64,000 nucleotides of DNA, from positions 32,001-96,000 of IMG/VR virus record IMGVR_UViG_3300031993_000033; one strand, 5' to 3'. The notes beneath the pieces are model-generated. The model had not been told where the DNA came from and made no database searches. It saw only the letters and a list, made by a program, of their open reading frames with translations. The number at the start of each line of letters is the position of its first letter. The stretch's first letter is position 1. Both the position numbers and the translations under genes were made by a program. Source of the DNA: a virus. Its lineage: Duplodnaviria; Caudoviricetes. Below are positions 1 through 64,000 of the stretch, piece by piece.

Positions 1-679
1 GTGACATATAACTGAGCACCTTGTTAATGTTGAAACCACCCTTGCGATTTATCTCGTCAAAAGACAGCCCCGCCATTAAAGTATTCCATCTATCTTCAGT
101 CAAAGCATCTTCTCTTACGCAAACAATCTTATGCTGCCGTATCTGCCCCGCCGAAGCCGTAAAGAATTTGTACTTATAACCTTGATACATAAAACCGTTC
201 TTTATCAATGAATACATGATGTCATAATAGCAAATGGTCACAATGCAAACCTCCGGATTAAACTGATCTACGCCAGCTTTTAAACCCAATGTTCTTGCTA
301 AATTCCCATCTGGTACAGTAACTCGTTTAGTTAATCCAACCTCTCCATACTTATTGAGAACAGAATCTTCTCGCAAAGAACGTATTATGTCTTTGTTACT
401 TTCAATCTCAACTCGTAGGTTATCTTTTAGCCCTTTAATTTTTTCTCTATAAGCTTTCTTAATCTCTACATTTTCTTCGTCCCATAAAGATATGTCCGCA
501 GAATTTAACAGAGTAATTATTCCACTTTCATCTTCTTGATATTTAGGAGTCGGTCTATTTTTTAAGAACTTACTAAGCTGCTCCTCTGTTTCGCGAATAG
601 AATCATTAATTTCTTTTTCTTTATCGGTATAGAAAGATTCTGTTCCTACGCCAAATACATAGAACAATCTGTTTTTCAA
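1..679 (-). CDS. YonO-like single-subunit phage RNA polymerase, N-terminal part (runs off the window)
   Basis: Not in the ORF track; translated by hand from TTG 679 (GAGGAGG SD): ...NGFMYQGYKYKFFTASAGQIRQHK...LMAGLSFDEINRKGGFNINKVLSYMS, which I recognise as the conserved N-terminal motifs of SPbeta YonO homologues. Confidence 0.75.
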   Translation of the reverse strand, partial: MKNRLFYVFGVGTESFYTDKEKEINDSIRETEEQLSKFLKNRPTPKYQEDESGIITLLNSADISLWDEENVEIKKAYREKIKGLKDNLRVEIESNKDIIRSLREDSVLNKYGEVGLTKRVTVPDGNLARTLGLKAGVDQFNPEVCIVTICYYDIMYSLIKNGFMYQGYKYKFFTASAGQIRQHKIVCVREDALTEDRWNTLMAGLSFDEINRKGGFNINKVLSYMS

Positions 680-1641
680 ACCATTTCCTCCTCACTTGAT
701 AATTCACGCGATTTATTATAAGACCATTCGCCAAAATATTTTTCTTCACCCGCCTTACGAGCTGCAATGGCATCTTCTATATTTTCATAAGAGCCAAGAT
801 AATAACATTTCTTTTTCCCGTTCTTAGCATTAATCCCACAAGCAATTTGTGCCACCCACAATTGTCTCGACTTATTCCAATACACGCCTTTATATCCAGA
901 TGTATTAGTAATAGGTTTCTGTGTGTTTCTCATATTTTCTGCTTTAGTGGCTATTCTAAGGTTACTACGTCGATTATCAAATTTAGTAGAGCTACCATGT
1001 TTATGATCTACGTCCATATCATCAGGACAATCCATAATATAACGATGAAGCATAACTATTCTATTATCCCCAGCATTGCCTGTTAAATACCCTGCACCAT
1101 TTTTGCTCCAACAAATATTTTTGACTTTTCCAAAATCCTCAATATCAACAAGAAAAGGTTCATTCTTTGTGGTGTACATGATTACATATTTGTCATTAAT
1201 CACATAATCATTATATTTTTTGTGAGCGTCACCCATTTTCTTTAAAAATTCCTCAGATTTCTTATAACAACCACAACTGGTAGATTCACCGATAATTAAA
1301 GAATAGTTGTCCACTTCTTTTTCTTTACCGCATTTACATCTACACCTACAAACATTATCGGAATAAGAGTCATCAATTACCGTCCAGTAATTAAATGTTG
1401 CTCCAACATAAATTTTATCTCTATTAGGATATTTACATCTAAAACAATAGCATCTTTTCTCATTATGACCAATAAGATTTGTCGCCCTTGTAGTATGTTT
1501 AGTCTCTCCATGTTTGCATTTATAAATGAAATCAATATCATATAAAGAACCTCGATACTCACTAACAATCTCAATACTATCTCCGTATTTTTCATTAATT
1601 CGACGCATAAATTCATCATGACTCATTGCTTTGCCAGCCAC
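676..1641 (-). CDS. HNH homing endonuclease with AP2-like C-terminal domain
   Basis: CxCxCG and SCGC motifs, MLHRYIM..DVDH..DNRRSNLR HNH core, NTSGYKGV..W.AQI..YLG AP2-like tail. Confidence 0.85.
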   Translation of the reverse strand: MAGKAMSHDEFMRRINEKYGDSIEIVSEYRGSLYDIDFIYKCKHGETKHTTRATNLIGHNEKRCYCFRCKYPNRDKIYVGATFNYWTVIDDSYSDNVCRCRCKCGKEKEVDNYSLIIGESTSCGCYKKSEEFLKKMGDAHKKYNDYVINDKYVIMYTTKNEPFLVDIEDFGKVKNICWSKNGAGYLTGNAGDNRIVMLHRYIMDCPDDMDVDHKHGSSTKFDNRRSNLRIATKAENMRNTQKPITNTSGYKGVYWNKSRQLWVAQIACGINAKNGKKKCYYLGSYENIEDAIAARKAGEEKYFGEWSYNKSRELSSEEEMV

Positions 1642-1701
1642 GCTCTCATCACTCCCTTATCGTTAATTTGTTGCTTTGCTTGCACAAAATAATAGCGAGT
1701 C

Positions 1702-1998
1702 TTAGTACCCCTTGCACATTTCCCGAAGATTTTTCTCCACCCGTTCCAATTCCCCAATATAATCCCTGATAGTCTGTATCTGCCCGTCAGCGATTTTCTC
1801 TCTTATCAGTATCTCCGCCAGTCTCCGCAGCATCGCCGTTACTGTTTTGAAGTAGCCAACTTCCTCTCTCTTCTCAACCACTTCACCAGTAGGCTTGCGA
1901 GTCTTGAAATCTTGCTTCTCGCGCATATATGTATGCACAAGAATGTACTGATTTTCGTCAGCCGTAAACGACCAACCGTCCATAATTATTACGTCCAT
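1702..1998 (-). CDS. hypothetical protein
   Basis: ORF with GGAGGA SD before ATG 1998. Confidence 0.7.
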   Translation of the reverse strand: MDVIIMDGWSFTADENQYILVHTYMREKQDFKTRKPTGEVVEKREEVGYFKTVTAMLRRLAEILIREKIADGQIQTIRDYIGELERVEKNLREMCKGY

Positions 1999-2098
1999 CT
2001 TATCCTCCTTTGATTTCAACGGCAAATTAATGCAAATTTGCCACGCTAATTTTTATAGTATAATTTGACCTTGAAATAATTAGAACGCAAAATACACG

Positions 2099-2272
2099 TT
2101 AGTTTATCGTTATTTCTCCGTTCTTTAGCTTCTCCAAAAATGTCAACGCCTGTTCCTCACTGATTTTCATAAGACAATCCTTATGGTAATAGTCCATAAG
2201 TGCTAATAGAGCGTTTGTTTTCTCCCTGTCGGTACTATAATTCTTAATCTCATTTGTTGTATAACTTGTCAT
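2099..2272 (-). CDS. small hypothetical protein (57 aa)
   Basis: Hand translation MTSYTTNEIK...GEITIN; ATGA-coupled to upstream ORF. Confidence 0.5.
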   Translation of the reverse strand: MTSYTTNEIKNYSTDREKTNALLALMDYYHKDCLMKISEEQALTFLEKLKNGEITIN

Positions 2273-2553
2273 CGCTTATCATCCTTTCCGTAAAAGTCGC
2301 ATTTGTTTCTATCTCCCTTACAAGAACAAGGTTCTTTTTCTTTCGTTCCTGTGCAGGTGTCGTATGTTTCTAAAAACCAATGTCCCTTTTGCCAACACTT
2401 GCATTTTTGCCGACTTAGCCATTTTGTCGCCATCTCGTCATCTATATGAGACAAATCATTGTCCTCGATGCCGTAATATGCCAGTATGTCCTTGAATGCA
2501 GATCCGTGTTTATCGCCACAGTCCATAACTTTCATCAACATCTCAAACTTCAT
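2269..2553 (-). CDS. hypothetical Cys-rich protein
   Basis: ORF in tightly packed operon; start reset to ATG with GGTG SD. Confidence 0.6.
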   Translation of the reverse strand: MKFEMLMKVMDCGDKHGSAFKDILAYYGIEDNDLSHIDDEMATKWLSRQKCKCWQKGHWFLETYDTCTGTKEKEPCSCKGDRNKCDFYGKDDKR

Positions 2554-2848
2554 ACCAATCACCTTCGCAAATATTGACGTGAGGTCTGCCAATTAGTTCT
2601 TCCAAGCGCAGATGAGCGGGGAAGGCAAGAGGAACATTGCACTCTCCAATTTTACCAAGCCAGAGAATTAATTCTTTCTTATAGGCATCACGTTGCCTCT
2701 CCAAATCCGACATCTCTTTTGCTGTTTCCTGTGCCATTGTGTCAACGCCTTTCAAATAACCCTCTCGGAATGCTTCTTCTTTTGCCTGTTTTATGAACGC
2801 CACTATTTCAGGCTCGGTCATAAATTTTCCATCAATCCACATTAACAC
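2543..2848 (-). CDS. hypothetical protein
   Basis: ORF with GGAGG SD, overlaps neighbours. Confidence 0.6.
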   Translation of the reverse strand: MLMWIDGKFMTEPEIVAFIKQAKEEAFREGYLKGVDTMAQETAKEMSDLERQRDAYKKELILWLGKIGECNVPLAFPAHLRLEELIGRPHVNICEGDWYEV

Positions 2849-3072
2849 TCACCTCCGGTCTGCGAATTGTACTCCGAAGCCAAGTGTTGCTCTCTGACAA
2901 CAATATAAACGCCATCTCGTAAAACTGCAAAAGCAACAGAACTTCTATTATCGTGATTTATTGCAACTATCATATCGTCCTCTGTCTTGATTTCGTCTAT
3001 CCCATAGCTTTTACACAATCCAGCTAAATCAGATAGAAAGCCTCTGTGCGCTTCTCTCAAAGTTTCTTTCAT
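2842..3072 (-). CDS. hypothetical protein
   Basis: ORF with AGGTG SD. Confidence 0.6.
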   Translation of the reverse strand: MKETLREAHRGFLSDLAGLCKSYGIDEIKTEDDMIVAINHDNRSSVAFAVLRDGVYIVVREQHLASEYNSQTGGEC

Positions 3073-3271
3073 ATTATCACCTACTTAAAAAACTTTCTAT
3101 ATTAGCACCACCTAAGAACATCATCAAAGAACCCCAAATAATCCAAAACGTTATTTGTGATTTGTCATTTTTATTGGTAGCATCAAATCTGCTCCATAAT
3201 ATATTTACAGATAAACCTGAAATAACTTGAATAATACCAAGTATCATACATCTCATTATTATTATTCCTCC

Positions 3272-3745
3272 TTAATCAAATAATATCTCATACATCACGC
3301 TGTCGTGATACTTGCCACCGAAATAATTACAGTCGTGCATATACCCTACAATTCCGCCACCGTAACGTTTTATCAGTCTCTCGTATATTTTATTTGCATG
3401 ATCGTTGTCTGCCACAGCCCACCACTCAGCTCTATGCAGTCCTTCGGAAATGAGCTTGTCAATGTGGCGTATGCAGTCCACCATGAGTGCTCCGCCTTTG
3501 CCAGTAAATGATATGAGTCCAAACTGACTAAGAGACCTTGCAACCTCGTTATAATGATACGAGAAATAACCATCCACTTCTCCATTTTTATCCAGATGAA
3601 CGAAGTCTCTGCGCCAATCGGTGTTGTCTGGCACTGTAAACTCCCGATAATCGCCGAGAAAATAGTAATCATATTCTGGCTTATACCAACAACCGATCAG
3701 CTTGCGTTTTAGTTCCTCTTTATATAACTGCGCTGGGTAAAGCAT
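3272..3745 (-). CDS. putative GNAT-family acetyltransferase
   Basis: LHRAEW..VADN..ANKIY..GG..G....GKYHD...YEI resembles the RimJ/RimL GNAT C-terminal pattern. Confidence 0.55.
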   Translation of the reverse strand: MLYPAQLYKEELKRKLIGCWYKPEYDYYFLGDYREFTVPDNTDWRRDFVHLDKNGEVDGYFSYHYNEVARSLSQFGLISFTGKGGALMVDCIRHIDKLISEGLHRAEWWAVADNDHANKIYERLIKRYGGGIVGYMHDCNYFGGKYHDSVMYEILFD

Positions 3746-3963
3746 TTAGTTCCACTCCTTCTGATATTCGTACCACGACTGACAACCCTGATAGGTGTCG
3801 TAAGCATCGTAGTCGCTCTGTATGTTATCCGTGTACACATCGGTACACGGCTCTGTTAGAGTCTGTCTGTAAGCCATATAATCATCCACTGTTTTCACCA
3901 CCTTATTTATAATTTGTTGCTTTGCGAGGGGACAGAAAAAGATTATCCCCTCTTTTCAATTAC

Positions 3964-3992
3964 ATTATAACATTAATTATTTACTTTGTCAA
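3964..3992 (-). promoter_or_regulatory. sigma-A-type promoter
   Basis: TTGACA-N17-TATAAT, perfect consensus on the - strand. Confidence 0.8.
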
Positions 3993-5830
3993 GAGTTTTT
4001 TGAAATTTTTTCTACAGTATCTCCCATAACCTCTAAAAAGGGGCTTTCCTCACTGCGTCCATCTTGAACAAAGAATAGATTGTCTTTGGCTCTGGTAGCA
4101 GCCACATACAGAATATGAATTTCTTCATAAATGTTGTCATTGCGCTTATGCGGGAACAAGCCGTCATTAAATCCTGCAACAACCACAGTTTTCCATTCTA
4201 ATCCTTTGGCTTTGTGGACGGTACTCAATGCAACACCACCTTCATCGGTAGCATTGATGAAGTCAATATAATTTTTGGCAAATTCACGTATATCATTATA
4301 CTCCCTTGCTTCTTCTACCATAGACTCTATGTTGTCCATAGCATCTAAGTATGCGTCCTCATTACCTTTGTTTTGATCTTTAACGGCTTTCGCTATATTC
4401 ATCTTCTTAATAAGGCTTCTCAAAGCAGTTGCAGCATTTTTATATTTATAATCTCGTATATGTTCTACACCCTCCACAAAATCAATTATATTGCCATAGC
4501 ACCTATCTTTTGGATATACTGCATACATCGCCGCATCAAAGAGTGAAAGCTTGCGCCTTCTTGCTTTTTCTTCAATCTTATTGAGAGTTGCCTTGCCGAT
4601 ATAGCGTAAGGGAGTGTTAATTACCTTTAAGAAAGCCTTATCATCGTTGGTATCAACAACCAACTTTAAATATTCGCACATGAGCTTGATTTCTCTGGGG
4701 ATTCCGTCTTTACCATTAAAATAACATGGTATCTTGTGTTTATAAAGGCTACTCTTTAAACTTAACAAAACGGAGTTGGTACGAGCTAAGACAGCGATTT
4801 CACTCCAATCGCCAACTACATCTTTCTGCTCCATAAGAATTTTGGGGACGTACTTATATCCATTCATTATTACAGGCTTAACCCCACCCTTGCGGGCTGC
4901 AATAGCATCCATATAATTTTCATCCTCTGCTTCTTCGGTTATGCTTGCAATTCTGTTTGACGTTTCCACAATAGCTTCGGAGCAACGATAGTTTATAGGT
5001 AAGTGAATTACATTCAAATTGTCAAAATCTTTATGCGACCTTAAAAGGTATCTTGAATCTCCGCCTTTAAAACTATAAATGTTCTGTAAACCATCACCCA
5101 CCATAAAAATGTTGCACTTAGCTGCCATGAGTTTAACAAACTCATACTGATCTCCCGACAAATCTTGACACTCGTCGATAAAGATATAATCATACTTATT
5201 CTGTACGTAATCTTTCAAATCTTCGTTTGTCTTTAGGAGGTTAGTGGCTTTCCAACACATCATATCATAACTAATAAAATTGTGAGATTCCATGTAGTTG
5301 AGATAGTCTCTATATATCTTATCGAGGTATTTATCCTCAAAATAATCCTCAAAACCCTTGATATGCTTTGAGTTTTTACAGAGCCTTAAACCAACATATC
5401 TTAGCATTGCTTCTGGGAAGTCGTCATTATGGCTATTTGACTCCATGTCATATTTATGAACAATGGGCGTCATTATATCAATCAGCCCGTACTTTTCGGT
5501 TTTGCCTGTATGATAATCTACCTTGCTATATTTTTCAGTAATGACAGTGGGGGACAACCCCGAATGAGTTACGCAACCTAACGCCGCAGAATGAATAGTG
5601 CTCACCACAACTGATTTGAGAGAAATATCCTTATCTACCAATCTCGACTTCATATTGTCTACCGCTGGCTTACTAAAGGCAATGCATAATATTCTATTAG
5701 GCGGAACAACTTTTGAGAGCCTATAAACCCTATCTACCAAAACAGTGGTTTTACCTGAACCTGCCGTAGCAATGCAAGCGGCACTGCTATCACAGTTAAT
5801 TGCATCTAATTGATACTGATTAAACTCCAT
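3989..5830 (-). CDS. UvrD/Rep/PcrA-family (SF1A) helicase
   Basis: ATAGSGKT Walker A, IDECQD, VGDGLQNIYSF, NYRC, STVHKAKGLEW, YVAATRAK. Confidence 0.92.
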   Translation of the reverse strand: MEFNQYQLDAINCDSSAACIATAGSGKTTVLVDRVYRLSKVVPPNRILCIAFSKPAVDNMKSRLVDKDISLKSVVVSTIHSAALGCVTHSGLSPTVITEKYSKVDYHTGKTEKYGLIDIMTPIVHKYDMESNSHNDDFPEAMLRYVGLRLCKNSKHIKGFEDYFEDKYLDKIYRDYLNYMESHNFISYDMMCWKATNLLKTNEDLKDYVQNKYDYIFIDECQDLSGDQYEFVKLMAAKCNIFMVGDGLQNIYSFKGGDSRYLLRSHKDFDNLNVIHLPINYRCSEAIVETSNRIASITEEAEDENYMDAIAARKGGVKPVIMNGYKYVPKILMEQKDVVGDWSEIAVLARTNSVLLSLKSSLYKHKIPCYFNGKDGIPREIKLMCEYLKLVVDTNDDKAFLKVINTPLRYIGKATLNKIEEKARRRKLSLFDAAMYAVYPKDRCYGNIIDFVEGVEHIRDYKYKNAATALRSLIKKMNIAKAVKDQNKGNEDAYLDAMDNIESMVEEAREYNDIREFAKNYIDFINATDEGGVALSTVHKAKGLEWKTVVVAGFNDGLFPHKRNDNIYEEIHILYVAATRAKDNLFFVQDGRSEESPFLEVMGDTVEKISKNS

Positions 5831-6878
5831 GATTTTTTTCCTCCACTTCTATAAGTTTATATTTACCGTCTTTGTTTAGTTCTTCTATCTCATCCATCTT
5901 GGCTAACAGCCTCTTGCCAATACTAAAATTGCCAATGCAGATTTTTGAAAGAAACTCATAAGCCATTAAATAATCAGCTTCTTCAAAATTCATGTTTGGA
6001 TTCTCAATTCTCTTAACGGCATTATCATACACACTTTCCCGCAGTTCCTTGCCAAGCCCCATTACTAATCTATCATAGCTCATAAACTCATTTCTGTAAA
6101 GACGACACTGCTTTTCATTAACAATATAAATCTCATAAATGGGAAACACATTCATCACATTACAAGAGCCAAGCTTTTCATGATAGTATCTATCCCACTC
6201 TCCTGACTTACTACTAAACCGTCTATCCCTGTCTGTCTTAACACCAGTCATTTCATCTGCATACTTTAATGCTTCTGTGTAGATTTTCATATCTTCATCG
6301 GTGGCAATTGTGGTTTTGCCCGATACATTAAATCCCTCCCCGTTAGGAGTTGCCTTGCACCAATAGAATACATAGTTTTTCTTATATACCACCAGATTCA
6401 TCTTAGTCAAGTAGTCTAACGTCTGTCGTATATAGTAATTAATCTTGCCTGTAACATGGTCAAAGTAATCATAGAGTAAACTTATTTGTAACTCCAACAC
6501 ATCAGAAGTTGTGTGCAGATCTTTATTCATTATCGAATAATAACGATTTACCATATCAATGCTATGAGCCAAAGACATCATGCCGAGAATAATCTTACCG
6601 TCCTTTGACTTATCTAAAATATGTTGCATCACCAAAGGACACGTATATTTATACAGCCCCTTTGTAGTCTTGATATAATCTGGTGTCAGTGGAACTTTTT
6701 TAAAATTCGTCAACTTATACTCGCCACCACCCACAGGAACAACCGTACAATACTGCGACGCTCTTTCCATCACTCGCTTCTTATTGTAACCAGATAGTTT
6801 ACCATCGGTTTCAAACTTCTTAATTTGAGCTTCAGTCCCATATCTTTGAACTAACTCTAATTCTGAAATTTTTTCCAT
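5820..6878 (-). CDS. hypothetical protein
   Basis: Long ORF; GAGG SD before MEKISEL start; no motif recognised. Confidence 0.75.
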   Translation of the reverse strand: MEKISELELVQRYGTEAQIKKFETDGKLSGYNKKRVMERASQYCTVVPVGGGEYKLTNFKKVPLTPDYIKTTKGLYKYTCPLVMQHILDKSKDGKIILGMMSLAHSIDMVNRYYSIMNKDLHTTSDVLELQISLLYDYFDHVTGKINYYIRQTLDYLTKMNLVVYKKNYVFYWCKATPNGEGFNVSGKTTIATDEDMKIYTEALKYADEMTGVKTDRDRRFSSKSGEWDRYYHEKLGSCNVMNVFPIYEIYIVNEKQCRLYRNEFMSYDRLVMGLGKELRESVYDNAVKRIENPNMNFEEADYLMAYEFLSKICIGNFSIGKRLLAKMDEIEELNKDGKYKLIEVEEKNHGV

Positions 6879-7154
6879 TAAATCCCTCACTTTTCTGTTA
6901 AACTTTAAAATTTTTGAGCATTTTTTAATTGACATTTTTACCGATATATCGTCATTTGCAAACATTATCGTAGCACCAAACACCACAGTTATTTAGTTTA
7001 CATATACTGAGGTACTTTGTGCTACACACATTTCTCATGAACGCCTATAATTAGCCAAAACACCACCTCATTTTTTATTTGTTTTTTTAGAAGTTATTTC
7101 TAATTTCTTTCTCTGCCAGTGCAGAACTATCCCCACTCTTTTCTTCCCAATCCC

Positions 7155-7183
7155 ATTATAACACTAATTTCTTACTTTGTCAA
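7155..7183 (-). promoter_or_regulatory. sigma-A-type promoter for the leftward operon
   Basis: TTGACA-N17-TATAAT on the - strand, similar to the one at 3964-3992. Confidence 0.8.
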
Positions 7184-7712
7184 GCCCCTAAAAGAAAAAA
7201 GTTGTCCCTACTGTAATAGTAGCCATGACTTCTTCGGTAGCCCATAATAAAAAAAATAATTCTTTTTCTCCTAAAGGTCGCCCCAACTCGTTCTGTAACG
7301 GCAAGAATCAGAGTTGCCACCACCAAAGAAAAAGTCCGCAAAACTCCCCATTCGTCCCAAAGCCCCATATTTCGCAGAGAAGTGGGGATTTTGGTTGGTT
7401 TTGGTCTAAAAATGCTGGGATTCGCATTATCTCTAAAAGGCTATTTACGGGGTTTTGTCCGAAATTGGTGACGATGAAAAGTGACAGTTTTTGTCGGAGG
7501 GTATGAAAATATTCATATGACTGTGATTGAACACCTTATCCCTATCGCTGCGCTGAATCCGGTATCCTAAATGTAAAATATCCCCACGGATTATACATCC
7601 AGTAAACGGCTATAAACAGCTAAAAAATCAAACAATTGAATTGTCCAAATGCAATTGTTTAAAATCTTATTTTATTAATATCTCTTTAATGGTTACAAGC
7701 TCCTAAAAAAAA

Positions 7713-7752
7713 TGAGAATCATTCTCATATTTGAATTTGAGAATCGTTCTCA
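7713..7752. promoter_or_regulatory. tandem Fur-box-like 7-1-7 palindromes
   Basis: TGAGAATCATTCTCA (7713-7727) and TGAGAATCGTTCTCA (7738-7752). Confidence 0.5.
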
Positions 7753-8347
7753 TTTTGTTCGCTATATGCACAAAAGTATACAAAGGTGAATTTTTGTATA
7801 CTATGTATTATAATTTTTAATAGTATTAACTATCATAGTCAATCCATTTTACACTAAACGCCAAAAAATATACTATTGTGCAATATGCACAACTTTCCAC
7901 AACTAAAGCGCGACTTTCAACAGCCTTGAAACGTCGATATATAGCCACAAAACAGTAAAATGCGCTGTAATGCCGTTTGTAACATATGGGTAATATAATA
8001 TCATTGCTTTTTGAAGAACGTCAAAAAAGAGTATTTTGGAGCGTCTGGGAGTGTGCGAGATCAGCGTATTTGATTAACGATTTTTACTTAGAGGCGGAGG
8101 ATGCAATTTGTAGTAAATAAGTTAATAATTAAAAATGATATGATATTATGAAAATAAATTTAACAAAATATCCGTACTGGCTGCGATAAAAAGTAAAATA
8201 TATAACAAACTGTTGGCTCCGATCTGGATGTATGTTAGAATTAACTAACAAATTGCTTCTGTATATATAATGTATTATAAAGGCAGCATATAATTAACAA
8301 ATAATATTTATTCACAAAACAAATACAAAACATTCATAAAATATTCA

Positions 8348-8376
8348 TTGACATTATTCTAATTATGTGGTATTAT
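8348..8376 (+). promoter_or_regulatory. sigma-A-type early promoter
   Basis: TTGACA-N17-TATTAT with extended -10 TG. Confidence 0.75.
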
Positions 8377-8471
8377 ATAATCACAGAAACGAAAACAACA
8401 CAAAAAGCTAAACGATGAAGGTTTAGCAAATATCACAAAAAACTGAATATAAAGTTTGTACAAAATGACTA

Positions 8472-8500
8472 TTGACAAACATTCAGATATGTGATATACT
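8472..8500 (+). promoter_or_regulatory. sigma-A-type early promoter
   Basis: TTGACA-N17-TATACT with extended -10 TG. Confidence 0.75.
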
Positions 8501-8553
8501 AAAGATACAGTAAAACAAAGTCAATCAAACAATAATTTTAAGGAGGCTTTTAT

Positions 8554-8730
8554 ATGAATAATACAAAGGTTTATTTCGATGGTCAGTTAGAGTGCGGAGC
8601 GTTTATAAAATCCGCATCCGTAACACTTCCAAACGATTATACAATGAATCAGCTTGTACAGGCAATAAAAAGCCGCGGATTCATTAATTTTAAGACTGAA
8701 TCAATGAAAATATTAGTTGATATCCGCTAA
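8554..8730 (+). CDS. small hypothetical early protein
   Basis: AAGGAGG SD then MNNTKVYFDGQLECG...LVDIR; below ORF-track cutoff. Confidence 0.6.
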   Translation: MNNTKVYFDGQLECGAFIKSASVTLPNDYTMNQLVQAIKSRGFINFKTESMKILVDIR

Positions 8731-8824
8731 AAGATAACGGTTTTCTAAAGGGTTTTCCGCAAAAAAGCCCTATTCCACATAGGCAAAAAAACAAATCAAA
8801 TTAATATTTTAAGGAGGCATTATT

Positions 8825-9499
8825 ATGATGTACACTAATATTTTAAAGTCTTTACAGGCTGAAAACACAAACCGCATAAACAACGCTATAAAGGCTATAA
8901 ATGATAATAATATAGCTTTACAGCGTTACGCAACACAGGCAAGATGGAGCGCATACTTCAATCAGAATTTAAGCCGTGAAAAGTGTGTGGAATACACCAC
9001 AAACCGCATAAAAAAGGAAGCTGAAAAGAGCTTAAAAGCTGATATAGCAAGCCTTGAAAAGTACGAAAACGCACCTACAATTGAAGCTATTCAGATTAAT
9101 ATTGATTGGAAGCGTTCAAGTGTATGGGGATATAATCCACACGTTACACTCCGCATATGGTATGAAGGTATATTTGACATTGAAGAATATACAGCAAAAG
9201 CAAGCGGCTGTAATTACGACAAAAGATCACACGCTGTAGCAAGCGCACTGAATCAGTGTGCAGCTATAAAGGCTTTACTTTGTAACATGAAGGAAAAAGA
9301 AATTGAAAACGGCACGGAAATAAAAAAGACTGTAAGCGGGCTTGACATAAATCCGCATTCTTCAGGCTATGGAGCTATACCCTTTGTTGATGGTTGCGGA
9401 ATGTCAGCAATTGAAAATTTACTGGACAAATGCGGCTTTAAACTTACAAAAGAGCACGGCACAAAAACGACTGATTATTATTGGTTTGACCGCAAATAA
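8825..9499 (+). CDS. hypothetical early protein
   Basis: ORF with AAGGAGG SD. Confidence 0.8.
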   Translation: MMYTNILKSLQAENTNRINNAIKAINDNNIALQRYATQARWSAYFNQNLSREKCVEYTTNRIKKEAEKSLKADIASLEKYENAPTIEAIQINIDWKRSSVWGYNPHVTLRIWYEGIFDIEEYTAKASGCNYDKRSHAVASALNQCAAIKALLCNMKEKEIENGTEIKKTVSGLDINPHSSGYGAIPFVDGCGMSAIENLLDKCGFKLTKEHGTKTTDYYWFDRK

Positions 9500-9606
9500 A
9501 ATTCAAATTTCAATGCAGAGTGACGCGGGATTTTTCCCGCGGTAATGCAGCCGGAGGCGGTCACAAGCCCGCTGAATCTGTAAATATATCTTTTGGAGGT
9601 CATACT

Positions 9607-10005
9607 ATGAAAAAGTGTAAAATCAGATTGACGGACAACAGCAAAAAGTTAATTTCTATGCTGGAAATTGATGATGTAAAAGCTATGATTCAGGAATTGC
9701 AGAATCAGGAGCTTGAAACAGATATTTTCAATCTCATTCCCGTTGCTATGGGATGTATTAAAAATTCAACATGGAGCTATTATGACGTAACAATGGAAAT
9801 ATGTAGAAATGCAAGAGTACCATATAATTACTACACGGAAAATAGTGCATACTATGATGTATGGGTAAATTTCAAGGCATTCAATGATTTTGACGGTTTT
9901 TATGTTGTTGGTATTTGCTTATCGGATATTTACAGCATATCAGAGGACAACAAACAGGAAATAAGACAGCATATGTATGTAAGAGAATACACGGAAAATA
10001 AATGA
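9607..10005 (+). CDS. hypothetical early protein
   Basis: GGAGG SD before ATG 9607. Confidence 0.75.
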   Translation: MKKCKIRLTDNSKKLISMLEIDDVKAMIQELQNQELETDIFNLIPVAMGCIKNSTWSYYDVTMEICRNARVPYNYYTENSAYYDVWVNFKAFNDFDGFYVVGICLSDIYSISEDNKQEIRQHMYVREYTENK

Positions 10006-10022
10006 AATGGAGGTTTAAAGCT

Positions 10023-10265
10023 ATGGCAAGACAGAAAATTACTATGGAAAAGCAAGTGAGAAATACGGTTATATATAACGATATTCTCAAGGCTATAGGT
10101 GGAAAAGCTAATGATACAATATCCATATACATTGACAGGAAATTTTACGCACATTATTCACGCTATTTAGGGAATGATGTATTTGACGATATTGCAGCAC
10201 ATAGCAACAAATCAGTTGATTTGATTGACGATCAGACAGGGGAAATTTTACGGCATAAAGCATAA
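10023..10265 (+). CDS. hypothetical early protein
   Basis: GGAGG SD before ATG 10023. Confidence 0.7.
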   Translation: MARQKITMEKQVRNTVIYNDILKAIGGKANDTISIYIDRKFYAHYSRYLGNDVFDDIAAHSNKSVDLIDDQTGEILRHKA

Positions 10266-10373
10266 TAAAATCAAAGTTTTAACATTTAGGCGGCTATTTG
10301 AATACGGAAATTTGAATAGCTGTCTATGTGCTAAAACACATAAATCTATTGGAAATTTAAAGGAGGCTATACT

Positions 10374-10718
10374 ATGAAATATCATAAGATACCAAAAATT
10401 GAAAAGTCGGTATGTACCGCGGAGCAGAAAATTGCATATAACTATGCATCCACATATGCGGATAGATACCGCGATACATGGAAAAAGACAGCGGATCAGT
10501 ATTGTGAATTTCAGAAGTCAGAATTTATACATGAAGCTGTTGAATGGTGTATGAAGCTGATGCGGAATAATGCGGAAATTCAGCGGAAATATGACATTGA
10601 CGCTATATTTTGCGCGCTTAATGCTGGAATGCGGAATTACTTTGAAGCTAAATATAGTATACTGTCAAGCTATGAAGAAATAGGAAAAATGTTTCCTGCT
10701 AACTATTTAAATGTATAA
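10374..10718 (+). CDS. hypothetical early protein
   Basis: AAGGAGG SD. Confidence 0.75.
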   Translation: MKYHKIPKIEKSVCTAEQKIAYNYASTYADRYRDTWKKTADQYCEFQKSEFIHEAVEWCMKLMRNNAEIQRKYDIDAIFCALNAGMRNYFEAKYSILSSYEEIGKMFPANYLNV

Positions 10719-10731
10719 AGGAGGTTTAATT

Positions 10732-11019
10732 ATGAATAGACGTGAAATGTTAAACTGGATTAAATCAGAAATTTGTCCTAAACTTGACTTGAGTCAAGAG
10801 CTTGACATAAAATGTATACTTGACGTTGTGGGAAAATTCCGCATAAATCAGCACTACAAAACAGATACACCAATGACCGCAGCCGTTAATGAATATGGTC
10901 ATTTGTTTATCAATGGTATTCACGCCGGACAGATCACAAATAAAATACCTTTTGGAAATTTTGACGAGGAAGGTTATTTCTACGAAGGAAAAATATTAGC
11001 AAGATCAGAAGTCGAATAA
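10732..11019 (+). CDS. hypothetical early protein
   Basis: AAGGAGG SD before ATG 10732. Confidence 0.7.
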   Translation: MNRREMLNWIKSEICPKLDLSQELDIKCILDVVGKFRINQHYKTDTPMTAAVNEYGHLFINGIHAGQITNKIPFGNFDEEGYFYEGKILARSEVE

Positions 11020-11109
11020 ACCTATATACTATGGGCTTGACGGAAATTCAAGCCTATAAATATAAGCTTATTTACCACATAAAACACATATTCTAAAGGA
11101 GGAAAAATT

Positions 11110-11562
11110 ATGAAAACAATGTCAATCTTTTTGGCAATAGCTTTAACGTCAAGTCCTATGCCAGCGGAAAATTATTATTCCTCTACTTCTCCTGAAGTAG
11201 CAACTGAGATTATAGAGCTTGTTATTAATGGAGAATATAGGGAATATTTAGACTTTAATGGTGACGGAAATTTAAACATTGCCGACGTTGTAGGCGTAAG
11301 CAAGCGTTATTCTGATAACTGTAAATACGGCAATGAGATAACATTAACAAGTGATACAGTGTACGATATTGCAACGGAAAATTATAGCGATGAGCTTATT
11401 TACTGGGAGATTGACCGCGTAAACGGAAATTTAACAAGACAGTACGAGCTTGTAGCAAGTGAGATTATGACAGCGGAAATTTACATGGAATTTGAAAACT
11501 ATTCAGAATGTATTACTGTTGAAGTCAATCCCTTTACGGAGACAATAACAGTAATTGATTAA
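11110..11562 (+). CDS. secreted protein with one dockerin/EF-hand-like repeat
   Basis: Signal-peptide-like N-terminus; DFNGDGNLNIADVV Ca-binding loop. Confidence 0.6.
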   Translation: MKTMSIFLAIALTSSPMPAENYYSSTSPEVATEIIELVINGEYREYLDFNGDGNLNIADVVGVSKRYSDNCKYGNEITLTSDTVYDIATENYSDELIYWEIDRVNGNLTRQYELVASEIMTAEIYMEFENYSECITVEVNPFTETITVID

Positions 11563-11740
11563 GGAGGCGTGATTATGTATTGCACATTTAATGGAAAAAT
11601 CTGCTTAATGATGTGGGATATACAAGCGGAAAAATACGTTTATATTCCTGAGTCAGTGTGGTATAGCTTTACAGAAAAAGCAAGATCACGCTATACAGAA
11701 GAACGCACAAATTAAATGATTATAATATATCGGAAAGTTG

Positions 11741-11769
11741 TTGACAAAGTAACAAATGTGTGGTATACT
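11741..11769 (+). promoter_or_regulatory. sigma-A-type promoter
   Basis: TTGACA-N17-TATACT, extended -10. Confidence 0.75.
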
Positions 11770-11851
11770 ATAATCACAGGGAAAATCCCTGAATAGTTAT
11801 ACCCTAACAAGTAAACAAATGAAAAGTGTATTTTAACAGGAGGTCACGATT

Positions 11852-12337
11852 ATGAAAAGAACGTTTAATTTTGGAAAAATAGCCGCTTATGGTACAAGAA
11901 AAATCAATGCTGTTGATATTACCATTGAATTAACGGAAAAAGATGGTAAAAAGGTATTTTCAGCAAGCGGAAATGTATGGAATGCAAGGCATACAGATAT
12001 TATTAGAGGCGGTCAGTGTTTAGATTATATAGCAACAACAGCAAAAGGGCATAATCCTACATTTAAAAAAATATATAGACTTTGGAAAAATTACCACTTA
12101 AATGATATGCACGCAGGTACAAGAGAACAGGAAAATGCACTTAATGAGGCTGTAAAAGCTGGAAAAATTCAGAGCCGATCAGCAAATAACTATACCGAGT
12201 GTTGTGAATATCTAAAATCAATTGGATTATATGAAGTTGAGTTTAACGGAAAAATGTATAAATATGGTCATGGTTGGCTGTATTGGGAAATTCCTACAGA
12301 GGATATAGCAGCCATTGAAGCGTTAATAAAAGAGTGA
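11852..12337 (+). CDS. hypothetical protein
   Basis: AGGAGG SD; W..YHLNDMHAG motif typical of phage early hypotheticals. Confidence 0.75.
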   Translation: MKRTFNFGKIAAYGTRKINAVDITIELTEKDGKKVFSASGNVWNARHTDIIRGGQCLDYIATTAKGHNPTFKKIYRLWKNYHLNDMHAGTREQENALNEAVKAGKIQSRSANNYTECCEYLKSIGLYEVEFNGKMYKYGHGWLYWEIPTEDIAAIEALIKE

Positions 12338-12433
12338 TTCTATCATACGGAAAAAGCTTGACGGGTAGCTTACAATACCCGTCACCATAGACAATAAACC
12401 ATAAACCAACGGAAAATTAAGGAGGTCAAAACT

Positions 12434-12721
12434 ATGAATGAACAGGCTATTATTGACAAGGTAAACAAGATCGTTTCGGAAATTCGCAAAGAATATACCG
12501 AGTACAAAGGACAGTATTATTTACTTACTCATGTTATCAATCTTGAATTTCTTATGGGCAAATACTTTGCACTCATGGAAATTTTACTGAATAACATCGG
12601 AGAAAATCCGCTGAATCCTTTTGACAATGCGTATTGCACAGAGTACGAAAAGAATAAGGCTTTTATTGAAGCCGTTACAACACATATTGACGGTATGTAT
12701 AAGAAGCTGAAGGAGGTTTAA
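12434..12721 (+). CDS. hypothetical protein
   Basis: AAGGAGG SD. Confidence 0.7.
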   Translation: MNEQAIIDKVNKIVSEIRKEYTEYKGQYYLLTHVINLEFLMGKYFALMEILLNNIGENPLNPFDNAYCTEYEKNKAFIEAVTTHIDGMYKKLKEV

Positions 12722-12723
12722 TT

Positions 12724-13044
12724 ATGGCAAATCAGATATTTGCAACACTTGACAAGTCGGAAAAATGGCTGGATAAACAGCGTGAAATTGACGGATATTC
12801 AGTTGACGGATTTACAGTTATTCCTTGCTTTAGAGGAAAATCAGTTGAGATCACATTCTTTAGGTTTGTAAAGCCTTTAGGATATGAGAACAAATGCAGC
12901 TATGAGATACCGACGGAAATTCGATCACAGTGCTATATGAAAATCATTAGCAAGTTAAAGAGATGCAGTTTTGTTGACGGAAAAGTTATCATATCAATAA
13001 GCGGTCAGAAATACTGCATAGGAACGTACACAACGGAAATTTAA
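12724..13044 (+). CDS. hypothetical protein
   Basis: AGGAGG SD. Confidence 0.7.
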   Translation: MANQIFATLDKSEKWLDKQREIDGYSVDGFTVIPCFRGKSVEITFFRFVKPLGYENKCSYEIPTEIRSQCYMKIISKLKRCSFVDGKVIISISGQKYCIGTYTTEI

Positions 13045-13057
13045 GGAGGAAGGAAAA

Positions 13058-13312
13058 ATGAAATACTATGAAATTGAATTTGCTCATAGAGCAGAAATTG
13101 AGGATGAGAGCTTTATCGGTACACCCGATAGATATAGTATCTGTATCTTAGCGGAAAGAGAGCCTTCATATGAAGAAGCGGAAATTTTCTGCAAAGAGGA
13201 TATGAACAATTTAGGTTATGACATGGTAAGTGATGTGTTGGAAATTAGCAAGGAAGAAGCCTACAATTTCTTTGATATGGAAAATGCAGACAACTTTCCG
13301 ATATTCAAGTAA
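13058..13312 (+). CDS. acidic hypothetical protein
   Basis: AAGGAGG SD; D/E-rich. Confidence 0.7.
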   Translation: MKYYEIEFAHRAEIEDESFIGTPDRYSICILAEREPSYEEAEIFCKEDMNNLGYDMVSDVLEISKEEAYNFFDMENADNFPIFK

Positions 13313-13413
13313 ATAAAATGACTGTTTAAACGTGAGCCGAAGCGGTCAGAAATGACCGTTTCCACATACGCTTAAACGGAAAATCAAAACAGCCGAAAGG
13401 CAAGGAGGTCAAT

Positions 13414-13758
13414 ATGTTAGTATTCAATTTCAATCATACGGAAAAGCAGCTTGAATTAGCTTGCAATGAGTTTTCGGAAATTCAGCTTGTAGCGGACAAT
13501 GAAGTATGCAAGGGCTGGGATATGCGACTCGGACACAGTGAGTTGAATATCACAAAGTATGGAGACTTCTACCGTGTAGGTGACTGCTACAATGGAAAAA
13601 TCCTGAGATCATTCAAGTGTAGTTTTGACGGAAATATGATAACAATTTATTCCGCTAATGACAACGGCAGAGAGCTTAAAGCGGAAAAATATTTAAAGAA
13701 ATATGCACAGTGTGCAATGAGAGTATTTGCTCTTGTACAGTGTGGAAAAATTAATTGA
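13414..13758 (+). CDS. hypothetical protein
   Basis: AAGGAGG SD. Confidence 0.7.
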   Translation: MLVFNFNHTEKQLELACNEFSEIQLVADNEVCKGWDMRLGHSELNITKYGDFYRVGDCYNGKILRSFKCSFDGNMITIYSANDNGRELKAEKYLKKYAQCAMRVFALVQCGKIN

Positions 13759-13770
13759 GGAGGTTTAATC

Positions 13771-13983
13771 ATGTACGAATGCAATATCACTATAAAGCAG
13801 CCAACAGGGAAAGTCTCACAGAATAGAATAATGTCAAGGTTTGAGACAACACCTGAAATGATAGCGAGATCGGAAATGTGCTGGTATAGCACAGGAACAA
13901 TAATTGAAGTCAATGGAAAAGCCTTTAGGAAAATTCATGTTGATGATGCCGTTAAAGGCTATGCAGAGTTAGAGGAGGTTTAA
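13771..13983 (+). CDS. hypothetical protein
   Basis: GAGGAGG SD. Confidence 0.7.
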   Translation: MYECNITIKQPTGKVSQNRIMSRFETTPEMIARSEMCWYSTGTIIEVNGKAFRKIHVDDAVKGYAELEEV

Positions 13984-13985
13984 TT

Positions 13986-14360
13986 ATGGGATATGAGAGC
14001 AGAATAATTGTAGCAAAAAGGACTGTGTGGGAAGGATCAGGTCTTGTATGGTTTGAGAAGCTATCGGAAATGTGGTTAAGCAAAGTCGGTTATAACTTCC
14101 CTGAAATCTTCACTACGGAAATTGAATCCAATATCTATGGTGACGGTTTCAAGGAAAATTCAGAAGAAGAATATGAGCTGACCGAGGACAGATACGGAGA
14201 CATCTGCAAGTACACAGACATACAGACGGTCATTGACTGGCTGGAAAATGCAGAAGCAAAAAAGCATTACAGAAGGTTTACTCCTGCTATTGCAATGCTA
14301 AAGGCATATGCAGCGGAGAAATGGGAAGGCGATATAGTGGTGATCCACTATGGATATTAA
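13986..14360 (+). CDS. hypothetical protein
   Basis: GAGGAGG SD. Confidence 0.7.
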   Translation: MGYESRIIVAKRTVWEGSGLVWFEKLSEMWLSKVGYNFPEIFTTEIESNIYGDGFKENSEEEYELTEDRYGDICKYTDIQTVIDWLENAEAKKHYRRFTPAIAMLKAYAAEKWEGDIVVIHYGY

Positions 14361-14366
14361 GGAGGT

Positions 14367-14558
14367 TTGATTATGAACTTAGACGAAGCTATCAAATTAG
14401 TATTAAAAGGTAAAGCTATTAGAGCTAAAGAATGGGAAGAAGGTATGTACTTTAAGATTCGATGGCGTATGTTTGAGACTGAGGGCAGCGTAAGAAGTAA
14501 ACTTTGGAAATGGAAGGATTCAGAGTTTGAAGAAGTGCTGTTTGATTATACCGAATAA
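14367..14558 (+). CDS. hypothetical protein
   Basis: AAGGAGG SD; true start may be ATG 14373. Confidence 0.6.
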   Translation: MIMNLDEAIKLVLKGKAIRAKEWEEGMYFKIRWRMFETEGSVRSKLWKWKDSEFEEVLFDYTE

Positions 14559-14593
14559 AATAACACTTTCATTTAGCAGAGAGGAGTTTTAAT

Positions 14594-14908
14594 ATGCCTT
14601 ACAAATCGGAAAAACAAAAGCTTCCGCCTGAATTAGATCGCAGACGTAAGTTGAATGATGCACAGAAAGACGAGATAAAACATAAATACAGCACTGGACT
14701 TTACAGTCTTAACAGACTTGCTAAAGAGTATAATGTAAGTAAGAAAACAGTATTGCTTATTGTCAATCCTGAAAGCAAACGGAAAAATGATGAACGTATT
14801 AAAGAACATTGGCGTGATTATGTGCCTACAAAAGAAGAACATAATGCCATTATGAGAGAACACAGGGCATACAAACATAGAGTTTTAAAGGAGAAAAATT
14901 ATGTATAA
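14594..14908 (+). CDS. helix-turn-helix DNA-binding protein
   Basis: KL...Q..EI......SLNRLAKEYNVSKKTVLLIV HTH pattern. Confidence 0.7.
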   Translation: MPYKSEKQKLPPELDRRRKLNDAQKDEIKHKYSTGLYSLNRLAKEYNVSKKTVLLIVNPESKRKNDERIKEHWRDYVPTKEEHNAIMREHRAYKHRVLKEKNYV

Positions 14909-15052
14909 AGCAACAATAACTTATATGACAGGCAGAATGAGAGGTATGACGGTATATCGTCTAACTTCTGATAAATTTGAACGTGGAATGATGTATAACG
15001 ATTCGCTTACAAACAATCGGTTTTATGTTGATTACGTTACAAAGATAGGAGA

Positions 15053-15838
15053 ATGATTATTATGACAAAGGAAAAATATCTTACACTTATAAACAAGGCT
15101 ATTGAAAATCTGAAAGATAATGATGACAACTACGGACAGACACCGATAGACTTCATGAGGAAAAACGGAGTTAAGTCTACAGATAATATGACAATATTCC
15201 TTGACAGTGTAGGAGCTTACCTTGAGGAAATCAGGTGCGGACTTCTCGCAGACATGGAAGCAGAAGAAGCAAAGAAGAACGGAAAATCAAGCGTGTTATC
15301 TACTATCAAGAAGTTATGCAACGACAATTACAAGACACAACAAAGTGTAAGACCACAACTTGCATATGCGAATTATGACGAAGCGGAAAAGAAGTATATT
15401 ACGGTTAGCGGTTATTGGCTCATTATGTCGGAAAATCCTGCTGGTATGGTGGAGATGCCTGAGAACGTCAAGAAGGATATAAAAGAACCTTTAAAGTATA
15501 GACAGTGGATTCCTAACAAGTATGAGATGCACAAAGTTGAACTGCCGACACGGGCAAAGATCAGCACTTACTTGAAGGCTCGTAAAGCCACAAGGAATAA
15601 GCACGACAAAACATGGGACAGGCTTGTATTTGAGGACTTTGCCGTTAAGGGAGAATGGCTCGAAGCAGCTATGAAGATAACAGGCTCATCGGAAATTTAT
15701 GTCAAGGACAGTATTCACGCTCTGCTTATGGAAGGCAATGGCTACACTATGGTGCTTATGCCCATAAAGAATAAAGAGACAGACAAGAATACTGGCGAGG
15801 AAAAGCATATGCCGATTACAAATTTTGAGGTGGTATAA
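15053..15838 (+). CDS. hypothetical protein
   Basis: Long ORF with GGAG SD. Confidence 0.75.
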   Translation: MIIMTKEKYLTLINKAIENLKDNDDNYGQTPIDFMRKNGVKSTDNMTIFLDSVGAYLEEIRCGLLADMEAEEAKKNGKSSVLSTIKKLCNDNYKTQQSVRPQLAYANYDEAEKKYITVSGYWLIMSENPAGMVEMPENVKKDIKEPLKYRQWIPNKYEMHKVELPTRAKISTYLKARKATRNKHDKTWDRLVFEDFAVKGEWLEAAMKITGSSEIYVKDSIHALLMEGNGYTMVLMPIKNKETDKNTGEEKHMPITNFEVV

Positions 15839-15839
15839 T

Positions 15840-16121
15840 ATGAACACTCTTACACTTGCAATTGCACTATCGGAAAAATTATACAAGTCACATATTAAAG
15901 TGCTTAAATACTTTTTGGAAAATCCAATCTTTGAAGGCTCGTACAGAGAGCTTTCAAGTATGCTATACGGCAAACCTAATCTGCAAAGCAACGCTCGGAA
16001 ATTCGTCAATGAGCTTGCGGATATGGGAGTGCTTATGGTGGAAATTAATAATGACTGCCCATCAAGAGATCAGAACAGGACGTATATACAGTTAAATCCG
16101 AATTGGTTACAGGCTTTATGA
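15840..16121 (+). CDS. putative winged-helix DNA-binding protein
   Basis: SYRELS...NARKFVNELADMGVL wHTH-like pattern. Confidence 0.5.
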   Translation: MNTLTLAIALSEKLYKSHIKVLKYFLENPIFEGSYRELSSMLYGKPNLQSNARKFVNELADMGVLMVEINNDCPSRDQNRTYIQLNPNWLQAL

Positions 16122-16127
16122 GGAGGG

Positions 16128-16349
16128 ATGATTATGTCTACACCGGAAACTATAGAAGAAATGAGGCGACGCAGAGAGTATGCTGAAAAAGCAAATGAAA
16201 ATCTGCGCAGGTGTAAGTGTTGTAATGTTTGTCGCAATGCAGAAACTGGCTTTAGTGACGAGGCAATTCCATATTATCAGGTGATATGCAAGATTACAGG
16301 GGAAAATCGCAAGGGACGTTCAGGATTTATGTGTCCGCATTGGAAGTGA
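16128..16349 (+). CDS. Cys-rich hypothetical protein
   Basis: ORF with GAGGAGG SD. Confidence 0.6.
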   Translation: MIMSTPETIEEMRRRREYAEKANENLRRCKCCNVCRNAETGFSDEAIPYYQVICKITGENRKGRSGFMCPHWK

Positions 16350-16359
16350 GGAGAAGAAA

Positions 16360-16542
16360 ATGAGAGTTATTATTGATGGAAAAACATATCGCTTAAAAGA
16401 TGGCGTTAAGATACGCTTACAGGGTATTGCATTACTGACACTTGGTATGTTATGCCATAAAGTAAATGCAGACGGAGCAGCGGTATTTATGTGGCTTTTA
16501 GGTGTGACAATGCTGTTTGGAAAAATTGATAGTAAACGCTAA
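16360..16542 (+). CDS. small membrane protein
   Basis: Two hydrophobic segments, GAGGAG SD. Confidence 0.6.
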   Translation: MRVIIDGKTYRLKDGVKIRLQGIALLTLGMLCHKVNADGAAVFMWLLGVTMLFGKIDSKR

Positions 16543-16552
16543 CAATTTATTC

Positions 16553-16581
16553 TTGACAATTGGAAATTTGCGTGACATAAT
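16553..16581 (+). promoter_or_regulatory. sigma-A-type promoter for the recombinase gene
   Basis: TTGACA-N17-CATAAT with TG extension. Confidence 0.6.
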
Positions 16582-16596
16582 ATTAGCATAAGGAGG

Positions 16597-17601
16597 TTGA
16601 TGACCATGTTGGGAAATTTAAAAGAAACTTGTAGAGTAATTGACATCTCACAGAGACAACAGTCGGAAAATTCTTTTGACTTTGATTTTGACAGCCTTAT
16701 TCCAGACGTAGAACAACTCACTCCCGAAGAAGAACAGGCGATAGCCGAAGCCGAGTCAAAACTCAAAGAACGTCAGGGCTTTGACTGTATGCCGATTGGA
16801 ATATTGAATGAGCTTCTGAGATATTTTCTTGACAGGCGTGACTTTCGATCTGTATTCTGGATTGTCTTACAGGCAAATACTGGACTGAGATATTCCGATG
16901 TTATCAAATATCGGCGCATTGATTTGTTGAATGAGCATAATAAATTCAGAGAGTCCATTCTTGAACAAGAACGGAAAACTGGTAAGCAGAGAGTCAACTT
17001 TATAAATGATGCTATCAAAATAGCTACACTAATGCTCATATGGGAAAATCCCAGTATAAAGCCTTTAGACTTGATGATTAGCTCTGAATACAATGATAAG
17101 GCTCACAACAAAGGCTATGAAAAAGAAACTTATATCAACGCCAATGGCGAAGAACGTTGTTTGAGAGTGAACGGAAAATACGTTTATAAGCTCGATGAAA
17201 ACGGAAACAAAATTCCGAAGGCTCTTGGTCGCAGTCGCAGTTGTACTATAATGCGCGATGCTATGGTAGAAGGACTTGGTATATGCCTTAAAAATGATGG
17301 TCGCACTAAGAACAATGACGGAGCTTATTTGAAGCTGGCAAGTCATTCCATTAGAAAAGCATACTCCGCTGGTGTTGTAGAGCAGTTTGAAAAGATGTTT
17401 GACAGCAATGAGGCTTACGCACACGCAGCGGCAATGGAACAGTTGCAGTACGATCTTAACCATTCAAGCAGATCTATGACTTATCATTATATAGGCGATT
17501 ATGCCGAGACAAAACGCAAAACAAACATGAATATGAATCTTGGTTTGGAAATTTTGAAGCCATATTTTGAGGCGGAACGAAAAAGATATTTAGAGAGGTG
17601 A
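16597..17601 (+). CDS. tyrosine recombinase (XerC/D/integrase family)
   Basis: Catalytic set: TGLRYSD (R), ERKTGK (K), SHSIRK (HxxR), LNHSS (H), TYHYIG (Y). Confidence 0.9.
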   Translation: MMTMLGNLKETCRVIDISQRQQSENSFDFDFDSLIPDVEQLTPEEEQAIAEAESKLKERQGFDCMPIGILNELLRYFLDRRDFRSVFWIVLQANTGLRYSDVIKYRRIDLLNEHNKFRESILEQERKTGKQRVNFINDAIKIATLMLIWENPSIKPLDLMISSEYNDKAHNKGYEKETYINANGEERCLRVNGKYVYKLDENGNKIPKALGRSRSCTIMRDAMVEGLGICLKNDGRTKNNDGAYLKLASHSIRKAYSAGVVEQFEKMFDSNEAYAHAAAMEQLQYDLNHSSRSMTYHYIGDYAETKRKTNMNMNLGLEILKPYFEAERKRYLER

Positions 17602-17605
17602 GAAT

Positions 17606-18115
17606 ATGGGAACTACATCATATAAAAAGGCTCATATGAGCGAAGCGATAACAATTCCGGTATCGGAAATTCAGCTTACAGAAGCGGTGCATATTGCCGG
17701 AAATCCACACTACACCTGTGTTGGAAAATCCAGCGAGGACTGTTGCGTGATTGTACGCAGAAAGCGCGGCGGCTATGCGCTTGTGAGTGGCTGGGCTGAC
17801 TATCGGGAGTGTATTATGCAAGGCTATGGTGCTGTAAAGGCTATCGTGATGAATACGAAACGTGGAAATTTCATGAGGCAGTATGGCGACACATATCTGC
17901 CCCTATCGGAAATTTATGTGCCGGAGCATTTTGCGAAGTCTACTCCTCGTGATTGGAAAATCCAAAGAGTAAAACACAGACTCGGAGATAAGAAGAAACT
18001 GGATAAGCCGATAACTATTAATCAGGAACGCTATATCGTAGACGGTTACACACGGTATCTTGTTGCAAGGGAAATCGGTATGCGGTATGTGCCTGTAAGG
18101 CGGATAAATGATTAA
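17606..18115 (+). CDS. ParB/Srx-like domain protein
   Basis: KPITINQERYIVDGYTRYLVA ParB-N motif. Confidence 0.65.
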   Translation: MGTTSYKKAHMSEAITIPVSEIQLTEAVHIAGNPHYTCVGKSSEDCCVIVRRKRGGYALVSGWADYRECIMQGYGAVKAIVMNTKRGNFMRQYGDTYLPLSEIYVPEHFAKSTPRDWKIQRVKHRLGDKKKLDKPITINQERYIVDGYTRYLVAREIGMRYVPVRRIND

Positions 18116-18140
18116 AAGATAAAAATATATCGGAAAAGTA

Positions 18141-18169
18141 TTGACAATTGCAATAGGAAGCAGTATAAT
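18141..18169 (+). promoter_or_regulatory. sigma-A-type promoter upstream of the tRNA cluster
   Basis: TTGACA-N17-TATAAT perfect consensus. Confidence 0.8.
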
Positions 18170-18211
18170 AGATAACAGAGGGGAACGGAAAATTCCCTCT
18201 GGAAGAAATAT

Positions 18212-18286
18212 TGGGGATTCGCCAAGTGGTGAAGGCACAGGACTTTGACTCCTGCATCGTGGTTTCGAGTACCACATCCCCAACCA
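18212..18286 (+). tRNA. tRNA-Gln (TTG)
   Basis: TGGGGAT/ATCCCCA acceptor, CAGGA-CTTTGAC-TCCTG anticodon arm, TTCGAGT T-loop, encoded CCA. Confidence 0.9.
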
Positions 18287-18514
18287 ACGGTTTCATTTCA
18301 TTTGTATGTCCTTTCAAGCCCTGTGGCGAGGCTCTAAACCGCCACAAATATGGGAGCAAACCCGATTGATAAGCAGGCGCAATGCTGCTTTTGTTCCACA
18401 CTTCGCTTTTAATCATCGTAAGGGTGGTAGCCAGTCCACCCTCTCCCACCAAAATCTACGCTATACCTTGTGTATAGTTGACCTCCTAACGCCCGTCATC
18501 GTGGCGGGCAATAT

Positions 18515-18600
18515 GGACTTGTGGCGAAATTGGTAAACGCACTTGGTTCAAACCCAAGCGGTCTTAGACCTTGCAGATTCGAGTTCTGTCAAGTCCACCA
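18515..18600 (+). tRNA. tRNA-Leu (CAA)
   Basis: GGACTTG/CAAGTCC acceptor, CTTGG-TTCAAAC-CCAAG anticodon arm, long variable arm, encoded CCA. Confidence 0.88.
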
Positions 18601-18602
18601 TA

Positions 18603-18687
18603 GGCAAGGGAGATAAAGTAGGTAAGTATCTATGGGTTTAAGCGTAGCACCTATGGAGATCGGTTCAAATCCGGTATCAACCTTGCC
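18603..18687 (+). ncRNA. tRNA-like element or pseudo-tRNA
   Basis: GGCAAGG/CCTTGCC terminal stem, D-like and GGTTCAAATCC T-like arms, but 11-nt central loop and no CCA. Confidence 0.45.
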
Positions 18688-18820
18688 GTTATAATCAAGA
18701 TATTGTGTTTTAAAGGCTAAAAATGCGGATAAAGCACAATATCTTGTGTTTTACGGTCTGAAAATGTGTGTAAGATACAAGATATTGTACGATAGAACTA
18801 ATATTCTATGAGGTGATGAT

Positions 18821-19201
18821 ATGGACGTAAAGATTACTGAACGTGGCTGGGCTGGGCATTTTTGTTGTAGTAAGTCTTGCTTGTTTAGACGTAATACATT
18901 GTTGGAGTATGGCGATAAAAAGTGGATTGTGTCTACTGTTGGCAATATGATTGACACACTTACTGGTAAATTAACAACCGTAGGATATGAAAGATGGTAC
19001 GAAACTATGGCGTTTGAAGCAACAGAAAGTGATGGATATATCGAAGCCGATGTTAGTAAGGATATATACTTTAATTCCGAGTGCGGACTATATGCTAAAA
19101 CAGCAAGAGAACTGCATGAAAAATATCCTTGTGTAGATAACGTTGCTAATGATATGCACGAGGCTGTTGTGTCTGAGTTAGCTGAAAAAATTAAGGAGTG
19201 A
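18821..19201 (+). CDS. hypothetical protein
   Basis: GAGGTG SD; ERGWAGHF..CLFRRNTLL. Confidence 0.75.
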   Translation: MDVKITERGWAGHFCCSKSCLFRRNTLLEYGDKKWIVSTVGNMIDTLTGKLTTVGYERWYETMAFEATESDGYIEADVSKDIYFNSECGLYAKTARELHEKYPCVDNVANDMHEAVVSELAEKIKE

Positions 19202-19206
19202 TAACA

Positions 19207-19635
19207 ATGCGCTTGTGGAGTTACCAACTTTTGCCTTATCTGCCTCGACAGCAATTATTGTCTCAATGGAGAGAGTGCTGTTGCATAGCAAAGAGCATAG
19301 CAGAAAAGGGTACGCCTAATCACATACTGGTAAATAAGATTATGGATTATTCGATAGATCACTTTGTAGAGTATTGTTACAACGTCTGCATAGAGATGGA
19401 ATATAGAGGCTACAGATGTGACTTCTCACGGCTTGACCGATACCTTGAGACAATGAACAGTGTACCACTGAGAAATGGAGAACAGATATTCCCTGATTGG
19501 CATAATGACATTTATCTCAGAGAGTGTTTGTATAATTTGGAAGAAAAATTTAGAGCTAATGGTATTCCTGCTGACGAATGGCAGAGGATATACGATAGGT
19601 TTAAGGACTTTACACCGCTATGGGAGGGTAAATAA
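19207..19635 (+). CDS. pyrimidine-dimer DNA glycosylase / endonuclease V-like protein
   Basis: MRLW....LP.LPRQQLLSQWREC N-terminus characteristic of this family. Confidence 0.75.
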   Translation: MRLWSYQLLPYLPRQQLLSQWRECCCIAKSIAEKGTPNHILVNKIMDYSIDHFVEYCYNVCIEMEYRGYRCDFSRLDRYLETMNSVPLRNGEQIFPDWHNDIYLRECLYNLEEKFRANGIPADEWQRIYDRFKDFTPLWEGK

Positions 19636-19904
19636 TGTATCAGCAAGTCAAGGAACTCCGAGCCTGTATAGATAAAATGTACGATGCTGCTATGAGGCAG
19701 GACGATGAGCGTAGAAAAGAGATTGAAACGCTCAAAGCCTATCTTAGTTTTGCGTTGAGTGCATTTGAAAGCATTAGGAGTTGTAAGTATGCTCCATGTG
19801 GATTTTGCAAGCATCGCAACGAAGATGACACTCCGTTTTGTGGTGAAGGTCATAAATGGGAATGGGAATACGCAGAAGAAGTCAAGAAGTTATTGGCTGA
19901 ATAA
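19635..19904 (+). CDS. hypothetical protein
   Basis: Coupled ORF, CxxC. Confidence 0.65.
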   Translation: MYQQVKELRACIDKMYDAAMRQDDERRKEIETLKAYLSFALSAFESIRSCKYAPCGFCKHRNEDDTPFCGEGHKWEWEYAEEVKKLLAE

Positions 19905-19917
19905 AAGGAGTGATAAT

Positions 19918-20139
19918 ATGATTGACGGATTTACGATGTATTATAACAGTGGTGAACGGTGTGAAAACAGCAAGACGAAGTACGAAGAACTATGTGAGCA
20001 AATGAGAATTTTACAAAATAACTTAGATTCCGAAGATGCACATGGCAAAGCAGATGATATTCTGTGTGAAGCTCTTAAAATGTTTGGCTGTAATGAACTT
20101 GTTGAGCTTTATGAACAAATTGAAAAATGGTATTCATGA
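19918..20139 (+). CDS. hypothetical protein
   Basis: AAGGAG SD before ATG 19918. Confidence 0.65.
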   Translation: MIDGFTMYYNSGERCENSKTKYEELCEQMRILQNNLDSEDAHGKADDILCEALKMFGCNELVELYEQIEKWYS

Positions 20140-20156
20140 TAAAAGGAGGATTTAAA

Positions 20157-20342
20157 ATGGGTTATGAGCATGAAGAAAAATATATCGAAAAAGTAAAAGA
20201 AATACAGAGTATGCAAGATGCTGAAAAGTATAGATTATATATGCAATGGTGTAATGAATGTCCGAAAGCTCATGACTTTACCTGTTCAGGAGCAGATGCT
20301 AAAAAATGTGAACAAGAAAAGCAAAAGTTACTGGCTAAATGA
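20157..20342 (+). CDS. hypothetical protein
   Basis: AAGGAGG SD before ATG 20157. Confidence 0.65.
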   Translation: MGYEHEEKYIEKVKEIQSMQDAEKYRLYMQWCNECPKAHDFTCSGADAKKCEQEKQKLLAK

Positions 20343-20357
20343 AAGGGGAGTTTTATT

Positions 20358-20738
20358 ATGAGTGACTACTGCCACAAAAAAGTCATAAGAATGAAAATAT
20401 CAGAAGAAGAAGCCTGTGAGATATTTGGTGTTGATGACGGTTGGGGTATATCAGACTTGCTTGAGAAAACAGAGTTTGAAATCGCTCCTACATCCGATTT
20501 CTTTATTGACTATGTTCTATTTTCCAGAAATGATGCTGAAGGTGATTGGGGCAGAACAAGACGGTTAGGCAATGCTGAGTATTTAAAGTATGGTAGCAAG
20601 TTTAGAAAACTTCTTAAACGCAGAATCGTTATGCCTAATGAACTAAGACTTGTCGAATACTGTTGGTATGATTGCAGCGAAGCCCCAGATTATTTTGACG
20701 AGCCGACTGATCACGATGACTTTTACGATGAGGTGTAA
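20358..20738 (+). CDS. hypothetical protein
   Basis: GGGGAG SD. Confidence 0.7.
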   Translation: MSDYCHKKVIRMKISEEEACEIFGVDDGWGISDLLEKTEFEIAPTSDFFIDYVLFSRNDAEGDWGRTRRLGNAEYLKYGSKFRKLLKRRIVMPNELRLVEYCWYDCSEAPDYFDEPTDHDDFYDEV

Positions 20739-20741
20739 ACT

Positions 20742-21029
20742 ATGAAACGAGTTTGTCCTTATGATGAGATCACGCCTATGAGTCTTACGGGTTGTCACCA
20801 GTGTGGTTTTAGACTGATTTGCTCGGAATACGAAAAGGCTCTTAGATATATGTACAGTTATATTCGTATGGGCAACTCAGCAAGGATATGTGGTAAACGG
20901 ATAATGGCAGAAGATTTGAGAGACATTTATAGAAATAAGTTAGAAATGATTAGTAATAGCTTTTGGCGATGGACTTCTAATGAAGAATTGCTGAAAGATA
21001 TTGCCGTACATGAGGTGAGATATTTATGA
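20742..21029 (+). CDS. hypothetical protein
   Basis: GAGGTG SD. Confidence 0.65.
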   Translation: MKRVCPYDEITPMSLTGCHQCGFRLICSEYEKALRYMYSYIRMGNSARICGKRIMAEDLRDIYRNKLEMISNSFWRWTSNEELLKDIAVHEVRYL

Positions 21030-21460
21030 GAGTAAATGTTAAAAACTATATGTATAGATGGTTTGATGATATGTTGATTTTGCAGACCGAGGATGACAAC
21101 GTTCTCTATATTTATTGCCCAAGTGAGTGCATATATAATGATGGGATTTCACGTTATTATTGTTACAAAGAAAATCTTCAAGCAAGAGAGTTGTTGGAAA
21201 TTGATTATGTAGATTATCATACGGAATCAGACTCAGATATTTCTTGTGACGGAATTGCTCACTTTATTCAGTATAGGAATAATAAGAAAATCATTATGCG
21301 TGGATATAGATGTTGTAAACATAGAAAACTTCCAGATGATATTCTTAATAAAGCTGGTGGATATTGGTATCACCGAAATGATAATGAAACAGTTGAAAAT
21401 GATAAAAAGAAGCGTCAGTGGTCAGATTTTATATCTGTTATAAGTGATGCAATAAAATGA
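21026..21460 (+). CDS. hypothetical protein
   Basis: ATGA-coupled ORF. Confidence 0.65.
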   Translation: MRVNVKNYMYRWFDDMLILQTEDDNVLYIYCPSECIYNDGISRYYCYKENLQARELLEIDYVDYHTESDSDISCDGIAHFIQYRNNKKIIMRGYRCCKHRKLPDDILNKAGGYWYHRNDNETVENDKKKRQWSDFISVISDAIK

Positions 21461-21488
21461 AAGTCTTGTTTTATTAAGGAGGTTTATT

Positions 21489-22091
21489 GTGGATTACGAC
21501 ACGATTTACAATGGCACAACAATAGATGGTGTTAAAGCCATTACAGATGCTTTAGAACTATCAGCATATGAACATAAAAAATTAGAAAGGCATCAGAAAC
21601 TAAGTCAGCTTGCAGATGAAGATGTAGCTTATACAATCAGAAAGAACGTCAATTATTTATGGGTTGATTATTACTTTGATGATGCAAAAGAATGGCTTGA
21701 TATAAGAACTCAAAAATACGATAAGCGTAAAAAGTATAAGGAAAAAGATGCGTATGAATACCTTGTAAATGAAATCAAAGAAATTTTTCAAGTTGATACT
21801 TGCGAGATAATTAGAATGTGCTATGAAGGATATGAACAGTATTCCAGATGGATAGAATTTACAACCGATAGTGATTATATATTTCATATGACTATCCCAG
21901 TTGTGAAAAGAATCACGCCTAAACTTATGTCTTATGTTTATTATGGCAAGGTTACAATTGGATATTATGTAGGCGAAAATTATAGAAGAATATGTGGGGC
22001 TTCTTATAATACAACAGAATTAAAACCAATTATGGATGAAATTCTAACATCTGAAGAATACAAAAAGCATTTGTCAAAGATGAAAGAATAA
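21489..22091 (+). CDS. hypothetical protein
   Basis: AAGGAGG SD, GTG start; flanked by junction sites 21458 and 22081. Confidence 0.7.
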   Translation: MDYDTIYNGTTIDGVKAITDALELSAYEHKKLERHQKLSQLADEDVAYTIRKNVNYLWVDYYFDDAKEWLDIRTQKYDKRKKYKEKDAYEYLVNEIKEIFQVDTCEIIRMCYEGYEQYSRWIEFTTDSDYIFHMTIPVVKRITPKLMSYVYYGKVTIGYYVGENYRRICGASYNTTELKPIMDEILTSEEYKKHLSKMKE

Positions 22092-22162
22092 TTTTATCGG
22101 TAAAATAACGACGTAGAATAGCCAAAAAGTGGCTCTAAAAATTACATGAAATTTCACTTTTA
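22081..22162. repeat. complete composite element: core site - 14 nt - ACGTAGAATAGCC..TGGCT motif - 12 nt - core site
   Basis: TGAAA-GAATAA-TTTTA (22081-96), ACGTAGAATAGCCAAAAAGTGGCT (22111-34), TGAAA-TTTCAC-TTTTA (22147-62); partial copies with the same spacings elsewhere. Confidence 0.7.
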
Positions 22163-22170
22163 TGAGGAGG

Positions 22171-22578
22171 ATGAAGATGAGTGAACTCACATTGGACGAA
22201 GCCATAAAGCATTGCCTTGAAGTGGCGGAGCAGAATGAAATAGATTCAATAACGTACAAGAACTGCAAAGAAATCAAGACCAATATGTATGAAAAGCTAC
22301 TCGCAGAAAAAGTGGAGAATGACTGCTTAGAGTGTGCCGCAGACCATAGACAGCTTGCAGAGTGGCTTAATGAGCTTAAAGAAGCAAGAAAGCTATTGAC
22401 CGCCACAAAGTACAGGGTGAAGCATGAAGAATGGGATATGCACGGAGAGCATTACATAGGCGATTATGCGTTATGTCCTAACTGCAATAAATGTTTTACA
22501 AATATCTATAACGGCAAAGCAGCTCCAGTTGTTACATTCTGCCCTGACTGCGGTCAGAAGATAGACTGGAATGAATAA
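22171..22578 (+). CDS. zinc-ribbon hypothetical protein
   Basis: CPNC...FCPDCGQKIDW. Confidence 0.7.
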   Translation: MKMSELTLDEAIKHCLEVAEQNEIDSITYKNCKEIKTNMYEKLLAEKVENDCLECAADHRQLAEWLNELKEARKLLTATKYRVKHEEWDMHGEHYIGDYALCPNCNKCFTNIYNGKAAPVVTFCPDCGQKIDWNE

Positions 22579-22621
22579 AACGTGTCTTAGACGGCAAAGA
22601 CGAATTTGAAACAAAGGAGAA

Positions 22622-22888
22622 ATGAAAATGGCTGAAAGTTGGAATGATATATTTGGTGGACAATTTGCCAAACCAGATGTTAAACATGATAAACTAATTG
22701 CAAAAGCAGTTGAGTGTTACACCGAAAAGCTTGAAGAAGAAAATAAGGTGTTGAAAGATATTATAAGGCAGATAGATGATGCTTTTATGTCCTTTAACGG
22801 TAAGAGCAAGTCTACTGATGATATAATTAATGAGATTATTGATATTCTGAAAGTTTATAGAGATGCGTTTAGGGAGGAAGCACCATGA
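22622..22888 (+). CDS. hypothetical protein
   Basis: AAGGAG SD. Confidence 0.65.
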   Translation: MKMAESWNDIFGGQFAKPDVKHDKLIAKAVECYTEKLEEENKVLKDIIRQIDDAFMSFNGKSKSTDDIINEIIDILKVYRDAFREEAP

Positions 22889-23259
22889 AAGAGTACTTAG
22901 AGCTTGAAAGGGTGCTTGATGATAGTCATATCATCACAGTACAAACAAGGGACTATGGCAGTTTAGAGGTTGTGCCTGTTGAATACCTTGCAAATTTACC
23001 AACCGTAGAACTACAAACCATAAAAGATGTAGTTGTACCAAAACTTGAAAAACATAACATAAAACGTGGTTATCCTGATATGACCGAGGGAGAAGTAGCT
23101 GCTTATATATTAGGATTCAACGAGCATGAGAAGCTTAATATGGGGCATTGCTATATTGATAATGAGGGGTACGAAAGATGTTCTGTATGTAATGAGCATG
23201 AAACAGGTATGAGATATGCCTCATTCTGCCCGAGATGCGGCGTCAAGCTGAAACACTGA
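22885..23259 (+). CDS. zinc-ribbon hypothetical protein
   Basis: CSVC...FCPRCG. Confidence 0.65.
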   Translation: MKEYLELERVLDDSHIITVQTRDYGSLEVVPVEYLANLPTVELQTIKDVVVPKLEKHNIKRGYPDMTEGEVAAYILGFNEHEKLNMGHCYIDNEGYERCSVCNEHETGMRYASFCPRCGVKLKH

Positions 23260-23276
23260 AACAAGGAGAACTAACA

Positions 23277-23597
23277 ATGACGCTTGAACAAACTATAAAC
23301 GATTGTGAAAGACTTGCAGATCAGCAAGAAGCAATAATTAAAAATATTAAAAATAATTTGGCGGGTACTCCAATTAAAGAGTATATAGATGAGTGTTCTG
23401 AGTGTTCTGCTTATTCTAGGCAGATTGCAGAATGGCTTACGGAACTTAAAGAGTGGAAGGCAAATCCGTTTAGCCTGATTAAAACAGAGTGCAAAAATAA
23501 TTACTACTGTAATAAGTGTGCTTTTCTCGACCATTGTCCATTTTCAAACGGGAACAGAGTTGCGGCAGAACACCCGATGGACTGGGTTGTATATTAA
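23277..23597 (+). CDS. hypothetical protein
   Basis: AAGGAG SD; shares C.EC....RQ.AEWL.ELKE with the 22171 ORF. Confidence 0.65.
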   Translation: MTLEQTINDCERLADQQEAIIKNIKNNLAGTPIKEYIDECSECSAYSRQIAEWLTELKEWKANPFSLIKTECKNNYYCNKCAFLDHCPFSNGNRVAAEHPMDWVVY

Positions 23598-23626
23598 AGT
23601 TGCATTTTATTGGAGGTGAACAATGA

Positions 23627-23860
23627 ATGACCAATGATAAACTTGATAAGGCTATTGCTACAAGAAAGAAAATGTCAGAGTACGATGATATAATTAAAAT
23701 GCTCAATGACAATCAGTACGACCATTTTAACATACATGGAGTGTGTAGCGATGGTGTGAGCGACTACATAGACCTTTTGCCTGATGATTGTTTAAAGGCT
23801 GTAAAACAATGGTATATAGACGAGTGGATAAAGTTAAAGGAAGAATTTGAAAAGATATGA
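23627..23860 (+). CDS. hypothetical protein
   Basis: GGAGGTG SD; flanked by junction sites. Confidence 0.65.
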   Translation: MTNDKLDKAIATRKKMSEYDDIIKMLNDNQYDHFNIHGVCSDGVSDYIDLLPDDCLKAVKQWYIDEWIKLKEEFEKI

Positions 23861-23886
23861 AAGCTACATTTTATCGGAGGTGAACC

Positions 23887-24084
23887 ATGAGAGACATAAA
23901 CAGACTTGATAAGTTCTACGACGAGCTTAAAGAGATACATAAGAAGAACTTTCCTGATTGGCGTTTCGGTCAGATGATAGTCAATGTGTTGGCTGATTGG
24001 CAAGCTAAGACCAAGAGAGATATTTTCTTTCCCGAAGAAGATGAGATGATACAGATATTCAGGGATTATGTAAACAAAACTTGA
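23887..24084 (+). CDS. hypothetical protein
   Basis: MRD.NR....PDWRFGQ small phage family; flanked by junction sites. Confidence 0.7.
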   Translation: MRDINRLDKFYDELKEIHKKNFPDWRFGQMIVNVLADWQAKTKRDIFFPEEDEMIQIFRDYVNKT

Positions 24085-24111
24085 AACCTACGTTTTATTG
24101 GAGGTGAACAC

Positions 24112-24312
24112 ATGAGTAATCTTGAACATCTAATTGAGAATACGCTGGTAGCTATGGAAGATAATACGTTGTGCTACGAAGATATTTGTAAGCGCATTAA
24201 GAACGATGTTAACTTTCCCTACACTTCATTGTCAGCAGATGATGTGTTAGAGATATGCACATATTTTCTGTATACATGGTGTGGAACTTGCGAAAAGTGC
24301 AATAGGAGATGA
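24112..24312 (+). CDS. hypothetical protein
   Basis: GGAGGTG SD. Confidence 0.65.
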   Translation: MSNLEHLIENTLVAMEDNTLCYEDICKRIKNDVNFPYTSLSADDVLEICTYFLYTWCGTCEKCNRR

Positions 24313-24318
24313 TAAGAG

Positions 24319-24633
24319 ATGACAATTAATATTCAAGAACTGCTTGACAAAGGCTATAAAGAGTTCCCACCAACAAGGTTTGATACTGCGGATAAATGCT
24401 TTCAGAAGCGGTTTACGACAGAGAATGGTGATACGCTGTATTTTATCAACGTTAATATGTATTACTCTTGGGGTTCAGTTCCAGAGAATTTTGAAGTTGA
24501 AACGCAGCTCTATCAGAAAGGAACGCATGAGCCTGTAAATCTGAAGTTCTTCTGTGATTGGACTTTGGCAGATGTCGAGGATTATGTGCAACGAATTTAC
24601 GAAGTGGGGTTTGAGCCGTATGAAGAATCGTGA
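24319..24633 (+). CDS. hypothetical protein
   Basis: ORF in operon. Confidence 0.65.
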   Translation: MTINIQELLDKGYKEFPPTRFDTADKCFQKRFTTENGDTLYFINVNMYYSWGSVPENFEVETQLYQKGTHEPVNLKFFCDWTLADVEDYVQRIYEVGFEPYEES

Positions 24634-24808
24634 TTGGTTAAACAATATGGCACTTATTGATATGCTAAATATAATTAACGAGCGATTTGATGGATGTTTT
24701 GTTTATAGAATGGAAGAACAAGATTTTAATTCCATAGACGGGCGTTGTGAGAAATATAATTGGGACTGTTACAAATGCATCGCAGCGTGGTTAAACGAGG
24801 AGAATTAA
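24620..24808 (+). CDS. hypothetical protein
   Basis: MKNRDWL...C.KCI.AWLNEE. Confidence 0.6.
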   Translation: MKNRDWLNNMALIDMLNIINERFDGCFVYRMEEQDFNSIDGRCEKYNWDCYKCIAAWLNEEN

Positions 24809-24809
24809 T

Positions 24810-25139
24810 ATGACCACATATGAATTATTCAGAACACAAGACAGAGGATTTTTTGAGCCTGTAAATATGATTGATGTCAAGGAAGTCATTGCCAACAATC
24901 CTAACGGAATGTGCCTGTGGGTTCAAACGCCCGATTACTATATGGAAGTTGACTGCCCTGATAGGTATAACATGAACGCAAGGTTTGATGTTGAGGGCAA
25001 GATGTTGGTCAACAAGCTGTTTCCTTATAGCTTTACAGGCTTCATGGACGCTTGCAATTGGTTTGATGAGCAAAGAGCTACTTACCGCTTCGCTGAACTT
25101 ATAGGGAGGAAGAAACCGTGGACATCAGACAGCAGATAG
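24810..25139 (+). CDS. hypothetical protein
   Basis: GAGGAG SD. Confidence 0.65.
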   Translation: MTTYELFRTQDRGFFEPVNMIDVKEVIANNPNGMCLWVQTPDYYMEVDCPDRYNMNARFDVEGKMLVNKLFPYSFTGFMDACNWFDEQRATYRFAELIGRKKPWTSDSR

Positions 25140-25360
25140 TCGAGCTTTGCAAGGAGCGCATAGCCGCCGCTAAAGACAAAAAGGAACTGCGGTTGTACCT
25201 ATATGATATAATCGCGGCTCTTAATGGCGGCGAGAGAAATCCGCTGAAGATAACCAATAAGGCAGTCGCAGAGAATATCCTGTACACTATCCGGCAGTAT
25301 GGGACTGAGGAACAGGCGAGGAAAGCGACTGAGATAAACAATGTTTGGCAAAATCTGTGA
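25118..25360 (+). CDS. hypothetical protein
   Basis: GGAGG SD, GTG start. Confidence 0.6.
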   Translation: MDIRQQIVELCKERIAAAKDKKELRLYLYDIIAALNGGERNPLKITNKAVAENILYTIRQYGTEEQARKATEINNVWQNL

Positions 25361-25397
25361 AAACAGTTTGCATATACTATTAGAAAGGAAGTAAACT

Positions 25398-26120
25398 ATG
25401 TCAGAAACAAAGAAGAAGTCGGTGTTTGAAACGCTGGCGAGCATCGACACAACAAATGATGTGGTGTCTAAGGGCGACGGTAAGTATTCTGTTACTTATG
25501 TTCCGTGGGCGCGTTCAATCGAAAAACTGCGTATGTATTATCCTGATGCCATTATTGAGGAGTGTACTTTTAAGACTCAGAAGTTAGTCTCGGTGCTTGC
25601 CTCTAAAACAGCAGAAGGGGAGACATACCATAGTGAGCTTGTCGAGGTTGAACTTCCCTACGGCACAGACGGTAATACCTGTTGGGTTAAGACCTGCGTT
25701 AAGATACCGTCACAGGGCATTGAGGAATACTGCACCCTGCCTATAATGGACAACCGCAATCAGGCTGTTCCTGCGGCAAACGTAAAGAGCACAGACGTAA
25801 ACAAGGCTCTCAGGCGTTGCGTGGCAAAGAATATAGCGTACCTCGGATATGGCTTATCATCATGGTTAAAGGATGACTACACTGATCTTGCAAAGGATAA
25901 GAAGGTGTTGGACGGACTTGACAGACAGGACGCTATTGGCAAGTTTAAGGCTAAGATTAAGGACGGCTATGACCGCGATAAGCTGGCTGCTTGGTTACAG
26001 GCAAACTTTGGCGGTTGCAAGAACCCGATGAATCTGAGCGATGAGCTTCTTGAAAGGCTTAACGAGGAGCTTGACAAACTGGACATTAAGGACTTTCAGT
26101 CCGAGAAGAAATCTAAGTAA
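25398..26120 (+). CDS. Sak3/DUF1071-like single-strand annealing protein
   Basis: Y.PWA....YPDA, LPIMDNRNQAV, DVNKALRRC.AK..A..G.GL; adjacent to ssb. Confidence 0.75.
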   Translation: MSETKKKSVFETLASIDTTNDVVSKGDGKYSVTYVPWARSIEKLRMYYPDAIIEECTFKTQKLVSVLASKTAEGETYHSELVEVELPYGTDGNTCWVKTCVKIPSQGIEEYCTLPIMDNRNQAVPAANVKSTDVNKALRRCVAKNIAYLGYGLSSWLKDDYTDLAKDKKVLDGLDRQDAIGKFKAKIKDGYDRDKLAAWLQANFGGCKNPMNLSDELLERLNEELDKLDIKDFQSEKKSK

Positions 26121-26137
26121 TGGAGGTTATTTAAGTA

Positions 26138-26542
26138 ATGAATAAGGTAATTCTTATAGGCAGAATCTCAAGCGATATTGACGTAAGACAGACTCAGGGT
26201 GGCACTTCCACGGCTACATTTAACATTGCTGTGGATAGAAATATAGGGGCTGGCAAGGATAAGGCAACCGACTTTATCCGTTGCGTAGCTTGGGGCAAGA
26301 CAAGCGAATTTCTGGCTAAATATTTCAGCAAGGGCAAGCAGATAGCTCTTGAGGGCAATATCAAAACCGGCTCTTACGAGAAGGACGGCACTAAGCATTT
26401 CACAACTGATGTGTGGGTAGACAAGGTGGAGTTTGTCGGCTCTAAGGGCGACGGTGGTGCTAAGACTGAGACACAGGCAGCTCCGGCAAAGGCTGAGACA
26501 CCTGCCGAAACAGAGACAGCTTCAGAAGATATTCCTTTCTAA
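26138..26542 (+). CDS. ssb: single-stranded DNA-binding protein
   Basis: MNKVILIGR..., DFIRCVAWGK, C-terminal DIPF. Confidence 0.95.
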   Translation: MNKVILIGRISSDIDVRQTQGGTSTATFNIAVDRNIGAGKDKATDFIRCVAWGKTSEFLAKYFSKGKQIALEGNIKTGSYEKDGTKHFTTDVWVDKVEFVGSKGDGGAKTETQAAPAKAETPAETETASEDIPF

Positions 26543-26549
26543 TGGTAAA

Positions 26550-26567
26550 GCCGCCCTTCGGGGCGGC
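26550..26567 (+). terminator. GC-rich hairpin after ssb
   Basis: GCCGCCC-TTCG-GGGCGGC; no strong U-tract. Confidence 0.5.
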
Positions 26568-26595
26568 AAGCCTATAATATAAAAGGAGTGGTAAG

Positions 26596-27333
26596 GTGGA
26601 CTTAACTAAAAAAGAGTGGTCGTATAGCTCTCTCAAACTCTACGAGACTTGTCCGTGGGCGTTCTATCTGAAATATGTTGAGGATATAACTGAGGGCGAT
26701 AATGCCTTTGCACAACACGGTTCACTGGCTCACAGCATTTTAGAACGCTGGGCGAAGGGTGAGCTTTACGAGTTTGAGCTTGCGGACACATTTGAACAAG
26801 AATATGATATGTGGGTGACTGAGAAGTTCCCATATTTTAATATGTATAAGGCTTTCTACGACAAGACTCTTGCATACTTCCAGAATTTTGACGGCATTGC
26901 CGGTGAGATAATCGGGGTAGAGCAAGAGCTGAAAGCTGTGATAGGTGGGCATAAGTTTATCGGATTTGCGGACTTAATAGTGCGTGACGAGAACGGAATT
27001 GTGCTCATAGATTACAAGTCGCACGGTGCTTGGAAGTCCAAGAAGGAACGTGCCGACTATATGCGCCAGCTTTATCTGTACGCTTACCGCATAAAGGAAA
27101 TGTACGGCGAGTTTCCGTATAAGTTAGTATTCAATAAGTTCCGGTGCGATGAGCCGTGGGACGAGGAGCTGTTCAAAGAGGGCGACTACACGGCGGCGAT
27201 AGACTGGTTCAAGGTTGGCGTTGATACAATACTGGCTACGACTGACTGGGAGTGCAAGGTTGATAAGTTTTACTGTGAGAGCCTTTGCAGACTGAATTGC
27301 GTTTATAGTGGGGTGGATGAAGATGATAGATAA
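26596..27333 (+). CDS. PD-(D/E)XK exonuclease (RecB/Cas4-like)
   Basis: SYSSL..YETCP, G..AH..LE, GFADL..IDYKS, QLYLY, C-terminal Cys cluster. Confidence 0.85.
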   Translation: MDLTKKEWSYSSLKLYETCPWAFYLKYVEDITEGDNAFAQHGSLAHSILERWAKGELYEFELADTFEQEYDMWVTEKFPYFNMYKAFYDKTLAYFQNFDGIAGEIIGVEQELKAVIGGHKFIGFADLIVRDENGIVLIDYKSHGAWKSKKERADYMRQLYLYAYRIKEMYGEFPYKLVFNKFRCDEPWDEELFKEGDYTAAIDWFKVGVDTILATTDWECKVDKFYCESLCRLNCVYSGVDEDDR

Positions 27334-29203
27334 GGAACTTATAGCGGAGGCAAAAGAGAAAATAGGCATAAATGCCGCCGATATAATGGCTGATGTTCTT
27401 TCTCTTGAGCAGTATGACAGCAAGAATAAAAAAGCATTGTGCTGTTGGCACAGCGAGAAAACTCCGAGTCTGATTTTTGACCAAAAGAGACTGAGGTTTC
27501 ATTGTTTTTCTTGCGGCAAGAGCGTTGATCTCCTCGATTCCTATATACAAGGCAAAGGAATGACGTTCAACGAAGCTGCTACAAAGGTCTTTGAGCTTGC
27601 CGGTATGGATATACCAATGCCGGAGGTCGGCGTAAAAAAGGATAAGACTTATCGCTATCCTACCCTTACTCACGCTGATATGACACCCGCTTACGAATAT
27701 CTGGCAAAGCGTGGCATCAGCAAGGCTGTTGTTGACTATGCCGGACTTTCATGTGACGGTAACGGCAATATTGAGTTTCCATTCATTGACAGCAATGACG
27801 TTCTCAAGACGGTCAAGCTCCGTCCTGCCCATAAAGTAGAAAAGGGCAAAGGTGCAAAATGTTGGGTTCAAAAAGATACTGACCACGAAAGCGTTCTGTT
27901 TTTACAGCATCTTGCCAATCCGTCAGAGCCTTTATTGATAACAGAGGGGGCTATTGACTGTCTCGCTGCTATTGAGTCTGGCTACAAGAACTCAGTCAGC
28001 ATTCCTTTTGGGTGTGCCGATATGTCTTGGATAGACGCTCAGTGGGACTTCCTTGAACAGTTTGACACCATAGTAGTGGCTGGCGATAACGATGCCGCAG
28101 GTCGCAAATTCAATAAGGCTGTTGTGGCGAGATTGGGACAATGGCGATGCCGCGCGGTTCAATACCCAACTTCATTCAAGAAGCCTGATGGCACAGAGAT
28201 TAAAGTCTCAGACACCAACGAAGTTATGTATTGGTACGGCAAAGAAAAGGTGCTGGAATGTGTTTTAGAGGCAATAAATGCGCCTATCCCTACCGTCGTA
28301 GACTTCTCCAACGTCAGAGATTATAACCTCGACGAAGTGGACGGTGTTACCTTTGGACTGAAAGAGCTGGATAAAGTCTTAATGCGTAATTTTTCCGGCT
28401 CTCTAACAACCGTATTTTCTAAAGCAGCGTCAGGTAAAACATCGCTCATGGGACAATTGACTGCGGAAACACTAAATGACGGCAAGTCGTTATTTATGTA
28501 CTCGCAGGAACTCTCAAATCAGCTCCAAGCCAACTGGATTATGTACAGCATAGCAGGTCGTCGCAATATCAATTCTTTTATCAGCAAGGAGGGAACTCCG
28601 TATTATCGTGTTACCCCTGCTGCCCGTAAAGAGATATTGGACTTCTACAAAGGACAGCTTTATCTCTACAAAGACGGAGAAAGCATTGACATAGACGACA
28701 TTCTCAAGACTGCCGAGATATGTGTGCGCCGCTACGGTTGCTCCCTTGTGATACTTGATAACTTGACTTGCATATCCTGTAAAGGCTGTGACTCTGACCT
28801 TATGCGCCAGACAGAGATCGTCCGCAAGTGCGTAAGATTTGCCTTGACGTACAACGTGGCAGTATTCCTCGTGGCACACTCAAGAAAGACCAATGAAAGT
28901 CTCGGTATGGACGATGCCTCCGGCTCAATGAATATCGCTAATCTCTCTTGCCGTATGCTTGGTATGGAGCGCAACGCACAGGGCGGTGCTACCGTTAAGA
29001 TAATTAAGGACAGATACCTCGGCAAAAATGGAGTATCGGTTAATCTGAATTTTGACTATCCAAGCCGCAGATTTTTCACTGACGAGGACGAGTTAAATCG
29101 CGTGTATTCTTGGGATAAGGGCAACTGCTTGGCTGAGAACCCACCTGAATGCGTGGTAATGGAGCAAATAAAAGAAACGGAACAAGAAGTGTTTGGAGCG
29201 TGA
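27323..29203 (+). CDS. primase-helicase (CHC2 Zn finger, TOPRIM, DnaB-like helicase)
   Basis: CCWHSEKTPS..CFSC, ITEGAID, DND, ASGKT, ILDNL, LVAHSRK. Confidence 0.88.
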   Translation: MIDKELIAEAKEKIGINAADIMADVLSLEQYDSKNKKALCCWHSEKTPSLIFDQKRLRFHCFSCGKSVDLLDSYIQGKGMTFNEAATKVFELAGMDIPMPEVGVKKDKTYRYPTLTHADMTPAYEYLAKRGISKAVVDYAGLSCDGNGNIEFPFIDSNDVLKTVKLRPAHKVEKGKGAKCWVQKDTDHESVLFLQHLANPSEPLLITEGAIDCLAAIESGYKNSVSIPFGCADMSWIDAQWDFLEQFDTIVVAGDNDAAGRKFNKAVVARLGQWRCRAVQYPTSFKKPDGTEIKVSDTNEVMYWYGKEKVLECVLEAINAPIPTVVDFSNVRDYNLDEVDGVTFGLKELDKVLMRNFSGSLTTVFSKAASGKTSLMGQLTAETLNDGKSLFMYSQELSNQLQANWIMYSIAGRRNINSFISKEGTPYYRVTPAARKEILDFYKGQLYLYKDGESIDIDDILKTAEICVRRYGCSLVILDNLTCISCKGCDSDLMRQTEIVRKCVRFALTYNVAVFLVAHSRKTNESLGMDDASGSMNIANLSCRMLGMERNAQGGATVKIIKDRYLGKNGVSVNLNFDYPSRRFFTDEDELNRVYSWDKGNCLAENPPECVVMEQIKETEQEVFGA

Positions 29204-29208
29204 TTAAT

Positions 29209-29793
29209 ATGCAGAGAAATGATGTAATTTACGGCAAGAAAACAGATGATTTACAGAAATGCTCATACGTTGAGGTCTGGCTGCGTGACGGTGATAATGG
29301 ATTTGGTGTCTGTTATCACCACGCCGGTCACGGCTGTATTTGGCATTACTTGCTCAAAAATGTTGACAAGTACGATGAGGTCGTTAATACAATACTTGAG
29401 CTTATTTGTGGTGCTGATAGTTTCACAGAGGTCTACGACATACTTGTTGACTATTTCTCGTCGGACGATATATACGAATACTTGGACGATGAGCCGGAGT
29501 ATGAAGAACCGCCTATGAGGTCGGAAGAAGAAATCCGCGAATATGAGTCAGAAGCGTTTGATCGCGTGTGGCTTGTGAGAAAGCAAAATATGTTTGTCAA
29601 TATGCTTGAGGGTACTGAGAGTGTGCAGGTTGACATTCTCGACGGTTGCATAAAGGCTATTGATAAGGTGTGCGAGAAGTATGGGATAGACTTCAAAGAG
29701 CCTGTAAGCGATTGGGACTACGGTTATTGGAGTGGTATACTGGCTGCGCTGAGATGGGTTATGGGTGACGAAAAGGATTTCTTAGATACATAA
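29209..29793 (+). CDS. hypothetical acidic protein
   Basis: GGAG SD; ends G.LAALRWVMGDE..FLDT. Confidence 0.7.
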   Translation: MQRNDVIYGKKTDDLQKCSYVEVWLRDGDNGFGVCYHHAGHGCIWHYLLKNVDKYDEVVNTILELICGADSFTEVYDILVDYFSSDDIYEYLDDEPEYEEPPMRSEEEIREYESEAFDRVWLVRKQNMFVNMLEGTESVQVDILDGCIKAIDKVCEKYGIDFKEPVSDWDYGYWSGILAALRWVMGDEKDFLDT

Positions 29794-29795
29794 GG

Positions 29796-32700
29796 ATGAT
29801 GATTATGCGAAAGTATGTTAATTACCACAAACACGATCATATTTCCTCTTTTCTCACCCCCGACACTCATATAAAGGCAGAAGAATATGTTAAACGTGCA
29901 GTAGAGTTGGGCGATACAATGTATTTCACAACTAATCACGGCACAGGCGGTGATATATTTGAGGCAAAAACCTTGTGCGATAAGTATGGTCTGCGCTGTA
30001 TGTTTGGCATTGAGGGCTATATAGTCGCCAATCCTTTAGAAAAGGACAAATCTAATTACCACATTATCATCATACCGCGCACCGATGTGGCTCGTAAGAA
30101 AGTCAATTATGTTAGCTCTCATGCTCATATTGACGGTTATTATTACAAGCCCCGTATCTTCATTGATGATTTACTGGCATTGGATAAGGACGACATATAT
30201 CTGTCTACAGCCTGTGTCGCCGGTCTTTTAAAGACTGATGATGCTATTGAGAACATATTTCAGCCGTTAGTACGGCACTTTGGTGAGAATATGTTTGTTG
30301 AAGTACAGGCTCATAATGTAGAAGTGCAGAAACAGCATAATATCAAATGTCTTGAAATAGCACAGCAGTACGGGTTAAAACTTATCGCCGCCACAGATAG
30401 CCACTATATTTATCCAGAGCAAGCGATTGAACGTAAGGCTTACTTAGAGGGCAAAGGGCTTAATTATGGCGACGAAGATGAGTTCTTGCTTGACTATCCT
30501 GACGGCAACACTCTCTATCAAAGATTTATAGATCAAGGTGTTTTGTCACCACGACAGATAGACGAAGCTATGAACAGCACTTTTGTCTTTGAGAGTTGTG
30601 AGGATATTCAGCTTGACAAAGAGATTAAAATGCCTACGATATATTCAAATCTTACACCACAAGAGCGAGTTGATGAACTGCGCAAACACGTTTACAAAGC
30701 GTGTGAAAAGACTTGCATAGAAGAAAATATATCCGAAGCCGATAAGCCAAAATATATTGCCGAGATAGAGGATGAGTTAAAAACTGTTGCTGATACAATC
30801 TCTATCAACACGGCAGACTACTTCTTATTTAATGAGAAGAATACAGACCTTGCGGTTAATAAGTACGGTGGTATTCTTACAAGAACAGGCAGAGGCTCAT
30901 GTGGAGCTTATTATTTAAACAAGCTTTTAGGTATGACACAGATTGATATGCTCAAATCACCTGTTAAATTGTACGCGAGCCGCTTCATGTCAACTGCGAG
31001 GCTGTTGGAGAACAGAGCACTCCCAGACATAGATTTTAACGTAGTATCGCAAGAACCGTTTCAGAAAGCCTCTAAAGAGCTACTTGGCGAACACGGTTGT
31101 TATCCTATGATAGCTTACGGCACAATGCAAGAGGGTGAAGCCTTTAGAAATGTTTGCCGATCCCACGGTTTGGCTTTTGATGAGTTCAATGATGTTGCTA
31201 AAAATATTGAGAAGTATGCCGATAACAATAAGTGGAAACCGATAATCGAGGAAAGTAAGCGATATGTAGGTGCGATAGTATCTGCTTCGGTTCACCCTTG
31301 CGCTCATATTCTCGATAACAAAGACTTGCGTTATGAGTATGGTGTCGTAAGAGTAGGTGACAATTTATGTGTTATGATAACATCGTCCGAAGCAGACGAA
31401 TACAAAATTTTGAAAAATGACTACTTGATTGTTTCTGTTTGGAAGTTAATCTCTGAAACCTTTGAGATGATAGGTATGCCTATTATGAGCATACAGCAGC
31501 TCAATGAAGCTCTTGACGATAAGACATTTGAGCTTTTTAAAAAAGGACTGACCGCTACACTTAATCAAGTCGATGGAGATTGGGCAACTTCACTAATGAA
31601 ACAATATCAAGCAACTAACGTGAGAGAGTGTGCAATGTTCACAGCGGCTCTTAGACCGTCATTTGAATCGTGGCGTGATATGTTCATATCAAGAACCAAG
31701 TATGACACGGGCTGTCCACAGTTTGATGAAGTCTTAAAAGAGACTGGCTCGTTCATACTTTTCCAAGAAAACCTTATGCAATACTTTGAATGGCTCGGTG
31801 TATCACCTGCCGAATCAATAGGGCTTATAAAGAAAATCAGCAAGAAGAAAATAAAGCCCGAAGATTTTAGCAAGTTGGAGGATAGGTTGCACGAGAATTG
31901 GATTAAACAGGTCGGCAATGATGATAAGTTCCAAGATATATGGAATCTCGTACAAAGCTGTATGTCATACGGATTTGCCGCGCCTCATGCGGTAGCCACA
32001 GCCTACGATATGTTGTATGGCGCATATCTCAAATCTCATTATCCATTAGAATATTATACGGTTTGCTTTAATAATTACGGCTCGGACGAAGATAAGACAG
32101 CTTCTCTTACAGGCGAATTGCCGAGTTTCGGTATCATCTTATCTCCTATCAAGTTCCGTCATTCCTCAGACCGCTACACCTGTGACAAGTCCACCAACAC
32201 GATCTACAAGTCCGTCAGCTCGGTCAAGTTCCTTAACTCAGCCGTGGCGACTGCGCTCTACGATATGCGAGATCAGCAATTCAGTTCTTTCCTCGACTTT
32301 CTCCGCGTGAACCCTTGCAACACCCGTCAGACTGAAATCCTTATCCGGTTGGACTTCTTCAGCGAATTTGGCGGCAGCGCAAAGCTCCTTGCAATATTCG
32401 ACCTATTCCAAAAGCTGTTCAAACGTGACGGTGGCGAATGGGTAAGCAAGTCGCAGATTAAAAAGACTGCGATAGAACGGTTCACCATAGAGCAACTTAA
32501 CCGACTGGCGACCAAAGAGACAGCAAGCGCGTATCAGTTTGCCGACTTCGGCGTTCTCATAGAGGACTACGCGGCAAGTCTGCCGAATACGGATATACCC
32601 GCCGTGGAGAAGATAGAAGCCCAGCTTGAATACTTGGGCTACATCGCGGCAAGTGGCAAGGAGAGTGAGCGTAGAGTTGGCTACGTCCGCACGGTCTATC

Positions 32701-32915
32701 CCTGCAAGCGCAAGTCTGACGGCAAGCTCTGGGCATACAAAGTCTCAGCGACTTTCCTCGGCAAAGGCAAGGATAGCGACCTCACGGTGATGAAAGCTGT
32801 GTACGAGAAGTGCAAGCTGCAAAAGGGCGACATATTCTACGCGGAGCAAGTCTCAGCACGAGAGTACAACGGCAGAAAATATTGGTATCTAAATTCTTAT
32901 AGAAAGTCTAAATAA
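29796..32915 (+). CDS. dnaE: DNA polymerase III alpha subunit (family C)
   Basis: PHP motifs HKH, TNHG, DSHY; GRGS; PDIDF; FQE; YGFAAPHA; YLKSHYPLEYY. Confidence 0.93.
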   Translation: MMIMRKYVNYHKHDHISSFLTPDTHIKAEEYVKRAVELGDTMYFTTNHGTGGDIFEAKTLCDKYGLRCMFGIEGYIVANPLEKDKSNYHIIIIPRTDVARKKVNYVSSHAHIDGYYYKPRIFIDDLLALDKDDIYLSTACVAGLLKTDDAIENIFQPLVRHFGENMFVEVQAHNVEVQKQHNIKCLEIAQQYGLKLIAATDSHYIYPEQAIERKAYLEGKGLNYGDEDEFLLDYPDGNTLYQRFIDQGVLSPRQIDEAMNSTFVFESCEDIQLDKEIKMPTIYSNLTPQERVDELRKHVYKACEKTCIEENISEADKPKYIAEIEDELKTVADTISINTADYFLFNEKNTDLAVNKYGGILTRTGRGSCGAYYLNKLLGMTQIDMLKSPVKLYASRFMSTARLLENRALPDIDFNVVSQEPFQKASKELLGEHGCYPMIAYGTMQEGEAFRNVCRSHGLAFDEFNDVAKNIEKYADNNKWKPIIEESKRYVGAIVSASVHPCAHILDNKDLRYEYGVVRVGDNLCVMITSSEADEYKILKNDYLIVSVWKLISETFEMIGMPIMSIQQLNEALDDKTFELFKKGLTATLNQVDGDWATSLMKQYQATNVRECAMFTAALRPSFESWRDMFISRTKYDTGCPQFDEVLKETGSFILFQENLMQYFEWLGVSPAESIGLIKKISKKKIKPEDFSKLEDRLHENWIKQVGNDDKFQDIWNLVQSCMSYGFAAPHAVATAYDMLYGAYLKSHYPLEYYTVCFNNYGSDEDKTASLTGELPSFGIILSPIKFRHSSDRYTCDKSTNTIYKSVSSVKFLNSAVATALYDMRDQQFSSFLDFLRVNPCNTRQTEILIRLDFFSEFGGSAKLLAIFDLFQKLFKRDGGEWVSKSQIKKTAIERFTIEQLNRLATKETASAYQFADFGVLIEDYAASLPNTDIPAVEKIEAQLEYLGYIAASGKESERRVGYVRTVYPCKRKSDGKLWAYKVSATFLGKGKDSDLTVMKAVYEKCKLQKGDIFYAEQVSAREYNGRKYWYLNSYRKSK

Positions 32916-32919
32916 GGTA

Positions 32920-32948
32920 TTGACATTCTAATATTTATGTGTTATAAT
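32920..32948 (+). promoter_or_regulatory. sigma-A-type promoter
   Basis: TTGACA-N17-TATAAT with TG extension. Confidence 0.8.
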
Positions 32949-33019
32949 AGTAATCAGAGGGTAAGGCAACTCGCCCTCTGGTATTTTTTTACATTTTAAA
33001 GTCTAAAAGGAGTGTTAAT

Positions 33020-33844
33020 ATGGAGTTTAAAGTTGGAGACAGAGTGCGTTATGTAGTTCAAAGAGACATTGATAATGTCGAAGTTGGTGAAGTAGGCATT
33101 ATTCGTGGCATTTCTTCAGGTGGTGATTATGCAGTTGATTTTGAAGAAAGTGGTTATAAACATAGCTGCGGTGGTCTTTGCCAAAATAATCATGGTTGGT
33201 GGTGTAGGGGAGATACGCTTGAACCAGTAGCTATTAGATCCGTGTTATTCCCGAATGTGGAGTATGTGTTTAATGAAAAACAAGCCGAAGAATATGCAGA
33301 GAGATTAAATAAAGAGTTAGCAGAACATTTTAACGCATTTTCAAACGACGGTATATCGGCAAAAAATGGAGGTAAAAATTCAATGAAATTTACATTTTAT
33401 GTAACAGAAGGAACGAGAGTGGATAAGAGTTGCAACGGCACTATCCCGACAATGACAACAAATATTGAGTTGCTTAGTGGCAATGTTTTTGATAAGGTCA
33501 CTACCGTTAAGGGTTCTGCAACTTGTGATAAGGCAGATTATGATGAAAGACAGGGTGTTCTTGAAGCTCTTGCGAATGCAATTTGTGGAGGTAATTTTTA
33601 CAAAGCATACGCCGAAGCTGTCAAATTGAATAGATGTGAAGATGAATTATCACGCACTTGTATCTACTGTGGCAAGGTTCTTAATACAGTAGAAGAAAAA
33701 CAGGAACACGAAGCATGGCACGTTGAGCGTCGTAAGGCAAGACACGAGCGTTATCTTCTCCGCAAGAGAGCTAAAGAAATTGCCTTTGAAGAAGCAGCTC
33801 AGAAGCTTGCAAAAGAGATAATCGCAGAGGATAACAAGAAGTGA
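33020..33844 (+). CDS. hypothetical protein (SH3-like N-terminus; possible second start at 33383)
   Basis: FKVGDRVR..G.VG...V.F pattern; internal GGAGG + ATG. Confidence 0.7.
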   Translation: MEFKVGDRVRYVVQRDIDNVEVGEVGIIRGISSGGDYAVDFEESGYKHSCGGLCQNNHGWWCRGDTLEPVAIRSVLFPNVEYVFNEKQAEEYAERLNKELAEHFNAFSNDGISAKNGGKNSMKFTFYVTEGTRVDKSCNGTIPTMTTNIELLSGNVFDKVTTVKGSATCDKADYDERQGVLEALANAICGGNFYKAYAEAVKLNRCEDELSRTCIYCGKVLNTVEEKQEHEAWHVERRKARHERYLLRKRAKEIAFEEAAQKLAKEIIAEDNKK

Positions 33845-34149
33845 TAGTCTTAATATTTTCAATTCTCGGCAGCGTATTCAGCTTGGGCGGTAATGTACTT
33901 ATCGCCCATAAGAAACGCTCTGGCTGGTGGATATGGATATTAGGGAACATAGCGTGGTTGGGAGTAAACTTTCTCGGCACTATGAATATTCCTATGGTAG
34001 TAATGTATATATTCTATCTTATCACAAATATTGCAGGGTATATTGAATGGGGTAGGAAGTCCGATCTACACAAAGCCATTGATGAATGCAACGAGAAATT
34101 AAAGAATAAACCTAAGTTTGACTTTTCTGATGTAAAGACAAGACATTAA
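33841..34149 (+). CDS. PnuC-like small membrane protein
   Basis: Three TM segments, GW.IW..GN..W pattern, G...W at the end. Confidence 0.55.
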   Translation: MIVLIFSILGSVFSLGGNVLIAHKKRSGWWIWILGNIAWLGVNFLGTMNIPMVVMYIFYLITNIAGYIEWGRKSDLHKAIDECNEKLKNKPKFDFSDVKTRH

Positions 34150-34358
34150 AGTTTGATTTTATTCGACTTGTAAGGCGTTATCTCAATGCTTAAATCGTCT
34201 GCCACCTTGTATTTATACAGCTTGTGAAGTTCACCATCGGCTGTAAATCCGCAGACGAAGTGGTTTTCAAGCCAATACTTGCCTTCCTCTATCAGCAGAG
34301 GATAACCTAAATCGCTCCACATTTGAATCATCTCTTTGAAGATGGGTTGCATTATCAT
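34146..34358 (-). CDS. 5' part (SD plus 70 codons) of the PAPS-reductase-like gene, currently inverted
   Basis: Lone - strand ORF with AAAGGAG SD in a + operon; inversion at the flanking repeats fuses it in frame to 34418-35485. Confidence 0.8.
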   Translation of the reverse strand: MIMQPIFKEMIQMWSDLGYPLLIEEGKYWLENHFVCGFTADGELHKLYKYKVADDLSIEITPYKSNKIKL

Positions 34359-34418
34359 TCTCCTTTCACTGGGAAATGCCTATTCTACGTTGCTAAATTG
34401 GCAATAAAATCAAACTTT
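34148..34418. other. invertible DNA segment bounded by perfect 16-bp inverted repeats
   Basis: AAAGTTTGATTTTATT (34148-34163) / AATAAAATCAAACTTT (34403-34418). Confidence 0.8.
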
Positions 34419-34492
34419 CGCAACAATTTGAGACTTGGCAGCAGACCATAGCAAGGCTCAGTGGGGAACTTGATGACAGAATTGCAGACTCA

Positions 34493-35485
34493 ATGAGCGT
34501 TATCAACAAGGCGATACAGGACTATCCGAATCACAAGAAAGTAGTATTTACATCTACAGGTAAAGACAGCATGGTAACTCTTGATTTGGTAACTCGTGTT
34601 TTACCTGATGTGGGTGTTCACTTCAATAACACTACTCTTGATACAGGCGATACCTATAAAATGGTAAAAGCTCATAAAGACTGGACAATTATCAATCCCG
34701 ACATTGGGTTCTACAAATACATCTTCAAAGAGCATTTCATTCCCACAAGATTCAGCCGTGGTTGCTGTACAGTATTCAAGGAAGGTAAGAGCATAGAATA
34801 CTTTGATAGTGAACCACAGATGCTTTTCTTTATGGGCGTGAGAAATGACGAATCAGCGCAGAGAGCAGACCGACAGGATATATCGCACAATCCAAAGTGG
34901 GGAGATCGTGATTGGTTTAGTTGCTTGCCTATAAGAAAGTGGAGTGAGCTTGACATATGGCTCTATATTCTTAAAAACGGCATTGAAATAAATCCTAAAT
35001 ACCGTAAGGGATATAGTAGAGTTGGGTGTTCAGTGGCTTGCCCGTATTACACCAAGTACACTTGGGTATTAGATAAGTATTGGTATCGCATGGCGTATGA
35101 CCGATGGCGCAGCATCCTGCGCAAAGTCTTTGCGCAGGAGAATCGCTGGACTAAGCTGAATTGCACTATAGACGAATATGTAAACGGAGCTTGGAATGGT
35201 GGTTTACTTAGACCAGAACCAACAGAAGAAGTTGTGACAGAGTTTATGGAGCACAAAGGACTTGACAACTATGATACGGCTTTGCAATACTTCAACAAGA
35301 CTTGCGAAGTGTGCGGTAGGAACGTAAGACAGAATGATGTGCTTGCAATGAATCTGAAACTTCTCGGCAGAGGAACAAGCAAGATTTACTGCAAGAAGCA
35401 TCTGAAAGAACTTTGTTGCTTAGATAATGAGGCATGGGATAATGCAGTAGCAGACTTTAAGAGGCAAGGCTGTGCTTTGTTTTAA
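34493..35485 (+). CDS. PAPS-reductase family protein (3' part), C-terminal Zn finger
   Basis: STGKDS PP-loop, RGCC..FK, GVR.DES..R, PIRKWS..DIW.YI, Y.KGYSRVGC..CP; no SD at 34493. Confidence 0.85.
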   Translation: MSVINKAIQDYPNHKKVVFTSTGKDSMVTLDLVTRVLPDVGVHFNNTTLDTGDTYKMVKAHKDWTIINPDIGFYKYIFKEHFIPTRFSRGCCTVFKEGKSIEYFDSEPQMLFFMGVRNDESAQRADRQDISHNPKWGDRDWFSCLPIRKWSELDIWLYILKNGIEINPKYRKGYSRVGCSVACPYYTKYTWVLDKYWYRMAYDRWRSILRKVFAQENRWTKLNCTIDEYVNGAWNGGLLRPEPTEEVVTEFMEHKGLDNYDTALQYFNKTCEVCGRNVRQNDVLAMNLKLLGRGTSKIYCKKHLKELCCLDNEAWDNAVADFKRQGCALF

Positions 35486-35553
35486 ATTTACAAGACAACA
35501 AATTAGCGGTAATGATTAACCAAATAAAAGTTGAGTTTTAAGGAGGAATAATA

Positions 35554-36690
35554 GTGAGTATTAAAGGCTACAAAGTGTTCAACCCTGACTGGACTTGCAG
35601 AGGTTTTCAGTACGAGGTTGGCAAAACTTTCAAGCACGATGGCAATATTGAGATGTGTGGTGCAGGATTTCACTTCTGCCGGAAGGTCTCAGATTGCTTC
35701 AATTATTACGGCTTTAACAGCAACAATAAGGTTGCAGAAGTCGAAGCTATCGGTAATGTTGAGACTAAAGGCGATAAATCCGTCACAGATGAAATCGTAA
35801 TTTTAAGGGAGCTTACTTGGCACGAGGTTCTTGATTTAGCCAATACAGGAAAGGACTGTACGGGCAATCGCAACAGCGGTAATCGCAACAGCGGTAATTG
35901 CAACAGCGGTAATCGCAACAGCGGTGATTACAACAGCGGTAATTGCAACAGCGGTAATCGCAACAGCGGTGATTACAACAGCGGTAATTGCAACAGCGGT
36001 GATTACAACAGCGGTGATTACAACAGCGGTAATTGCAACAGCGGTAATCGCAACAGCGGTGATTACAACAGCGGTAATTGCAACAGCGGTAATTGCAACA
36101 GCGGTGATTACAACAGCGGTAATTGCAACAGCGGTAATTGCAACAGCGGTGATTACAACAGCGGTGATTACAACAGCGGTAATCGCAACAGCGGTGATTA
36201 CAACAGCGGTAATTGCAACAGCGGTGATTACAACAGCGGTGATTACAACAGCGGTAATTGGAACAGCGGCAATCGCAACAGCGGTGATTACAACAGCGGT
36301 AATTGCAACAGCGGCAATTGGAACAGCGGTGATTGGAACAGCGGTGATTTCTCTACTGGCTTTTTTAATTCAATTGAGCAACCGTTATGCGCTTTCAACA
36401 AGCCATTAGATATTGACAGAAATGCTTTTAATAGCAACTTAGCTGTAAGAGCTATGGATTGGAAGTATGAGAACGACTGGTGGATTTACAGTGAGAATAT
36501 GACGGCGGAAGAAAAAGAAGCACATCCTGAACACGAAACAACTGGCGGTTATCTCAAATCGGTTGATTTCAAAACAGCTTGTGGTATTATGTGGGATAAT
36601 ATGACAGAAGATGAAAGAGTTGCAGTCAAGGATATTCCTAATTTTGATGCAAGTGTGTTTGAAGAAATTACTGGCATCAAGGTTGTTTGA
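35554..36690 (+). CDS. pentapeptide-repeat protein
   Basis: KGYKVF..DWTCRGFQY..GFHFC domain followed by 32 G(N/D)xNS repeats. Confidence 0.85.
   Translation: MSIKGYKVFNPDWTCRGFQYEVGKTFKHDGNIEMCGAGFHFCRKVSDCFNYYGFNSNNKVAEVEAIGNVETKGDKSVTDEIVILRELTWHEVLDLANTGKDCTGNRNSGNRNSGNCNSGNRNSGDYNSGNCNSGNRNSGDYNSGNCNSGDYNSGDYNSGNCNSGNRNSGDYNSGNCNSGNCNSGDYNSGNCNSGNCNSGDYNSGDYNSGNRNSGDYNSGNCNSGDYNSGDYNSGNWNSGNRNSGDYNSGNCNSGNWNSGDWNSGDFSTGFFNSIEQPLCAFNKPLDIDRNAFNSNLAVRAMDWKYENDWWIYSENMTAEEKEAHPEHETTGGYLKSVDFKTACGIMWDNMTEDERVAVKDIPNFDASVFEEITGIKVV
35863..36342 (+). repeat. 15-bp coding tandem repeat, 32 units
   Basis: GG(T/C)(A/G)AT(CGC/TGC/TAC/TGG)AACAGC units. Confidence 0.95.
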
Positions 36691-36718
36691 AAGACGAATT
36701 TCAAACAGTTAGGAGGAA

Positions 36719-36991
36719 ATGAAAATGGCTGAATATCATGTTGGTATAGGCTTTGCGGGTACTATATACGCTGGAACACTCACCAAGGATAAAAAGCGTT
36801 GGATAAATAAATCTGATGTTACCGATGAAGTTGTTGCCGCTTTTTATGCATGGTTGCAAGAGCAGTATGAAGAAGCCGCAGAAGAAACAGAACTTGAAAG
36901 TGGTCAGAGCTTAGAGAGAACTATTAGTTATCCTAACTCAGAATATGAGATAGTTTTTAGGAAGAAAAGGGACGGTGAACAGAATGACTGA
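36719..36991 (+). CDS. hypothetical protein
   Basis: AGGAGG SD; IYAGTL....W..KSDVT. Confidence 0.7.
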   Translation: MKMAEYHVGIGFAGTIYAGTLTKDKKRWINKSDVTDEVVAAFYAWLQEQYEEAAEETELESGQSLERTISYPNSEYEIVFRKKRDGEQND

Positions 36992-37169
36992 TGAAGAAAC
37001 AAAACTAATGGAGAGCATAGTTGATAAGCTGATAGCGGATAAGAAAGACCGCTCAGCACACAGTTATAACGACTATACCGATGATTCGGAAAGGCTAATA
37101 ATATTAACTATTGCAGAAATCAGATTTTTGTATAGCCATTTTACCGATGAAGATATTGACGAGTATTGA
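36984..37169 (+). CDS. hypothetical protein
   Basis: Coupled ORF. Confidence 0.6.
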   Translation: MTDEETKLMESIVDKLIADKKDRSAHSYNDYTDDSERLIILTIAEIRFLYSHFTDEDIDEY

Positions 37170-37196
37170 ACGAATGAAACGTGTCTTTTATGTGAG

Positions 37197-37412
37197 GTGA
37201 AAAAGATGAGAGATATGTGGTATATAGGTTCTCCACCGCCTGAACGTGAACATTATCTTGTTACAGATGACAGTGGCGAAATACAAATTGGGTATTGGAC
37301 TAATTATTCTCCTATTCTCGGAGATGAGTCTGATGTATATCGTTGGGTAGGATTAAAACAATATACTCACGTTGTAGCATGGCGTTTCCTTCCAGAACCA
37401 TACAAAACTTGA
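37197..37412 (+). CDS. DUF551-like protein
   Basis: YLVT...VVAW..LPEPY. Confidence 0.7.
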   Translation: MKKMRDMWYIGSPPPEREHYLVTDDSGEIQIGYWTNYSPILGDESDVYRWVGLKQYTHVVAWRFLPEPYKT

Positions 37413-37449
37413 AATATGCCTTTTATTAGATTAGAGAGGAGAGATTAAA

Positions 37450-37995
37450 ATGCCTTTAAATGTTGGGTATTTAACTTGTGACCGCACGGCGGCAGGAGAT
37501 GAAGTATACACTCCCTACTATGCGGTTGATCCTCTGCTTGAGTTTATCCCAAAAGATAAGACGATTTGGTGTCCGTTTGACGAGGAATGGTCGGCGTTCT
37601 ACCAGACATTCAAGCGGGGGGGGTATGACGTAGTTAGAAGTTCTCTTGCTGAAGGTCAAGACTTCTTCAATTATGAACCTGAGAAGTGGGACATAATGAT
37701 AAGCAATCCGCCTTTTAGTAAAAAGGACGATGTGTTGCAGAGAGCTTTTGAACTCGGTAAACCTTTTGCAATCCTTCTGCCTTGCAATAGTATACAGGGC
37801 AAGAAGCGGTTTAAAATATTTCAAAACGAGATTCAGATGTTGTGCTTTGATGCAAGAATAGATTATCACACTAATGGCAATATGACTACATACACTAAGG
37901 GCAACCACTTTGGATCGGCATATTTTTGCAGAGACTTCCTTCCGAGCAAATTGGAGATGCGAGAGCTGCACAAATATGAAAAATCACTAACGTAA
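37450..37995 (+). CDS. small adenine methyltransferase-like protein
   Basis: DEVYTP, IWCPFD, GQDFF, ISNPPFS; in-frame G8 at 37616-37623. Confidence 0.8.
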   Translation: MPLNVGYLTCDRTAAGDEVYTPYYAVDPLLEFIPKDKTIWCPFDEEWSAFYQTFKRGGYDVVRSSLAEGQDFFNYEPEKWDIMISNPPFSKKDDVLQRAFELGKPFAILLPCNSIQGKKRFKIFQNEIQMLCFDARIDYHTNGNMTTYTKGNHFGSAYFCRDFLPSKLEMRELHKYEKSLT

Positions 37996-38058
37996 AATAG
38001 CCAAAAACAGGCTATAAAAACTGGATAAAATAAATCTTTTATGCGAAAGGAAGATGTA

Positions 38059-38796
38059 ATGAGTAATATACAGTTATTTCAAGGCGACTGCTTTGAGCAT
38101 CTCAAAGATTTGCCCGACAACAGCGTAGATTTAATCCTTTGTGACCTCCCCTATAAGGAGACAGGCAATAAATGGGATAGGTCATTCGATTTAGAAAGAG
38201 TGTGCCACGAGTTTGAACGTCTGATTAGAGAGGACGGTTGTATTGCTCTTACAGGCACGTTCAGGTTTGGAGTACAGTTGTTCAATCTTATGCCACACCT
38301 CTACAAATATGATTGGGTATGGGAGAAAGACAATGGAACAAATGCTCCTAATGTGAATCTTCAACCATTCAGAATACACGAGTTCGTGTTCATCTTTGGC
38401 AAGGGCAGAGTAACAAATGGCACAAGAACACCTATGAAGTATTTTCCTCAAAAGACAGATGGTACACCGTATTGCCAGAAGTCGGGCAGAATGAGCGACA
38501 ACTGGAAAGGCGGTTTAGGAACTATTGTAACAGACAATAAGGACGGCAAGCGTCACCCTAAGACAATACAGAAGTTCACAAGAGATAAAGGCGGATTTCA
38601 CCCCACACAGAAGCCAGTAGCCTTACTTGAATATCTTATTAAAACTTACACAAGAGAAGGTGACTTGGTTTTGGATTGCGTTATGGGAAGTGGTTCAACT
38701 GGTGTGGCGGCTAAAAGTCTTAACAGAGACTTCATCGGTATGGAGCTTAATGAAAAATATTTTGAGATTGCAAAAAACAGAATCGAAGCAGTCTGA
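38059..38796 (+). CDS. N4-C/N6-A DNA methyltransferase (beta class)
   Basis: GDC, DLILCDLPY, HPTQKPV.LL, VLDC.MGSGSTG. Confidence 0.9.
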   Translation: MSNIQLFQGDCFEHLKDLPDNSVDLILCDLPYKETGNKWDRSFDLERVCHEFERLIREDGCIALTGTFRFGVQLFNLMPHLYKYDWVWEKDNGTNAPNVNLQPFRIHEFVFIFGKGRVTNGTRTPMKYFPQKTDGTPYCQKSGRMSDNWKGGLGTIVTDNKDGKRHPKTIQKFTRDKGGFHPTQKPVALLEYLIKTYTREGDLVLDCVMGSGSTGVAAKSLNRDFIGMELNEKYFEIAKNRIEAV

Positions 38797-38883
38797 ATTT
38801 GCCTATTCTACGTAGGTCAAAACTGAATAAAACGGTTCTTTTATGTGATTGCAAAATAATAAATTAGTGATAAGGAGAGAAAA

Positions 38884-39747
38884 ATGAAAGTATTAAGTCT
38901 TTTTGACGGCATAAGTTGTGGAATGGTGGCACTTGAAAGGGCGGGCATTCCAGTAGAAAAATATGTTGCATATGAAATTGAGCCAAACGCTATAAAAGTA
39001 AGCGAAAAAAATTATCCTCAGATTGAGCACAAAGGAGATGTTACAACAGCGGATTTTAGAGAGTACGCAAATTTTGATTTACTTATTGGCGGTAGTCCGT
39101 GTCAGTCTTTGAGCATCGTACAGAGTAAGACAAGACAGAATCTTGATGGTAAAAGCAAATTATTTTTTGAGTTTGTAAGGGCTTTTGAAGAAATGAAGCC
39201 AAGATATTTCTTGTTTGAAAATGTGGCAAGTATGAAGGATGAATGCAAACAGGTTATATCTGAATGTTTAGGCTGTGAGCCAATCTTCATAGATAGTGCA
39301 GATTTCTCTGCTCAAAGTAGACCTCGCTATTATTGGACAAATATACCTGTAGATATGATGTATGAGAAATCTAATAAGGTTCTTGCAGATATTATGGAAA
39401 CGAATGTTGACGAAAATTTTTTCTACAATTATCCGTTGACGAATATTGATATGAGTAAACAAGTGTGTGCGATAATGGATTTTAAAAATCACGATATTCA
39501 CAAAAGAATTTTTAATCCTGCTTTTAAGTGCCATACTCTTACAACTTGTGGCGGTGGTAATACTCAAAAGAAAGTAATGGATAATGGCAGAGCAAGAAAA
39601 CTCACACCTCTTGAATATGAAAGATTACAAACGCTGCCAGATGAGTATACGAGCTGCGTTTCAAACACAGCAAGATACACAGCCATAGGTAATGGTTGGA
39701 CAGTTGATGTAATCGCTCATATTTTAAAGGGATTGGGTAACGTATAA
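38884..39747 (+). CDS. C5 cytosine DNA methyltransferase
   Basis: LSLFDG, GGSPCQ, ENV, Q.R.R, RKLTP.E.ERLQ, GNGW. Confidence 0.92.
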   Translation: MKVLSLFDGISCGMVALERAGIPVEKYVAYEIEPNAIKVSEKNYPQIEHKGDVTTADFREYANFDLLIGGSPCQSLSIVQSKTRQNLDGKSKLFFEFVRAFEEMKPRYFLFENVASMKDECKQVISECLGCEPIFIDSADFSAQSRPRYYWTNIPVDMMYEKSNKVLADIMETNVDENFFYNYPLTNIDMSKQVCAIMDFKNHDIHKRIFNPAFKCHTLTTCGGGNTQKKVMDNGRARKLTPLEYERLQTLPDEYTSCVSNTARYTAIGNGWTVDVIAHILKGLGNV

Positions 39748-39833
39748 TAGCCGAAAAGTGGCTCTATTTATCCAATAAAACTTTACTTTTATTGACTGAC
39801 AGAGTAACAAATTAGAAACAAGGAGGAATTTAA

Positions 39834-40799
39834 TTGAAGTTGACAATGATTGAATTATTTTCTGGCATAGGTGCTCAGATCAGAGGATTTAAAAACTCTG
39901 GTTTATTTGACACTGAGGTAATAGCAACATCAGAGATTGACAAAGATGCAATCGTGAGCTACGCTGCCGTTCACTGTGGACTTACACCAGAACTTATTGA
40001 GAACTATGATTATCCGCCCGTAGATGAAATGGTGGAGTACCTTGAAAGTCGTAACATTGGCTATGTCTTTGAGAAGAACAAGGCTTATGACTGGCAGAAG
40101 AAACGCAACAGTGCAGACTTAAAGAAGTATTATCTGGCATCAGTTCTTTCTAAGAATATGGGAGACATATCAAAGATAGAAGAATTGCCTTATGCAGACT
40201 TTGTAACATACTCGTTCCCATGCACCGACATCAGCATCGCTGGTCAGATTCAGGGCATTGAACGTGGTAAGACACGAAGCGGTTTGCTTTATGAAGTAGA
40301 ACGCTTACTCGCAAAGGCTAAAGAGACAGACACTCTGCCGAAGTTCTTACTTCTTGAAAATGTAAAGAATCTTGTATCACAGAGATTTAAGCCACAGTTT
40401 AATGAGTGGTGCGATTATCTCAGTGAGATTGGTTATAACACTTATTGGCAGATAGTCAATGCAAAGGATTGTGGCATACCTCAGAACCGGGAACGCGTAT
40501 TTGCTGTAAGTATACGCAAGGATGTAGACACTGGTAAGTTTGAGTTTCCACAGGCATTTGATACGGGCATACGTTTATTCCATGTTCTTGACTTTGATGT
40601 GAATGAGAAGTATATTCTCACATCTGATGCTGCTGGTAAGGCACTTGATGAGATGGCTAATAACGGCACACTCTCAGAGGAAGAAGAACTATGGAATGAG
40701 CTGTATGAGACACGCAATGACTTCCCTAATTACGGCATTATTTGCAATCAGCCTATCTATACATCTAACGATGTCACTATAGGGGGGCAGTTCCGATGA
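39834..40799 (+). CDS. C5 cytosine methyltransferase, N-terminal part (motifs I-VIII)
   Basis: ELFSGIG, SFPCTD, ENVKNL, PQNRERVF; stops just after G6 at 40782-40787. Confidence 0.88.
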   Translation: MKLTMIELFSGIGAQIRGFKNSGLFDTEVIATSEIDKDAIVSYAAVHCGLTPELIENYDYPPVDEMVEYLESRNIGYVFEKNKAYDWQKKRNSADLKKYYLASVLSKNMGDISKIEELPYADFVTYSFPCTDISIAGQIQGIERGKTRSGLLYEVERLLAKAKETDTLPKFLLLENVKNLVSQRFKPQFNEWCDYLSEIGYNTYWQIVNAKDCGIPQNRERVFAVSIRKDVDTGKFEFPQAFDTGIRLFHVLDFDVNEKYILTSDAAGKALDEMANNGTLSEEEELWNELYETRNDFPNYGIICNQPIYTSNDVTIGGQFR

Positions 40800-40895
40800 A
40801 TGACCAGAACGGATATTGTCGCACACTTAAACAGCAGTATGCTAAAACAGCTATTCAGAATTTAAAGGCACATTTGGTGCAACAGGAGTAGTTCA

Positions 40896-41039
40896 ATGGA
40901 AATAAAATATGTGGGACGAGTCCTTCCCTCTACTGGTAAGCAACATCAAAATCAAGAAGTAGCCAGTGGGGGGGGTGCAATGTGGTCACTCAAATCAACA
41001 GACTACAAAGGAGTTCCGAAAGTGTTGGTGAAAAAATGA
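40896..41039 (+). CDS. TRD-like mini-gene M1 (G8, in frame)
   Basis: MEIKYVGRVLPSTGKQHQNQEVASGGGAMWSLKSTDYKGVPKVLVKK; GGAG SD. Confidence 0.65.
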   Translation: MEIKYVGRVLPSTGKQHQNQEVASGGGAMWSLKSTDYKGVPKVLVKK

Positions 41040-41170
41040 ACGTAAAACTGCTAATGACAATGCCTAATATGTATGAACATAATGGGCGGTTGTATTCCGT
41101 AGGGGGGTATGTGTACTCTATCCACGAGAGAACACAAAGATCCCTGTAAGATACTAATAAGAAAGGTAAG
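41036..41170 (+). pseudogene. TRD-like mini-gene M2 (G6, out of frame)
   Basis: MNVKLL...RLYSVGG then shifted frame MCTLSTREHKDPCKILIRKV; G5 or G8 restores; end approximate. Confidence 0.55.
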
Positions 41171-41175
41171 TAAAG

Positions 41176-41341
41176 ATGAAAAATCAGATAAGAGTGGCGG
41201 TGGCATTGCCAACCAATTACAGTGAGCAAGGCATTGTCGTAAGCGGGGGGGGGTATTTCTAAGACAATACTTTCCAGAGATTACAAAGATGCCAAGAAGA
41301 TATTGATAAAGAGGGTTAAGAAATGCCAGACAAATACATAA
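41176..41341 (+). pseudogene. TRD-like mini-gene M3 (G9, out of frame)
   Basis: With G8 reads MKNQIRVAVALPTNYSEQGIVVSGGGISKTILSRDYKDAKKILIKRVKKCQTNT. Confidence 0.6.
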
Positions 41342-41496
41342 CCATAGGGGGGGTGGACATGACTGTGAATAAACCTTGCCCTATGCAGTATGCAAGTTGT
41401 ATTTTAACAAGATATGACAACGGAGTTAGCAATCAACAGAAAGCAAGAACTGGGGTGCTTCTAAAGAAAGTCAGAAAGGAAGATAAAAATGAGTGA
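41323..41496 (+). CDS. TRD-like mini-gene M4 (G7, in frame)
   Basis: MPDKYITIGGVDMTVNKPCPMQYASCILTRYDNGVSNQQKARTGVLLKKVRKEDKNE. Confidence 0.65.
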   Translation: MPDKYITIGGVDMTVNKPCPMQYASCILTRYDNGVSNQQKARTGVLLKKVRKEDKNE

Positions 41497-41981
41497 TGTG
41501 CACGATCTCTTATCTCCCGATGAAAGTAAAGATTACATAAGGGTAAAACAAGCTACGAAGCAAGGATATATCCTTTGTGAGAATGGTGGAGTGGCTGACC
41601 TATCCTATCCAAATTCAAAGCTGCGTCGTGGCAGAGTTCAGAGGGGGGGGGCAAACCTGCCCTACTCTCACCGCAGGTAATTGCAATATATACAGAATTG
41701 AAAGGAATGATAGTATGAACGTTGAAGATTGGGCTATCCGCAAATTAACTCCTACCGAATGTTGGAGACTGATGGGTTTTACTAATGAAGATGTAGAAAA
41801 GTGCAAGGCGGTAGGTATGAGTGATACTCAGCTCTACCGACAGGCTGGCAACAGCATCGTAACAAACTGCATTGAACTGTTAGCAGAACACCTTTATAAA
41901 GCACAGTATGATAATGACTATGAGTGTTATGACGAGAAGTTCTCCAATGTAGACAGACAGCTTGAATTTTCTTTTCAGTAA
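41489..41981 (+). CDS. module M5 plus C5 methyltransferase C-terminal part (motifs IX-X); frameshifted at G9; second start at ATG 41715
   Basis: QATKQGY..ADLSYPNSKLRRGRVQ | G9 41643-51 | QTCPTLT...IRKLTPTECWRLMGF..QLYRQAGNSIV. Confidence 0.8.
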
Positions 41982-41995
41982 CCCCTTTCACTTCC

Positions 41996-42154
41996 TTGCC
42001 AAAACTGGTGGGGGGGGTAGGAGAGAAGAATTATGGCACTCAATACCATCAGCAGCATAGAATATATAGTGGCTGTTGTGTAGGTATGTGTCATTGTTCA
42101 AATATCAGTGGAGGTAGTTATCACTACGCCTTTAAGGAGATAAAAAGTGAATGA
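41996..42154 (+). CDS. TRD-like module M6 (G8, in frame; start uncertain)
   Basis: PKLVGGVGEKNYGTQYHQQHRIYSG..GMCHCSNISGGSYHY; frame open from 41966, no clear SD. Confidence 0.5.
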   Translation: MPKLVGGVGEKNYGTQYHQQHRIYSGCCVGMCHCSNISGGSYHYAFKEIKSE

Positions 42155-42338
42155 ATTAAAACAAATAGCCGAACTCAAAATTCCACAGTGGACGGAGTGT
42201 CGGCGCAGAATATACACTACGGGGGGGGTATCTCCCACATTGAATGGCATAGGCAGAGGTGGCAACACTGAGCCTAAAATGCTTATAAGGAGCAAACATG
42301 AAGAACGAGATAAAAGTGATAGTAAATCTGCCGATTAA
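42147..42338 (+). CDS. TRD-like mini-gene M7 (G8, in frame)
   Basis: RRRIYTTGGVSPTLNGIGRGGNTEPKM; AAGGAG SD. Confidence 0.7.
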   Translation: MNELKQIAELKIPQWTECRRRIYTTGGVSPTLNGIGRGGNTEPKMLIRSKHEERDKSDSKSAD

Positions 42339-42456
42339 AGGCATGGATGTTATCAAGCGTTGTTACAGTGGGGGGGGTATTTCTCCTTCACTCACTACAA
42401 TGCAAGGTGGGCAGCGAGAACCCAAAATTTTACAACGTAGAATAGCCAAAAAGTAG
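42298..42456 (+). CDS. TRD-like mini-gene M8 (G8, in frame)
   Basis: MKNEIKVIVNLPIKGMDVIKRCYSGGGISPSLTTMQGGQREPKILQRRIAKK; AAGGAG SD. Confidence 0.7.
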   Translation: MKNEIKVIVNLPIKGMDVIKRCYSGGGISPSLTTMQGGQREPKILQRRIAKK

Positions 42457-42492
42457 CCCTAAAAAAGCAATAAAAGATTCGTTTTAAGTGAG

Positions 42493-43401
42493 GTGAGTAA
42501 TGTGATTTTCTTTCGAGAACGAGAAGATTACAACAAGGTTATCTCTGTTAAATTGGTGATTCCTTGTGGCTGTAATGCGAAGTGCCCGTTCTGCTACAAC
42601 AAAGATAAGCCTGTAGTACAATATGATATAAAAGGTTTTTTAGATAACTTTATCCCGTCTTTAGAACATCTCTTAAATGAAATAGGAGACAAGAATCCAG
42701 TATCTCTTGATATTACAGGTGGTGAGCCTACACTTGATGTCGATTTGTTATCACTTGTATTGATTAAGCTAAGAGAGTTCCACATAAAGGATAAAGTGTT
42801 GAGAGTTACTATGACAACTAATGGCACTAACCTTTATCAGATACCGATTGAGTTAATGAGAGATGTTGTGGATTATGTAAACATCTCAGTTCACGATTAT
42901 AGACAAGCAGAGCGAGAGAACATAATGCAAATTCATACGCCAGCTTTAGCCTATAAAAGAATTATCTCTCGATTAAACTCTGTTGGTATTACTGTATCGG
43001 CGGTAGCTGTTATTTTTCGTCCGATTGAAAACTTTAATCGGTGGCGAGATAATTTTATCAATTGGGCGCAGCAACAAGGTTTTATTTCAGTAAGGTTTAG
43101 ATGCGATGTATTTTGGCGTTATAAAGGTTATTTCACCAACTATATGTTTGATAGCAAAAAGGAAGATCAATTTGATATTATCAATTACGAGCATACATCT
43201 GATTCATGGTGGTGCAGATTAAGACGTAAAGACAGAATGAGAGTGTTCTTTCTGCAAGGAGTAGCAGATACCACGAAGTATACCAAAGGCATTGAATATG
43301 TCATTCACGATGACGGCAAATGTTATTGTGATTTTTACAAGAGAACGCCTATTGACAAATATGAATATGAGATAGGTAAAATTTATGATGCGATTAATTG
43401 A
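42493..43401 (+). CDS. radical SAM protein
   Basis: CNAKCPFC, ITGGEPT, TTNG. Confidence 0.88.
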   Translation: MSNVIFFREREDYNKVISVKLVIPCGCNAKCPFCYNKDKPVVQYDIKGFLDNFIPSLEHLLNEIGDKNPVSLDITGGEPTLDVDLLSLVLIKLREFHIKDKVLRVTMTTNGTNLYQIPIELMRDVVDYVNISVHDYRQAERENIMQIHTPALAYKRIISRLNSVGITVSAVAVIFRPIENFNRWRDNFINWAQQQGFISVRFRCDVFWRYKGYFTNYMFDSKKEDQFDIINYEHTSDSWWCRLRRKDRMRVFFLQGVADTTKYTKGIEYVIHDDGKCYCDFYKRTPIDKYEYEIGKIYDAIN

Positions 43402-43429
43402 TTAAACCTGTGTTTTATGAGGTGAAATA

Positions 43430-43804
43430 ATGAAAGATTTTTATGAAAGAGAAATCCAAGTGGGAGATATATGTGCTTTTTGGGACGGCGATCATCTTGA
43501 TAGTAGACGAATTTGGGGATATGAAGGCGACTCTGTTGAGATTTCAGACTATCACAAGACTTTAATTAAGAAAGCTAAAGAAGTTATAGACATTACTGCT
43601 ATCGAGAGACAGATACACTCAGAGACTTTTATCAATTCTGTAAAGACTCTTGATGTAAAACCTGATAGTACAGTGGTGGCGTCAATTATACCTAATCAAA
43701 TATCTTACACGGAAGCAACCAAAATGTTTGATGGTTTAAAGGCAATGTTTCCAAACAATGAGGTATCAATGGTTATGGGAGTTGATGTTACGGTTGAAAA
43801 TTAA
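43430..43804 (+). CDS. hypothetical protein
   Basis: GAGGTG SD; flanked by junction sites. Confidence 0.7.
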   Translation: MKDFYEREIQVGDICAFWDGDHLDSRRIWGYEGDSVEISDYHKTLIKKAKEVIDITAIERQIHSETFINSVKTLDVKPDSTVVASIIPNQISYTEATKMFDGLKAMFPNNEVSMVMGVDVTVEN

Positions 43805-43832
43805 ATTCTGCTTTTATGTGAAAGGAGACTGA

Positions 43833-44579
43833 ATGAGCAATATAGAATTATGGCAAGGCGACTGCCTTGAATTAATGGGCGGTATTCCAGATAAGAGTGT
43901 AGACTTGATTCTTTGCGATCTTCCTTATGGTACTACTAAGAATAAATGGGATAGCACCATTAATCTTGAATCTCTATGGGGGGCGTACAAACGCATCATA
44001 AAAGACAATGGTTGTATAGCACTCTTTGCTCAAACGCCATTTGATAAGGTATTAGGGGCAAGCAATCTTGATATGCTGAAGTATGAATGGATATGGGAGA
44101 AACCTATGGCTACTGGCAGATTGAATTGCAACTTTGCTCCTATGAAAGCACACGAGAATATATTAATCTTTTCCAAGAGTGCAGCTTGCTATGTCAAAGA
44201 CAAATCTCACGCAATGAAGTATTATCCTCAGATGACAGAGGGCAAACCTTATACGGCAATATCAGGTAGAGCCAGCACCAATTATGACACGAAATGGTCA
44301 AAGGAACAGTTGACAGTCAATCATGGCACACGTTATCCGAGAGATGTACAGAAGTTCACCCATGATAAAGATAAGTTCCACCCCACACAAAAGCCTGTTG
44401 CTCTGCTTGAATATCTCATTAAGACCTATACAGACGAAGGAGACTTAGTGCTTGACAATTGCATGGGTAGCGGTTCAACAGGCGTGGCAGCAAAGAACAC
44501 CAACAGAGATTTTATAGGCATAGAGCTTGATGAGAACTACTTTGAGATAGCTAAAAAGAGGATTGATGGTGAAAATTAA
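43833..44579 (+). CDS. N4-C/N6-A DNA methyltransferase (beta class), paralogue of 38059
   Basis: DLILCDLPYG, HPTQKPVALLEYLI, DNCMGSGSTG. Confidence 0.92.
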   Translation: MSNIELWQGDCLELMGGIPDKSVDLILCDLPYGTTKNKWDSTINLESLWGAYKRIIKDNGCIALFAQTPFDKVLGASNLDMLKYEWIWEKPMATGRLNCNFAPMKAHENILIFSKSAACYVKDKSHAMKYYPQMTEGKPYTAISGRASTNYDTKWSKEQLTVNHGTRYPRDVQKFTHDKDKFHPTQKPVALLEYLIKTYTDEGDLVLDNCMGSGSTGVAAKNTNRDFIGIELDENYFEIAKKRIDGEN

Positions 44580-44634
44580 CAGCCCGTTTTTGGCTATTTT
44601 ACGTAGGGGTAAATAAAAGGAGATGGTGTAATAT

Positions 44635-45840
44635 ATGATTGCGAACAGAGTAGAACAACAGATTATCCGCAGGACGCATTCGTTGTGGGGTGTCATTGAC
44701 GAAATGTGCTTTAATGCGAAGAATCTTTATAATTATGCTAATTATATTATTAGGCAGGAATATATTAATAACAAACGATATGTCTCATACAAAGAAATGA
44801 ACATCAATCTCAAAACACATCAGCAATATAAAGATTGTATGAGCCAACCTGCGAATTGTGTTCTGCGTTTGCTTGATAAGAATTGGAAGTCATTTTTTAA
44901 AGGTTTGAAAGAGTATGAAAAGAACCCAAAGAAATTTCTCGGCAGACCTCAAATGCCAAAATATCTCAAGAAAGATGGTAGATTCAATTGGATGATACCA
45001 AACAACGCTTGCTATTTTGAGAATGGGGAACTGAAATTTAGAGTGCTCAAATTGCAATCCGTTAGGTGGAAATGCAGATGTGTCGGCAGGTTAATTCAAG
45101 TGAGATTTGTCCCAAAGGGTTGTGTATACGTCATGGAGATAGTATCTCAGATTGAAGTTCCTGATGCTATGTCCGATAACAAGCGTATTGTAGGAATTGA
45201 TTTAGGTGTTAATAATCTTGCTACAACTTCAAATAATATTGGTGAGCAGCCATTTATTATTAACGGTAGAGGATTAAAGAGCATAAACCAATTCTATAAT
45301 AAACGCAGATCTGAACTACAATCTAAATTACCCAAAGGTCAGTTTTGGAGTAAACAACTTGAACAAATAACTTTCAAGCGGTTCAACAGAGTCAAGAATT
45401 ATATGCACCACGCAAGCCATTACATAGTCAAATGGTGTGTACAACATCAGATAGATACTTTAGTTGTAGGACATAACGACGAGTGGAAACAGAACCTTAG
45501 AATGGATAAAGTAAATTCGCAGAACTTTGTTTTTATTCCTTATAAAATGTTGATACAACAGCTTAAATATAAATGTGAAGATGTAGGCATTGAGTTTGTT
45601 GAAACTGAAGAAAGTTATACAAGTGGAACAAGTTTTTTAGATGGAGAACTACCGTGTAAAGAAAATTACAATAAAAGACGGAGAGTTAAAAGAGGGTTGT
45701 TTCAAGCAAATAATACTCTAATCAATTCAGACGTAAACGGCAGTTTGCAGATAATTAGAAAGGTATTTCCAGATGCTTTTAGCTATGGGATAGAGGTGTG
45801 TCTAACACCTACTATAATTAATGTAGTGAATGGGTGCTAA
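44635..45840 (+). mobile_element. tnpB: TnpB (IS200/IS605-family RNA-guided endonuclease), no tnpA
   Basis: AKNLYN, GIDLGVNN (RuvC I), YK....GI...EESYTS, NSDVNGS (RuvC III). Confidence 0.9.
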
Positions 45841-45874
45841 CCCAATAGAAGAAACATTTAATGCGAGGTGACTT

Positions 45875-46057
45875 ATGACCGACGAAACCAAGAAAGCCTT
45901 TAATAACGCCATCGCAAGTGCAAAAATGGAAGGCTTTAATTTTACAGATGAGCAACTTAACGAATTAGCATACTTCATTGAACGAGTATATGATGATAAA
46001 ATGACTTGGCAAGAAGCCGTAGATTCGCTTGTTAAAAAGTTTAGGAGGAATAATTAA
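45875..46057 (+). CDS. VbhA-like antitoxin family protein
   Basis: A..NAIAS..MEG motif. Confidence 0.6.
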   Translation: MTDETKKAFNNAIASAKMEGFNFTDEQLNELAYFIERVYDDKMTWQEAVDSLVKKFRRNN

Positions 46058-46275
46058 TGCTTGCAAGAAAAGAAAAGCCCATAACCGAAGCTCAGTACAA
46101 ACGAGCAATAGCCCGTGGTGGTTATCTCGACCCTGCGGATATGGATGAAATTTTTACTGACGTAGAGCAGTATGACTATGGGATATATGACGTAATGGTA
46201 TATCCTAAACACAATAACGAAACAAAGGAAGTCGCTTATATTGTGCAATATGTAACTTCCACAAACTGCGATTAA
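46057..46275 (+). CDS. hypothetical protein
   Basis: AGGAGG SD. Confidence 0.65.
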   Translation: MLARKEKPITEAQYKRAIARGGYLDPADMDEIFTDVEQYDYGIYDVMVYPKHNNETKEVAYIVQYVTSTNCD

Positions 46276-46286
46276 GGAGATAACTA

Positions 46287-46718
46287 ATGAGGATAATTGA
46301 GAACAACTATCAGGATAAGGAACAGGAATATGAGATTACTTGCCCACATTGTGAGTCAAAACTTGCCTACAAGTTTGATGATATTGTAAGTGATAGATTT
46401 GAGGGAGAATATCTGCATTGCGGTGCTTGCGATAAAGAGATTTATCTCGATGATGAAAACCCAACAGCCGATACCATACAATACCCAAAAGACTTCTTCT
46501 TGTATGCGGACGGTGTGCCAATAAAGGATGCCGAGATTAACAAATGGGTGAAAGAGTGCATAAATAATCTCGATAAAGAGACTGATTTCTCTTACAGGGC
46601 AAGTGGTAATACCATAGTTTTCGCCTATAAATCCGACGAGAACTTGCCCGCCGCTACAGTCATAGTGGCAAAGAATTACCAAGAAACAGACGTGAAAATT
46701 TCTCAAAAAAAATTTTGA
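46287..46718 (+). CDS. zinc-ribbon hypothetical protein
   Basis: CPHC...CGAC. Confidence 0.7.
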   Translation: MRIIENNYQDKEQEYEITCPHCESKLAYKFDDIVSDRFEGEYLHCGACDKEIYLDDENPTADTIQYPKDFFLYADGVPIKDAEINKWVKECINNLDKETDFSYRASGNTIVFAYKSDENLPAATVIVAKNYQETDVKISQKKF

Positions 46719-46725
46719 AAAACAC

Positions 46726-46754
46726 TTGACAAATGCAAGTCGGTGCGGTATAAT
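46726..46754 (+). promoter_or_regulatory. sigma-A-type promoter
   Basis: TTGACA-N17-TATAAT. Confidence 0.8.
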
Positions 46755-46844
46755 AGTATATAAAGGAGCGGTACGGCTTCTCGTAAACCCAGAGAAGTAT
46801 ATCCCTCGTATTTCTCGCAACAAATGAAAGGAATGGTGATAGAA

Positions 46845-47555
46845 ATGAAGTATCGAAAGACTTCACGCTACCGATGTCTCCTCTTAGGAGGAGTCAGAGC
46901 ATTAGCTATCTCACTTCTATTGGCTATTGGAATAGGTTGCCGTGGCAGTAGAAGCACAGACACAGAAGTTATACAACCTATGACCACGGAGGTGACAAGT
47001 ACAGAATGTACTACAACATCCTCTCAGACTACTACTGGTTTGAAATCAACAACGTCGTCTACGACCACAACAAGCACGATAATGACGGAATTGATGACGG
47101 TGGCAACGACAACGACCGAGAAGATTGTTTATCCGACTACTCCTGAGATTGAAACTCAGCCTTATGTGGTTGAGCCACAGACAGAAGCAGAGGTGCAGTC
47201 GGCAGGGGATTTGCCAATAAGCGATAGAGAGTATGAGCTTCTTTGTAAGATCGTTGCGTCTGAATATGGTGGTATGAGCGACGTTGGCGAACGAGCTAAA
47301 ATCGTTGCATCGGTCATGAACCAATCATATCGCACAGGGCAGTCTATCGAAAACTGCTTGTATACATCCTGTGTTCCATGGGGTTTCTGCCCTGACAACA
47401 CTTGGTATTGTAACGGTTCTGTTTATTATGGCGATATGGCAGATGCGGTTGATTATTACTTTGCAAATCAAAACACTATATTTGGTGATTGGCAAGCTGA
47501 TTCGTGGTATGCTTCTGGGTATGGAACTAACGTGTTCCATAGGCAATTATGGTAA
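46845..47555 (+). CDS. membrane-anchored cell-wall-hydrolase-like (SleB-type) protein
   Basis: TM/signal segment, Thr-rich linker, LLCKIVASE.G.....V..VMN. Confidence 0.6.
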   Translation: MKYRKTSRYRCLLLGGVRALAISLLLAIGIGCRGSRSTDTEVIQPMTTEVTSTECTTTSSQTTTGLKSTTSSTTTTSTIMTELMTVATTTTEKIVYPTTPEIETQPYVVEPQTEAEVQSAGDLPISDREYELLCKIVASEYGGMSDVGERAKIVASVMNQSYRTGQSIENCLYTSCVPWGFCPDNTWYCNGSVYYGDMADAVDYYFANQNTIFGDWQADSWYASGYGTNVFHRQLW

Positions 47556-47569
47556 AAAGGAGAAGATTA

Positions 47570-47797
47570 ATGTGTATGACAACGACAGTTAGTTACACAG
47601 CTCGGTGCTATGCCGAGTTACACAAAAATATAAAAGAAATGAACCGGCGAAACTCGCAACAGCCAGTATGGGTCAGAACACTGACCGCCGAAGAATTACA
47701 GGCGATTCGTGAGGATGATGAATACATAAAACATATTGGTCGAGCAATCGACGGCAAAGAATGGAGGCTTTTAAGTGACGAAAAGAATCCAGATTGA
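47570..47797 (+). CDS. hypothetical protein
   Basis: AAGGAG SD. Confidence 0.55.
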   Translation: MCMTTTVSYTARCYAELHKNIKEMNRRNSQQPVWVRTLTAEELQAIREDDEYIKHIGRAIDGKEWRLLSDEKNPD

Positions 47798-48002
47798 CGA
47801 CATCGGCAAGGTCAAAGAGTTTGTGACCTACGCCATGAAGTGTCGCGGAGACGTTACGGCAGTCAGCGGCAAGTACAGAGTTGACGGGCGTAGCATAATG
47901 GGTTTGCTTAGTCTGAATCTCAGTGAGCCTATAGTGATTGAATACGATGAAGAAGATAGCGAGTTGCTTAATGCGCTCGTGGGCAAGTTCTACGTGAGGT
48001 AA
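47775..48002 (+). CDS. HPr-family protein (lacks His15)
   Basis: VDGRSIMGLLSL matches the HPr Ser46 signature. Confidence 0.75.
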   Translation: MTKRIQIDDIGKVKEFVTYAMKCRGDVTAVSGKYRVDGRSIMGLLSLNLSEPIVIEYDEEDSELLNALVGKFYVR

Positions 48003-48005
48003 GAT

Positions 48006-48533
48006 ATGAAGATAACAGTTTTAAGACATCCCACAGAAGAAGATTGGGTAGAAGTAAAACAGAGGGCATTGGTTACTGTCGGGCTGAATGTTAAGAATCC
48101 GCCGACAGAAGAATGGAAGAAGGCAATTTTGAAAGCAAGACATTCACCGATAAGATGTTTGCGGTTCTCCTTCTTGTTAGAGGATATACCCTATTGTGTG
48201 GTAGGTCACTTAGTACGCCACGTTCATTCTCAGCCCTATGTCAGATCGCAAAGAAATGACAGACAGAACGAGTATGATAGAAACAAAGCTCCGCAGGACG
48301 CACCAGTAACGATGATTTGGGACGTTAATGGAGAAGAATTAATGGTTATTGCCAACAAGAGACTGTGTAATCAAGCTGCGGAAGAAACGAGAGCGTGGGT
48401 GCGAGGAATATGCGATAAGGTGTTGGAGACAAATCCTGAGTTTGCAGAGTTTCTTGTCCCAATGTGTGTTTATACTGGCGAGTGCAAAGAGATGTACCCA
48501 TGTGGAGAGAGGGGAGAAAATGATATTAGATAA
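48006..48533 (+). CDS. thyX: FAD-dependent thymidylate synthase
   Basis: HSPIR, HLVRH......SQR, KRLC..A..ETR. Confidence 0.8.
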   Translation: MKITVLRHPTEEDWVEVKQRALVTVGLNVKNPPTEEWKKAILKARHSPIRCLRFSFLLEDIPYCVVGHLVRHVHSQPYVRSQRNDRQNEYDRNKAPQDAPVTMIWDVNGEELMVIANKRLCNQAAEETRAWVRGICDKVLETNPEFAEFLVPMCVYTGECKEMYPCGERGENDIR

Positions 48534-49383
48534 TGACTTTATTGAAAATGAAAAGAAAAAGTTTACAGACATAAAAGCCAAACCAAAGGAAGATTTCACG
48601 GGGATGAAATTTGGGAGATTAACAGTTATATGCAGAGCCAATGACTATCATTATTCTAATGGGCGTGATGTATCGGCAAAATGGCATTGTATATGCGATT
48701 GCGATGAACACAATTTGGTAGACGTAAAACATAGTCACTTAAAAGATGGCACATCAAAATCATGTGGTTGTTGTAGGAGAGAATGTGGTATCAAAATGAT
48801 TAAAAATGCACAAGAAGCCTGCAAAAAGCCACTAAAAGATAATCCGACATTAGAATTAAATCTTACAGATGACAAGCACGAGCCTTTCGGGAAGTTTCGT
48901 TGCGACAACGATGACTCGGTAGAAGTATATTTTTCTATGAGTGATTTTGACACAATTAAAGATGTCTGTTGGCATATCGAACATACGCACAATGGATATG
49001 TTAGGGTTAGAGACAAAAAATCTCAATCAATGCATCAATTGTTTGGGATGAAAGACGCAGATCATATAAGCCGCAATGCGTTAGACAATAGGCGAGAAAA
49101 TTTAGACGATAAAGCAACAAGAATAGATCAATCCCATAACCAAAAATTAAGAGCCGATAATACTTCTGGTGTTAAGGGCGTTGGTTATATAAAAAATTAT
49201 CCTACCAAACCGTGGAAAGCAGAGTTAAAACATTACGGTGAAAGGGTTTTGTTTTGTTATTACGAAACCAAACAAGAAGCAATAATCGCCAGACTCAATG
49301 CAGAAATGCAATACCTCGATGAAAGAGCGTGGCAAAAAGAACTTATGGTACAATACGGGTTAATACAGGAGGAGGGAGCTTAA
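48520..49383 (+). CDS. HNH endonuclease with AP2-like domain
   Basis: FGRLTV, W.C.CDC, SCGC, DHI...LDNRRENL, NTSGVKGV. Confidence 0.8.
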   Translation: MILDNDFIENEKKKFTDIKAKPKEDFTGMKFGRLTVICRANDYHYSNGRDVSAKWHCICDCDEHNLVDVKHSHLKDGTSKSCGCCRRECGIKMIKNAQEACKKPLKDNPTLELNLTDDKHEPFGKFRCDNDDSVEVYFSMSDFDTIKDVCWHIEHTHNGYVRVRDKKSQSMHQLFGMKDADHISRNALDNRRENLDDKATRIDQSHNQKLRADNTSGVKGVGYIKNYPTKPWKAELKHYGERVLFCYYETKQEAIIARLNAEMQYLDERAWQKELMVQYGLIQEEGA

Positions 49384-49932
49384 ATGAAACCATTGATTGC
49401 GTGTTTGGGAGTCTCAGGCTCTGGCAAAACAACCTTAGCTAATAAACTCGCTAAAAAGTATAGCTATTCTGTTTTGAAATCTTATACAACAAGACCACCG
49501 AGGGAGAATGATGAAGCCGATCTGACTTCGCATACATTTTGCTCAATAGAAGAAGCTGCATTTTTTGCCGACCAAAAGCAGATAGTGTGCTCGACTTGGT
49601 TTGCTGGGAACTTCTACTTCAGCACTCAGAGCCAGCTCGACAGTTCCGACCTTTATGTGTGCGACGTGAACGGATTGAAGGACTTATATCGCAACTATCG
49701 TAATCGCCCGATATTGAGTATCTATCTCGACGTTGATAGTTCTATCGTGGCTGACCGTATGAACAAGCGTGGCGACAGTGACGAAGAAATTTTCAAGCGT
49801 TTACAGCACGACGCAGAAGCCTTTAAGGATGCAAGAGATTATGTGGATTTTGTGTGTGACAATAGCACTCAAGACAAGTGCAACGAAATCTGTGAATTTA
49901 TAGATATGTTATTCAGATATTACAGAGGGTAA
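49384..49932 (+). CDS. guanylate-kinase-like nucleotide kinase
   Basis: GVSGSGKTT, SYTTRPPR, RM.KRGD. Confidence 0.85.
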   Translation: MKPLIACLGVSGSGKTTLANKLAKKYSYSVLKSYTTRPPRENDEADLTSHTFCSIEEAAFFADQKQIVCSTWFAGNFYFSTQSQLDSSDLYVCDVNGLKDLYRNYRNRPILSIYLDVDSSIVADRMNKRGDSDEEIFKRLQHDAEAFKDARDYVDFVCDNSTQDKCNEICEFIDMLFRYYRG

Positions 49933-50015
49933 AAGAATGATTAGGATTATATTAGGCAGCGTTATTATTGCAAACGCTTCTATGTTTTGGGCTTGCGCTC
50001 GTGAGGGAGGCAAGT

Positions 50016-50225
50016 ATGAACGTTAAAGTTTATGTAAGCGAAATATTAAACAGTAAAGCCGTTGAACTCTTAAATTTCTTAGATGAAAGAGATATTTCAT
50101 ACGAGGTCGAGAGAGTTGGAACTGAGTGGGTAGGAGCAAATAAAGTGAAGTCTCTGCCTGTAGTCGAGATAGACGGTGAATTAATGGTGGCAAAGAAAGC
50201 AATGAAGAAGTTAAAGAGAGGGTGA
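50016..50225 (+). CDS. glutaredoxin-like protein lacking CxxC
   Basis: SLPVVEIDG; resembles the next gene. Confidence 0.5.
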   Translation: MNVKVYVSEILNSKAVELLNFLDERDISYEVERVGTEWVGANKVKSLPVVEIDGELMVAKKAMKKLKRG

Positions 50226-50229
50226 GAGA

Positions 50230-50430
50230 ATGATAACGTTGTACAGTACATACTGCCCGAAGTGCAAGATTCTGGAGAAAAAATTAGACAACGCTAAGAT
50301 TGAATATACAATCTGTGACGACAAGGAACTTATGATACAAAAGGGGTTTGACTTTATGCCTGTATTAGATGTAGACGGACAGGTTATGAACTTCGGTGAA
50401 GCAGTTAAGTGGGTTAATGAAAGGGGTTAA
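50230..50430 (+). CDS. NrdH/glutaredoxin-like protein
   Basis: CPKC, MPVLDVDG. Confidence 0.8.
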   Translation: MITLYSTYCPKCKILEKKLDNAKIEYTICDDKELMIQKGFDFMPVLDVDGQVMNFGEAVKWVNERG

Positions 50431-50432
50431 TC

Positions 50433-53396
50433 ATGGACGTAAATATCAAAACTGGCAAAAATTTTACTACTGCATTTAATAAAGTAGTAGACAAATACGG
50501 CGAAGAATTTGAAATATTAAACGGTTTTCATAACTCTCAAATGAATTTTTCTGATTTTATAGAAGGCTTTATTGACAAAAATATGGCTGATGTTACAATA
50601 GATGCCAACGCTAACGCAAGCCACAAAGACATAGCAAGTTTGCTTGCAGAGAAAGGCAAGAGCCATGATAAACTCTTTGCTTTTAACAAAATCTTCTATG
50701 AAATGAACAAGAAGTATGGTCTTGCGGACGCAAGAGAATGGCTTGAAGATGAATATTCAGGCGCATATTATCTCCACGATGCTCCATCAGCTACATATAA
50801 GCCCTATTGTTACGCCTACGATTTAACTCGTTTAGCAAAAGAAGGATTGTTCTTCTTAAATAATTATAACTCAGAAGCCCCTAAACATCTTACTACGTTC
50901 CTTGATGATGTAATAGAGTTTGTTTCATACATGTGCAATCGTTCTTCAGGTGCGGTAGGACTCCCAAATGTCCTTGTATGGAGTTTCTACTTTTGGAAGA
51001 AGGATTGCGAGACGGGCTACTACATTAAAGATAAAGATTACTATTTAAAACAGAGCTTTCAAAAGTTAATCTATCGTCTTAATCAACCATTTCTCAGAGT
51101 AGATCAGAGTTCATTTACAAATGTTTCTATTTTTGATCGTAATTATATTGAAGAACTTTTTGGCGGAGTTGAGTTCCCAGATGGTACAATGGCAATTGAT
51201 TATGTAGAGGAAATCATAGAGATTGAAAAGGTCTTTATGCAGGTTGTGTCCGAAATAAGAGAAGCAAATATGTTCACATTTCCCGTACTGACATATTCTC
51301 TGCTTTACAAGAACGGTAAATTTGTTGACGAGAGTTTTGCGAGGTGGTGTTCAGACCATAATGTTAAGTGGAACGACAGCAACTTCTTTATCAGCGACAA
51401 CGTAGGGGTACTCAGTAATTGTTGCTTTTCAGGAGAACAGATGTGTCTTACCAAGTCGTCCGATGGTGTAAATTATATGACGTTTGAAGAACTATATAAT
51501 GCTCCGTACCACGAAAAGAAACGCAACTTTACCATTTTTCATAATGGAAGTTGGGTTAGTGGTAAGGTGATTAGGCTACCAAAGAGAAAAATGTTTAAGG
51601 TTGTGACTGCAAATAAGAAAGAGTTATATGTCACGGACAATCACATATTCCCCACTTTAAAAGGAGATAGAAAAGTAATTGACCTAACCACAGACGACTA
51701 TTTAATGGTTAATTGCAGGGTGCTTGATGCAGTTCCAGAACAAGACAGACATCTCACCTATGAGCAAGGTTTTTTAGTAGGAATGTACTTAGGCGACGGC
51801 AGTACATATCAGAAGAAAGAAAATCATAAGCCATTCGTTGATCTCTCCCTTAATCAAAGCAAGTATCAGTCAACGCTTGGTACTGTTGAAAGAGCTGTAA
51901 AGAGCCTTGATCCCAATGCGGAGTATAAATTGAGCACTCCTTATAACAATGTTTATCCCACAAAAATTGCAAGTTGGGGAGTATACGGTTTTATTAAAGA
52001 ATGGGTTTTAGGCAATTATTGTTATGAAAAAGAACTTAATCTCAATTGTCTACTTCAAAATAGAGACTTCCGCAAGGGTATTTTAGATGGATTCTACGCT
52101 ACGGATGGCGGCAATTCAAACAGAATTTATACAACGTCTGCAAAGTTAGTTCAGCAAATTGAGTGTCTGATTACTTCTCTTGGCATGAATAGTATCATTG
52201 ATATTAGCGACAGAACAGATGAAGCGGTTGTTATTAGAGGTGAAAACTTTAAAAGAAATTATCCTCTGTATTGTATACGTTGGTATAGCCCAATGAACAA
52301 AAGAAAGCATAAAACATCTGGCTTTAAATTTGTTAATAATAGCGAGTATTATAAAATTGCTTCTATTGAGCCTGTTGACTACGATAATGAATATGTGTAT
52401 TGTTTTGAGATGAAGTCTGAAGATGAACCATACTTCACCTTACCCAATGGAGTAATATCTCATAATTGTCGTTTACTCTCAGATACGTCTAAACTCGATG
52501 CTTTCATTAATTCTATAGGTGGAACAGCATTATCAATTGGTTCTGTAAAGGTTAATACTATTAATCTTATGCGTATCTTTTATGAAGTAGGCAAAGACGA
52601 AGAATCTTATCTTAAAAAATTGAAGCATAGAGTAGAACTTTGTTGTAAAACCTTAGATTGTGTACGTCACATAATACAGAGAAACATTGAAAAGGGACTA
52701 CTTCCAAATTACCAAGACGGAGCTATGGAGCTTGCCAAGCAATATTGTACCGTGGGCATTTTAGGTCTTTATGAAGTTGTTAAGGCAATGGGTTACACTG
52801 AGACAGACAACTTCGGTTATATTTCTTACACGAAAAGTGGTATAGAGTTTGCCAAAAAGGTCTTTGATGTTATTAACAGTGTTAAGGATAACTTCACAAC
52901 AGAGTATTCTATAAACGTGGAATCAGTACCCGCAGAACGCTGCGCTGTTATCCTTTGTCAAAAAGATAATGCTCTTTATCATCCAAAGACCGACACCTTT
53001 ATATATTCAAATCAGTGGATTCCGCTTACAGCAAAATGCACTATCTCTGAAAAACTTCACCTATCATCGATTCTTGATAAACTTTGCGGAGGTGGCGCGA
53101 TCGCTCACATCAACCTCGAAAACAATTTCCCTAATACGGATGTAGCATGGGATATGCTCAATCATATAGCTGCTTCGGGGGTTATATACTTTGCCTTTAA
53201 TACAAAAATCAATGCTTGCAAACATCATCACGGTTTTGTCGGTACTGATATATGTCCAGTTTGTGGCGAACCTGTATATGACACATATCAACGAATAGTT
53301 GGATTCATCGTTGGAAGTAAATCATATTCAAAGGATCGGTTCAAGGAGTTTTCAGCAAGACAATGGTATTCTTATGCAGAACTTAAAGGAGACTAA
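50433..53396 (+). CDS. nrdD: anaerobic (class III) ribonucleotide reductase with intein
   Basis: YLHD, PYCY, SNC/CRL, CPVCG, RIVGF glycyl-radical motif; followed by nrdG. Confidence 0.92.
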   Translation: MDVNIKTGKNFTTAFNKVVDKYGEEFEILNGFHNSQMNFSDFIEGFIDKNMADVTIDANANASHKDIASLLAEKGKSHDKLFAFNKIFYEMNKKYGLADAREWLEDEYSGAYYLHDAPSATYKPYCYAYDLTRLAKEGLFFLNNYNSEAPKHLTTFLDDVIEFVSYMCNRSSGAVGLPNVLVWSFYFWKKDCETGYYIKDKDYYLKQSFQKLIYRLNQPFLRVDQSSFTNVSIFDRNYIEELFGGVEFPDGTMAIDYVEEIIEIEKVFMQVVSEIREANMFTFPVLTYSLLYKNGKFVDESFARWCSDHNVKWNDSNFFISDNVGVLSNCCFSGEQMCLTKSSDGVNYMTFEELYNAPYHEKKRNFTIFHNGSWVSGKVIRLPKRKMFKVVTANKKELYVTDNHIFPTLKGDRKVIDLTTDDYLMVNCRVLDAVPEQDRHLTYEQGFLVGMYLGDGSTYQKKENHKPFVDLSLNQSKYQSTLGTVERAVKSLDPNAEYKLSTPYNNVYPTKIASWGVYGFIKEWVLGNYCYEKELNLNCLLQNRDFRKGILDGFYATDGGNSNRIYTTSAKLVQQIECLITSLGMNSIIDISDRTDEAVVIRGENFKRNYPLYCIRWYSPMNKRKHKTSGFKFVNNSEYYKIASIEPVDYDNEYVYCFEMKSEDEPYFTLPNGVISHNCRLLSDTSKLDAFINSIGGTALSIGSVKVNTINLMRIFYEVGKDEESYLKKLKHRVELCCKTLDCVRHIIQRNIEKGLLPNYQDGAMELAKQYCTVGILGLYEVVKAMGYTETDNFGYISYTKSGIEFAKKVFDVINSVKDNFTTEYSINVESVPAERCAVILCQKDNALYHPKTDTFIYSNQWIPLTAKCTISEKLHLSSILDKLCGGGAIAHINLENNFPNTDVAWDMLNHIAASGVIYFAFNTKINACKHHHGFVGTDICPVCGEPVYDTYQRIVGFIVGSKSYSKDRFKEFSARQWYSYAELKGD
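51423..52466 (+). mobile_element. intein with LAGLIDADG homing endonuclease (348 aa)
   Basis: Begins CFSG, block B VTDNH, GMYLGDG and GFYATDG motifs, ends VYCF..SHN before Cys. Confidence 0.9.
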
Positions 53397-53399
53397 TCG

Positions 53400-53876
53400 A
53401 TGAAAATTAAAGACTTGATAGACGAGGATCTTGTCAACTACAAGCTACCATCTATGTTTATTGCTACGTCAAAATGTAGTTTCAAATGTGACGCAGAATG
53501 TGGCAAAGCGGTATGTCAAAACTTACCGCTTGCTACTGCGCCAGTAATAGAGATTAGTTGCAAAGAACTTGTTGATAGATATGTGAGCAACGATATATCT
53601 CAGGCTGTTTGTCTCGGAGGCTTAGAACCATTTGATGATATTGAAGAGTTGATGGCGTTTATCTGTGAATTTCGCAACCGATGCAATGATGATATAGTTA
53701 TCTATACTGGCTATTATGAGGACGAGATACAGCCATACATCAACAAACTAAAGGCAGACTTCAAAAATATAATCGTTAAATTTGGGCGATATATCCCCGA
53801 CCAACAGTCACATTACGATGAAGTGCTTGGTGTAAACTTGGCAAGTGATAATCAAAAAGGAGTGAGAATATGTTGA
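53400..53876 (+). CDS. nrdG: anaerobic RNR activating protein
   Basis: CSFKC...CQN, GGLEP, YTGY, KFGRY, LASDNQ. Confidence 0.85.
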   Translation: MKIKDLIDEDLVNYKLPSMFIATSKCSFKCDAECGKAVCQNLPLATAPVIEISCKELVDRYVSNDISQAVCLGGLEPFDDIEELMAFICEFRNRCNDDIVIYTGYYEDEIQPYINKLKADFKNIIVKFGRYIPDQQSHYDEVLGVNLASDNQKGVRIC

Positions 53877-54064
53877 AGATAATTCCCAACCCAGATAAAG
53901 AGATGTATGAAGCAGTTACTAAGGAAGTCAAAGCAAATGACGGTTACTGTTGTTGTAGACTTGTACGAGATAATCATACTCGCTGTATGTGCAAGGATTT
54001 CAAAGAACAGCAGACCGAGGGGTTGTGCTATTGTGAACGCTTTATGAAAGTGGAGGAGGACTAA
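53870..54064 (+). CDS. ferredoxin-thioredoxin reductase catalytic-subunit-like protein
   Basis: GYCCC..CMC..G.CYC..F. Confidence 0.6.
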   Translation: MLKIIPNPDKEMYEAVTKEVKANDGYCCCRLVRDNHTRCMCKDFKEQQTEGLCYCERFMKVEED

Positions 54065-54065
54065 T

Positions 54066-54323
54066 ATGTGTGAAGAATGTAGACACCACCCCTGTATTTC
54101 AAGCTGCCCTAACTATGAACCAGCGGTTGCTTTCAAATGCGACGGCTGCGGAGGGGACATATATATTGGCGATACGGTGTATGTATTAGGTAAAGATCAT
54201 TATTGTGAGGAGTGTTGCTACAAAACAGAAGCAGAAATTCCAGAACCAGACGAGGACTACAAGTACGACCTTTGGAGAGATCGGCAGCTTATGGCTGAGT
54301 GGGAGCGCGACAACAATGTTTGA
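54066..54323 (+). CDS. zinc-finger hypothetical protein
   Basis: Several CxxC motifs. Confidence 0.65.
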   Translation: MCEECRHHPCISSCPNYEPAVAFKCDGCGGDIYIGDTVYVLGKDHYCEECCYKTEAEIPEPDEDYKYDLWRDRQLMAEWERDNNV

Positions 54324-54513
54324 TTCAGTCATTTACAACGTGTTTCCGTATGATGAAACCATGCTTTTATGGGTGACTGTTATTGGCGAGAGTGGAACTA
54401 CATATTATATAGTAAGCGACACTCTCCGCCAAGAGTATTACTTATATAAAGGCAAAAAGAAAACAGCCAAGAAGTCTACAATCCCAACAGACCTGTACAA
54501 ATATGTCAAGTAA
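54316..54513 (+). CDS. hypothetical protein
   Basis: GGAG SD before ATG 54316. Confidence 0.6.
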   Translation: MFDSVIYNVFPYDETMLLWVTVIGESGTTYYIVSDTLRQEYYLYKGKKKTAKKSTIPTDLYKYVK

Positions 54514-54516
54514 GGA

Positions 54517-54819
54517 GTGCTTATGCAATACAATTCATTTGGCGAGTATCTTGCCACACTTCCGTCTGATACAATCTTCCGTATGTGGGAGTATAAGCGT
54601 ATGTTTACCCCCTATGAACAAGACGAGAAGTTTATAGACGAGAGCCAGTATGTAAATGACGAGTGCGACCACATTCGCATACTTGATGTTATCACGCTTC
54701 CAGACGGCGATCTGCTCTTGGCGACCACATACGCCTATGGTGATGGCAAGTATATCAGCTATTATAAACTCAGTGAAATCTCACTTGGTAAAAGTGAAAA
54801 AGATATGGAGGAAGAATAA
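54517..54819 (+). CDS. hypothetical protein
   Basis: AAGGAG SD. Confidence 0.65.
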   Translation: MLMQYNSFGEYLATLPSDTIFRMWEYKRMFTPYEQDEKFIDESQYVNDECDHIRILDVITLPDGDLLLATTYAYGDGKYISYYKLSEISLGKSEKDMEEE

Positions 54820-55058
54820 TGGAAACAACAGCAGAACAGATTAAGAGACTTGAACAGGAACTTGCAACCCTTAAAGAAAAGGAACGCGCTGAAAAAGAAG
54901 AAGCTCAGAAGAGGGCAGATGCCGAGCGCGATGCAGACCTTTTAGCCATTATGGATAGCCTCAAGAAGTTCAATGAAAAGCATGGCGTGCGTATTACACT
55001 CAATACCGACTCTAAGACAGGCGAAGCATTATACAACCTTTTCTTTCCGTGGCTGTGA
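54819..55058 (+). CDS. coiled-coil hypothetical protein
   Basis: GGAGG SD. Confidence 0.65.
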   Translation: METTAEQIKRLEQELATLKEKERAEKEEAQKRADAERDADLLAIMDSLKKFNEKHGVRITLNTDSKTGEALYNLFFPWL

Positions 55059-55067
55059 GGTGTTTTA

Positions 55068-55664
55068 ATGGCTCTTACGATTGGCTTTGATCTCGATGGC
55101 GTGGTAGTAGACAGCCCACAGCAAGTTGTAAACTATGTGAATGAGAGATTAGGACTTAATCTATGCATGGACGATTTTAAAACGTACAGCATGGAGGACG
55201 CTCTGCCTGACCAGTACAAATGGATTATAGATATGGCGTTTAAAGATCCTGTTATGTGGAAGAAGGTAGGGTTGATAGGCGGCGCATACGAAGTTATCAA
55301 AAAACTTTGGGATGAAGGGCATGATATATACTTTGTCACAAGCAGCTTGCCTCAAAATCTTAAAAAGAAGATAGGTCACTTAGCCCGTAATCTCGATTTT
55401 TTTCCAAAGGATTATGTATGGAGACATACCATTAATACTCAGTGTAAGCAATTAATTAGGCTTGATGTATTGGTAGATGATGCACTTTTTAATCTCATTG
55501 GAGATAAAGAATATGTAAGCATCTGCATGGATATGCCATATAATCAAACAAACAAACCTATTCCTATGTTTTCACGAGTTTATAATTGGAGCGACGTTTA
55601 CAACAAGGTTCATATGATAGCAAATCTCATAAAGGAGAACGAAAACGATGATGTTGCACCCTGA
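55068..55664 (+). CDS. 5'(3')-deoxyribonucleotidase (HAD family)
   Basis: FDLDGVV, FVTS, K..I..DVLVDD, PYN. Confidence 0.85.
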   Translation: MALTIGFDLDGVVVDSPQQVVNYVNERLGLNLCMDDFKTYSMEDALPDQYKWIIDMAFKDPVMWKKVGLIGGAYEVIKKLWDEGHDIYFVTSSLPQNLKKKIGHLARNLDFFPKDYVWRHTINTQCKQLIRLDVLVDDALFNLIGDKEYVSICMDMPYNQTNKPIPMFSRVYNWSDVYNKVHMIANLIKENENDDVAP

Positions 55665-55926
55665 TTTACTCCCAGAAACCGCAGACCCACAAGGCTCAGT
55701 GCGCTATGAGAACGTAAACATTGTGAGACTATTAATTCCTTGTAGAGAAGAAGGAACGCTCACACAGTTCTACAAGAATGATAACTATTTTGTGGTTTAT
55801 GACTGTTCACCAGAATACGGCAACCAAGCCGTAGAGAGTTTTACAGGCACAGTTCTTGAAGAAGCCAACGGAACGCATAGTTGGTGGAGGTCAATAGACC
55901 AGAGAGGAAATGATGAGAATGAATAA
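55648..55926 (+). CDS. hypothetical protein
   Basis: Overlapping ORF in operon. Confidence 0.55.
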   Translation: MMLHPDLLPETADPQGSVRYENVNIVRLLIPCREEGTLTQFYKNDNYFVVYDCSPEYGNQAVESFTGTVLEEANGTHSWWRSIDQRGNDENE

Positions 55927-56428
55927 ATTTGAGAAGATAAGTGAAAGACAGTTTTTCGCTGACTTTGCCGAGTATCTTGATGACGAGTGTTTAGATGCAA
56001 GGGATAGTAGGGCAATCTATAATATGATTAAGTTACCCAAGAGAGCAACAACAGGCTCGGCAGGTCATGATTTCTTCGCTCCATACAATATCGCAATCCC
56101 ACCTAAAGGCACTGTTAAAGTACCTACTGGCATAAGAGTTCTCCTTGACGATGACAAGTTCCTTGCAATCTATCCGAGATCGGGGCTTGGTTTTAAGTAC
56201 AAGATGCAGTTATGGAACTCGGTTGCCGTAATAGACGCAGACTATAGTAATTCTGATAATGAGGGTCATATATGGGTTAAATTCTACAACGACAGCCCAG
56301 ACGGTAAAACAATCAGCATTAGGCAGGGCGAGGCTATGTGTCAGGGAGTCATACAACAGTATTTTAAAACTATAAACGATGAAACAGACGGCATAAGAAA
56401 TGGTGGCATAGGCAGCACCACGAGGTAA
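55919..56428 (+). CDS. dut: dUTPase (trimeric)
   Basis: SAGHD, PRSG, VIDADY, QG, RNGGIGST. Confidence 0.92.
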   Translation: MNKFEKISERQFFADFAEYLDDECLDARDSRAIYNMIKLPKRATTGSAGHDFFAPYNIAIPPKGTVKVPTGIRVLLDDDKFLAIYPRSGLGFKYKMQLWNSVAVIDADYSNSDNEGHIWVKFYNDSPDGKTISIRQGEAMCQGVIQQYFKTINDETDGIRNGGIGSTTR

Positions 56429-56431
56429 AAA

Positions 56432-56476
56432 ATAAGGGTATGTACCAAGTCAATTAAGACCTAATACATACCCTTA
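56432..56476. terminator. bidirectional terminator between convergent operons
   Basis: ATAAGGGTATGTA ... TACATACCCTTAT inverted repeat. Confidence 0.7.
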
Positions 56477-56479
56477 TAA

Positions 56480-56836
56480 TTATTTAGCCAAAGCTACGAT
56501 TATCGCACCTGCAACGCCTGTGGCTATCATTGTTGTAACTGCTGTAATGGCAGCTATTTTTATTTTTTTAATATTATCCAAAGTTTCTTTTGCGGGAGCG
56601 TTTTCTAAGGTAGATACCTTATTACTAAGTTCCTTTTGATTTTCCTTTACCTCTCCAACGTCACCCTCAACTTGCTTAAGAGATTGTGCGATAAGTGCGA
56701 TATTACTATTCATTTCGTAAAGCATTTCCTGCTTCTTTTCCACATCGCTAACTCTTGACTGCAAATTGCTAATTGCCTGTGCATTAGACTGAGAATTTGC
56801 CTTCAGTTCATAAAATTCCTTATCCGATATTGCCAT
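56480..56836 (-). CDS. XhlA-like coiled-coil protein with C-terminal TM (lysis-associated)
   Basis: Coiled coil plus hydrophobic C-terminus next to the endolysin. Confidence 0.6.
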   Translation of the reverse strand: MAISDKEFYELKANSQSNAQAISNLQSRVSDVEKKQEMLYEMNSNIALIAQSLKQVEGDVGEVKENQKELSNKVSTLENAPAKETLDNIKKIKIAAITAVTTMIATGVAGAIIVALAK

Positions 56837-56844
56837 GTCAAACC

Positions 56845-57699
56845 TCACTTTTGCAACCACATTTCACAAAGAGCCTGAAACATGGCATTTTGAGTATGCG
56901 CCCCCATAACACCATCCGCGCTACCGCAATTGAACCCCTTTGCATTAAGGGCGTTCTGAAGCTCTTTTACATCGTCTGAATTATTTATGTTAAATGTCCT
57001 TTTCAGTTTTTCAATCTCAACCCAACCTGCGCCAGATTTGAGTTTGCCGTACTTGACATAATTTACTATCTTTTCCTCCACGATTGTATATTTAGTAGCC
57101 ACAGTGATTTTGCCAGTTGCGGGTTTCCCAATCTCTTTATAAATGGGTGTTCCACTTGTGAGAGTCTTGGTGTAAAGACCAATGACTTCGTTGAGCTGTG
57201 CATTTACCTTGTCGCAAATCTCCTGCGTATGTCCCTTTATCCAAGTTGCGGGACACTGAGTTGCTTGGAACATATAGTGATAGGTCAAAGAGCCATTTTT
57301 ATCGCCTGTAAATTCAAGTTTCTTAATGCCGTTGCGCTTGCAAATATCCACGCAAAGTTTGATTAACGAAGCGTAAACAGTTTGCGAAATAGACCACGGC
57401 TCGCCATAAACATCATTTGAAACCTCGATGGTGATAGAGCGATTGTCATTCCAAGCACTACCACTACACCACGATCTGTCGCTTTCGGGGCAGAATAAAC
57501 CTATACGTCCATCTGAGCCTATACAGTAATTAGCGGACATTTGCCTTGCAGGATTCGCCACAAGATTGCCAAATTGTTCTACAGACATAATACCTGCCAT
57601 ATGATGTATTGTGATTTTAGTAATGGGCTGATTTCTTGGTGAGTTTCTATTTGGTGATATTTGAGTATAAGACACCAAAGATGAATTTGTAAAAGCCAT
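56845..57699 (-). CDS. endolysin, N-acetylmuramoyl-L-alanine amidase with peptidoglycan-binding domain
   Basis: ITIHHMAG, SANYCIG, SITIEV, H..F.AT.CP; C-terminal VKELQ..L...G...G.ADG..G..T. Confidence 0.9.
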   Translation of the reverse strand: MAFTNSSLVSYTQISPNRNSPRNQPITKITIHHMAGIMSVEQFGNLVANPARQMSANYCIGSDGRIGLFCPESDRSWCSGSAWNDNRSITIEVSNDVYGEPWSISQTVYASLIKLCVDICKRNGIKKLEFTGDKNGSLTYHYMFQATQCPATWIKGHTQEICDKVNAQLNEVIGLYTKTLTSGTPIYKEIGKPATGKITVATKYTIVEEKIVNYVKYGKLKSGAGWVEIEKLKRTFNINNSDDVKELQNALNAKGFNCGSADGVMGAHTQNAMFQALCEMWLQK

Positions 57700-57785
57700 A
57701 TTCACACCTCCTCGTCATTTCCTTTTCCATTTGAGAGTTCTTCATCGGCTTCTGCGCTGAGTAAAATATCTTTATCGTCCATTGC

Positions 57786-57986
57786 TTACTCCTCCTTGTC
57801 CGTGTTTGTCTTTTTATTATTCTGATAACTAAAGAAAAACGTAAACGCCATAGTGCAAACCGTAAGATAATCCTTTACATCTACATCTCCGTTCAAAAAG
57901 GCTATCGATAGGCACACCGCAAACAAGAGGCTGATAAGACTTTTAACATCAATTAATTTTGCAATTTTCTTAAATATTTCTCTCAT
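57786..57986 (-). CDS. putative holin
   Basis: 66 aa, two TMs, charged tail, upstream of the amidase. Confidence 0.7.
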   Translation of the reverse strand: MREIFKKIAKLIDVKSLISLLFAVCLSIAFLNGDVDVKDYLTVCTMAFTFFFSYQNNKKTNTDKEE

Positions 57987-58048
57987 AAAACCACCCCTCT
58001 CGTAAAAAAGAAGTGGGGCGATAGCGGTGAACTACCGCCCCTTGTTAG

Positions 58049-58489
58049 TTATCTCATCTCCATCATGAGCTTCTCGAATTTCTTACGAGTTGCTTCATCT
58101 GGAGCTTCGTCCATAAGTTCCTCGAATCTATCCATGAAATCATCGCGGGACTCCATGCGTCCATAGCTTCTACGATTGCTACGTCCACGCTCATATGAGC
58201 CTCTACGAGTATATCCACCACGATTTGATCTGCCACCACGACCACCTCTTGCCATAGACATATCGTCATCGTAGTAGTTGCCAGAATAGCCTTCTTCCTC
58301 ATCTTCCATCATGCCGATAACACATTTGATGTCTTTCAGCACTTCTGTGAGATCTTTGAGGTATTCAACGTGCTGCTCGCCAAGCTGACCGCCAGCGTTT
58401 TCAAGTTCTCTCTTTGTGGACTCCAATTCCTTAAAGGTCATCTCACAAAGGTCATAAAGAGTATCAATCTTCTTATCCATGTTTGCCAC
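58049..58489 (-). CDS. conserved hypothetical protein, RG/Y-rich
   Basis: RGGRGGRS..RRGSY low-complexity segment. Confidence 0.75.
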   Translation of the reverse strand: MANMDKKIDTLYDLCEMTFKELESTKRELENAGGQLGEQHVEYLKDLTEVLKDIKCVIGMMEDEEEGYSGNYYDDDMSMARGGRGGRSNRGGYTRRGSYERGRSNRRSYGRMESRDDFMDRFEELMDEAPDEATRKKFEKLMMEMR

Positions 58490-58494
58490 CTTTC

Positions 58495-58983
58495 TTATCT
58501 AACTCTGCGATAGCCAATATAGTTAAACAAGATATTGGCATTCATTACGTTAATTGCCTGTGTGCTGATATTTCTTACCGAAACACTCTGACAGCCATAA
58601 ATGCTGGGAATTGCCACTATAATAGAAGCACCAACATTATCGCCAAAAGTATCAGATACCAGAGGTACTGTGACAGTCATAATACTGCTTGGGTCAGTTT
58701 CGCCATTAATTGCAATAGCAAGACTTATAGGCTCAACTGTGCCAGCAGGATCGGTAGGAACAGAAATATTTCCGTGGAACTCTACCTGATAAAGTGTTTC
58801 GTAGATTTTTCTGCAACCGCAACTACAAGTGTTAGTAGAAGGCGCATTATTTGCGAGAAGAAAGATACCGCTTTCTTCTCTATGGAATACAAGTCCTCTG
58901 TTGCAAGGAACAGGAGATTCAGTGAATATTACAGGCTGATTTATCTGTACAACCTGCGTTGCATTTGATGAGTATTCGCTCAA
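58495..58983 (-). CDS. BclA-C-terminal-like beta-sandwich protein
   Basis: HREESGIF.L, Y.VEF.GNI, SVSVRNIS. Confidence 0.6.
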   Translation of the reverse strand: MSEYSSNATQVVQINQPVIFTESPVPCNRGLVFHREESGIFLLANNAPSTNTCSCGCRKIYETLYQVEFHGNISVPTDPAGTVEPISLAIAINGETDPSSIMTVTVPLVSDTFGDNVGASIIVAIPSIYGCQSVSVRNISTQAINVMNANILFNYIGYRRVR

Positions 58984-58989
58984 AATTAA

Positions 58990-59613
58990 TCACTCCTTTC
59001 GAGATTGCTCGACAGGAATTTTAATAGCCTCCTCAAAAGTCATCTTATTTCTATACATTCTCGTATAGATTTTAGGATAACTTAACTTTAATTCTTTACA
59101 CCATTGCATAAGATTTTGAGTTTTATCTTGGTAAGTTATCATAATGCAGCTTCGCCTATTGTTTGCCTGTTCGCTCAAAGGAATCCATGTACAATTCTCA
59201 GGACAATAATCCCCATTATAGTCTTTGCGTTCGCAGGTTAAAGACTCATCTGCTCTTGTAAGAAGCGTCCAAGTCTTAAAGACTTCGTAGTTGTGCCATT
59301 CTTTGCACACTTCGATGCCTCTTGCACCATAATACTTATAAGAATGATAATTCTCATCATAACACCTGCGCATCATACATACCCAATGTCTATATAATTT
59401 AGTATTAGATTCTCCATGAGTTTTGTTCCATGGGGTGTGTTTTAAACAACCACAACTCTTAACAAGCCCGTTCTTTAAATTACTTGATTCGACAGATGTA
59501 GTTTTGCCACAATCACATTGGCATATCCAATATGTTTTCTTCTTTGTAAAATCTCGTTCTTTTACGGTAAGCATATTAAATTTTAATCCTGTCAAGTCTA
59601 TGAATTTAGACAT
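58990..59613 (-). CDS. HNH-type homing endonuclease-like protein
   Basis: DLTG.KF..LTV, W.CQCDCG, SCGC, YYGARGI.VC.EW, Y.PENC.W....QANN. Confidence 0.8.
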   Translation of the reverse strand: MSKFIDLTGLKFNMLTVKERDFTKKKTYWICQCDCGKTTSVESSNLKNGLVKSCGCLKHTPWNKTHGESNTKLYRHWVCMMRRCYDENYHSYKYYGARGIEVCKEWHNYEVFKTWTLLTRADESLTCERKDYNGDYCPENCTWIPLSEQANNRRSCIMITYQDKTQNLMQWCKELKLSYPKIYTRMYRNKMTFEEAIKIPVEQSRKE

Positions 59614-59669
59614 AATGAACTCCTTTCAGTTATTAATTTGGAAGTCGCTCATTATACGTTTTGTAAAAC

Positions 59670-60563
59670 TTAGAATGAGCTGTTGCAACCGCAACCATTG
59701 TTGTTAGGGCAGGTGAAGATTGCCTGATTTCCATATACAGGCTGTGCGGGTATCGGGCATGAGCGAAGTTCATTCAGGAGGGCTGTGTTAGCTGCAAGCT
59801 GAGAAGCTCTAAGCTGTGTTGTCTGGTCAACCTGTGAAGCCTGACCTCTTGCATACATAAGTTCACTTCTGAGGTTTGCGTTCTCTCTGCGCTCTGCGTC
59901 AAGTCTGTCCTGACAGAGGTCGTCCTTTATAGACTGGATTCCTGCTGTAAGAGCAGTTATGATGTTCTGAGTGTTCTGAGCTGCCTCATATCTGTCCTGA
60001 CAGTTCTCCTGTGCTACTGTGTAGCGGACATCTGAAAGACCTGCCTGTACGCCGTTGAATCCCTGTGCATTTGCTGTCTGCTCTGCAAAAGAGCGATTAA
60101 GGCTTGCAATTTCGTTTGCGTTCATCTGCTGTGCAAGAGCTGTCTGTGCTCCGAAAATAGAATTATTGACACCGTTGAAACCGTTACACATATCATATCT
60201 CATATCGCCGCAGCACTGACATAACTGAGTTGCGAGAGCCGAGATTGCACTCTGTACAGAGGTAATGCTGTCGTGGAGCTGTGCATCACGGAAACCGTTA
60301 TTCATATTGTTTCCGAGATTGTTCTGACCGTTAAGAAGCCACGGGAAGTCATAGCCAAGCATCATATTGCCATAGCCTCCGCCGAAGCCACCGCCAAAAC
60401 CGAATCCGCCATTACAGAGAGCGATAAGAAACAGTATTCCGAGCCAGCTATCTCCACCGCCGAAAAGACCGTTTCCACCACCGTAACCGCCACCAAACGG
60501 CATACCATAAGAAGGTGTTACGAGCATTGTTGTGTCTGTTCCATTTCCATTGTTAAGAGCCAT
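59670..60563 (-). CDS. conserved Gly-rich TM plus coiled-coil protein
   Basis: GGG-rich N-terminus, WLGILFLIAL TM, QLCQCC, CPIPA.P, terminal CGC. Confidence 0.75.
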   Translation of the reverse strand: MALNNGNGTDTTMLVTPSYGMPFGGGYGGGNGLFGGGDSWLGILFLIALCNGGFGFGGGFGGGYGNMMLGYDFPWLLNGQNNLGNNMNNGFRDAQLHDSITSVQSAISALATQLCQCCGDMRYDMCNGFNGVNNSIFGAQTALAQQMNANEIASLNRSFAEQTANAQGFNGVQAGLSDVRYTVAQENCQDRYEAAQNTQNIITALTAGIQSIKDDLCQDRLDAERRENANLRSELMYARGQASQVDQTTQLRASQLAANTALLNELRSCPIPAQPVYGNQAIFTCPNNNGCGCNSSF

Positions 60564-60678
60564 AATAACTCTCCTTTCTCCCCAAAATTGTTAATGGGGT
60601 GAGCGATTGCATCCATTATGTGCAATCGGTGTGTAAAATGAATGAATTTATATCAAGGCTATTGCCCTAATACCGAAA

Positions 60679-60903
60679 TTACCTCCTATTTAGCATTGAA
60701 TAAACTTGCCTCTGAATAAGTGGAGGTATTTGTCCGTTCTGTGCAAAATACCTAACCGCCTGTTCTGGCGTTTGTATATCTTCCGGTAAATTCTTAAAAT
60801 ACTGTCGCCAATTAGGAGCAAACTGCTGATAAGCCTGACCAAAATCTGGCTGTTGCATCTGCCCTTGCATTGGTTGATTTTGTGACACAAAAGGATTAGC
60901 CAT
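60679..60903 (-). CDS. Q/P-rich hypothetical protein
   Basis: Coupled ORF. Confidence 0.65.
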   Translation of the reverse strand: MANPFVSQNQPMQGQMQQPDFGQAYQQFAPNWRQYFKNLPEDIQTPEQAVRYFAQNGQIPPLIQRQVYSMLNRR

Positions 60904-61271
60904 TAACCTTTCAACTCCTCTACAATTTTCTTCATGTCATCAATCGTTTGTTTATAGGTTTCAAACTCAGACTTCGTTATATAGTCAGACAAATCTATAT
61001 TTGATGTGTTTTGCACTTGTTCCTCATTCTTAGGATTGTTGTCTCCTACTTTTTCAAGGCGATAAACTTCAAACAAAAAGGGTTCAAGAATAGACATTCC
61101 AACAGATTTTTTATAAACAAACCCCTCGTTTTCATTAATGAAATTAACAGAAGTATTAGGGTCAACTCTCCACTTATATGCGACTTCCTCAGAAGGCACA
61201 TTTATAAATGTGGTCATTTGAGGTTGTTGCATACCATAACCATATTGATTCCCCCAAGCCGTTTTAATCAC
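60903..61271 (-). CDS. conserved hypothetical protein
   Basis: YITKSEFE motif. Confidence 0.65.
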   Translation of the reverse strand: MIKTAWGNQYGYGMQQPQMTTFINVPSEEVAYKWRVDPNTSVNFINENEGFVYKKSVGMSILEPFLFEVYRLEKVGDNNPKNEEQVQNTSNIDLSDYITKSEFETYKQTIDDMKKIVEELKG

Positions 61272-61647
61272 CTTCCTTCGTATAATAATATATTGGTGTT
61301 ACTAAGCCACTGTCCCAAGAATCATACCAGTCTCCATTTATAAGTCCAATGGCATGACTGCCAGTAGCGAGGATATACGAGCCATTGGGGTGCTCATTTG
61401 CAAAATCTACAACTGAATAACAATAAGGGCAGTCGTTAGAGCAAATATATCTCTTGAAGCCTCTACGTCTAAGATAAGCATCCCATACCGCATTATTGTT
61501 TCCCCAATCACCCATAAAATATCCTTCGCCACACAGTTCTATATATATCTTTTCCCACGGTTCACCTGTCACAACAGAGATTGCTCTTATAACACAATCC
61601 CCTGCACGATAATTTTCTCGTGGGTTGTTACAGTAATATATATACAT
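61264..61647 (-). CDS. putative cysteine-peptidase-like protein
   Basis: NNP....GDCVIRAI, H.I...NG..YDSWDS (candidate Cys-His-Asp triad). Confidence 0.6.
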   Translation of the reverse strand: MYIYYCNNPRENYRAGDCVIRAISVVTGEPWEKIYIELCGEGYFMGDWGNNNAVWDAYLRRRGFKRYICSNDCPYCYSVVDFANEHPNGSYILATGSHAIGLINGDWYDSWDSGLVTPIYYYTKEGD

Positions 61648-62177
61648 TACCTCTTACCAAATCTTGCCTGTTTGTCATAAATCGTGTCAAGATTCCAATT
61701 AATGCCTTTTCTCACTCTGTAAATCCTCTCTGCTTCTTTAAGTTCAAGGTCTACATCTCTGACAAAACGCGTTATAAATTCTGCTGACGCTACTTCTGAA
61801 ATATCCACAAGGTTGCGGTAGGAGTCCTCATACAATATTTTAGATTGTTTCTCCCATTTAATCCATTCGTTCATACCATATTGTATAAGTCTCATTTTAT
61901 CTTCTGATGTAAGATCATCGGTAGACTTATCTAATAATGGCATATCAAGAATGTCAATCTGTGGTGGGTTATTTGCGACTAAAATATCGTGATGATGTTG
62001 AATGTAGTATTTGCACAACTCAGAATATCCATGAGTTTCTTCTTGTAACTGATTTTCCTGTTTTCTCATATCAGGGAGTAAATCAACGAAGGCAAATATC
62101 TGAATAAGCTGAGAGTGTATCATCATTGCTCCGACCATTCTGTTGCCAAGTGCTGTGTAAATTTCATGTAATGTCAT
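61647..62177 (-). CDS. ferritin-like fold protein
   Basis: H..L, EE..G, W..WE, DVD.EL helical pattern. Confidence 0.5.
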   Translation of the reverse strand: MTLHEIYTALGNRMVGAMMIHSQLIQIFAFVDLLPDMRKQENQLQEETHGYSELCKYYIQHHHDILVANNPPQIDILDMPLLDKSTDDLTSEDKMRLIQYGMNEWIKWEKQSKILYEDSYRNLVDISEVASAEFITRFVRDVDLELKEAERIYRVRKGINWNLDTIYDKQARFGKR

Positions 62178-62256
62178 TAAATTTATCCTTTCCTTAGTTT
62201 TAACGTCTTTTCAGACAAGATTTAGGTTTGTTGCGTATGTTAAAATTACCTTTTTA

Positions 62257-64000
62257 TTAGGACTGTAAAGCCTGTATCATAGCGTACAGTTCTGCGTTAG
62301 ACGGCGCATACTGCTGATATGTTCTATCCATAGTCGATAAACATATCATAGGATAAATCGTCATATCAACATTTACACCTACGCCTTCATTAATTCCGTA
62401 CCAAATGCCGACAGGTGCAGATAAGTCGGACTGTGATACGTCGAATGTTGCGGTTGCGCCTTCATCTGCGCCGTATCTCACACCACTACCACTCACAGTA
62501 CGGTTTGCCGCTAACATTCCTTTACCGCTTTGTACCTTACCGTCAATGCGATAATTGCCAACCTCTTTAAATATCGTTTTACCGTCAGTACGTCGCAAGA
62601 TGTTGAATTCTACTGATTGTGATGTTGTTGTGCCACTAACTGTAATTGATAAATCTGGATTCACAGTAAACGATAAACCGCCGTGATTCGATACTGTATA
62701 ATCTGTCCATATCAAGTTAGGATTTGCCGCTTTTATACTATCACGGGTTACATTTATCAGATTTTTATAGCTGTAATTGTTAGCCCATGAAATATTGTTT
62801 TCATTCGTTTGCTCTTTCGCAGTCAACTCGGCGTTGCTGAGAGCGTAGGGCTGATAATCGGTGAAACCAGCTTCATAGATTTCTGCTGGTACTATCATAA
62901 AGTTGGAAACAGTAACGGTTGCGTTTGAGCTATGATATGAGTTATAACCTTTTGCGGTTTTACCAGTAGGTATTGTTACTTTTGCCGTTTTATGTCCTGA
63001 TGTTGTACCCTCTGTTGTATACGCTGCTGTACCAGAGATTATCTGACCATTTTCATCAGTAAGCTGTATGCTATACTGACCAGCCGTTACTGTATAATCA
63101 AATACTAAATACACGGACGTTCCTGCTGATATATCAATACAATTAGTGTGCTGAAACCAATACGAAGCATTACCAGTATGTTCGCCGCTATTATATGGTG
63201 CAAGATTCTTCGCACCGTTCATTTCTTCTAAAACGGTGGTTTGCTGAGTAAGTGTGGAATTTGGTAAAGCGTAGGGTTCATAGGTGGAGTCTGCATCGTA
63301 GAGAGATTTGGGGGTTATCATAAAATCAGTTACAGTCGCACCGCCGTTTGTATAAAACTGGTATGCCGTTAAGCTCGTATTTGCTGTAATTTCATGTGTA
63401 ATTAATGTATTGTTATACGGAGGTGATGTAGAATTTTTCGCAATAGCGCTTCCGTCGACTGTAACACCTAAACCAAAACTACCTGTTGTTGTTAGCCTAT
63501 AAGATATAACATATGTGCCAGCGGGTAAGTTTACCGATGTGTTGGCAAAATAACCCGTGTTTGGTGTTGTTGCCGCATTTAACGGTGCTAAATTCTTCAC
63601 ACCATTGTTTGTGTTCCAGTTTGCTTGTGTCTTGACGTTGCCCAAATCTGTCTTATCCTGTGCGCTCATAAGTCCAGCAGTTGTTGTGGTTGCTGCGCTG
63701 TATGTGGTATCAGTCCACGGTACATTACAAGCTAAGTCACCGTTGCTATCAACATTAACAGCATACGACTTACCAGAAGTTGTGGAGTTTGTAGCCGCTT
63801 CTGCAAGAGCTGTTGATGATTTGAGCTTTGCTTTAATAGTGCCAGTTGTTGTAATAGGACTACCGCTTGCAGTTGTAAGACCTGTACCAGCGGACACCTG
63901 TGTTACGTCAGTGTCATCACCAGACGGTACATAGCTCCATGTATTTGAGCTTGTTGCCTTTGTGAGACAGATAAACATATCGCCAACCTTTGCCGCCTGT
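62257..64000 (-). CDS. tail fibre / receptor-binding structural protein, C-terminal part
   Basis: Frame open to the window edge; VPWTDTTY..AT...AGLMSA.DK tail-fibre motif; three KNL...Y.PYA..N..L modules. Confidence 0.7.
   Translation of the reverse strand, partial: QAAKVGDMFICLTKATSSNTWSYVPSGDDTDVTQVSAGTGLTTASGSPITTTGTIKAKLKSSTALAEAATNSTTSGKSYAVNVDSNGDLACNVPWTDTTYSAATTTTAGLMSAQDKTDLGNVKTQANWNTNNGVKNLAPLNAATTPNTGYFANTSVNLPAGTYVISYRLTTTGSFGLGVTVDGSAIAKNSTSPPYNNTLITHEITANTSLTAYQFYTNGGATVTDFMITPKSLYDADSTYEPYALPNSTLTQQTTVLEEMNGAKNLAPYNSGEHTGNASYWFQHTNCIDISAGTSVYLVFDYTVTAGQYSIQLTDENGQIISGTAAYTTEGTTSGHKTAKVTIPTGKTAKGYNSYHSSNATVTVSNFMIVPAEIYEAGFTDYQPYALSNAELTAKEQTNENNISWANNYSYKNLINVTRDSIKAANPNLIWTDYTVSNHGGLSFTVNPDLSITVSGTTTSQSVEFNILRRTDGKTIFKEVGNYRIDGKVQSGKGMLAANRTVSGSGVRYGADEGATATFDVSQSDLSAPVGIWYGINEGVGVNVDMTIYPMICLSTMDRTYQQYAPSNAELYAMIQALQS

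Follow-up and report, generated by a model that had tools for sequence, protein, structure and literature searches.

Why should a phage carry the beginning of one of its own genes backwards? The question is raised by a locus in the window (the whole stretch of 64,000 nucleotides analyzed here), in which the body of an enzyme gene is read on the plus strand while the whole 271-bp piece that holds the start of the gene, as read from the letters, sits in reverse between two inverted repeats. This bacteriophage of the cattle gut or rumen appears to turn the enzyme gene on and off. We consider it likely that a partial intragenic inverton, flipping recurrently, controls an accessory PP-loop enzyme of this rumen phage.

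The two arms of the repeat are complementary at 16 of 16 positions and are separated by 239 nt (Table 1). They form the only perfect inverted repeat of at least 16 bp within 2 kb in the window, for which first-order Markov simulation gives an expectation of 0.017; such a repeat was present in 1 of 60 simulations. The junction site in the region of the left arm shares bases with the TAA that terminates the PnuC-like ORF upstream. Between the arms lies the sole minus-strand ORF among plus-strand neighbors. Its translation probably begins at the second ATG (34352), as judged from the 7-nt spacing to the Shine-Dalgarno sequence and from homologues that start with MQPIF, and the predicted protein would then have 423 rather than 425 residues. 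On the plus strand, the frame of the body extends upstream without interruption as far as a stop at 34394-34396 and offers no start before 34493. Flipping 34148-34418 in silico yields a single 425-aa ORF, with the junction reading PYKSNKIKL-SQQFETWQQ. By sequence, the fused orientation thus corresponds to a 423/425-aa ORF equipped with a Shine-Dalgarno, and the inverted one to a 330-aa ORF without it plus a detached 68-aa ORF. The preliminary description had claimed the perfect 16-bp repeats, the lone minus-strand ORF with its own AAAGGAG, the absence of such a signal before 34493 and the rebuilding of one 425-aa frame by the flip. Each of these points holds, the last with the start corrected to give 423 aa. 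A scan for sigma-70 promoters and terminators around the switch returned nothing above chance. Seven copies of the promoter-like motif occur in the window at up to two mismatches; the other leftward copies (38801 and 44592) were considered as switches and rejected, as they have no convincing flanking inverted repeats.

Table 1. Features of the switch in the orientation found in the window
Feature	Position	Strand	Basis or remark
Full palindromic junction site TTAAA-GTTTGA-TTTTA, outer boundary of the switch	34146..34161		Pattern match
Listed ORF, 70 aa	34146-34358	-	The 68 codons of the N-terminal domain plus the stop codon and an upstream ATG
Left arm of the 16-bp perfect inverted repeat (AAAGTTTGATTTTATT)	34148..34163
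N-terminal domain, 68 codons (MQPIF...NKIKL)	34149..34352	-	94-96% identical to the N-termini of 423-aa homologues
Invertible inner segment, 239 bp, here in the gene-split (inverted) orientation	34164..34402		Orientation compared with relatives
Shine-Dalgarno AAAGGAG, 7 nt before the ATG at 34352	34360..34366	-	Sequence inspection
Promoter-like motif ACGTAGAATAGGC (contains TAGAAT), on the invertible segment	34378..34390	-	Promoter function inferred only
Right arm of the inverted repeat	34403..34418		Codes NKIKL in the fused form, inside the flexible linker of the protein
Codons SQQFETW...ADS, helix after the linker	34419..34492	+	Without a start codon in this orientation
Remaining 330-aa ORF, PP-loop / PAPS-reductase-fold body with conserved Cys pairs	34493..35485	+	Without a Shine-Dalgarno

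Both orientations occur among relatives. Intact homologues of about 423 aa run straight across the predicted junction, and one of them (P0001) is 95-96% identical in protein sequence to both pieces; the 70-aa N-terminus that had been expected of homologues is therefore there, fused in frame. At the DNA level, seven metagenome contigs (L054-L060) have the same repeat pair and the segment fused; one of the seven, L058, is a contig that IMG/VR also lists, as record L002/L053. Contigs of two further runs also have this orientation: those of run X19 contain strand-changing joints at 34148/34419 and 34164/34403, and loose contig ends of run X3 give the fused junction. The inverted orientation is that of the window, of L001/L052, and of a 41.8-kb contig of run X2, from another study, which is assigned to this state because it is colinear with the window at 93% identity. 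The 239-bp inner segments of L052 (inverted) and L056 (fused) are identical, and a single 90% cluster contains both 330-aa and 423-aa calls. The repeat pair is kept at 15-16 bp in nine related contigs, and the repeats are still perfect in both orientations despite 4-10% sequence divergence. A megablast search of the GenBank phage collection gave no match. In the assembled contigs, from which minor variants are dropped, a single orientation was seen in each of the four runs.

The inversion arose at least twice, on the evidence of proteins and flank contexts. The window and L052 belong to clade A, and two other inverted homologues (P0121 and P0122, whose arrangement is inferred from protein only) carry clade-B residues, which implies at least two inversion events; P0121 also has a left flank of the L054 type. 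In a tree of the concatenated inner segment and body, the two inverted genomes for which DNA sequence is available group together (support 90/93), so the case for repeated events rests on the protein evidence and the flank contexts. This evidence could be blurred by recombination at the left boundary, which is mosaic. A reversion from inverted to fused has not been directly demonstrated. The two inverted genomes differ by a dS of 0.20, with a dN/dS of 0.11 in the N-domain (P<=0.004 vs neutrality) and of 0.05 in the body (P about 1e-18); by this codon measure, both pieces of the gene are under purifying selection in the inverted genomes.

The same gene is interrupted by other means in other lineages. 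Two distant relatives have repeat-bounded inversions of their own within it, one involving a C-terminal segment and a 14-bp repeat (L038), the other an internal segment and an 11-bp repeat (L035), and in each a flip restores the full ORF. Two other clades carry a tract of G6-G9 in the N-domain, with the frame kept only at G8. It is in frame in L040, L043, L045 and L048, and out of frame with G7 in L042, L044 and L026, with G9 in L034, L021, L028, L037, L046 and L047, and with G6 in L039. Some of these tract lengths could be sequencing errors. The relatives meet the definition of a simple-sequence contingency locus, namely a homopolymer inside an ORF, variable in length and shifting the frame. 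The poly-G tracts, occurring in parallel, suggest that reversible switching has been selected rather than loss. Short homologues of 303-394 aa were considered as natural forms without the N-domain, and this was rejected since the DNA sequence, where examined, shows them to be frameshifted, inverted or deleted copies. Taken as a whole, the earlier claim that an intragenic inversion phase-varies a probable modification enzyme is largely supported, by the two orientations in relatives, the two or more events, the purifying selection and the other switches of the same gene. That the segment flips within a population, that the enzyme modifies DNA and which recombinase acts are still matters of inference.

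The outer boundary of the switch belongs to an abundant class of palindromes. The pattern TDAAA-N6-TTTHA occurs 36 times in the window against 3.6 expected, a 10-fold excess, and the 36 sites show A/T symmetry at positions 0 and 17, which the pattern does not impose. Mosaic boundaries fall exactly at such sites; at the outer site of the switch, the homology among relatives ends exactly, giving way to at least six unrelated upstream contexts. The partner of this left site on the right reads TAAAA-TCAAAC-TTT, the same geometry is found in L038 and L035, and one arm overlaps a full TDAAA-N6-TTTHA site in all three inversions. What defines a core site, that is, inverted arms around a 6-8-bp spacer identical in the partners, is present here, without data on recombinase binding or strand exchange. 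The conserved arms measure only 5-6 bp, which is short for a recombinase binding site, and in the genome of L035 the enrichment is only 2-fold. The preliminary description took each arm of the repeat for a junction core site; this is correct for the left arm, which overlaps a full site, and for the complementary spacers, but the right arm is only a partial copy. It also proposed that the junction sites recombine when their spacers match. The three inversions, each with one arm on a site, support this only partly, but phylogeny confounds any link between the sites and a recombinase.

No recombinase lies beside the switch, as had been stated from the start. The complete 104.7-kb genome has no match to a serine recombinase, a large serine recombinase or a Piv-type enzyme. 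Its only site-specific recombinase is a two-domain tyrosine recombinase of the Xer-like type, about 43 kb away and outside the window, with faint matches to FimB/E-type invertase models (E about 7e-4). Its gene spans about 22.7-23.9 kb of the genome G000 and, in the locus L061, positions 1420-2598 on the minus strand. Matches to PF00589 were found in five of the first five relatives and do not discriminate. When 40 genomes are compared, the association between the recombinase orthologue and site enrichment is suggestive, with the confounding mentioned above. Orthologues that are 61-65% identical occur in genomes almost without site enrichment; the genome G004 is site-rich and carries an inversion, yet has no close homologue of the recombinase (the record is 77% complete). 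A host enzyme is not excluded.

From these elements a model of the switch can be proposed. The cassette would bring a promoter-like element, a Shine-Dalgarno sequence, a start codon and the N-terminal domain. The outer repeat would be the intergenic palindromic site just past the upstream stop codon, and the inner repeat a copy of the spacer and inner arm of that site, placed where a flexible linker connects the N-domain to the catalytic body. One orientation would yield the 423-aa enzyme. In the captured orientation the body would be without start signals and the N-domain would be read away from it, leaving the enzyme off, although expression is inferred. We infer that the flip is most likely a conservative site-specific recombination in which strands are exchanged within the common 6-bp spacer (GTTTGA/TCAAAC), and that the enzyme responsible may be a tyrosine recombinase, either the single Xer-like one of the phage or one of the host. 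The purpose is likely bet-hedging, also by inference: a DNA-modification or anti-defense function would be useful in some hosts and costly in others.

The same arrangements might instead come from recurrent unprogrammed inversions, produced at repeats of 11-16 bp by template switching or short-homology recombination wherever loss of the gene is favored, as it often would be, with no dedicated recombinase and no meaningful rate of switching. The three lineages do use three different repeats (of 16, 14 and 11 bp), and the gene has also been lost by plain deletion (L060), internal replacement (L059) and frameshift (L004), so that loss is tolerated or favored. That no recombinase could be tied to the sites, and that the contigs of each run have a single orientation, fits this explanation as well. 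It accounts poorly, however, for the strong purifying selection on both pieces between the two inverted genomes, for repeats that stay perfect in both orientations across the divergence observed, and for the presence of one arm on the same rare type of site in every inversion. RecT, ERF and RecA are not detectable in the phage, and the poly-G tracts favor reversible switching. We consider unprogrammed inversion unlikely, without denying it some weight.

The recurrently flipping inverton would act on an enzyme whose superfamily is clear and whose reaction is not. The body matches PF01507 at 92.4 bits (gathering cut-off 22.5; E 4e-26), which places it in the PAPS-reductase / PP-loop superfamily, and also phrog_424; its PP-loop reads TSTGKDS. 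A Foldseek search with the full-length model returned 6vpu (3.6e-9) and 7lhs (6.7e-9), matched through the PP-loop core only, and the solved relatives are limited to CysH, APS reductase, the PAPS domain of FAD synthase and TtuA, over about 210 residues. The CysH equivalog cut-offs of NCBIfam are not reached (PRK02090, 59.7 vs 154 bits; TIGR00434, 50.9 vs 165; TIGR02057, 39.1 vs 254), and the 14 NCBIfam families matched at E<=0.01 include no DndC model. A functional analogy with DndC is possible despite this lack of a model match. DndC, SspD and BrxP are described as PAPS-reductase-fold enzymes of DNA phosphorothioation (PMC12914056, PMC13551039), and phage PAPS reductases have been predicted to be DndC/SspD homologues located in variable genome regions that are anti-defense hotspots (PMC13551039). 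The enzyme gene studied here lies within a cluster of DNA methyltransferase genes. Its N- and C-terminal domains are confined to this phage family. AF2 predicts the N-domain to be a compact domain of a helix and four strands (pLDDT 79 when modeled alone). Its fold could not be identified, the matches to Ugi (Z 4.9) and several PUA domains (Z 3.3-4.0) being too weak to assign, and a PUA-like role in nucleic-acid binding is only a lead drawn from the model. Residues 61-72 form the linker, which has a pLDDT of 64 and is hypervariable among homologues.

The switch could also choose between isoforms, the inverted state making a stand-alone 68-aa N-domain together with a 330-aa truncated enzyme of altered targeting. 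The segment has its own Shine-Dalgarno and a -10-like motif, a stop directly after the repeat in the window and in L052 leaves a clean 68/70-aa ORF, and dN/dS of the body remains at 0.05. Twenty distinct stand-alone N-domain ORFs, however, stop matching at NKIKL and continue into at least eight different tail contexts that range from an immediate stop codon to 57-74 junk residues; the inverted state therefore has no conserved, defined product. The ATG at 34493 lacks a Shine-Dalgarno, no natural homologue without the N-domain exists among the loci examined, and W27 of the N-domain, together with E73, W75, T78 and R81 of the helix just after the linker, is invariant in 61 full-length homologues. 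An isoform switch is thus improbable. That the inverted arrangement is a mere artefact of assembly or amplification, as could be feared of a metagenome-derived genome given that amplified viromes can contain inverted chimeras, is hardly credible, because the 16-bp repeat is shorter than assembler k-mers, the independent Logan assembly of the probable source run has the identical arrangement, the inverted form recurs in the IMG/VR contig L001/L052 and in the run X2 contig of a different study, and the signature ORFs are found on dozens of JGI, ENA and Logan contigs; the misassembly first named as a possible refutation is thereby answered.

Several known systems resemble the phage inverton in part. 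The fimS switch of E. coli (FimB/FimE) and those of Clostridioides difficile RecV are promoter switches with short repeats, operated by tyrosine recombinases, and one recombinase can serve several distant switches. As in these, a segment of a few hundred bp that carries expression signals flips between short inverted repeats; here, however, no recombinase is assigned, one arm is inside the coding sequence, and the carrier is a virus rather than a bacterium. In the G segment of Mu (Gin), the C segment of P1 (Cin) and the P segment of e14 (Pin), an adjacent serine invertase acts on 26-bp sites with an enhancer and swaps the C-termini of tail fibers, changing host range. The likeness is that a phage-borne inversion alters the protein made and diversifies the progeny, but the present genome is without a serine recombinase and the target is an enzyme gene, turned on or off. 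Programmed heterogeneity is well known in bacteria defending themselves against phages, and on the phage side it mostly concerns tail fibers. Bacterial phasevarions and hsdS shufflons phase-vary modification genes by inversion or homopolymer slippage. Like these and other contingency loci, the phage gene would make a modification-type function heterogeneous in the population, and the G6-G9 tracts of the sister clades are classic contingency tracts; unlike them, it encodes a phage PP-loop / PAPS-reductase-fold enzyme, neither a methyltransferase nor a specificity subunit. With DndC, SspD and BrxP it has in common the PP-loop PAPS-reductase fold and conserved cysteines, differing from DndC in that no DndC-type model matches. 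A parallel in architecture comes from bacterial intragenic and partial-intergenic invertons, in which short repeats (11 bp for thiC) have an arm inside coding sequence (Chanin et al., bioRxiv 10.1101/2023.03.11.532203). As in those invertons, detected with PhaVa, at least one arm lies in coding sequence, the flip truncates or restores an ORF, and the invertase is non-adjacent and unidentified. They were described in bacterial chromosomes, and the three mentions of "phage" in that report concern the susceptibility of bacteria to phage. The present inverton differs in being in a phage genome, in having a cassette made of expression signals plus a whole protein domain, in drawing its repeat from a genome-wide family of palindromic sites, and in that sister lineages switch the same gene otherwise.

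The switch is a ready-made opportunity to find out whether the palindromic sites so abundant at the gene junctions of these phages recombine. It is conceivable, though we hold the idea only tentatively, that spacer-coded palindromic sites (A-TRAAA-N6-TTTYA-T) found genome-wide at gene junctions are used by the Xer-like tyrosine recombinase for phage-to-phage exchange of cassettes, and also to switch a gene once a site copy whose spacer matches has appeared within it. If this is true, the inverton would be direct evidence that these sites recombine, and lytic-type phage genomes of the rumen and gut would possess an integron- or shufflon-like system. As for the enzyme, an accessory gene of a family suspected in DNA modification or anti-defense appears to be a phage contingency gene. 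Its inversion, poly-G slippage and outright loss in different lineages suggest that selection on the function fluctuates. This fits a modification that shields the phage from some host defenses and makes it vulnerable to others. Because such genes are often split and switched, the "auxiliary metabolic" cysH calls made on them in viromes should be treated with caution. Phages locked on or locked off would provide a handle on the function of the enzyme and on the defenses that it meets.

The 271-bp invertible segment lies in a complete viral genome of 104,704 bp with direct terminal repeats. The window spans bases 32001-96000 of this genome, and the genome or close relatives of it are present in runs from cattle and goat gut. 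The segment carries the start (N-domain) of a PAPS-reductase-superfamily gene, whose remaining 330-aa ORF (the body) follows it. Simulation predicts 0.017 inverted repeats of this kind per window, against the one found. The genes around the segment are all plus-strand genes. The stop codon of the minus-strand N-domain ORF is supplied by a palindromic TTAA at the segment's outer edge, and a reading of the sequence confirms that the present start of the body has no Shine-Dalgarno (SD) sequence. The preliminary description proposed that inversion rebuilds one gene, and flipping 34148-34418 in silico does yield a single 425-aa ORF. SD spacing and homologues indicate that translation of this predicted fused gene would begin at the second ATG, giving 423 aa.

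Coordinates of the switch and related features (window numbering unless a related locus, L, or genome, G, is concerned)
Feature	Position	Strand	Remark
Inverted-repeat arms	34148-34163 / 34403-34418		perfectly complementary, 16 bp; 239 nt in between
Promoter-like motif ACGTAGAATAGGC	34378-34390	-	between arms; seven good copies in window
SD AAAGGAG	34360-34366	-	between arms
Two ATGs	34358 and 34352	-	between arms
N-domain coding piece	between arms	-	68 codons, last residues NKIKL
Open frame right of switch	arm to 35485	+	first start 34493
Upstream ORF	33841-34149		102 aa
Downstream gene	35554-36690		DUF7666 domain, then pentapeptide repeats
TDAAA-N6-TTTHA sites (examples)	35525, 37175, 38828, 42471
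Leftward promoter-like copies ACGTAnAATAGSC	38801-38813, 44592-44604	-	in rightward gene array, adjoining methyltransferase genes
15-bp perfect inverted repeat ATATCGGAAAGTTGT	11727-11741 / 13290-13304		encloses ~1.5 kb with four plus-strand ORFs
Tyrosine recombinase	G000:C1:22744-23271 (L061:1420-2598)	-	outside window
L038 inversion	L038:3852-4070		C-terminal 66 codons, 14-bp repeats
L035 inversion	L035:2835-3015		internal piece, 11-bp repeats
Poly-G tract	about 2905-2914		G6-G9; 14 loci (L040, L042-L048, L021, L026, L028, L034, L037, L039)
Frame split at ~residue 110	~3300-3345		L040, L042-L048
Extra copy of body residues 50-109	~1953-2132		L028, L037, L039, L045-L048
L060 deletion	L060:13200-13330
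L059 replacement	L059:6509-6713

The fused form is a real gene. The body as query retrieves 882 relatives, mostly 410-432 aa long, and the 70-aa piece, searched among longer proteins, leads to the same ~423-aa proteins. The homologue P0001 is 95-96% identical to both gene pieces and continuous (...PYKPNKIKLSQQFETWQQTIARLSGELDDR...) over the predicted junction; like the other ~423-aa proteins, it carries the N-terminus whose absence from homologues would have undone the reconstruction. Of 49 related viral loci in which the gene start is visible, only L001, the window's closest relative, and L035 do not have the N-domain upstream and on the same strand as the body.

Both orientations occur in nature. 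Nine contigs matched when the repeat pair was sought in either orientation, and the 15-16-bp repeats and a spacing of exactly 239 nt are kept in all. When the enzyme body is set to the right, the window and L052 (a contig also numbered L001) show the inverted form and L053 to L060 the fused form (L053 shares a contig with L002, and L058 is that contig again, from a metagenome collection). Independent studies contribute further contigs: two in run X19 connect 34148-34248 (minus) directly with 34419 and beyond (plus), giving the fused junction, and loose contig ends in run X3 lead to the same junction, while one 41.8-kb contig in run X2, ~93% identical, is colinear with the window over the whole region and is thus inverted. 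The preliminary description allowed that the inverted form might be a misassembly. Such an artefact is very unlikely, since both orientations recur on contigs of independent studies and the Logan assembly of X1, probably the source run, has exactly the window's arrangement.

A concatenated-alignment tree groups the two inverted genomes (support 90/93) and places the fused L056 next to them as sister (100/100); by itself this would allow a single inversion event. Four lines of sequence evidence argue instead for recurrent inversion. The inner 239 bp are identical between L052 (inverted) and L056 (fused), whereas 10 positions set the window apart from both. P0121 and P0122, two interrupted forms, have residues (P20, M/V63) that characterise the other clade, in which most members are fused, and P0121 runs on into the antisense of an L054-type left flank that is unrelated to the window's. 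The 90% cluster of P0121 holds 20 distinct stand-alone N-domain ORFs, on JGI, ENA and Logan contigs of up to 107 kb; its listed members and representative are intact to NKIKL or a one-residue variant, except P0131 and P0133, which end a few codons earlier, and after NKIKL the stand-alone ORFs have at least eight different tails. The P0001 cluster contains 423-aa and 330-aa calls, each on several contigs. Finally, between the two inverted genomes (dS = 0.20), dN/dS is 0.11 in the N-domain (6.5 synonymous vs 3.5 non-synonymous changes; P<=0.004 against neutrality) and 0.05 in the rest of the gene (37 vs 9; P about 1e-18), matching values between fused genomes. A dead gene fixed in the ancestor of both inverted genomes would not be expected to show such low ratios. 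Either the inversion events are recent and independent, or flipping is frequent enough for selection to act on the intact gene.

The gene is also switched or lost in other lineages. Flipped in silico, the inverted pieces of L038 (49% identical) and L035 (45%) restore proteins of 429 aa, with the conserved C-terminus, and 432 aa; the L035 genome also has an intact paralogue (L041). Two more clades have a poly-G tract in the R-G-G codons of the N-domain. Four of the 14 loci have G8, in frame, and the other ten G6, G7 or G9, out of frame; truncated database proteins start at this position. The tract appears to be a slipped-strand contingency tract, and the phage genomes concerned have no palindromic junction sites. 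L060 has lost the gene from its PP-loop motif to a point shortly before the next (pentapeptide-repeat) gene, in L059 the replacement of residues 230-272 by repetitive DNA brings a premature stop, and in L004 the gene is frameshifted. This convergence is the strongest argument for a contingency gene and against an accidental inversion. Separately, the body is split over two frames in 8/8 loci of one clade; a split common to all eight speaks for a conserved feature, not for an error of sequencing. Seven loci have an extra copy of part of the body ~1 kb upstream.

The left arm overlaps TTAAA-GTTTGA-TTTTA, one match to TDAAA-N6-TTTHA, a pattern found 36 times in the window vs 3.6 expected (0/100 shuffles reached 36). 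Most of these sites are located after a stop codon and ahead of an SD, and the pattern-free positions 0 and 17 are A in 28/36 and T in 23/36, which lengthens the palindrome. Each arm had been described as a junction site with complementary spacers; the shared spacer and the full left site stand, but the partner arm is only a partial copy. The inversions of L038 and L035 are built likewise, one arm overlapping a full site and its partner being a partial copy with the shared spacer. Homology among close relatives stops exactly at the left arm's outer edge, and at least six unrelated upstream contexts abut inner segments >=94% identical. Counted against a reversed-pattern control, sites number 31 vs 4 in the related genome G001, 15 vs 2 in G004, 49 vs 12 in G021, 56 vs 15 in G022, 12 vs 0 in G026 and 45 vs 23 in G003; neither G005 nor any poly-G clade is enriched by this measure. 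Enrichment is thus lineage-specific among related phages. Sites of this geometry, with a 6-bp spacer that must match between partners and a short inverted arm on either side, are what tyrosine recombinases use. A junction site stands 14 nt from the leftward motif copy at 38801, just as in the switch, but a search for an inverted-repeat partner gave nothing convincing. The 15-bp repeat elsewhere in the window is near-significant.

No serine, large-serine or Piv-type recombinase was found in the complete genome, and RecT, ERF and RecA are not detectable in it. As the preliminary description noted, no invertase adjoins the switch: the genome's only tyrosine recombinase lies ~43 kb away. It has a SAM-like N-domain, is Xer-like and far under equivalog cut-offs, and gives faint matches to FimB/E-type invertase models. 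Orthologues in relatives align from residue 46, so its translation probably starts after the first ATG, giving about 350 aa. Its gene adjoins a family-2 glycosyltransferase gene. Homologues occur in most site-rich genomes (G001 89%, G026 47%, G028 45%, G021 31% and G022 33% identity) and in 0/11 poly-G-clade genomes. That this enzyme does the flipping is only a hypothesis, because orthologues 61-65% identical occur in genomes with little site enrichment and none was found in the incomplete record of site-rich G004. A host enzyme is possible.

The protein matches Pfam PAPS_reduct (4e-26) and phrog_424 (1e-32), does not reach CysH equivalog cut-offs, and is matched by no DndC model. In an AF2 model of P0001 (61 homologues; mean pLDDT 89.5), residues 1-60 form a helix and a four-stranded sheet (pLDDT 92-97), followed by a low-confidence linker (residues 61-72; 64), then helices and a PP-loop core that matches CysH, APS reductases, the FAD-synthase PAPS domain and TtuA. 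The intragenic repeat arm encodes NKIKL (residues 64-68) inside this linker, which is hypervariable among homologues and is a permissive spot for a recombination site. Folded alone, the N-domain gives only weak matches (Ugi, Z 4.9; PUA domains, Z 3.3-4.0). Cysteines C184, C185, C272, C276, C393 and C420 are invariant and C364 and C367 nearly so; these cysteines suggest, by inference, a metal or Fe-S site. The gene is located among DNA methyltransferase genes. Phage PAPS reductases are predicted DndC/SspD homologues in anti-defence hotspots, and Dnd evasion by one of them is cited (PMC13551039). Given these neighbours and that report, involvement in DNA modification or anti-defence is plausible, though not shown. 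The upstream ORF, probably the remnant of a gene, matches only the last third (113-174 of 175) of the PnuC profile, a nicotinamide-mononucleotide transporter; most relatives lack it or have other sequence in its place. The pentapeptide repeats of the downstream gene are encoded by ~32 15-nt units in tandem whose nucleotide identity is high, and their copy number may therefore vary.

We consider it likely that this is a real, probably active switch, with the reservation that both orientations were not seen within one run, only assembled contigs being compared. Mechanistically, fimS-type and RecV-type switches, which are tyrosine-recombinase systems, are the nearest known, and Gin/Cin tail-fibre inversions are the nearest counterpart among phages. 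The closest described counterpart is the bacterial intragenic or partial inverton (Chanin et al., bioRxiv 10.1101/2023.03.11.532203), and a literature search found no comparable switch in a phage enzyme gene. What is new is that the switch is carried by a phage and not, as there, by a bacterium, and that its target is an accessory enzyme. Also new is that the cassette moves the expression signals and an entire protein domain as one unit, that its repeat arms are shaped as a palindromic site 10-fold enriched in the window, and that poly-G slippage appears to switch the same gene in sister lineages.

What the first reader, a model, noticed from the sequence alone, without database searches (positions are those of the whole stretch)
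39834..42456. Split C5 methyltransferase with nine TRD-like modules, each carrying a poly-G tract
Seen: nine G-runs in 1.6 kb: G6 40782, G8 40968, G6 41102, G9 41245, G7 41347, G9 41643, G8 42010, G8 42221, G8 42370. Each lies within a 45-65-codon module. M1-M5, M7 and M8 have their own SD and start, overlapping the previous module, so this does not look like random decay. Five are in frame (M1, M4, M6, M7, M8) and four out (M0, M2, M3, M5); the four are repaired at the run by changing only the G count to 7 or 8 (M0 has a second shift). The peptides carry TL-type motifs (CRTLK, CTLST, SKTIL, CPTLT, SPTLN, SPSLT), and M7 resembles the variable region of the intact neighbour at 38884 (KRIFNPAFKCHTLTTCGGGNTQKKV). 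Known: Bacillus phage multispecific C5 MTases (SPR, phi3T) carry tandem TRDs within one polypeptide, and poly-G slippage phase-varies bacterial mod genes. Inference: TRDs are supplied as separate plug-in peptides, each switched by slippage, giving up to 2^9 methylation states as an anti-restriction bet-hedge.
Basis: partly seen in the sequence, partly recalled or inferred. Interest (0 to 1): 0.92.

Follow-up and report, generated by a model that had tools for sequence, protein, structure and literature searches.

The report
Poly-G-switched recognition modules of phage methyltransferase
A 105-kb rumen-type phage has its DNA cytosine methyltransferase cut into a catalytic piece, a small closing piece and about nine tiny DNA-reading modules, each with a slippery run of G whose length differs between near-identical phages, so each methylation specificity is probably switched on or off separately.

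Summary
All nine G-runs are at the stated coordinates. The whole 104.7-kb phage genome has only 11 G/C runs of 6 or more, and all lie in methyltransferase genes.

The locus is a split C5 methyltransferase:
- **Alpha:** motifs I-VIII.
- **Beta:** motifs IX-X, with its own start codon.
- **Nine TRD modules:** M0 fuses to alpha when ON, M5 fuses to beta when ON, and seven are free mini-ORFs.

No combination of run lengths can give one continuous protein. About a dozen related metagenome contigs keep the same layout, but run lengths differ at almost every tract. One module occurs in databases with inferred runs of G5 to G11. Both halves of the free modules are under purifying selection (dN/dS 0.10-0.29). 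Some relatives break a tract with a synonymous change and keep the peptide.

Slippage-driven phase variation of individual specificities is therefore well supported. Whether free TRD peptides dock on the alpha/beta core is inferred, not shown.

I found no published description in the library searched. Earlier AI notes of this scan report the same kind of array in at least eight other phage genomes.

The parts
39834..40799 (+). Alpha piece. C5 methyltransferase motifs I-VIII plus the N-half of TRD module M0. G6 tract at 40782-40787, OFF here; G7 would read on into M0.
   Evidence: PF00145 E 3.9e-48, profile positions 30-195. Strong AGGAGG ribosome-binding site. ON-state 359-361-aa homologues P0021, P0026 and P0036.
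40790..40905 (+). M0 C-half (CRTLK-type TRD). In this genome it is also broken by a 7-bp deletion near 40862.
   Evidence: Alignment with L001. A homologous TRD directly precedes motif IX in the continuous relative P0046. Versus L018, 5 of 14 synonymous sites and 0 of 58 nonsynonymous sites differ.
40896..41039 (+). M1, a free TRD mini-ORF of 47 aa. G8 tract at 40968-40975, ON.
   Evidence: AGGAG ribosome-binding site. L027 has G6 at the same tract.
41036..41225 (+). M2, a free TRD module. G6 tract at 41102-41107, OFF; ON needs G8.
   Evidence: Relatives have G8, G8, G9, G8. The intact ORF is seen in L016 and L027.
41176..41341 (+). M3, a free TRD module. G9 tract at 41245-41253, OFF; ON needs G8.
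   Evidence: L027 has G7. The module is replaced by an unrelated one in L001 and L016.
41323..41496 (+). M4, a free TRD mini-ORF of 57 aa. G7 tract at 41347-41353, ON.
   Evidence: Versus L016, 9 of 34 synonymous sites and 1 of 137 nonsynonymous sites differ. In L016 and L018 the tract is broken by a synonymous GGG-to-GGT change with the peptide unchanged.
41489..41714 (+). M5, a TRD that fuses to the motif IX-X piece when ON. G9 tract at 41643-41651, OFF; ON needs G8.
   Evidence: Fused ON forms of 152-163 aa: P0141 (82 member sequences), P0142, P0145. Relatives have G7, G7, G6, G6.
41715..41981 (+). Beta piece. Motifs IX-X, 88 aa, with its own AGGA ribosome-binding site and ATG.
   Evidence: PF00145 profile positions 261-323. 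The start codon is conserved in all split relatives and absent in the continuous relatives L002 and P0046.
41996..42154 (+). M6, a TRD-like module after the beta stop codon. G8 tract at 42010-42017, near its start. The start codon is uncertain and there is no ribosome-binding site.
   Evidence: L027 has G9.
42147..42338 (+). M7, a free TRD mini-ORF of 63 aa with a GTG start. G8 tract at 42221-42228, ON.
   Evidence: Homologous free 63-aa protein P0392.
42298..42456 (+). M8, a free TRD mini-ORF of 52 aa. G8 tract at 42370-42377, ON.
   Evidence: Twenty database clusters show the same N-half followed by all three reading frames. 48% identity to the TRD region of the continuous L002 enzyme.

Best explanation
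This is a multispecific C5 DNA methyltransferase of a large (SPbeta-like, per earlier scan notes; not tested here), probably Lachnospiraceae-infecting rumen phage. It has been taken apart into separately translated pieces.

**Constant parts.** Alpha carries motifs I-VIII. Beta carries motifs IX-X and has its own start codon.

**Variable parts.** Each 45-65-aa target-recognition module carries a G6-G9 tract encoding Gly-Gly(-Gly) just upstream of its recognition loop. Replication slippage changes tract length and shifts the frame, so each module is independently ON or OFF in a given genome.
- M0 joins alpha when ON.
- M5 joins beta when ON.
- The other seven modules are free peptides.

**Shown here.** The anatomy, the tract-length variation between close relatives, the protein-level selection, and the impossibility of a single polypeptide.

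**Inferred.**
- Free modules dock non-covalently on the alpha/beta core and each adds one methylation specificity.
- The resulting mixed population hedges between hosts whose restriction enzymes cut unmethylated sites and hosts whose Type IV enzymes cut methylated sites.
For: 1. **Tract distribution.** G/C runs of 6 or more are confined to methyltransferase genes in the whole genome and use the rarest Gly codon.
2. **Same layout, different run lengths.** About a dozen contigs from several metagenomes share the layout.
   - L027 is 96% identical over 2 kb, and 8 of its 9 indels against the window are at G-runs.
   - The M0 tract is 6,7,5,6,7,6,6,7,7,6 across ten contigs.
3. **M8 in all three frames.** M8 homologues from 20 database clusters show ON, +1 and -1 reading after the tract. 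This implies G5 to G11.
4. **ON forms exist for the OFF modules.** Alpha+M0 at 359 aa (P0021, 133 members) and M5+beta at 160 aa (P0141, 82 members).
5. **Purifying selection.** Pooled dN/dS of free modules in the predicted frames is 0.10-0.29 (Fisher p from 1e-12 to 3e-4). Alternative frames give about 0.9-2.8. The core-linked parts give 0.02-0.08.
6. **No single polypeptide.** In 7 of 8 inter-tract segments every frame has a stop. In L024 and L023 this holds for all 8.
7. **Own start codons.** Every module and beta start with a start codon at the same structural position. Continuous relatives have no start codon there.
8. **Tract is dispensable.** Free modules without a usable tract exist.
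   - A synonymous GGG-to-GGT change in M4 of L016 and L018.
   - P0007, P0313 and P0405.
9. **TRD-only proteins elsewhere.** Proteins with 1, 2 or 5 TRDs and no catalytic motifs occur in other clusters. There are 2,124 clusters at E of 0.001 or better.
10. **No internal terminator.** No terminator-like site lies inside 39834-42456.
11. **Precedent.** Natural two-polypeptide C5 methyltransferases and fragment complementation across the variable region are established (PMC3404938).
Against: - No direct evidence shows that a free TRD peptide binds the core or changes specificity.
- No natural three-piece C5 methyltransferase was found in the papers searched or is known to me.
- M2, M3 and M6 lack a recognisable ribosome-binding site.
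- M5 is OFF in all five contigs where its tract could be compared. ON forms do exist in the protein database.
- ON states are not clearly enriched over one third. For M8, 6 of 18 clusters are ON.
- Within-population tract heterogeneity could not be measured.
- A few frameshifts lie outside G-runs: the 7-bp deletion in M0 here, and one in the alternative M3 of L016 and L020. So some decay also occurs.
Confidence: 0.6

Rival explanations
1. Silent-cassette reservoir. Only the TRD fused to alpha (M0 slot) or to beta (M5 slot) is ever used. The free modules are spare parts that recombination moves into those slots.
For: Module content is mosaic between relatives. M1, M3, M6 and M7 are replaced and M2 is hybrid in L016. 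P0020 joins the N-half of one module to the C-half of M8 at the G tract.
Against: Silent cassettes would not need their own conserved start codons and ribosome-binding sites. They would not need their own frame-switching tracts. Nor would the peptide be preserved when a tract is broken by a synonymous change. The fused-slot modules (M0, M5) are of different TRD types from most free modules, and no contig shows a free-type module in either slot.
Confidence: 0.12
2. Recoding stitches the pieces together. Ribosomal frameshifting or transcriptional slippage at module junctions or G tracts makes a multi-TRD polyprotein from the apparently separate ORFs.
For: The M1/M2 junction has an A-rich stretch before an ATGA stop-start overlap. 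G runs could in principle allow slippage by RNA polymerase or ribosomes.
Against: The required shifts differ in direction at successive junctions (-1, -1, +1, -1, +1). No shared slippery heptamer is present, by direct reading. Stop codons of all three kinds end the modules, and overlaps range from 4 to about 60 nt. Every frame is closed in nearly every inter-tract segment.
Confidence: 0.08
3. Free TRD peptides are made but act as modulators. For example, they compete with M0 or M5 for the core or for DNA, rather than acting as specificity subunits.
For: It explains translation signals and purifying selection equally well. AlphaFold2 gives no confident autonomous fold for M8 alone (pLDDT 52).
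Against: The modules are full-length homologues of TRDs that confer specificity in continuous enzymes. A beta piece with its own start codon is exactly what independent TRD use requires.
Confidence: 0.1
4. Decay or artefact. The array is a degenerating multispecific gene, or the frameshifts are homopolymer sequencing errors in one continuous gene.
For: Homopolymers are error-prone. M0 here has a genuine 7-bp deletion.
Against: - A continuous ORF is impossible whatever the run lengths.
- The layout is conserved from 75 to 100% identity across many assemblies.
- dN/dS is 0.10-0.29 on both sides of the tracts.
- Tract lengths span G5-G11, not plus or minus 1.
- A and T runs of 6-8 elsewhere do not break the long ORFs.
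Confidence: 0.04

Closest known systems
Multispecific C5 DNA methyltransferases of Bacillus SPbeta-group phages (M.SPRI, M.Phi3TI, M.Rho11sI, M.H2I; Trautner laboratory; own knowledge, cited in PMC8936443)
   Same: One catalytic core serves several tandem, exchangeable TRDs of about 50 aa between motifs VIII and IX. It is phage-borne and thought to protect against several host restriction systems. A continuous 555-aa relative with four or more TRDs exists at 58% identity (L002).
   Different: Here the TRDs are not in one polypeptide. Each has its own start and stop codon and a hypermutable G tract, and three modules lie after motif X.
Two-polypeptide C5 methyltransferases M.AquI and M.EcoHK31I, and engineered fragment complementation of M.SssI and M.HhaI (PMC3404938, PMC2836561)
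   Same: The enzyme is split in or next to the variable region into separately translated subunits that must assemble. Alpha carries motifs I-VIII. M5-beta (TRD + IX + X) resembles the M.AquI small subunit.
   Different: The known cases have two fixed pieces and one specificity. Here there are up to about ten pieces, seven of them bare TRDs without any conserved motif.
Simple-sequence-repeat phase-variable methyltransferases (phasevarions: Type III mod, Type I hsdS/hsdM, Type IIG cj0031; PMC7383803, PMC4889913)
   Same: A homopolymer or short repeat inside the ORF shifts the frame by slippage and gives reversible ON/OFF methylation.
   Different: Those switch a whole enzyme or one specificity subunit of a bacterial adenine methyltransferase. 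Here many tracts switch individual TRDs of one phage cytosine methyltransferase.
Poly-G and contingency tracts in phage genes (Fletchervirus receptor-binding proteins, Sorensen 2021; a BPP-1 methylase gene; T2/T4 contingency loci, bioRxiv 10.1101/2025.10.21.683753)
   Same: Hypermutable homopolymers in phage genes create mixed populations as a bet-hedge.
   Different: Those are single tracts in ordinary full-length genes. None describes an array of tract-bearing specificity modules.
Shuffling Type I hsdS loci (for example S. pneumoniae SpnD39III; PMC4948785)
   Same: Combinatorial change of methylation specificity from a set of TRD cassettes serving one catalytic machinery.
   Different: The mechanism there is site-specific inversion, giving mutually exclusive alleles. 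Here it is independent frameshift switches, so several specificities can be ON together.

Membership tests
C5 cytosine DNA methyltransferase (PF00145) | Motifs I (FxGxG), IV (PC), VI (ENV) and VIII (QxRxR) in order | tested here: met
   FSGIG, FPCTD, LENV and QNRER are read in ORF 39834-40799. PF00145 E 3.9e-48.
C5 cytosine DNA methyltransferase (PF00145) | Motifs IX and X present | tested here: met
   RKLTP..RLMGF and AGNS are in ORF 41715-41981. PF00145 profile positions 261-323, E 3.7e-09. They are encoded on a separate ORF.
Multispecific C5 methyltransferases (SPR/phi3T type) | Several TRDs in tandem, homologous to TRDs of other enzymes | tested here: met
   M8 matches L002 residues 393-423 at 48% identity. 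M7 matches the neighbour's variable region. M0 is homologous to the last TRD of P0046. The module profile hits 2,124 clusters, many with 2-6 copies per protein.
Multispecific C5 methyltransferases (SPR/phi3T type) | All TRDs and the core lie in one polypeptide | tested here: not met
   Stops occur in every frame between tracts in the window, L027, L024 and L023.
Multispecific C5 methyltransferases (SPR/phi3T type) | Each TRD confers its own target sequence | not testable with these tools
   This needs methylome reading after expression.
Heteromeric C5 methyltransferases (M.AquI type) | Large subunit with motifs I-VIII and small subunit with TRD part + IX-X as separate translation products | tested here: met
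   Alpha forms of 320-361 aa and M5-beta forms of 152-163 aa are called as separate proteins in many assemblies.
Heteromeric C5 methyltransferases (M.AquI type) | Subunits assemble and both are needed for activity | not testable with these tools
A biochemical test is needed.
Simple-sequence contingency locus (phase variation) | Homopolymer tract inside the coding sequence whose length sets the frame | tested here: met
Simple-sequence contingency locus (phase variation) | Tract length varies among otherwise near-identical genomes and yields both ON and OFF alleles | tested here: met
Simple-sequence contingency locus (phase variation) | High-frequency reversible switching within one population | not testable with these tools

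The most novel reading that the evidence does not exclude
Bare 45-65-aa TRD peptides act as exchangeable, non-covalent specificity subunits of a shared alpha/beta C5-methyltransferase core. Each is under its own mutational switch. This would give a cytosine methyltransferase a Type-I-like separate specificity subunit and give a phage population a combinatorial, heritable set of methylation patterns.
Probability: 0.5. Interest if true: 0.9.

Novelty: new variant of a known kind. Interest (0 to 1): 0.8.

Why it matters
- **Enzyme architecture.** If the free modules work in trans, DNA recognition in C5 methyltransferases can be supplied by a tiny detachable peptide. That would be a new architecture and a possible tool for programmable methylation.
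- **Phage strategy.** It would show a phage using many independent contingency switches to diversify its epigenetic coat against restriction and methyl-dependent restriction.
- **Annotation.** The free mini-ORFs got no Pfam family. Gene callers report the alpha and beta pieces as stand-alone C5 methylase proteins of 137-361 aa.
- **How common it is.** The module profile hits more than 2,000 protein clusters, some of them TRD-only proteins. The phenomenon may therefore be common in gut and rumen phages.

Tried and rejected
The alpha + beta + M8 job, with alignments A3, A1 and A2 prepared, was not run.

**Searches that gave nothing useful**
- AlphaFold2 of M8 alone gave pLDDT 52, with only the terminal strands paired. 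This is too poor for a fold search.
- The module profile found nothing significant in the Protein Data Bank by sequence.
- blastn against deposited phages found nothing. tblastn found only relatives below 45% identity.

**Ideas considered and dropped**
- A continuous ORF via some set of run lengths is impossible.
- Stop-codon reassignment does not fit, because TAA, TAG and TGA all end modules and the frames differ.
- A systematic 'OFF state runs on into the next module' design is true only for M1 into M2.
- Programmed frameshift sites at the junctions are not supported. There is no common slippery motif and the shift directions are mixed.

**Method caveat**
- My automatic ON/OFF caller mis-assigned frames for M1, M4 and M6. 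The states given here are from manual reading and flank-anchored comparison.
Full report
**Observation**

The window is bases 32001-96000 of a complete 104,704-bp IMG/VR virus record with direct terminal repeats.

They are not a chance feature:
- The whole genome holds only 11 G/C runs of 6 or more. All are G on the + strand and all lie between window 37616 and 43978.
- Nine are in the 1.6-kb array. One is in an EcoRI-methylase-like gene and one in an N6/N4 methylase gene.
- Shuffles of the genome give a mean of 9.7 such runs and 0.38 of length 8 or more. Seven of length 8 or more are observed.
- The rest of the genome is depleted of these runs and the methyltransferase island is loaded with them.
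- GGG is the rarest glycine codon in eight long non-methyltransferase ORFs (22 of 278). None of their 12 Gly-Gly pairs is GGG-GGG. Every module, however, spells its Gly-Gly(-Gly) with G only.

**Anatomy**

ORF 39834-40799 carries C5-methyltransferase motifs I-VIII (PF00145, E 3.9e-48). ORF 41715-41981 carries motifs IX-X.

Between and after them lie nine units of 45-65 codons (coordinates checked). Each has an N-half, a G tract and a C-half with a T-L-type recognition motif.

They are TRD homologues:
- M8 aligns with residues 393-423 of the variable region of a continuous 555-aa relative (48% identity, E 9e-10).
- M7 aligns collinearly with the variable region of the neighbouring intact methyltransferase.
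- M0 is homologous to the last TRD of a continuous 453-aa relative, where that TRD runs straight into motif IX (P0046).

In this genome M1, M4, M7 and M8 are in frame, and so is M6 if it starts at TTG 41996. M0, M2, M3 and M5 are out of frame and would be restored by G7, G8, G8 and G8. M0 also has a 7-bp deletion that relatives lack.

Ribosome-binding sites are strong for alpha, M1, M7 and M8. They are moderate for M4, M5 and beta, and not evident for M2, M3 and M6. No terminator-like site lies inside the array.

**Relatives**

Thirteen metagenome loci and two viral contigs encode the alpha piece at 74-100% identity, and about a dozen of them reach into the array. They show the same fragmented layout with G tracts at homologous sites.

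Tract lengths differ almost everywhere:
- L027 is 96% identical to the window over 2 kb. Its tracts are 7,6,8,7,6,7,9,8,7 against 6,8,6,9,7,9,8,8,8 here. Eight of the nine indels between the two are at tracts.
- The M0 tract reads 6,7,5,6,7,6,6,7,7,6 in ten contigs.
- L001 has an alpha piece identical in protein, with 3 synonymous differences in 945 nt, yet already differs at the M0 tract.

In the protein database, 20 clusters from independent assemblies carry the M8 N-half followed by each of the three possible frames. This includes in-frame forms with two, three or four glycines, implying tracts from G5 to G11.

ON forms of the modules that are OFF here exist:
- Alpha+M0 of 356-361 aa (P0021, 133 member sequences).
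- M5+beta of 152-163 aa (P0141, 82 member sequences).

Tracts can also be lost without loss of the ORF:
- M4 in L016 and L018 has a synonymous GGG-to-GGT change.
- P0007, P0313, P0405 and P0149 have no usable tract.

Module content also turns over. M1, M3, M6 and M7 are replaced by other alleles in L001 and L016. L018 lacks M3. L023 has five modules after beta, two of them with the tract at the second Gly-Gly site.

A contig 96% identical in alpha is binned in a rumen Lachnospiraceae MAG (L109). This is the only hint to the host.

**Are the mini-ORFs real genes?**

Nei-Gojobori counts between the window and relatives show purifying selection in the predicted frames on both sides of the tracts.
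- For the seven free modules, pooled dN/dS is 0.14 (L016), 0.29 (L024), 0.22 (L017), 0.20 (L018), 0.15 (L023) and 0.10 (L027).
- Fisher p ranges from 1e-12 to 3e-4.
- The two alternative frames give about 0.9-2.8.
- The core-linked parts give 0.02-0.08.

So the two halves of each module are kept as protein although they are often out of frame with each other. This is what a reversible switch predicts and what decay does not.

**Can the pieces be joined?**

They cannot. In the window every reading frame has a stop in 7 of the 8 inter-tract segments. In L024 and L023 this holds for all 8. No set of tract lengths gives one polypeptide.

Module ends use TAA, TAG and TGA. Overlaps with the next start range from 4 to about 60 nt. 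The frame changes needed at successive junctions differ in direction. Stop-codon reassignment or a common programmed frameshift is therefore unlikely.

The split is a clade feature. Alpha homologues at 69% identity or more are 295-361 aa. Those at 70% or less are mostly continuous enzymes of 417-560 aa without tracts.

The alpha stop and the beta start sit exactly at the TRD/motif IX boundary of the continuous relatives. The beta start codon is present in all split relatives and absent in the continuous ones.

In the G7/G10 state of M5, the out-of-frame reading ends in a TGA that overlaps the beta ATG. In the G6/G9 state it ends 35 nt upstream. Beta can therefore be made in every state (read).

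**Mechanism proposed**

*Shown:* a split enzyme, with tract-length polymorphism that toggles each module's frame.

*Inferred with good support:* alpha and beta assemble as in M.AquI, with M0 or M5 covalently attached when ON.

*Inferred with moderate support:* the seven free modules dock on the same core and each adds a specificity.

The logic is as follows. In a single polypeptide, any OFF tract would kill everything downstream. Independent switching requires exactly what is seen: a separate start for every module and for beta.

Supporting context:
- The module profile hits 2,124 clusters. These include stand-alone proteins with one, two or five TRDs and no catalytic motifs (P0313, P0263, P0268, P0265).
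- A simpler version, one continuous-type enzyme broken only by two G7 tracts, occurs in a distant relative (L105).
- C5 methyltransferases tolerate bisection in the variable region (PMC3404938).

The biological reading is my inference from established knowledge of Type II and Type IV restriction. Under it, the phage hedges between protection from Type II restriction and avoidance of methyl-dependent Type IV restriction, or alters lysogen epigenetics.

**What is known**

The library searched describes:
- multispecific phage methyltransferases;
- two-subunit C5 methyltransferases;
- repeat-driven phase-variable bacterial methyltransferases;
- poly-G or contingency tracts in a few phage genes.

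I found no description of an array of tract-bearing free TRD genes.

Earlier AI notes of this scan report the same kind of array in at least eight other phage genomes. I did not check those notes and they are not independent evidence.

**Limits**

Three tools could not be used: read mapping, contig look-up and complex prediction. AlphaFold2 of M8 alone was uninformative. Binding of free modules, their specificities and the switching rate remain untested.

Noticed in passing
window 37450-37995 (G8 at 37616): An EcoRI-methylase-like gene (PF13651) also carries a G8 tract, in frame here. Homologues in L016 and L022 have G7 and G9 at the same place, so it is probably another switch.
   Followed up: partly
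window 43833-44579 (G6 at 43978): An N6/N4 DNA methylase gene holds the only other G run of 6 or more in the genome. In related phages L040 and L032, G7-G8 tracts sit in the glycine-rich motif I of neighbouring methylase genes.
   Followed up: partly
L001:4586 (also L003, L024:2586) versus window 34374-34419: Relatives have a G7 tract at the start of a PP-loop/PAPS-reductase-like gene. The window instead shows a 46-nt perfectly matching segment in inverted orientation there. The same DNA-modification gene may be switched by different means in sister phages.
   Followed up: no
L105:3150-3700: A C5 methyltransferase at 38% identity is broken only by two G7 tracts (3325, 3571), with no separate starts. 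It looks like a simple all-or-none version of the same idea.
   Followed up: partly
window 40862 (M0 C-half): A 7-bp deletion relative to all relatives truncates M0 independently of its tract, so M0 is probably dead in this genome.
   Followed up: yes
proteins P0020 and P0265: P0020 joins the N-half of an alternative M3 module to the C-half of M8 exactly at the G tract. This is either recombination or an assembly chimera. P0265 is a 297-aa protein of five TRDs with a helix-turn-helix-like insert and no PF00145 match.
   Followed up: no
window 42493-43401: A radical SAM enzyme gene directly follows the array inside the DNA-modification island. Its role is unknown.
   Followed up: no
whole genome outside window 37616-43978: There is no G or C run of 6 or more in about 98 kb, where shuffles predict about nine. 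This suggests selection against such tracts outside the methylase genes.
   Followed up: partly
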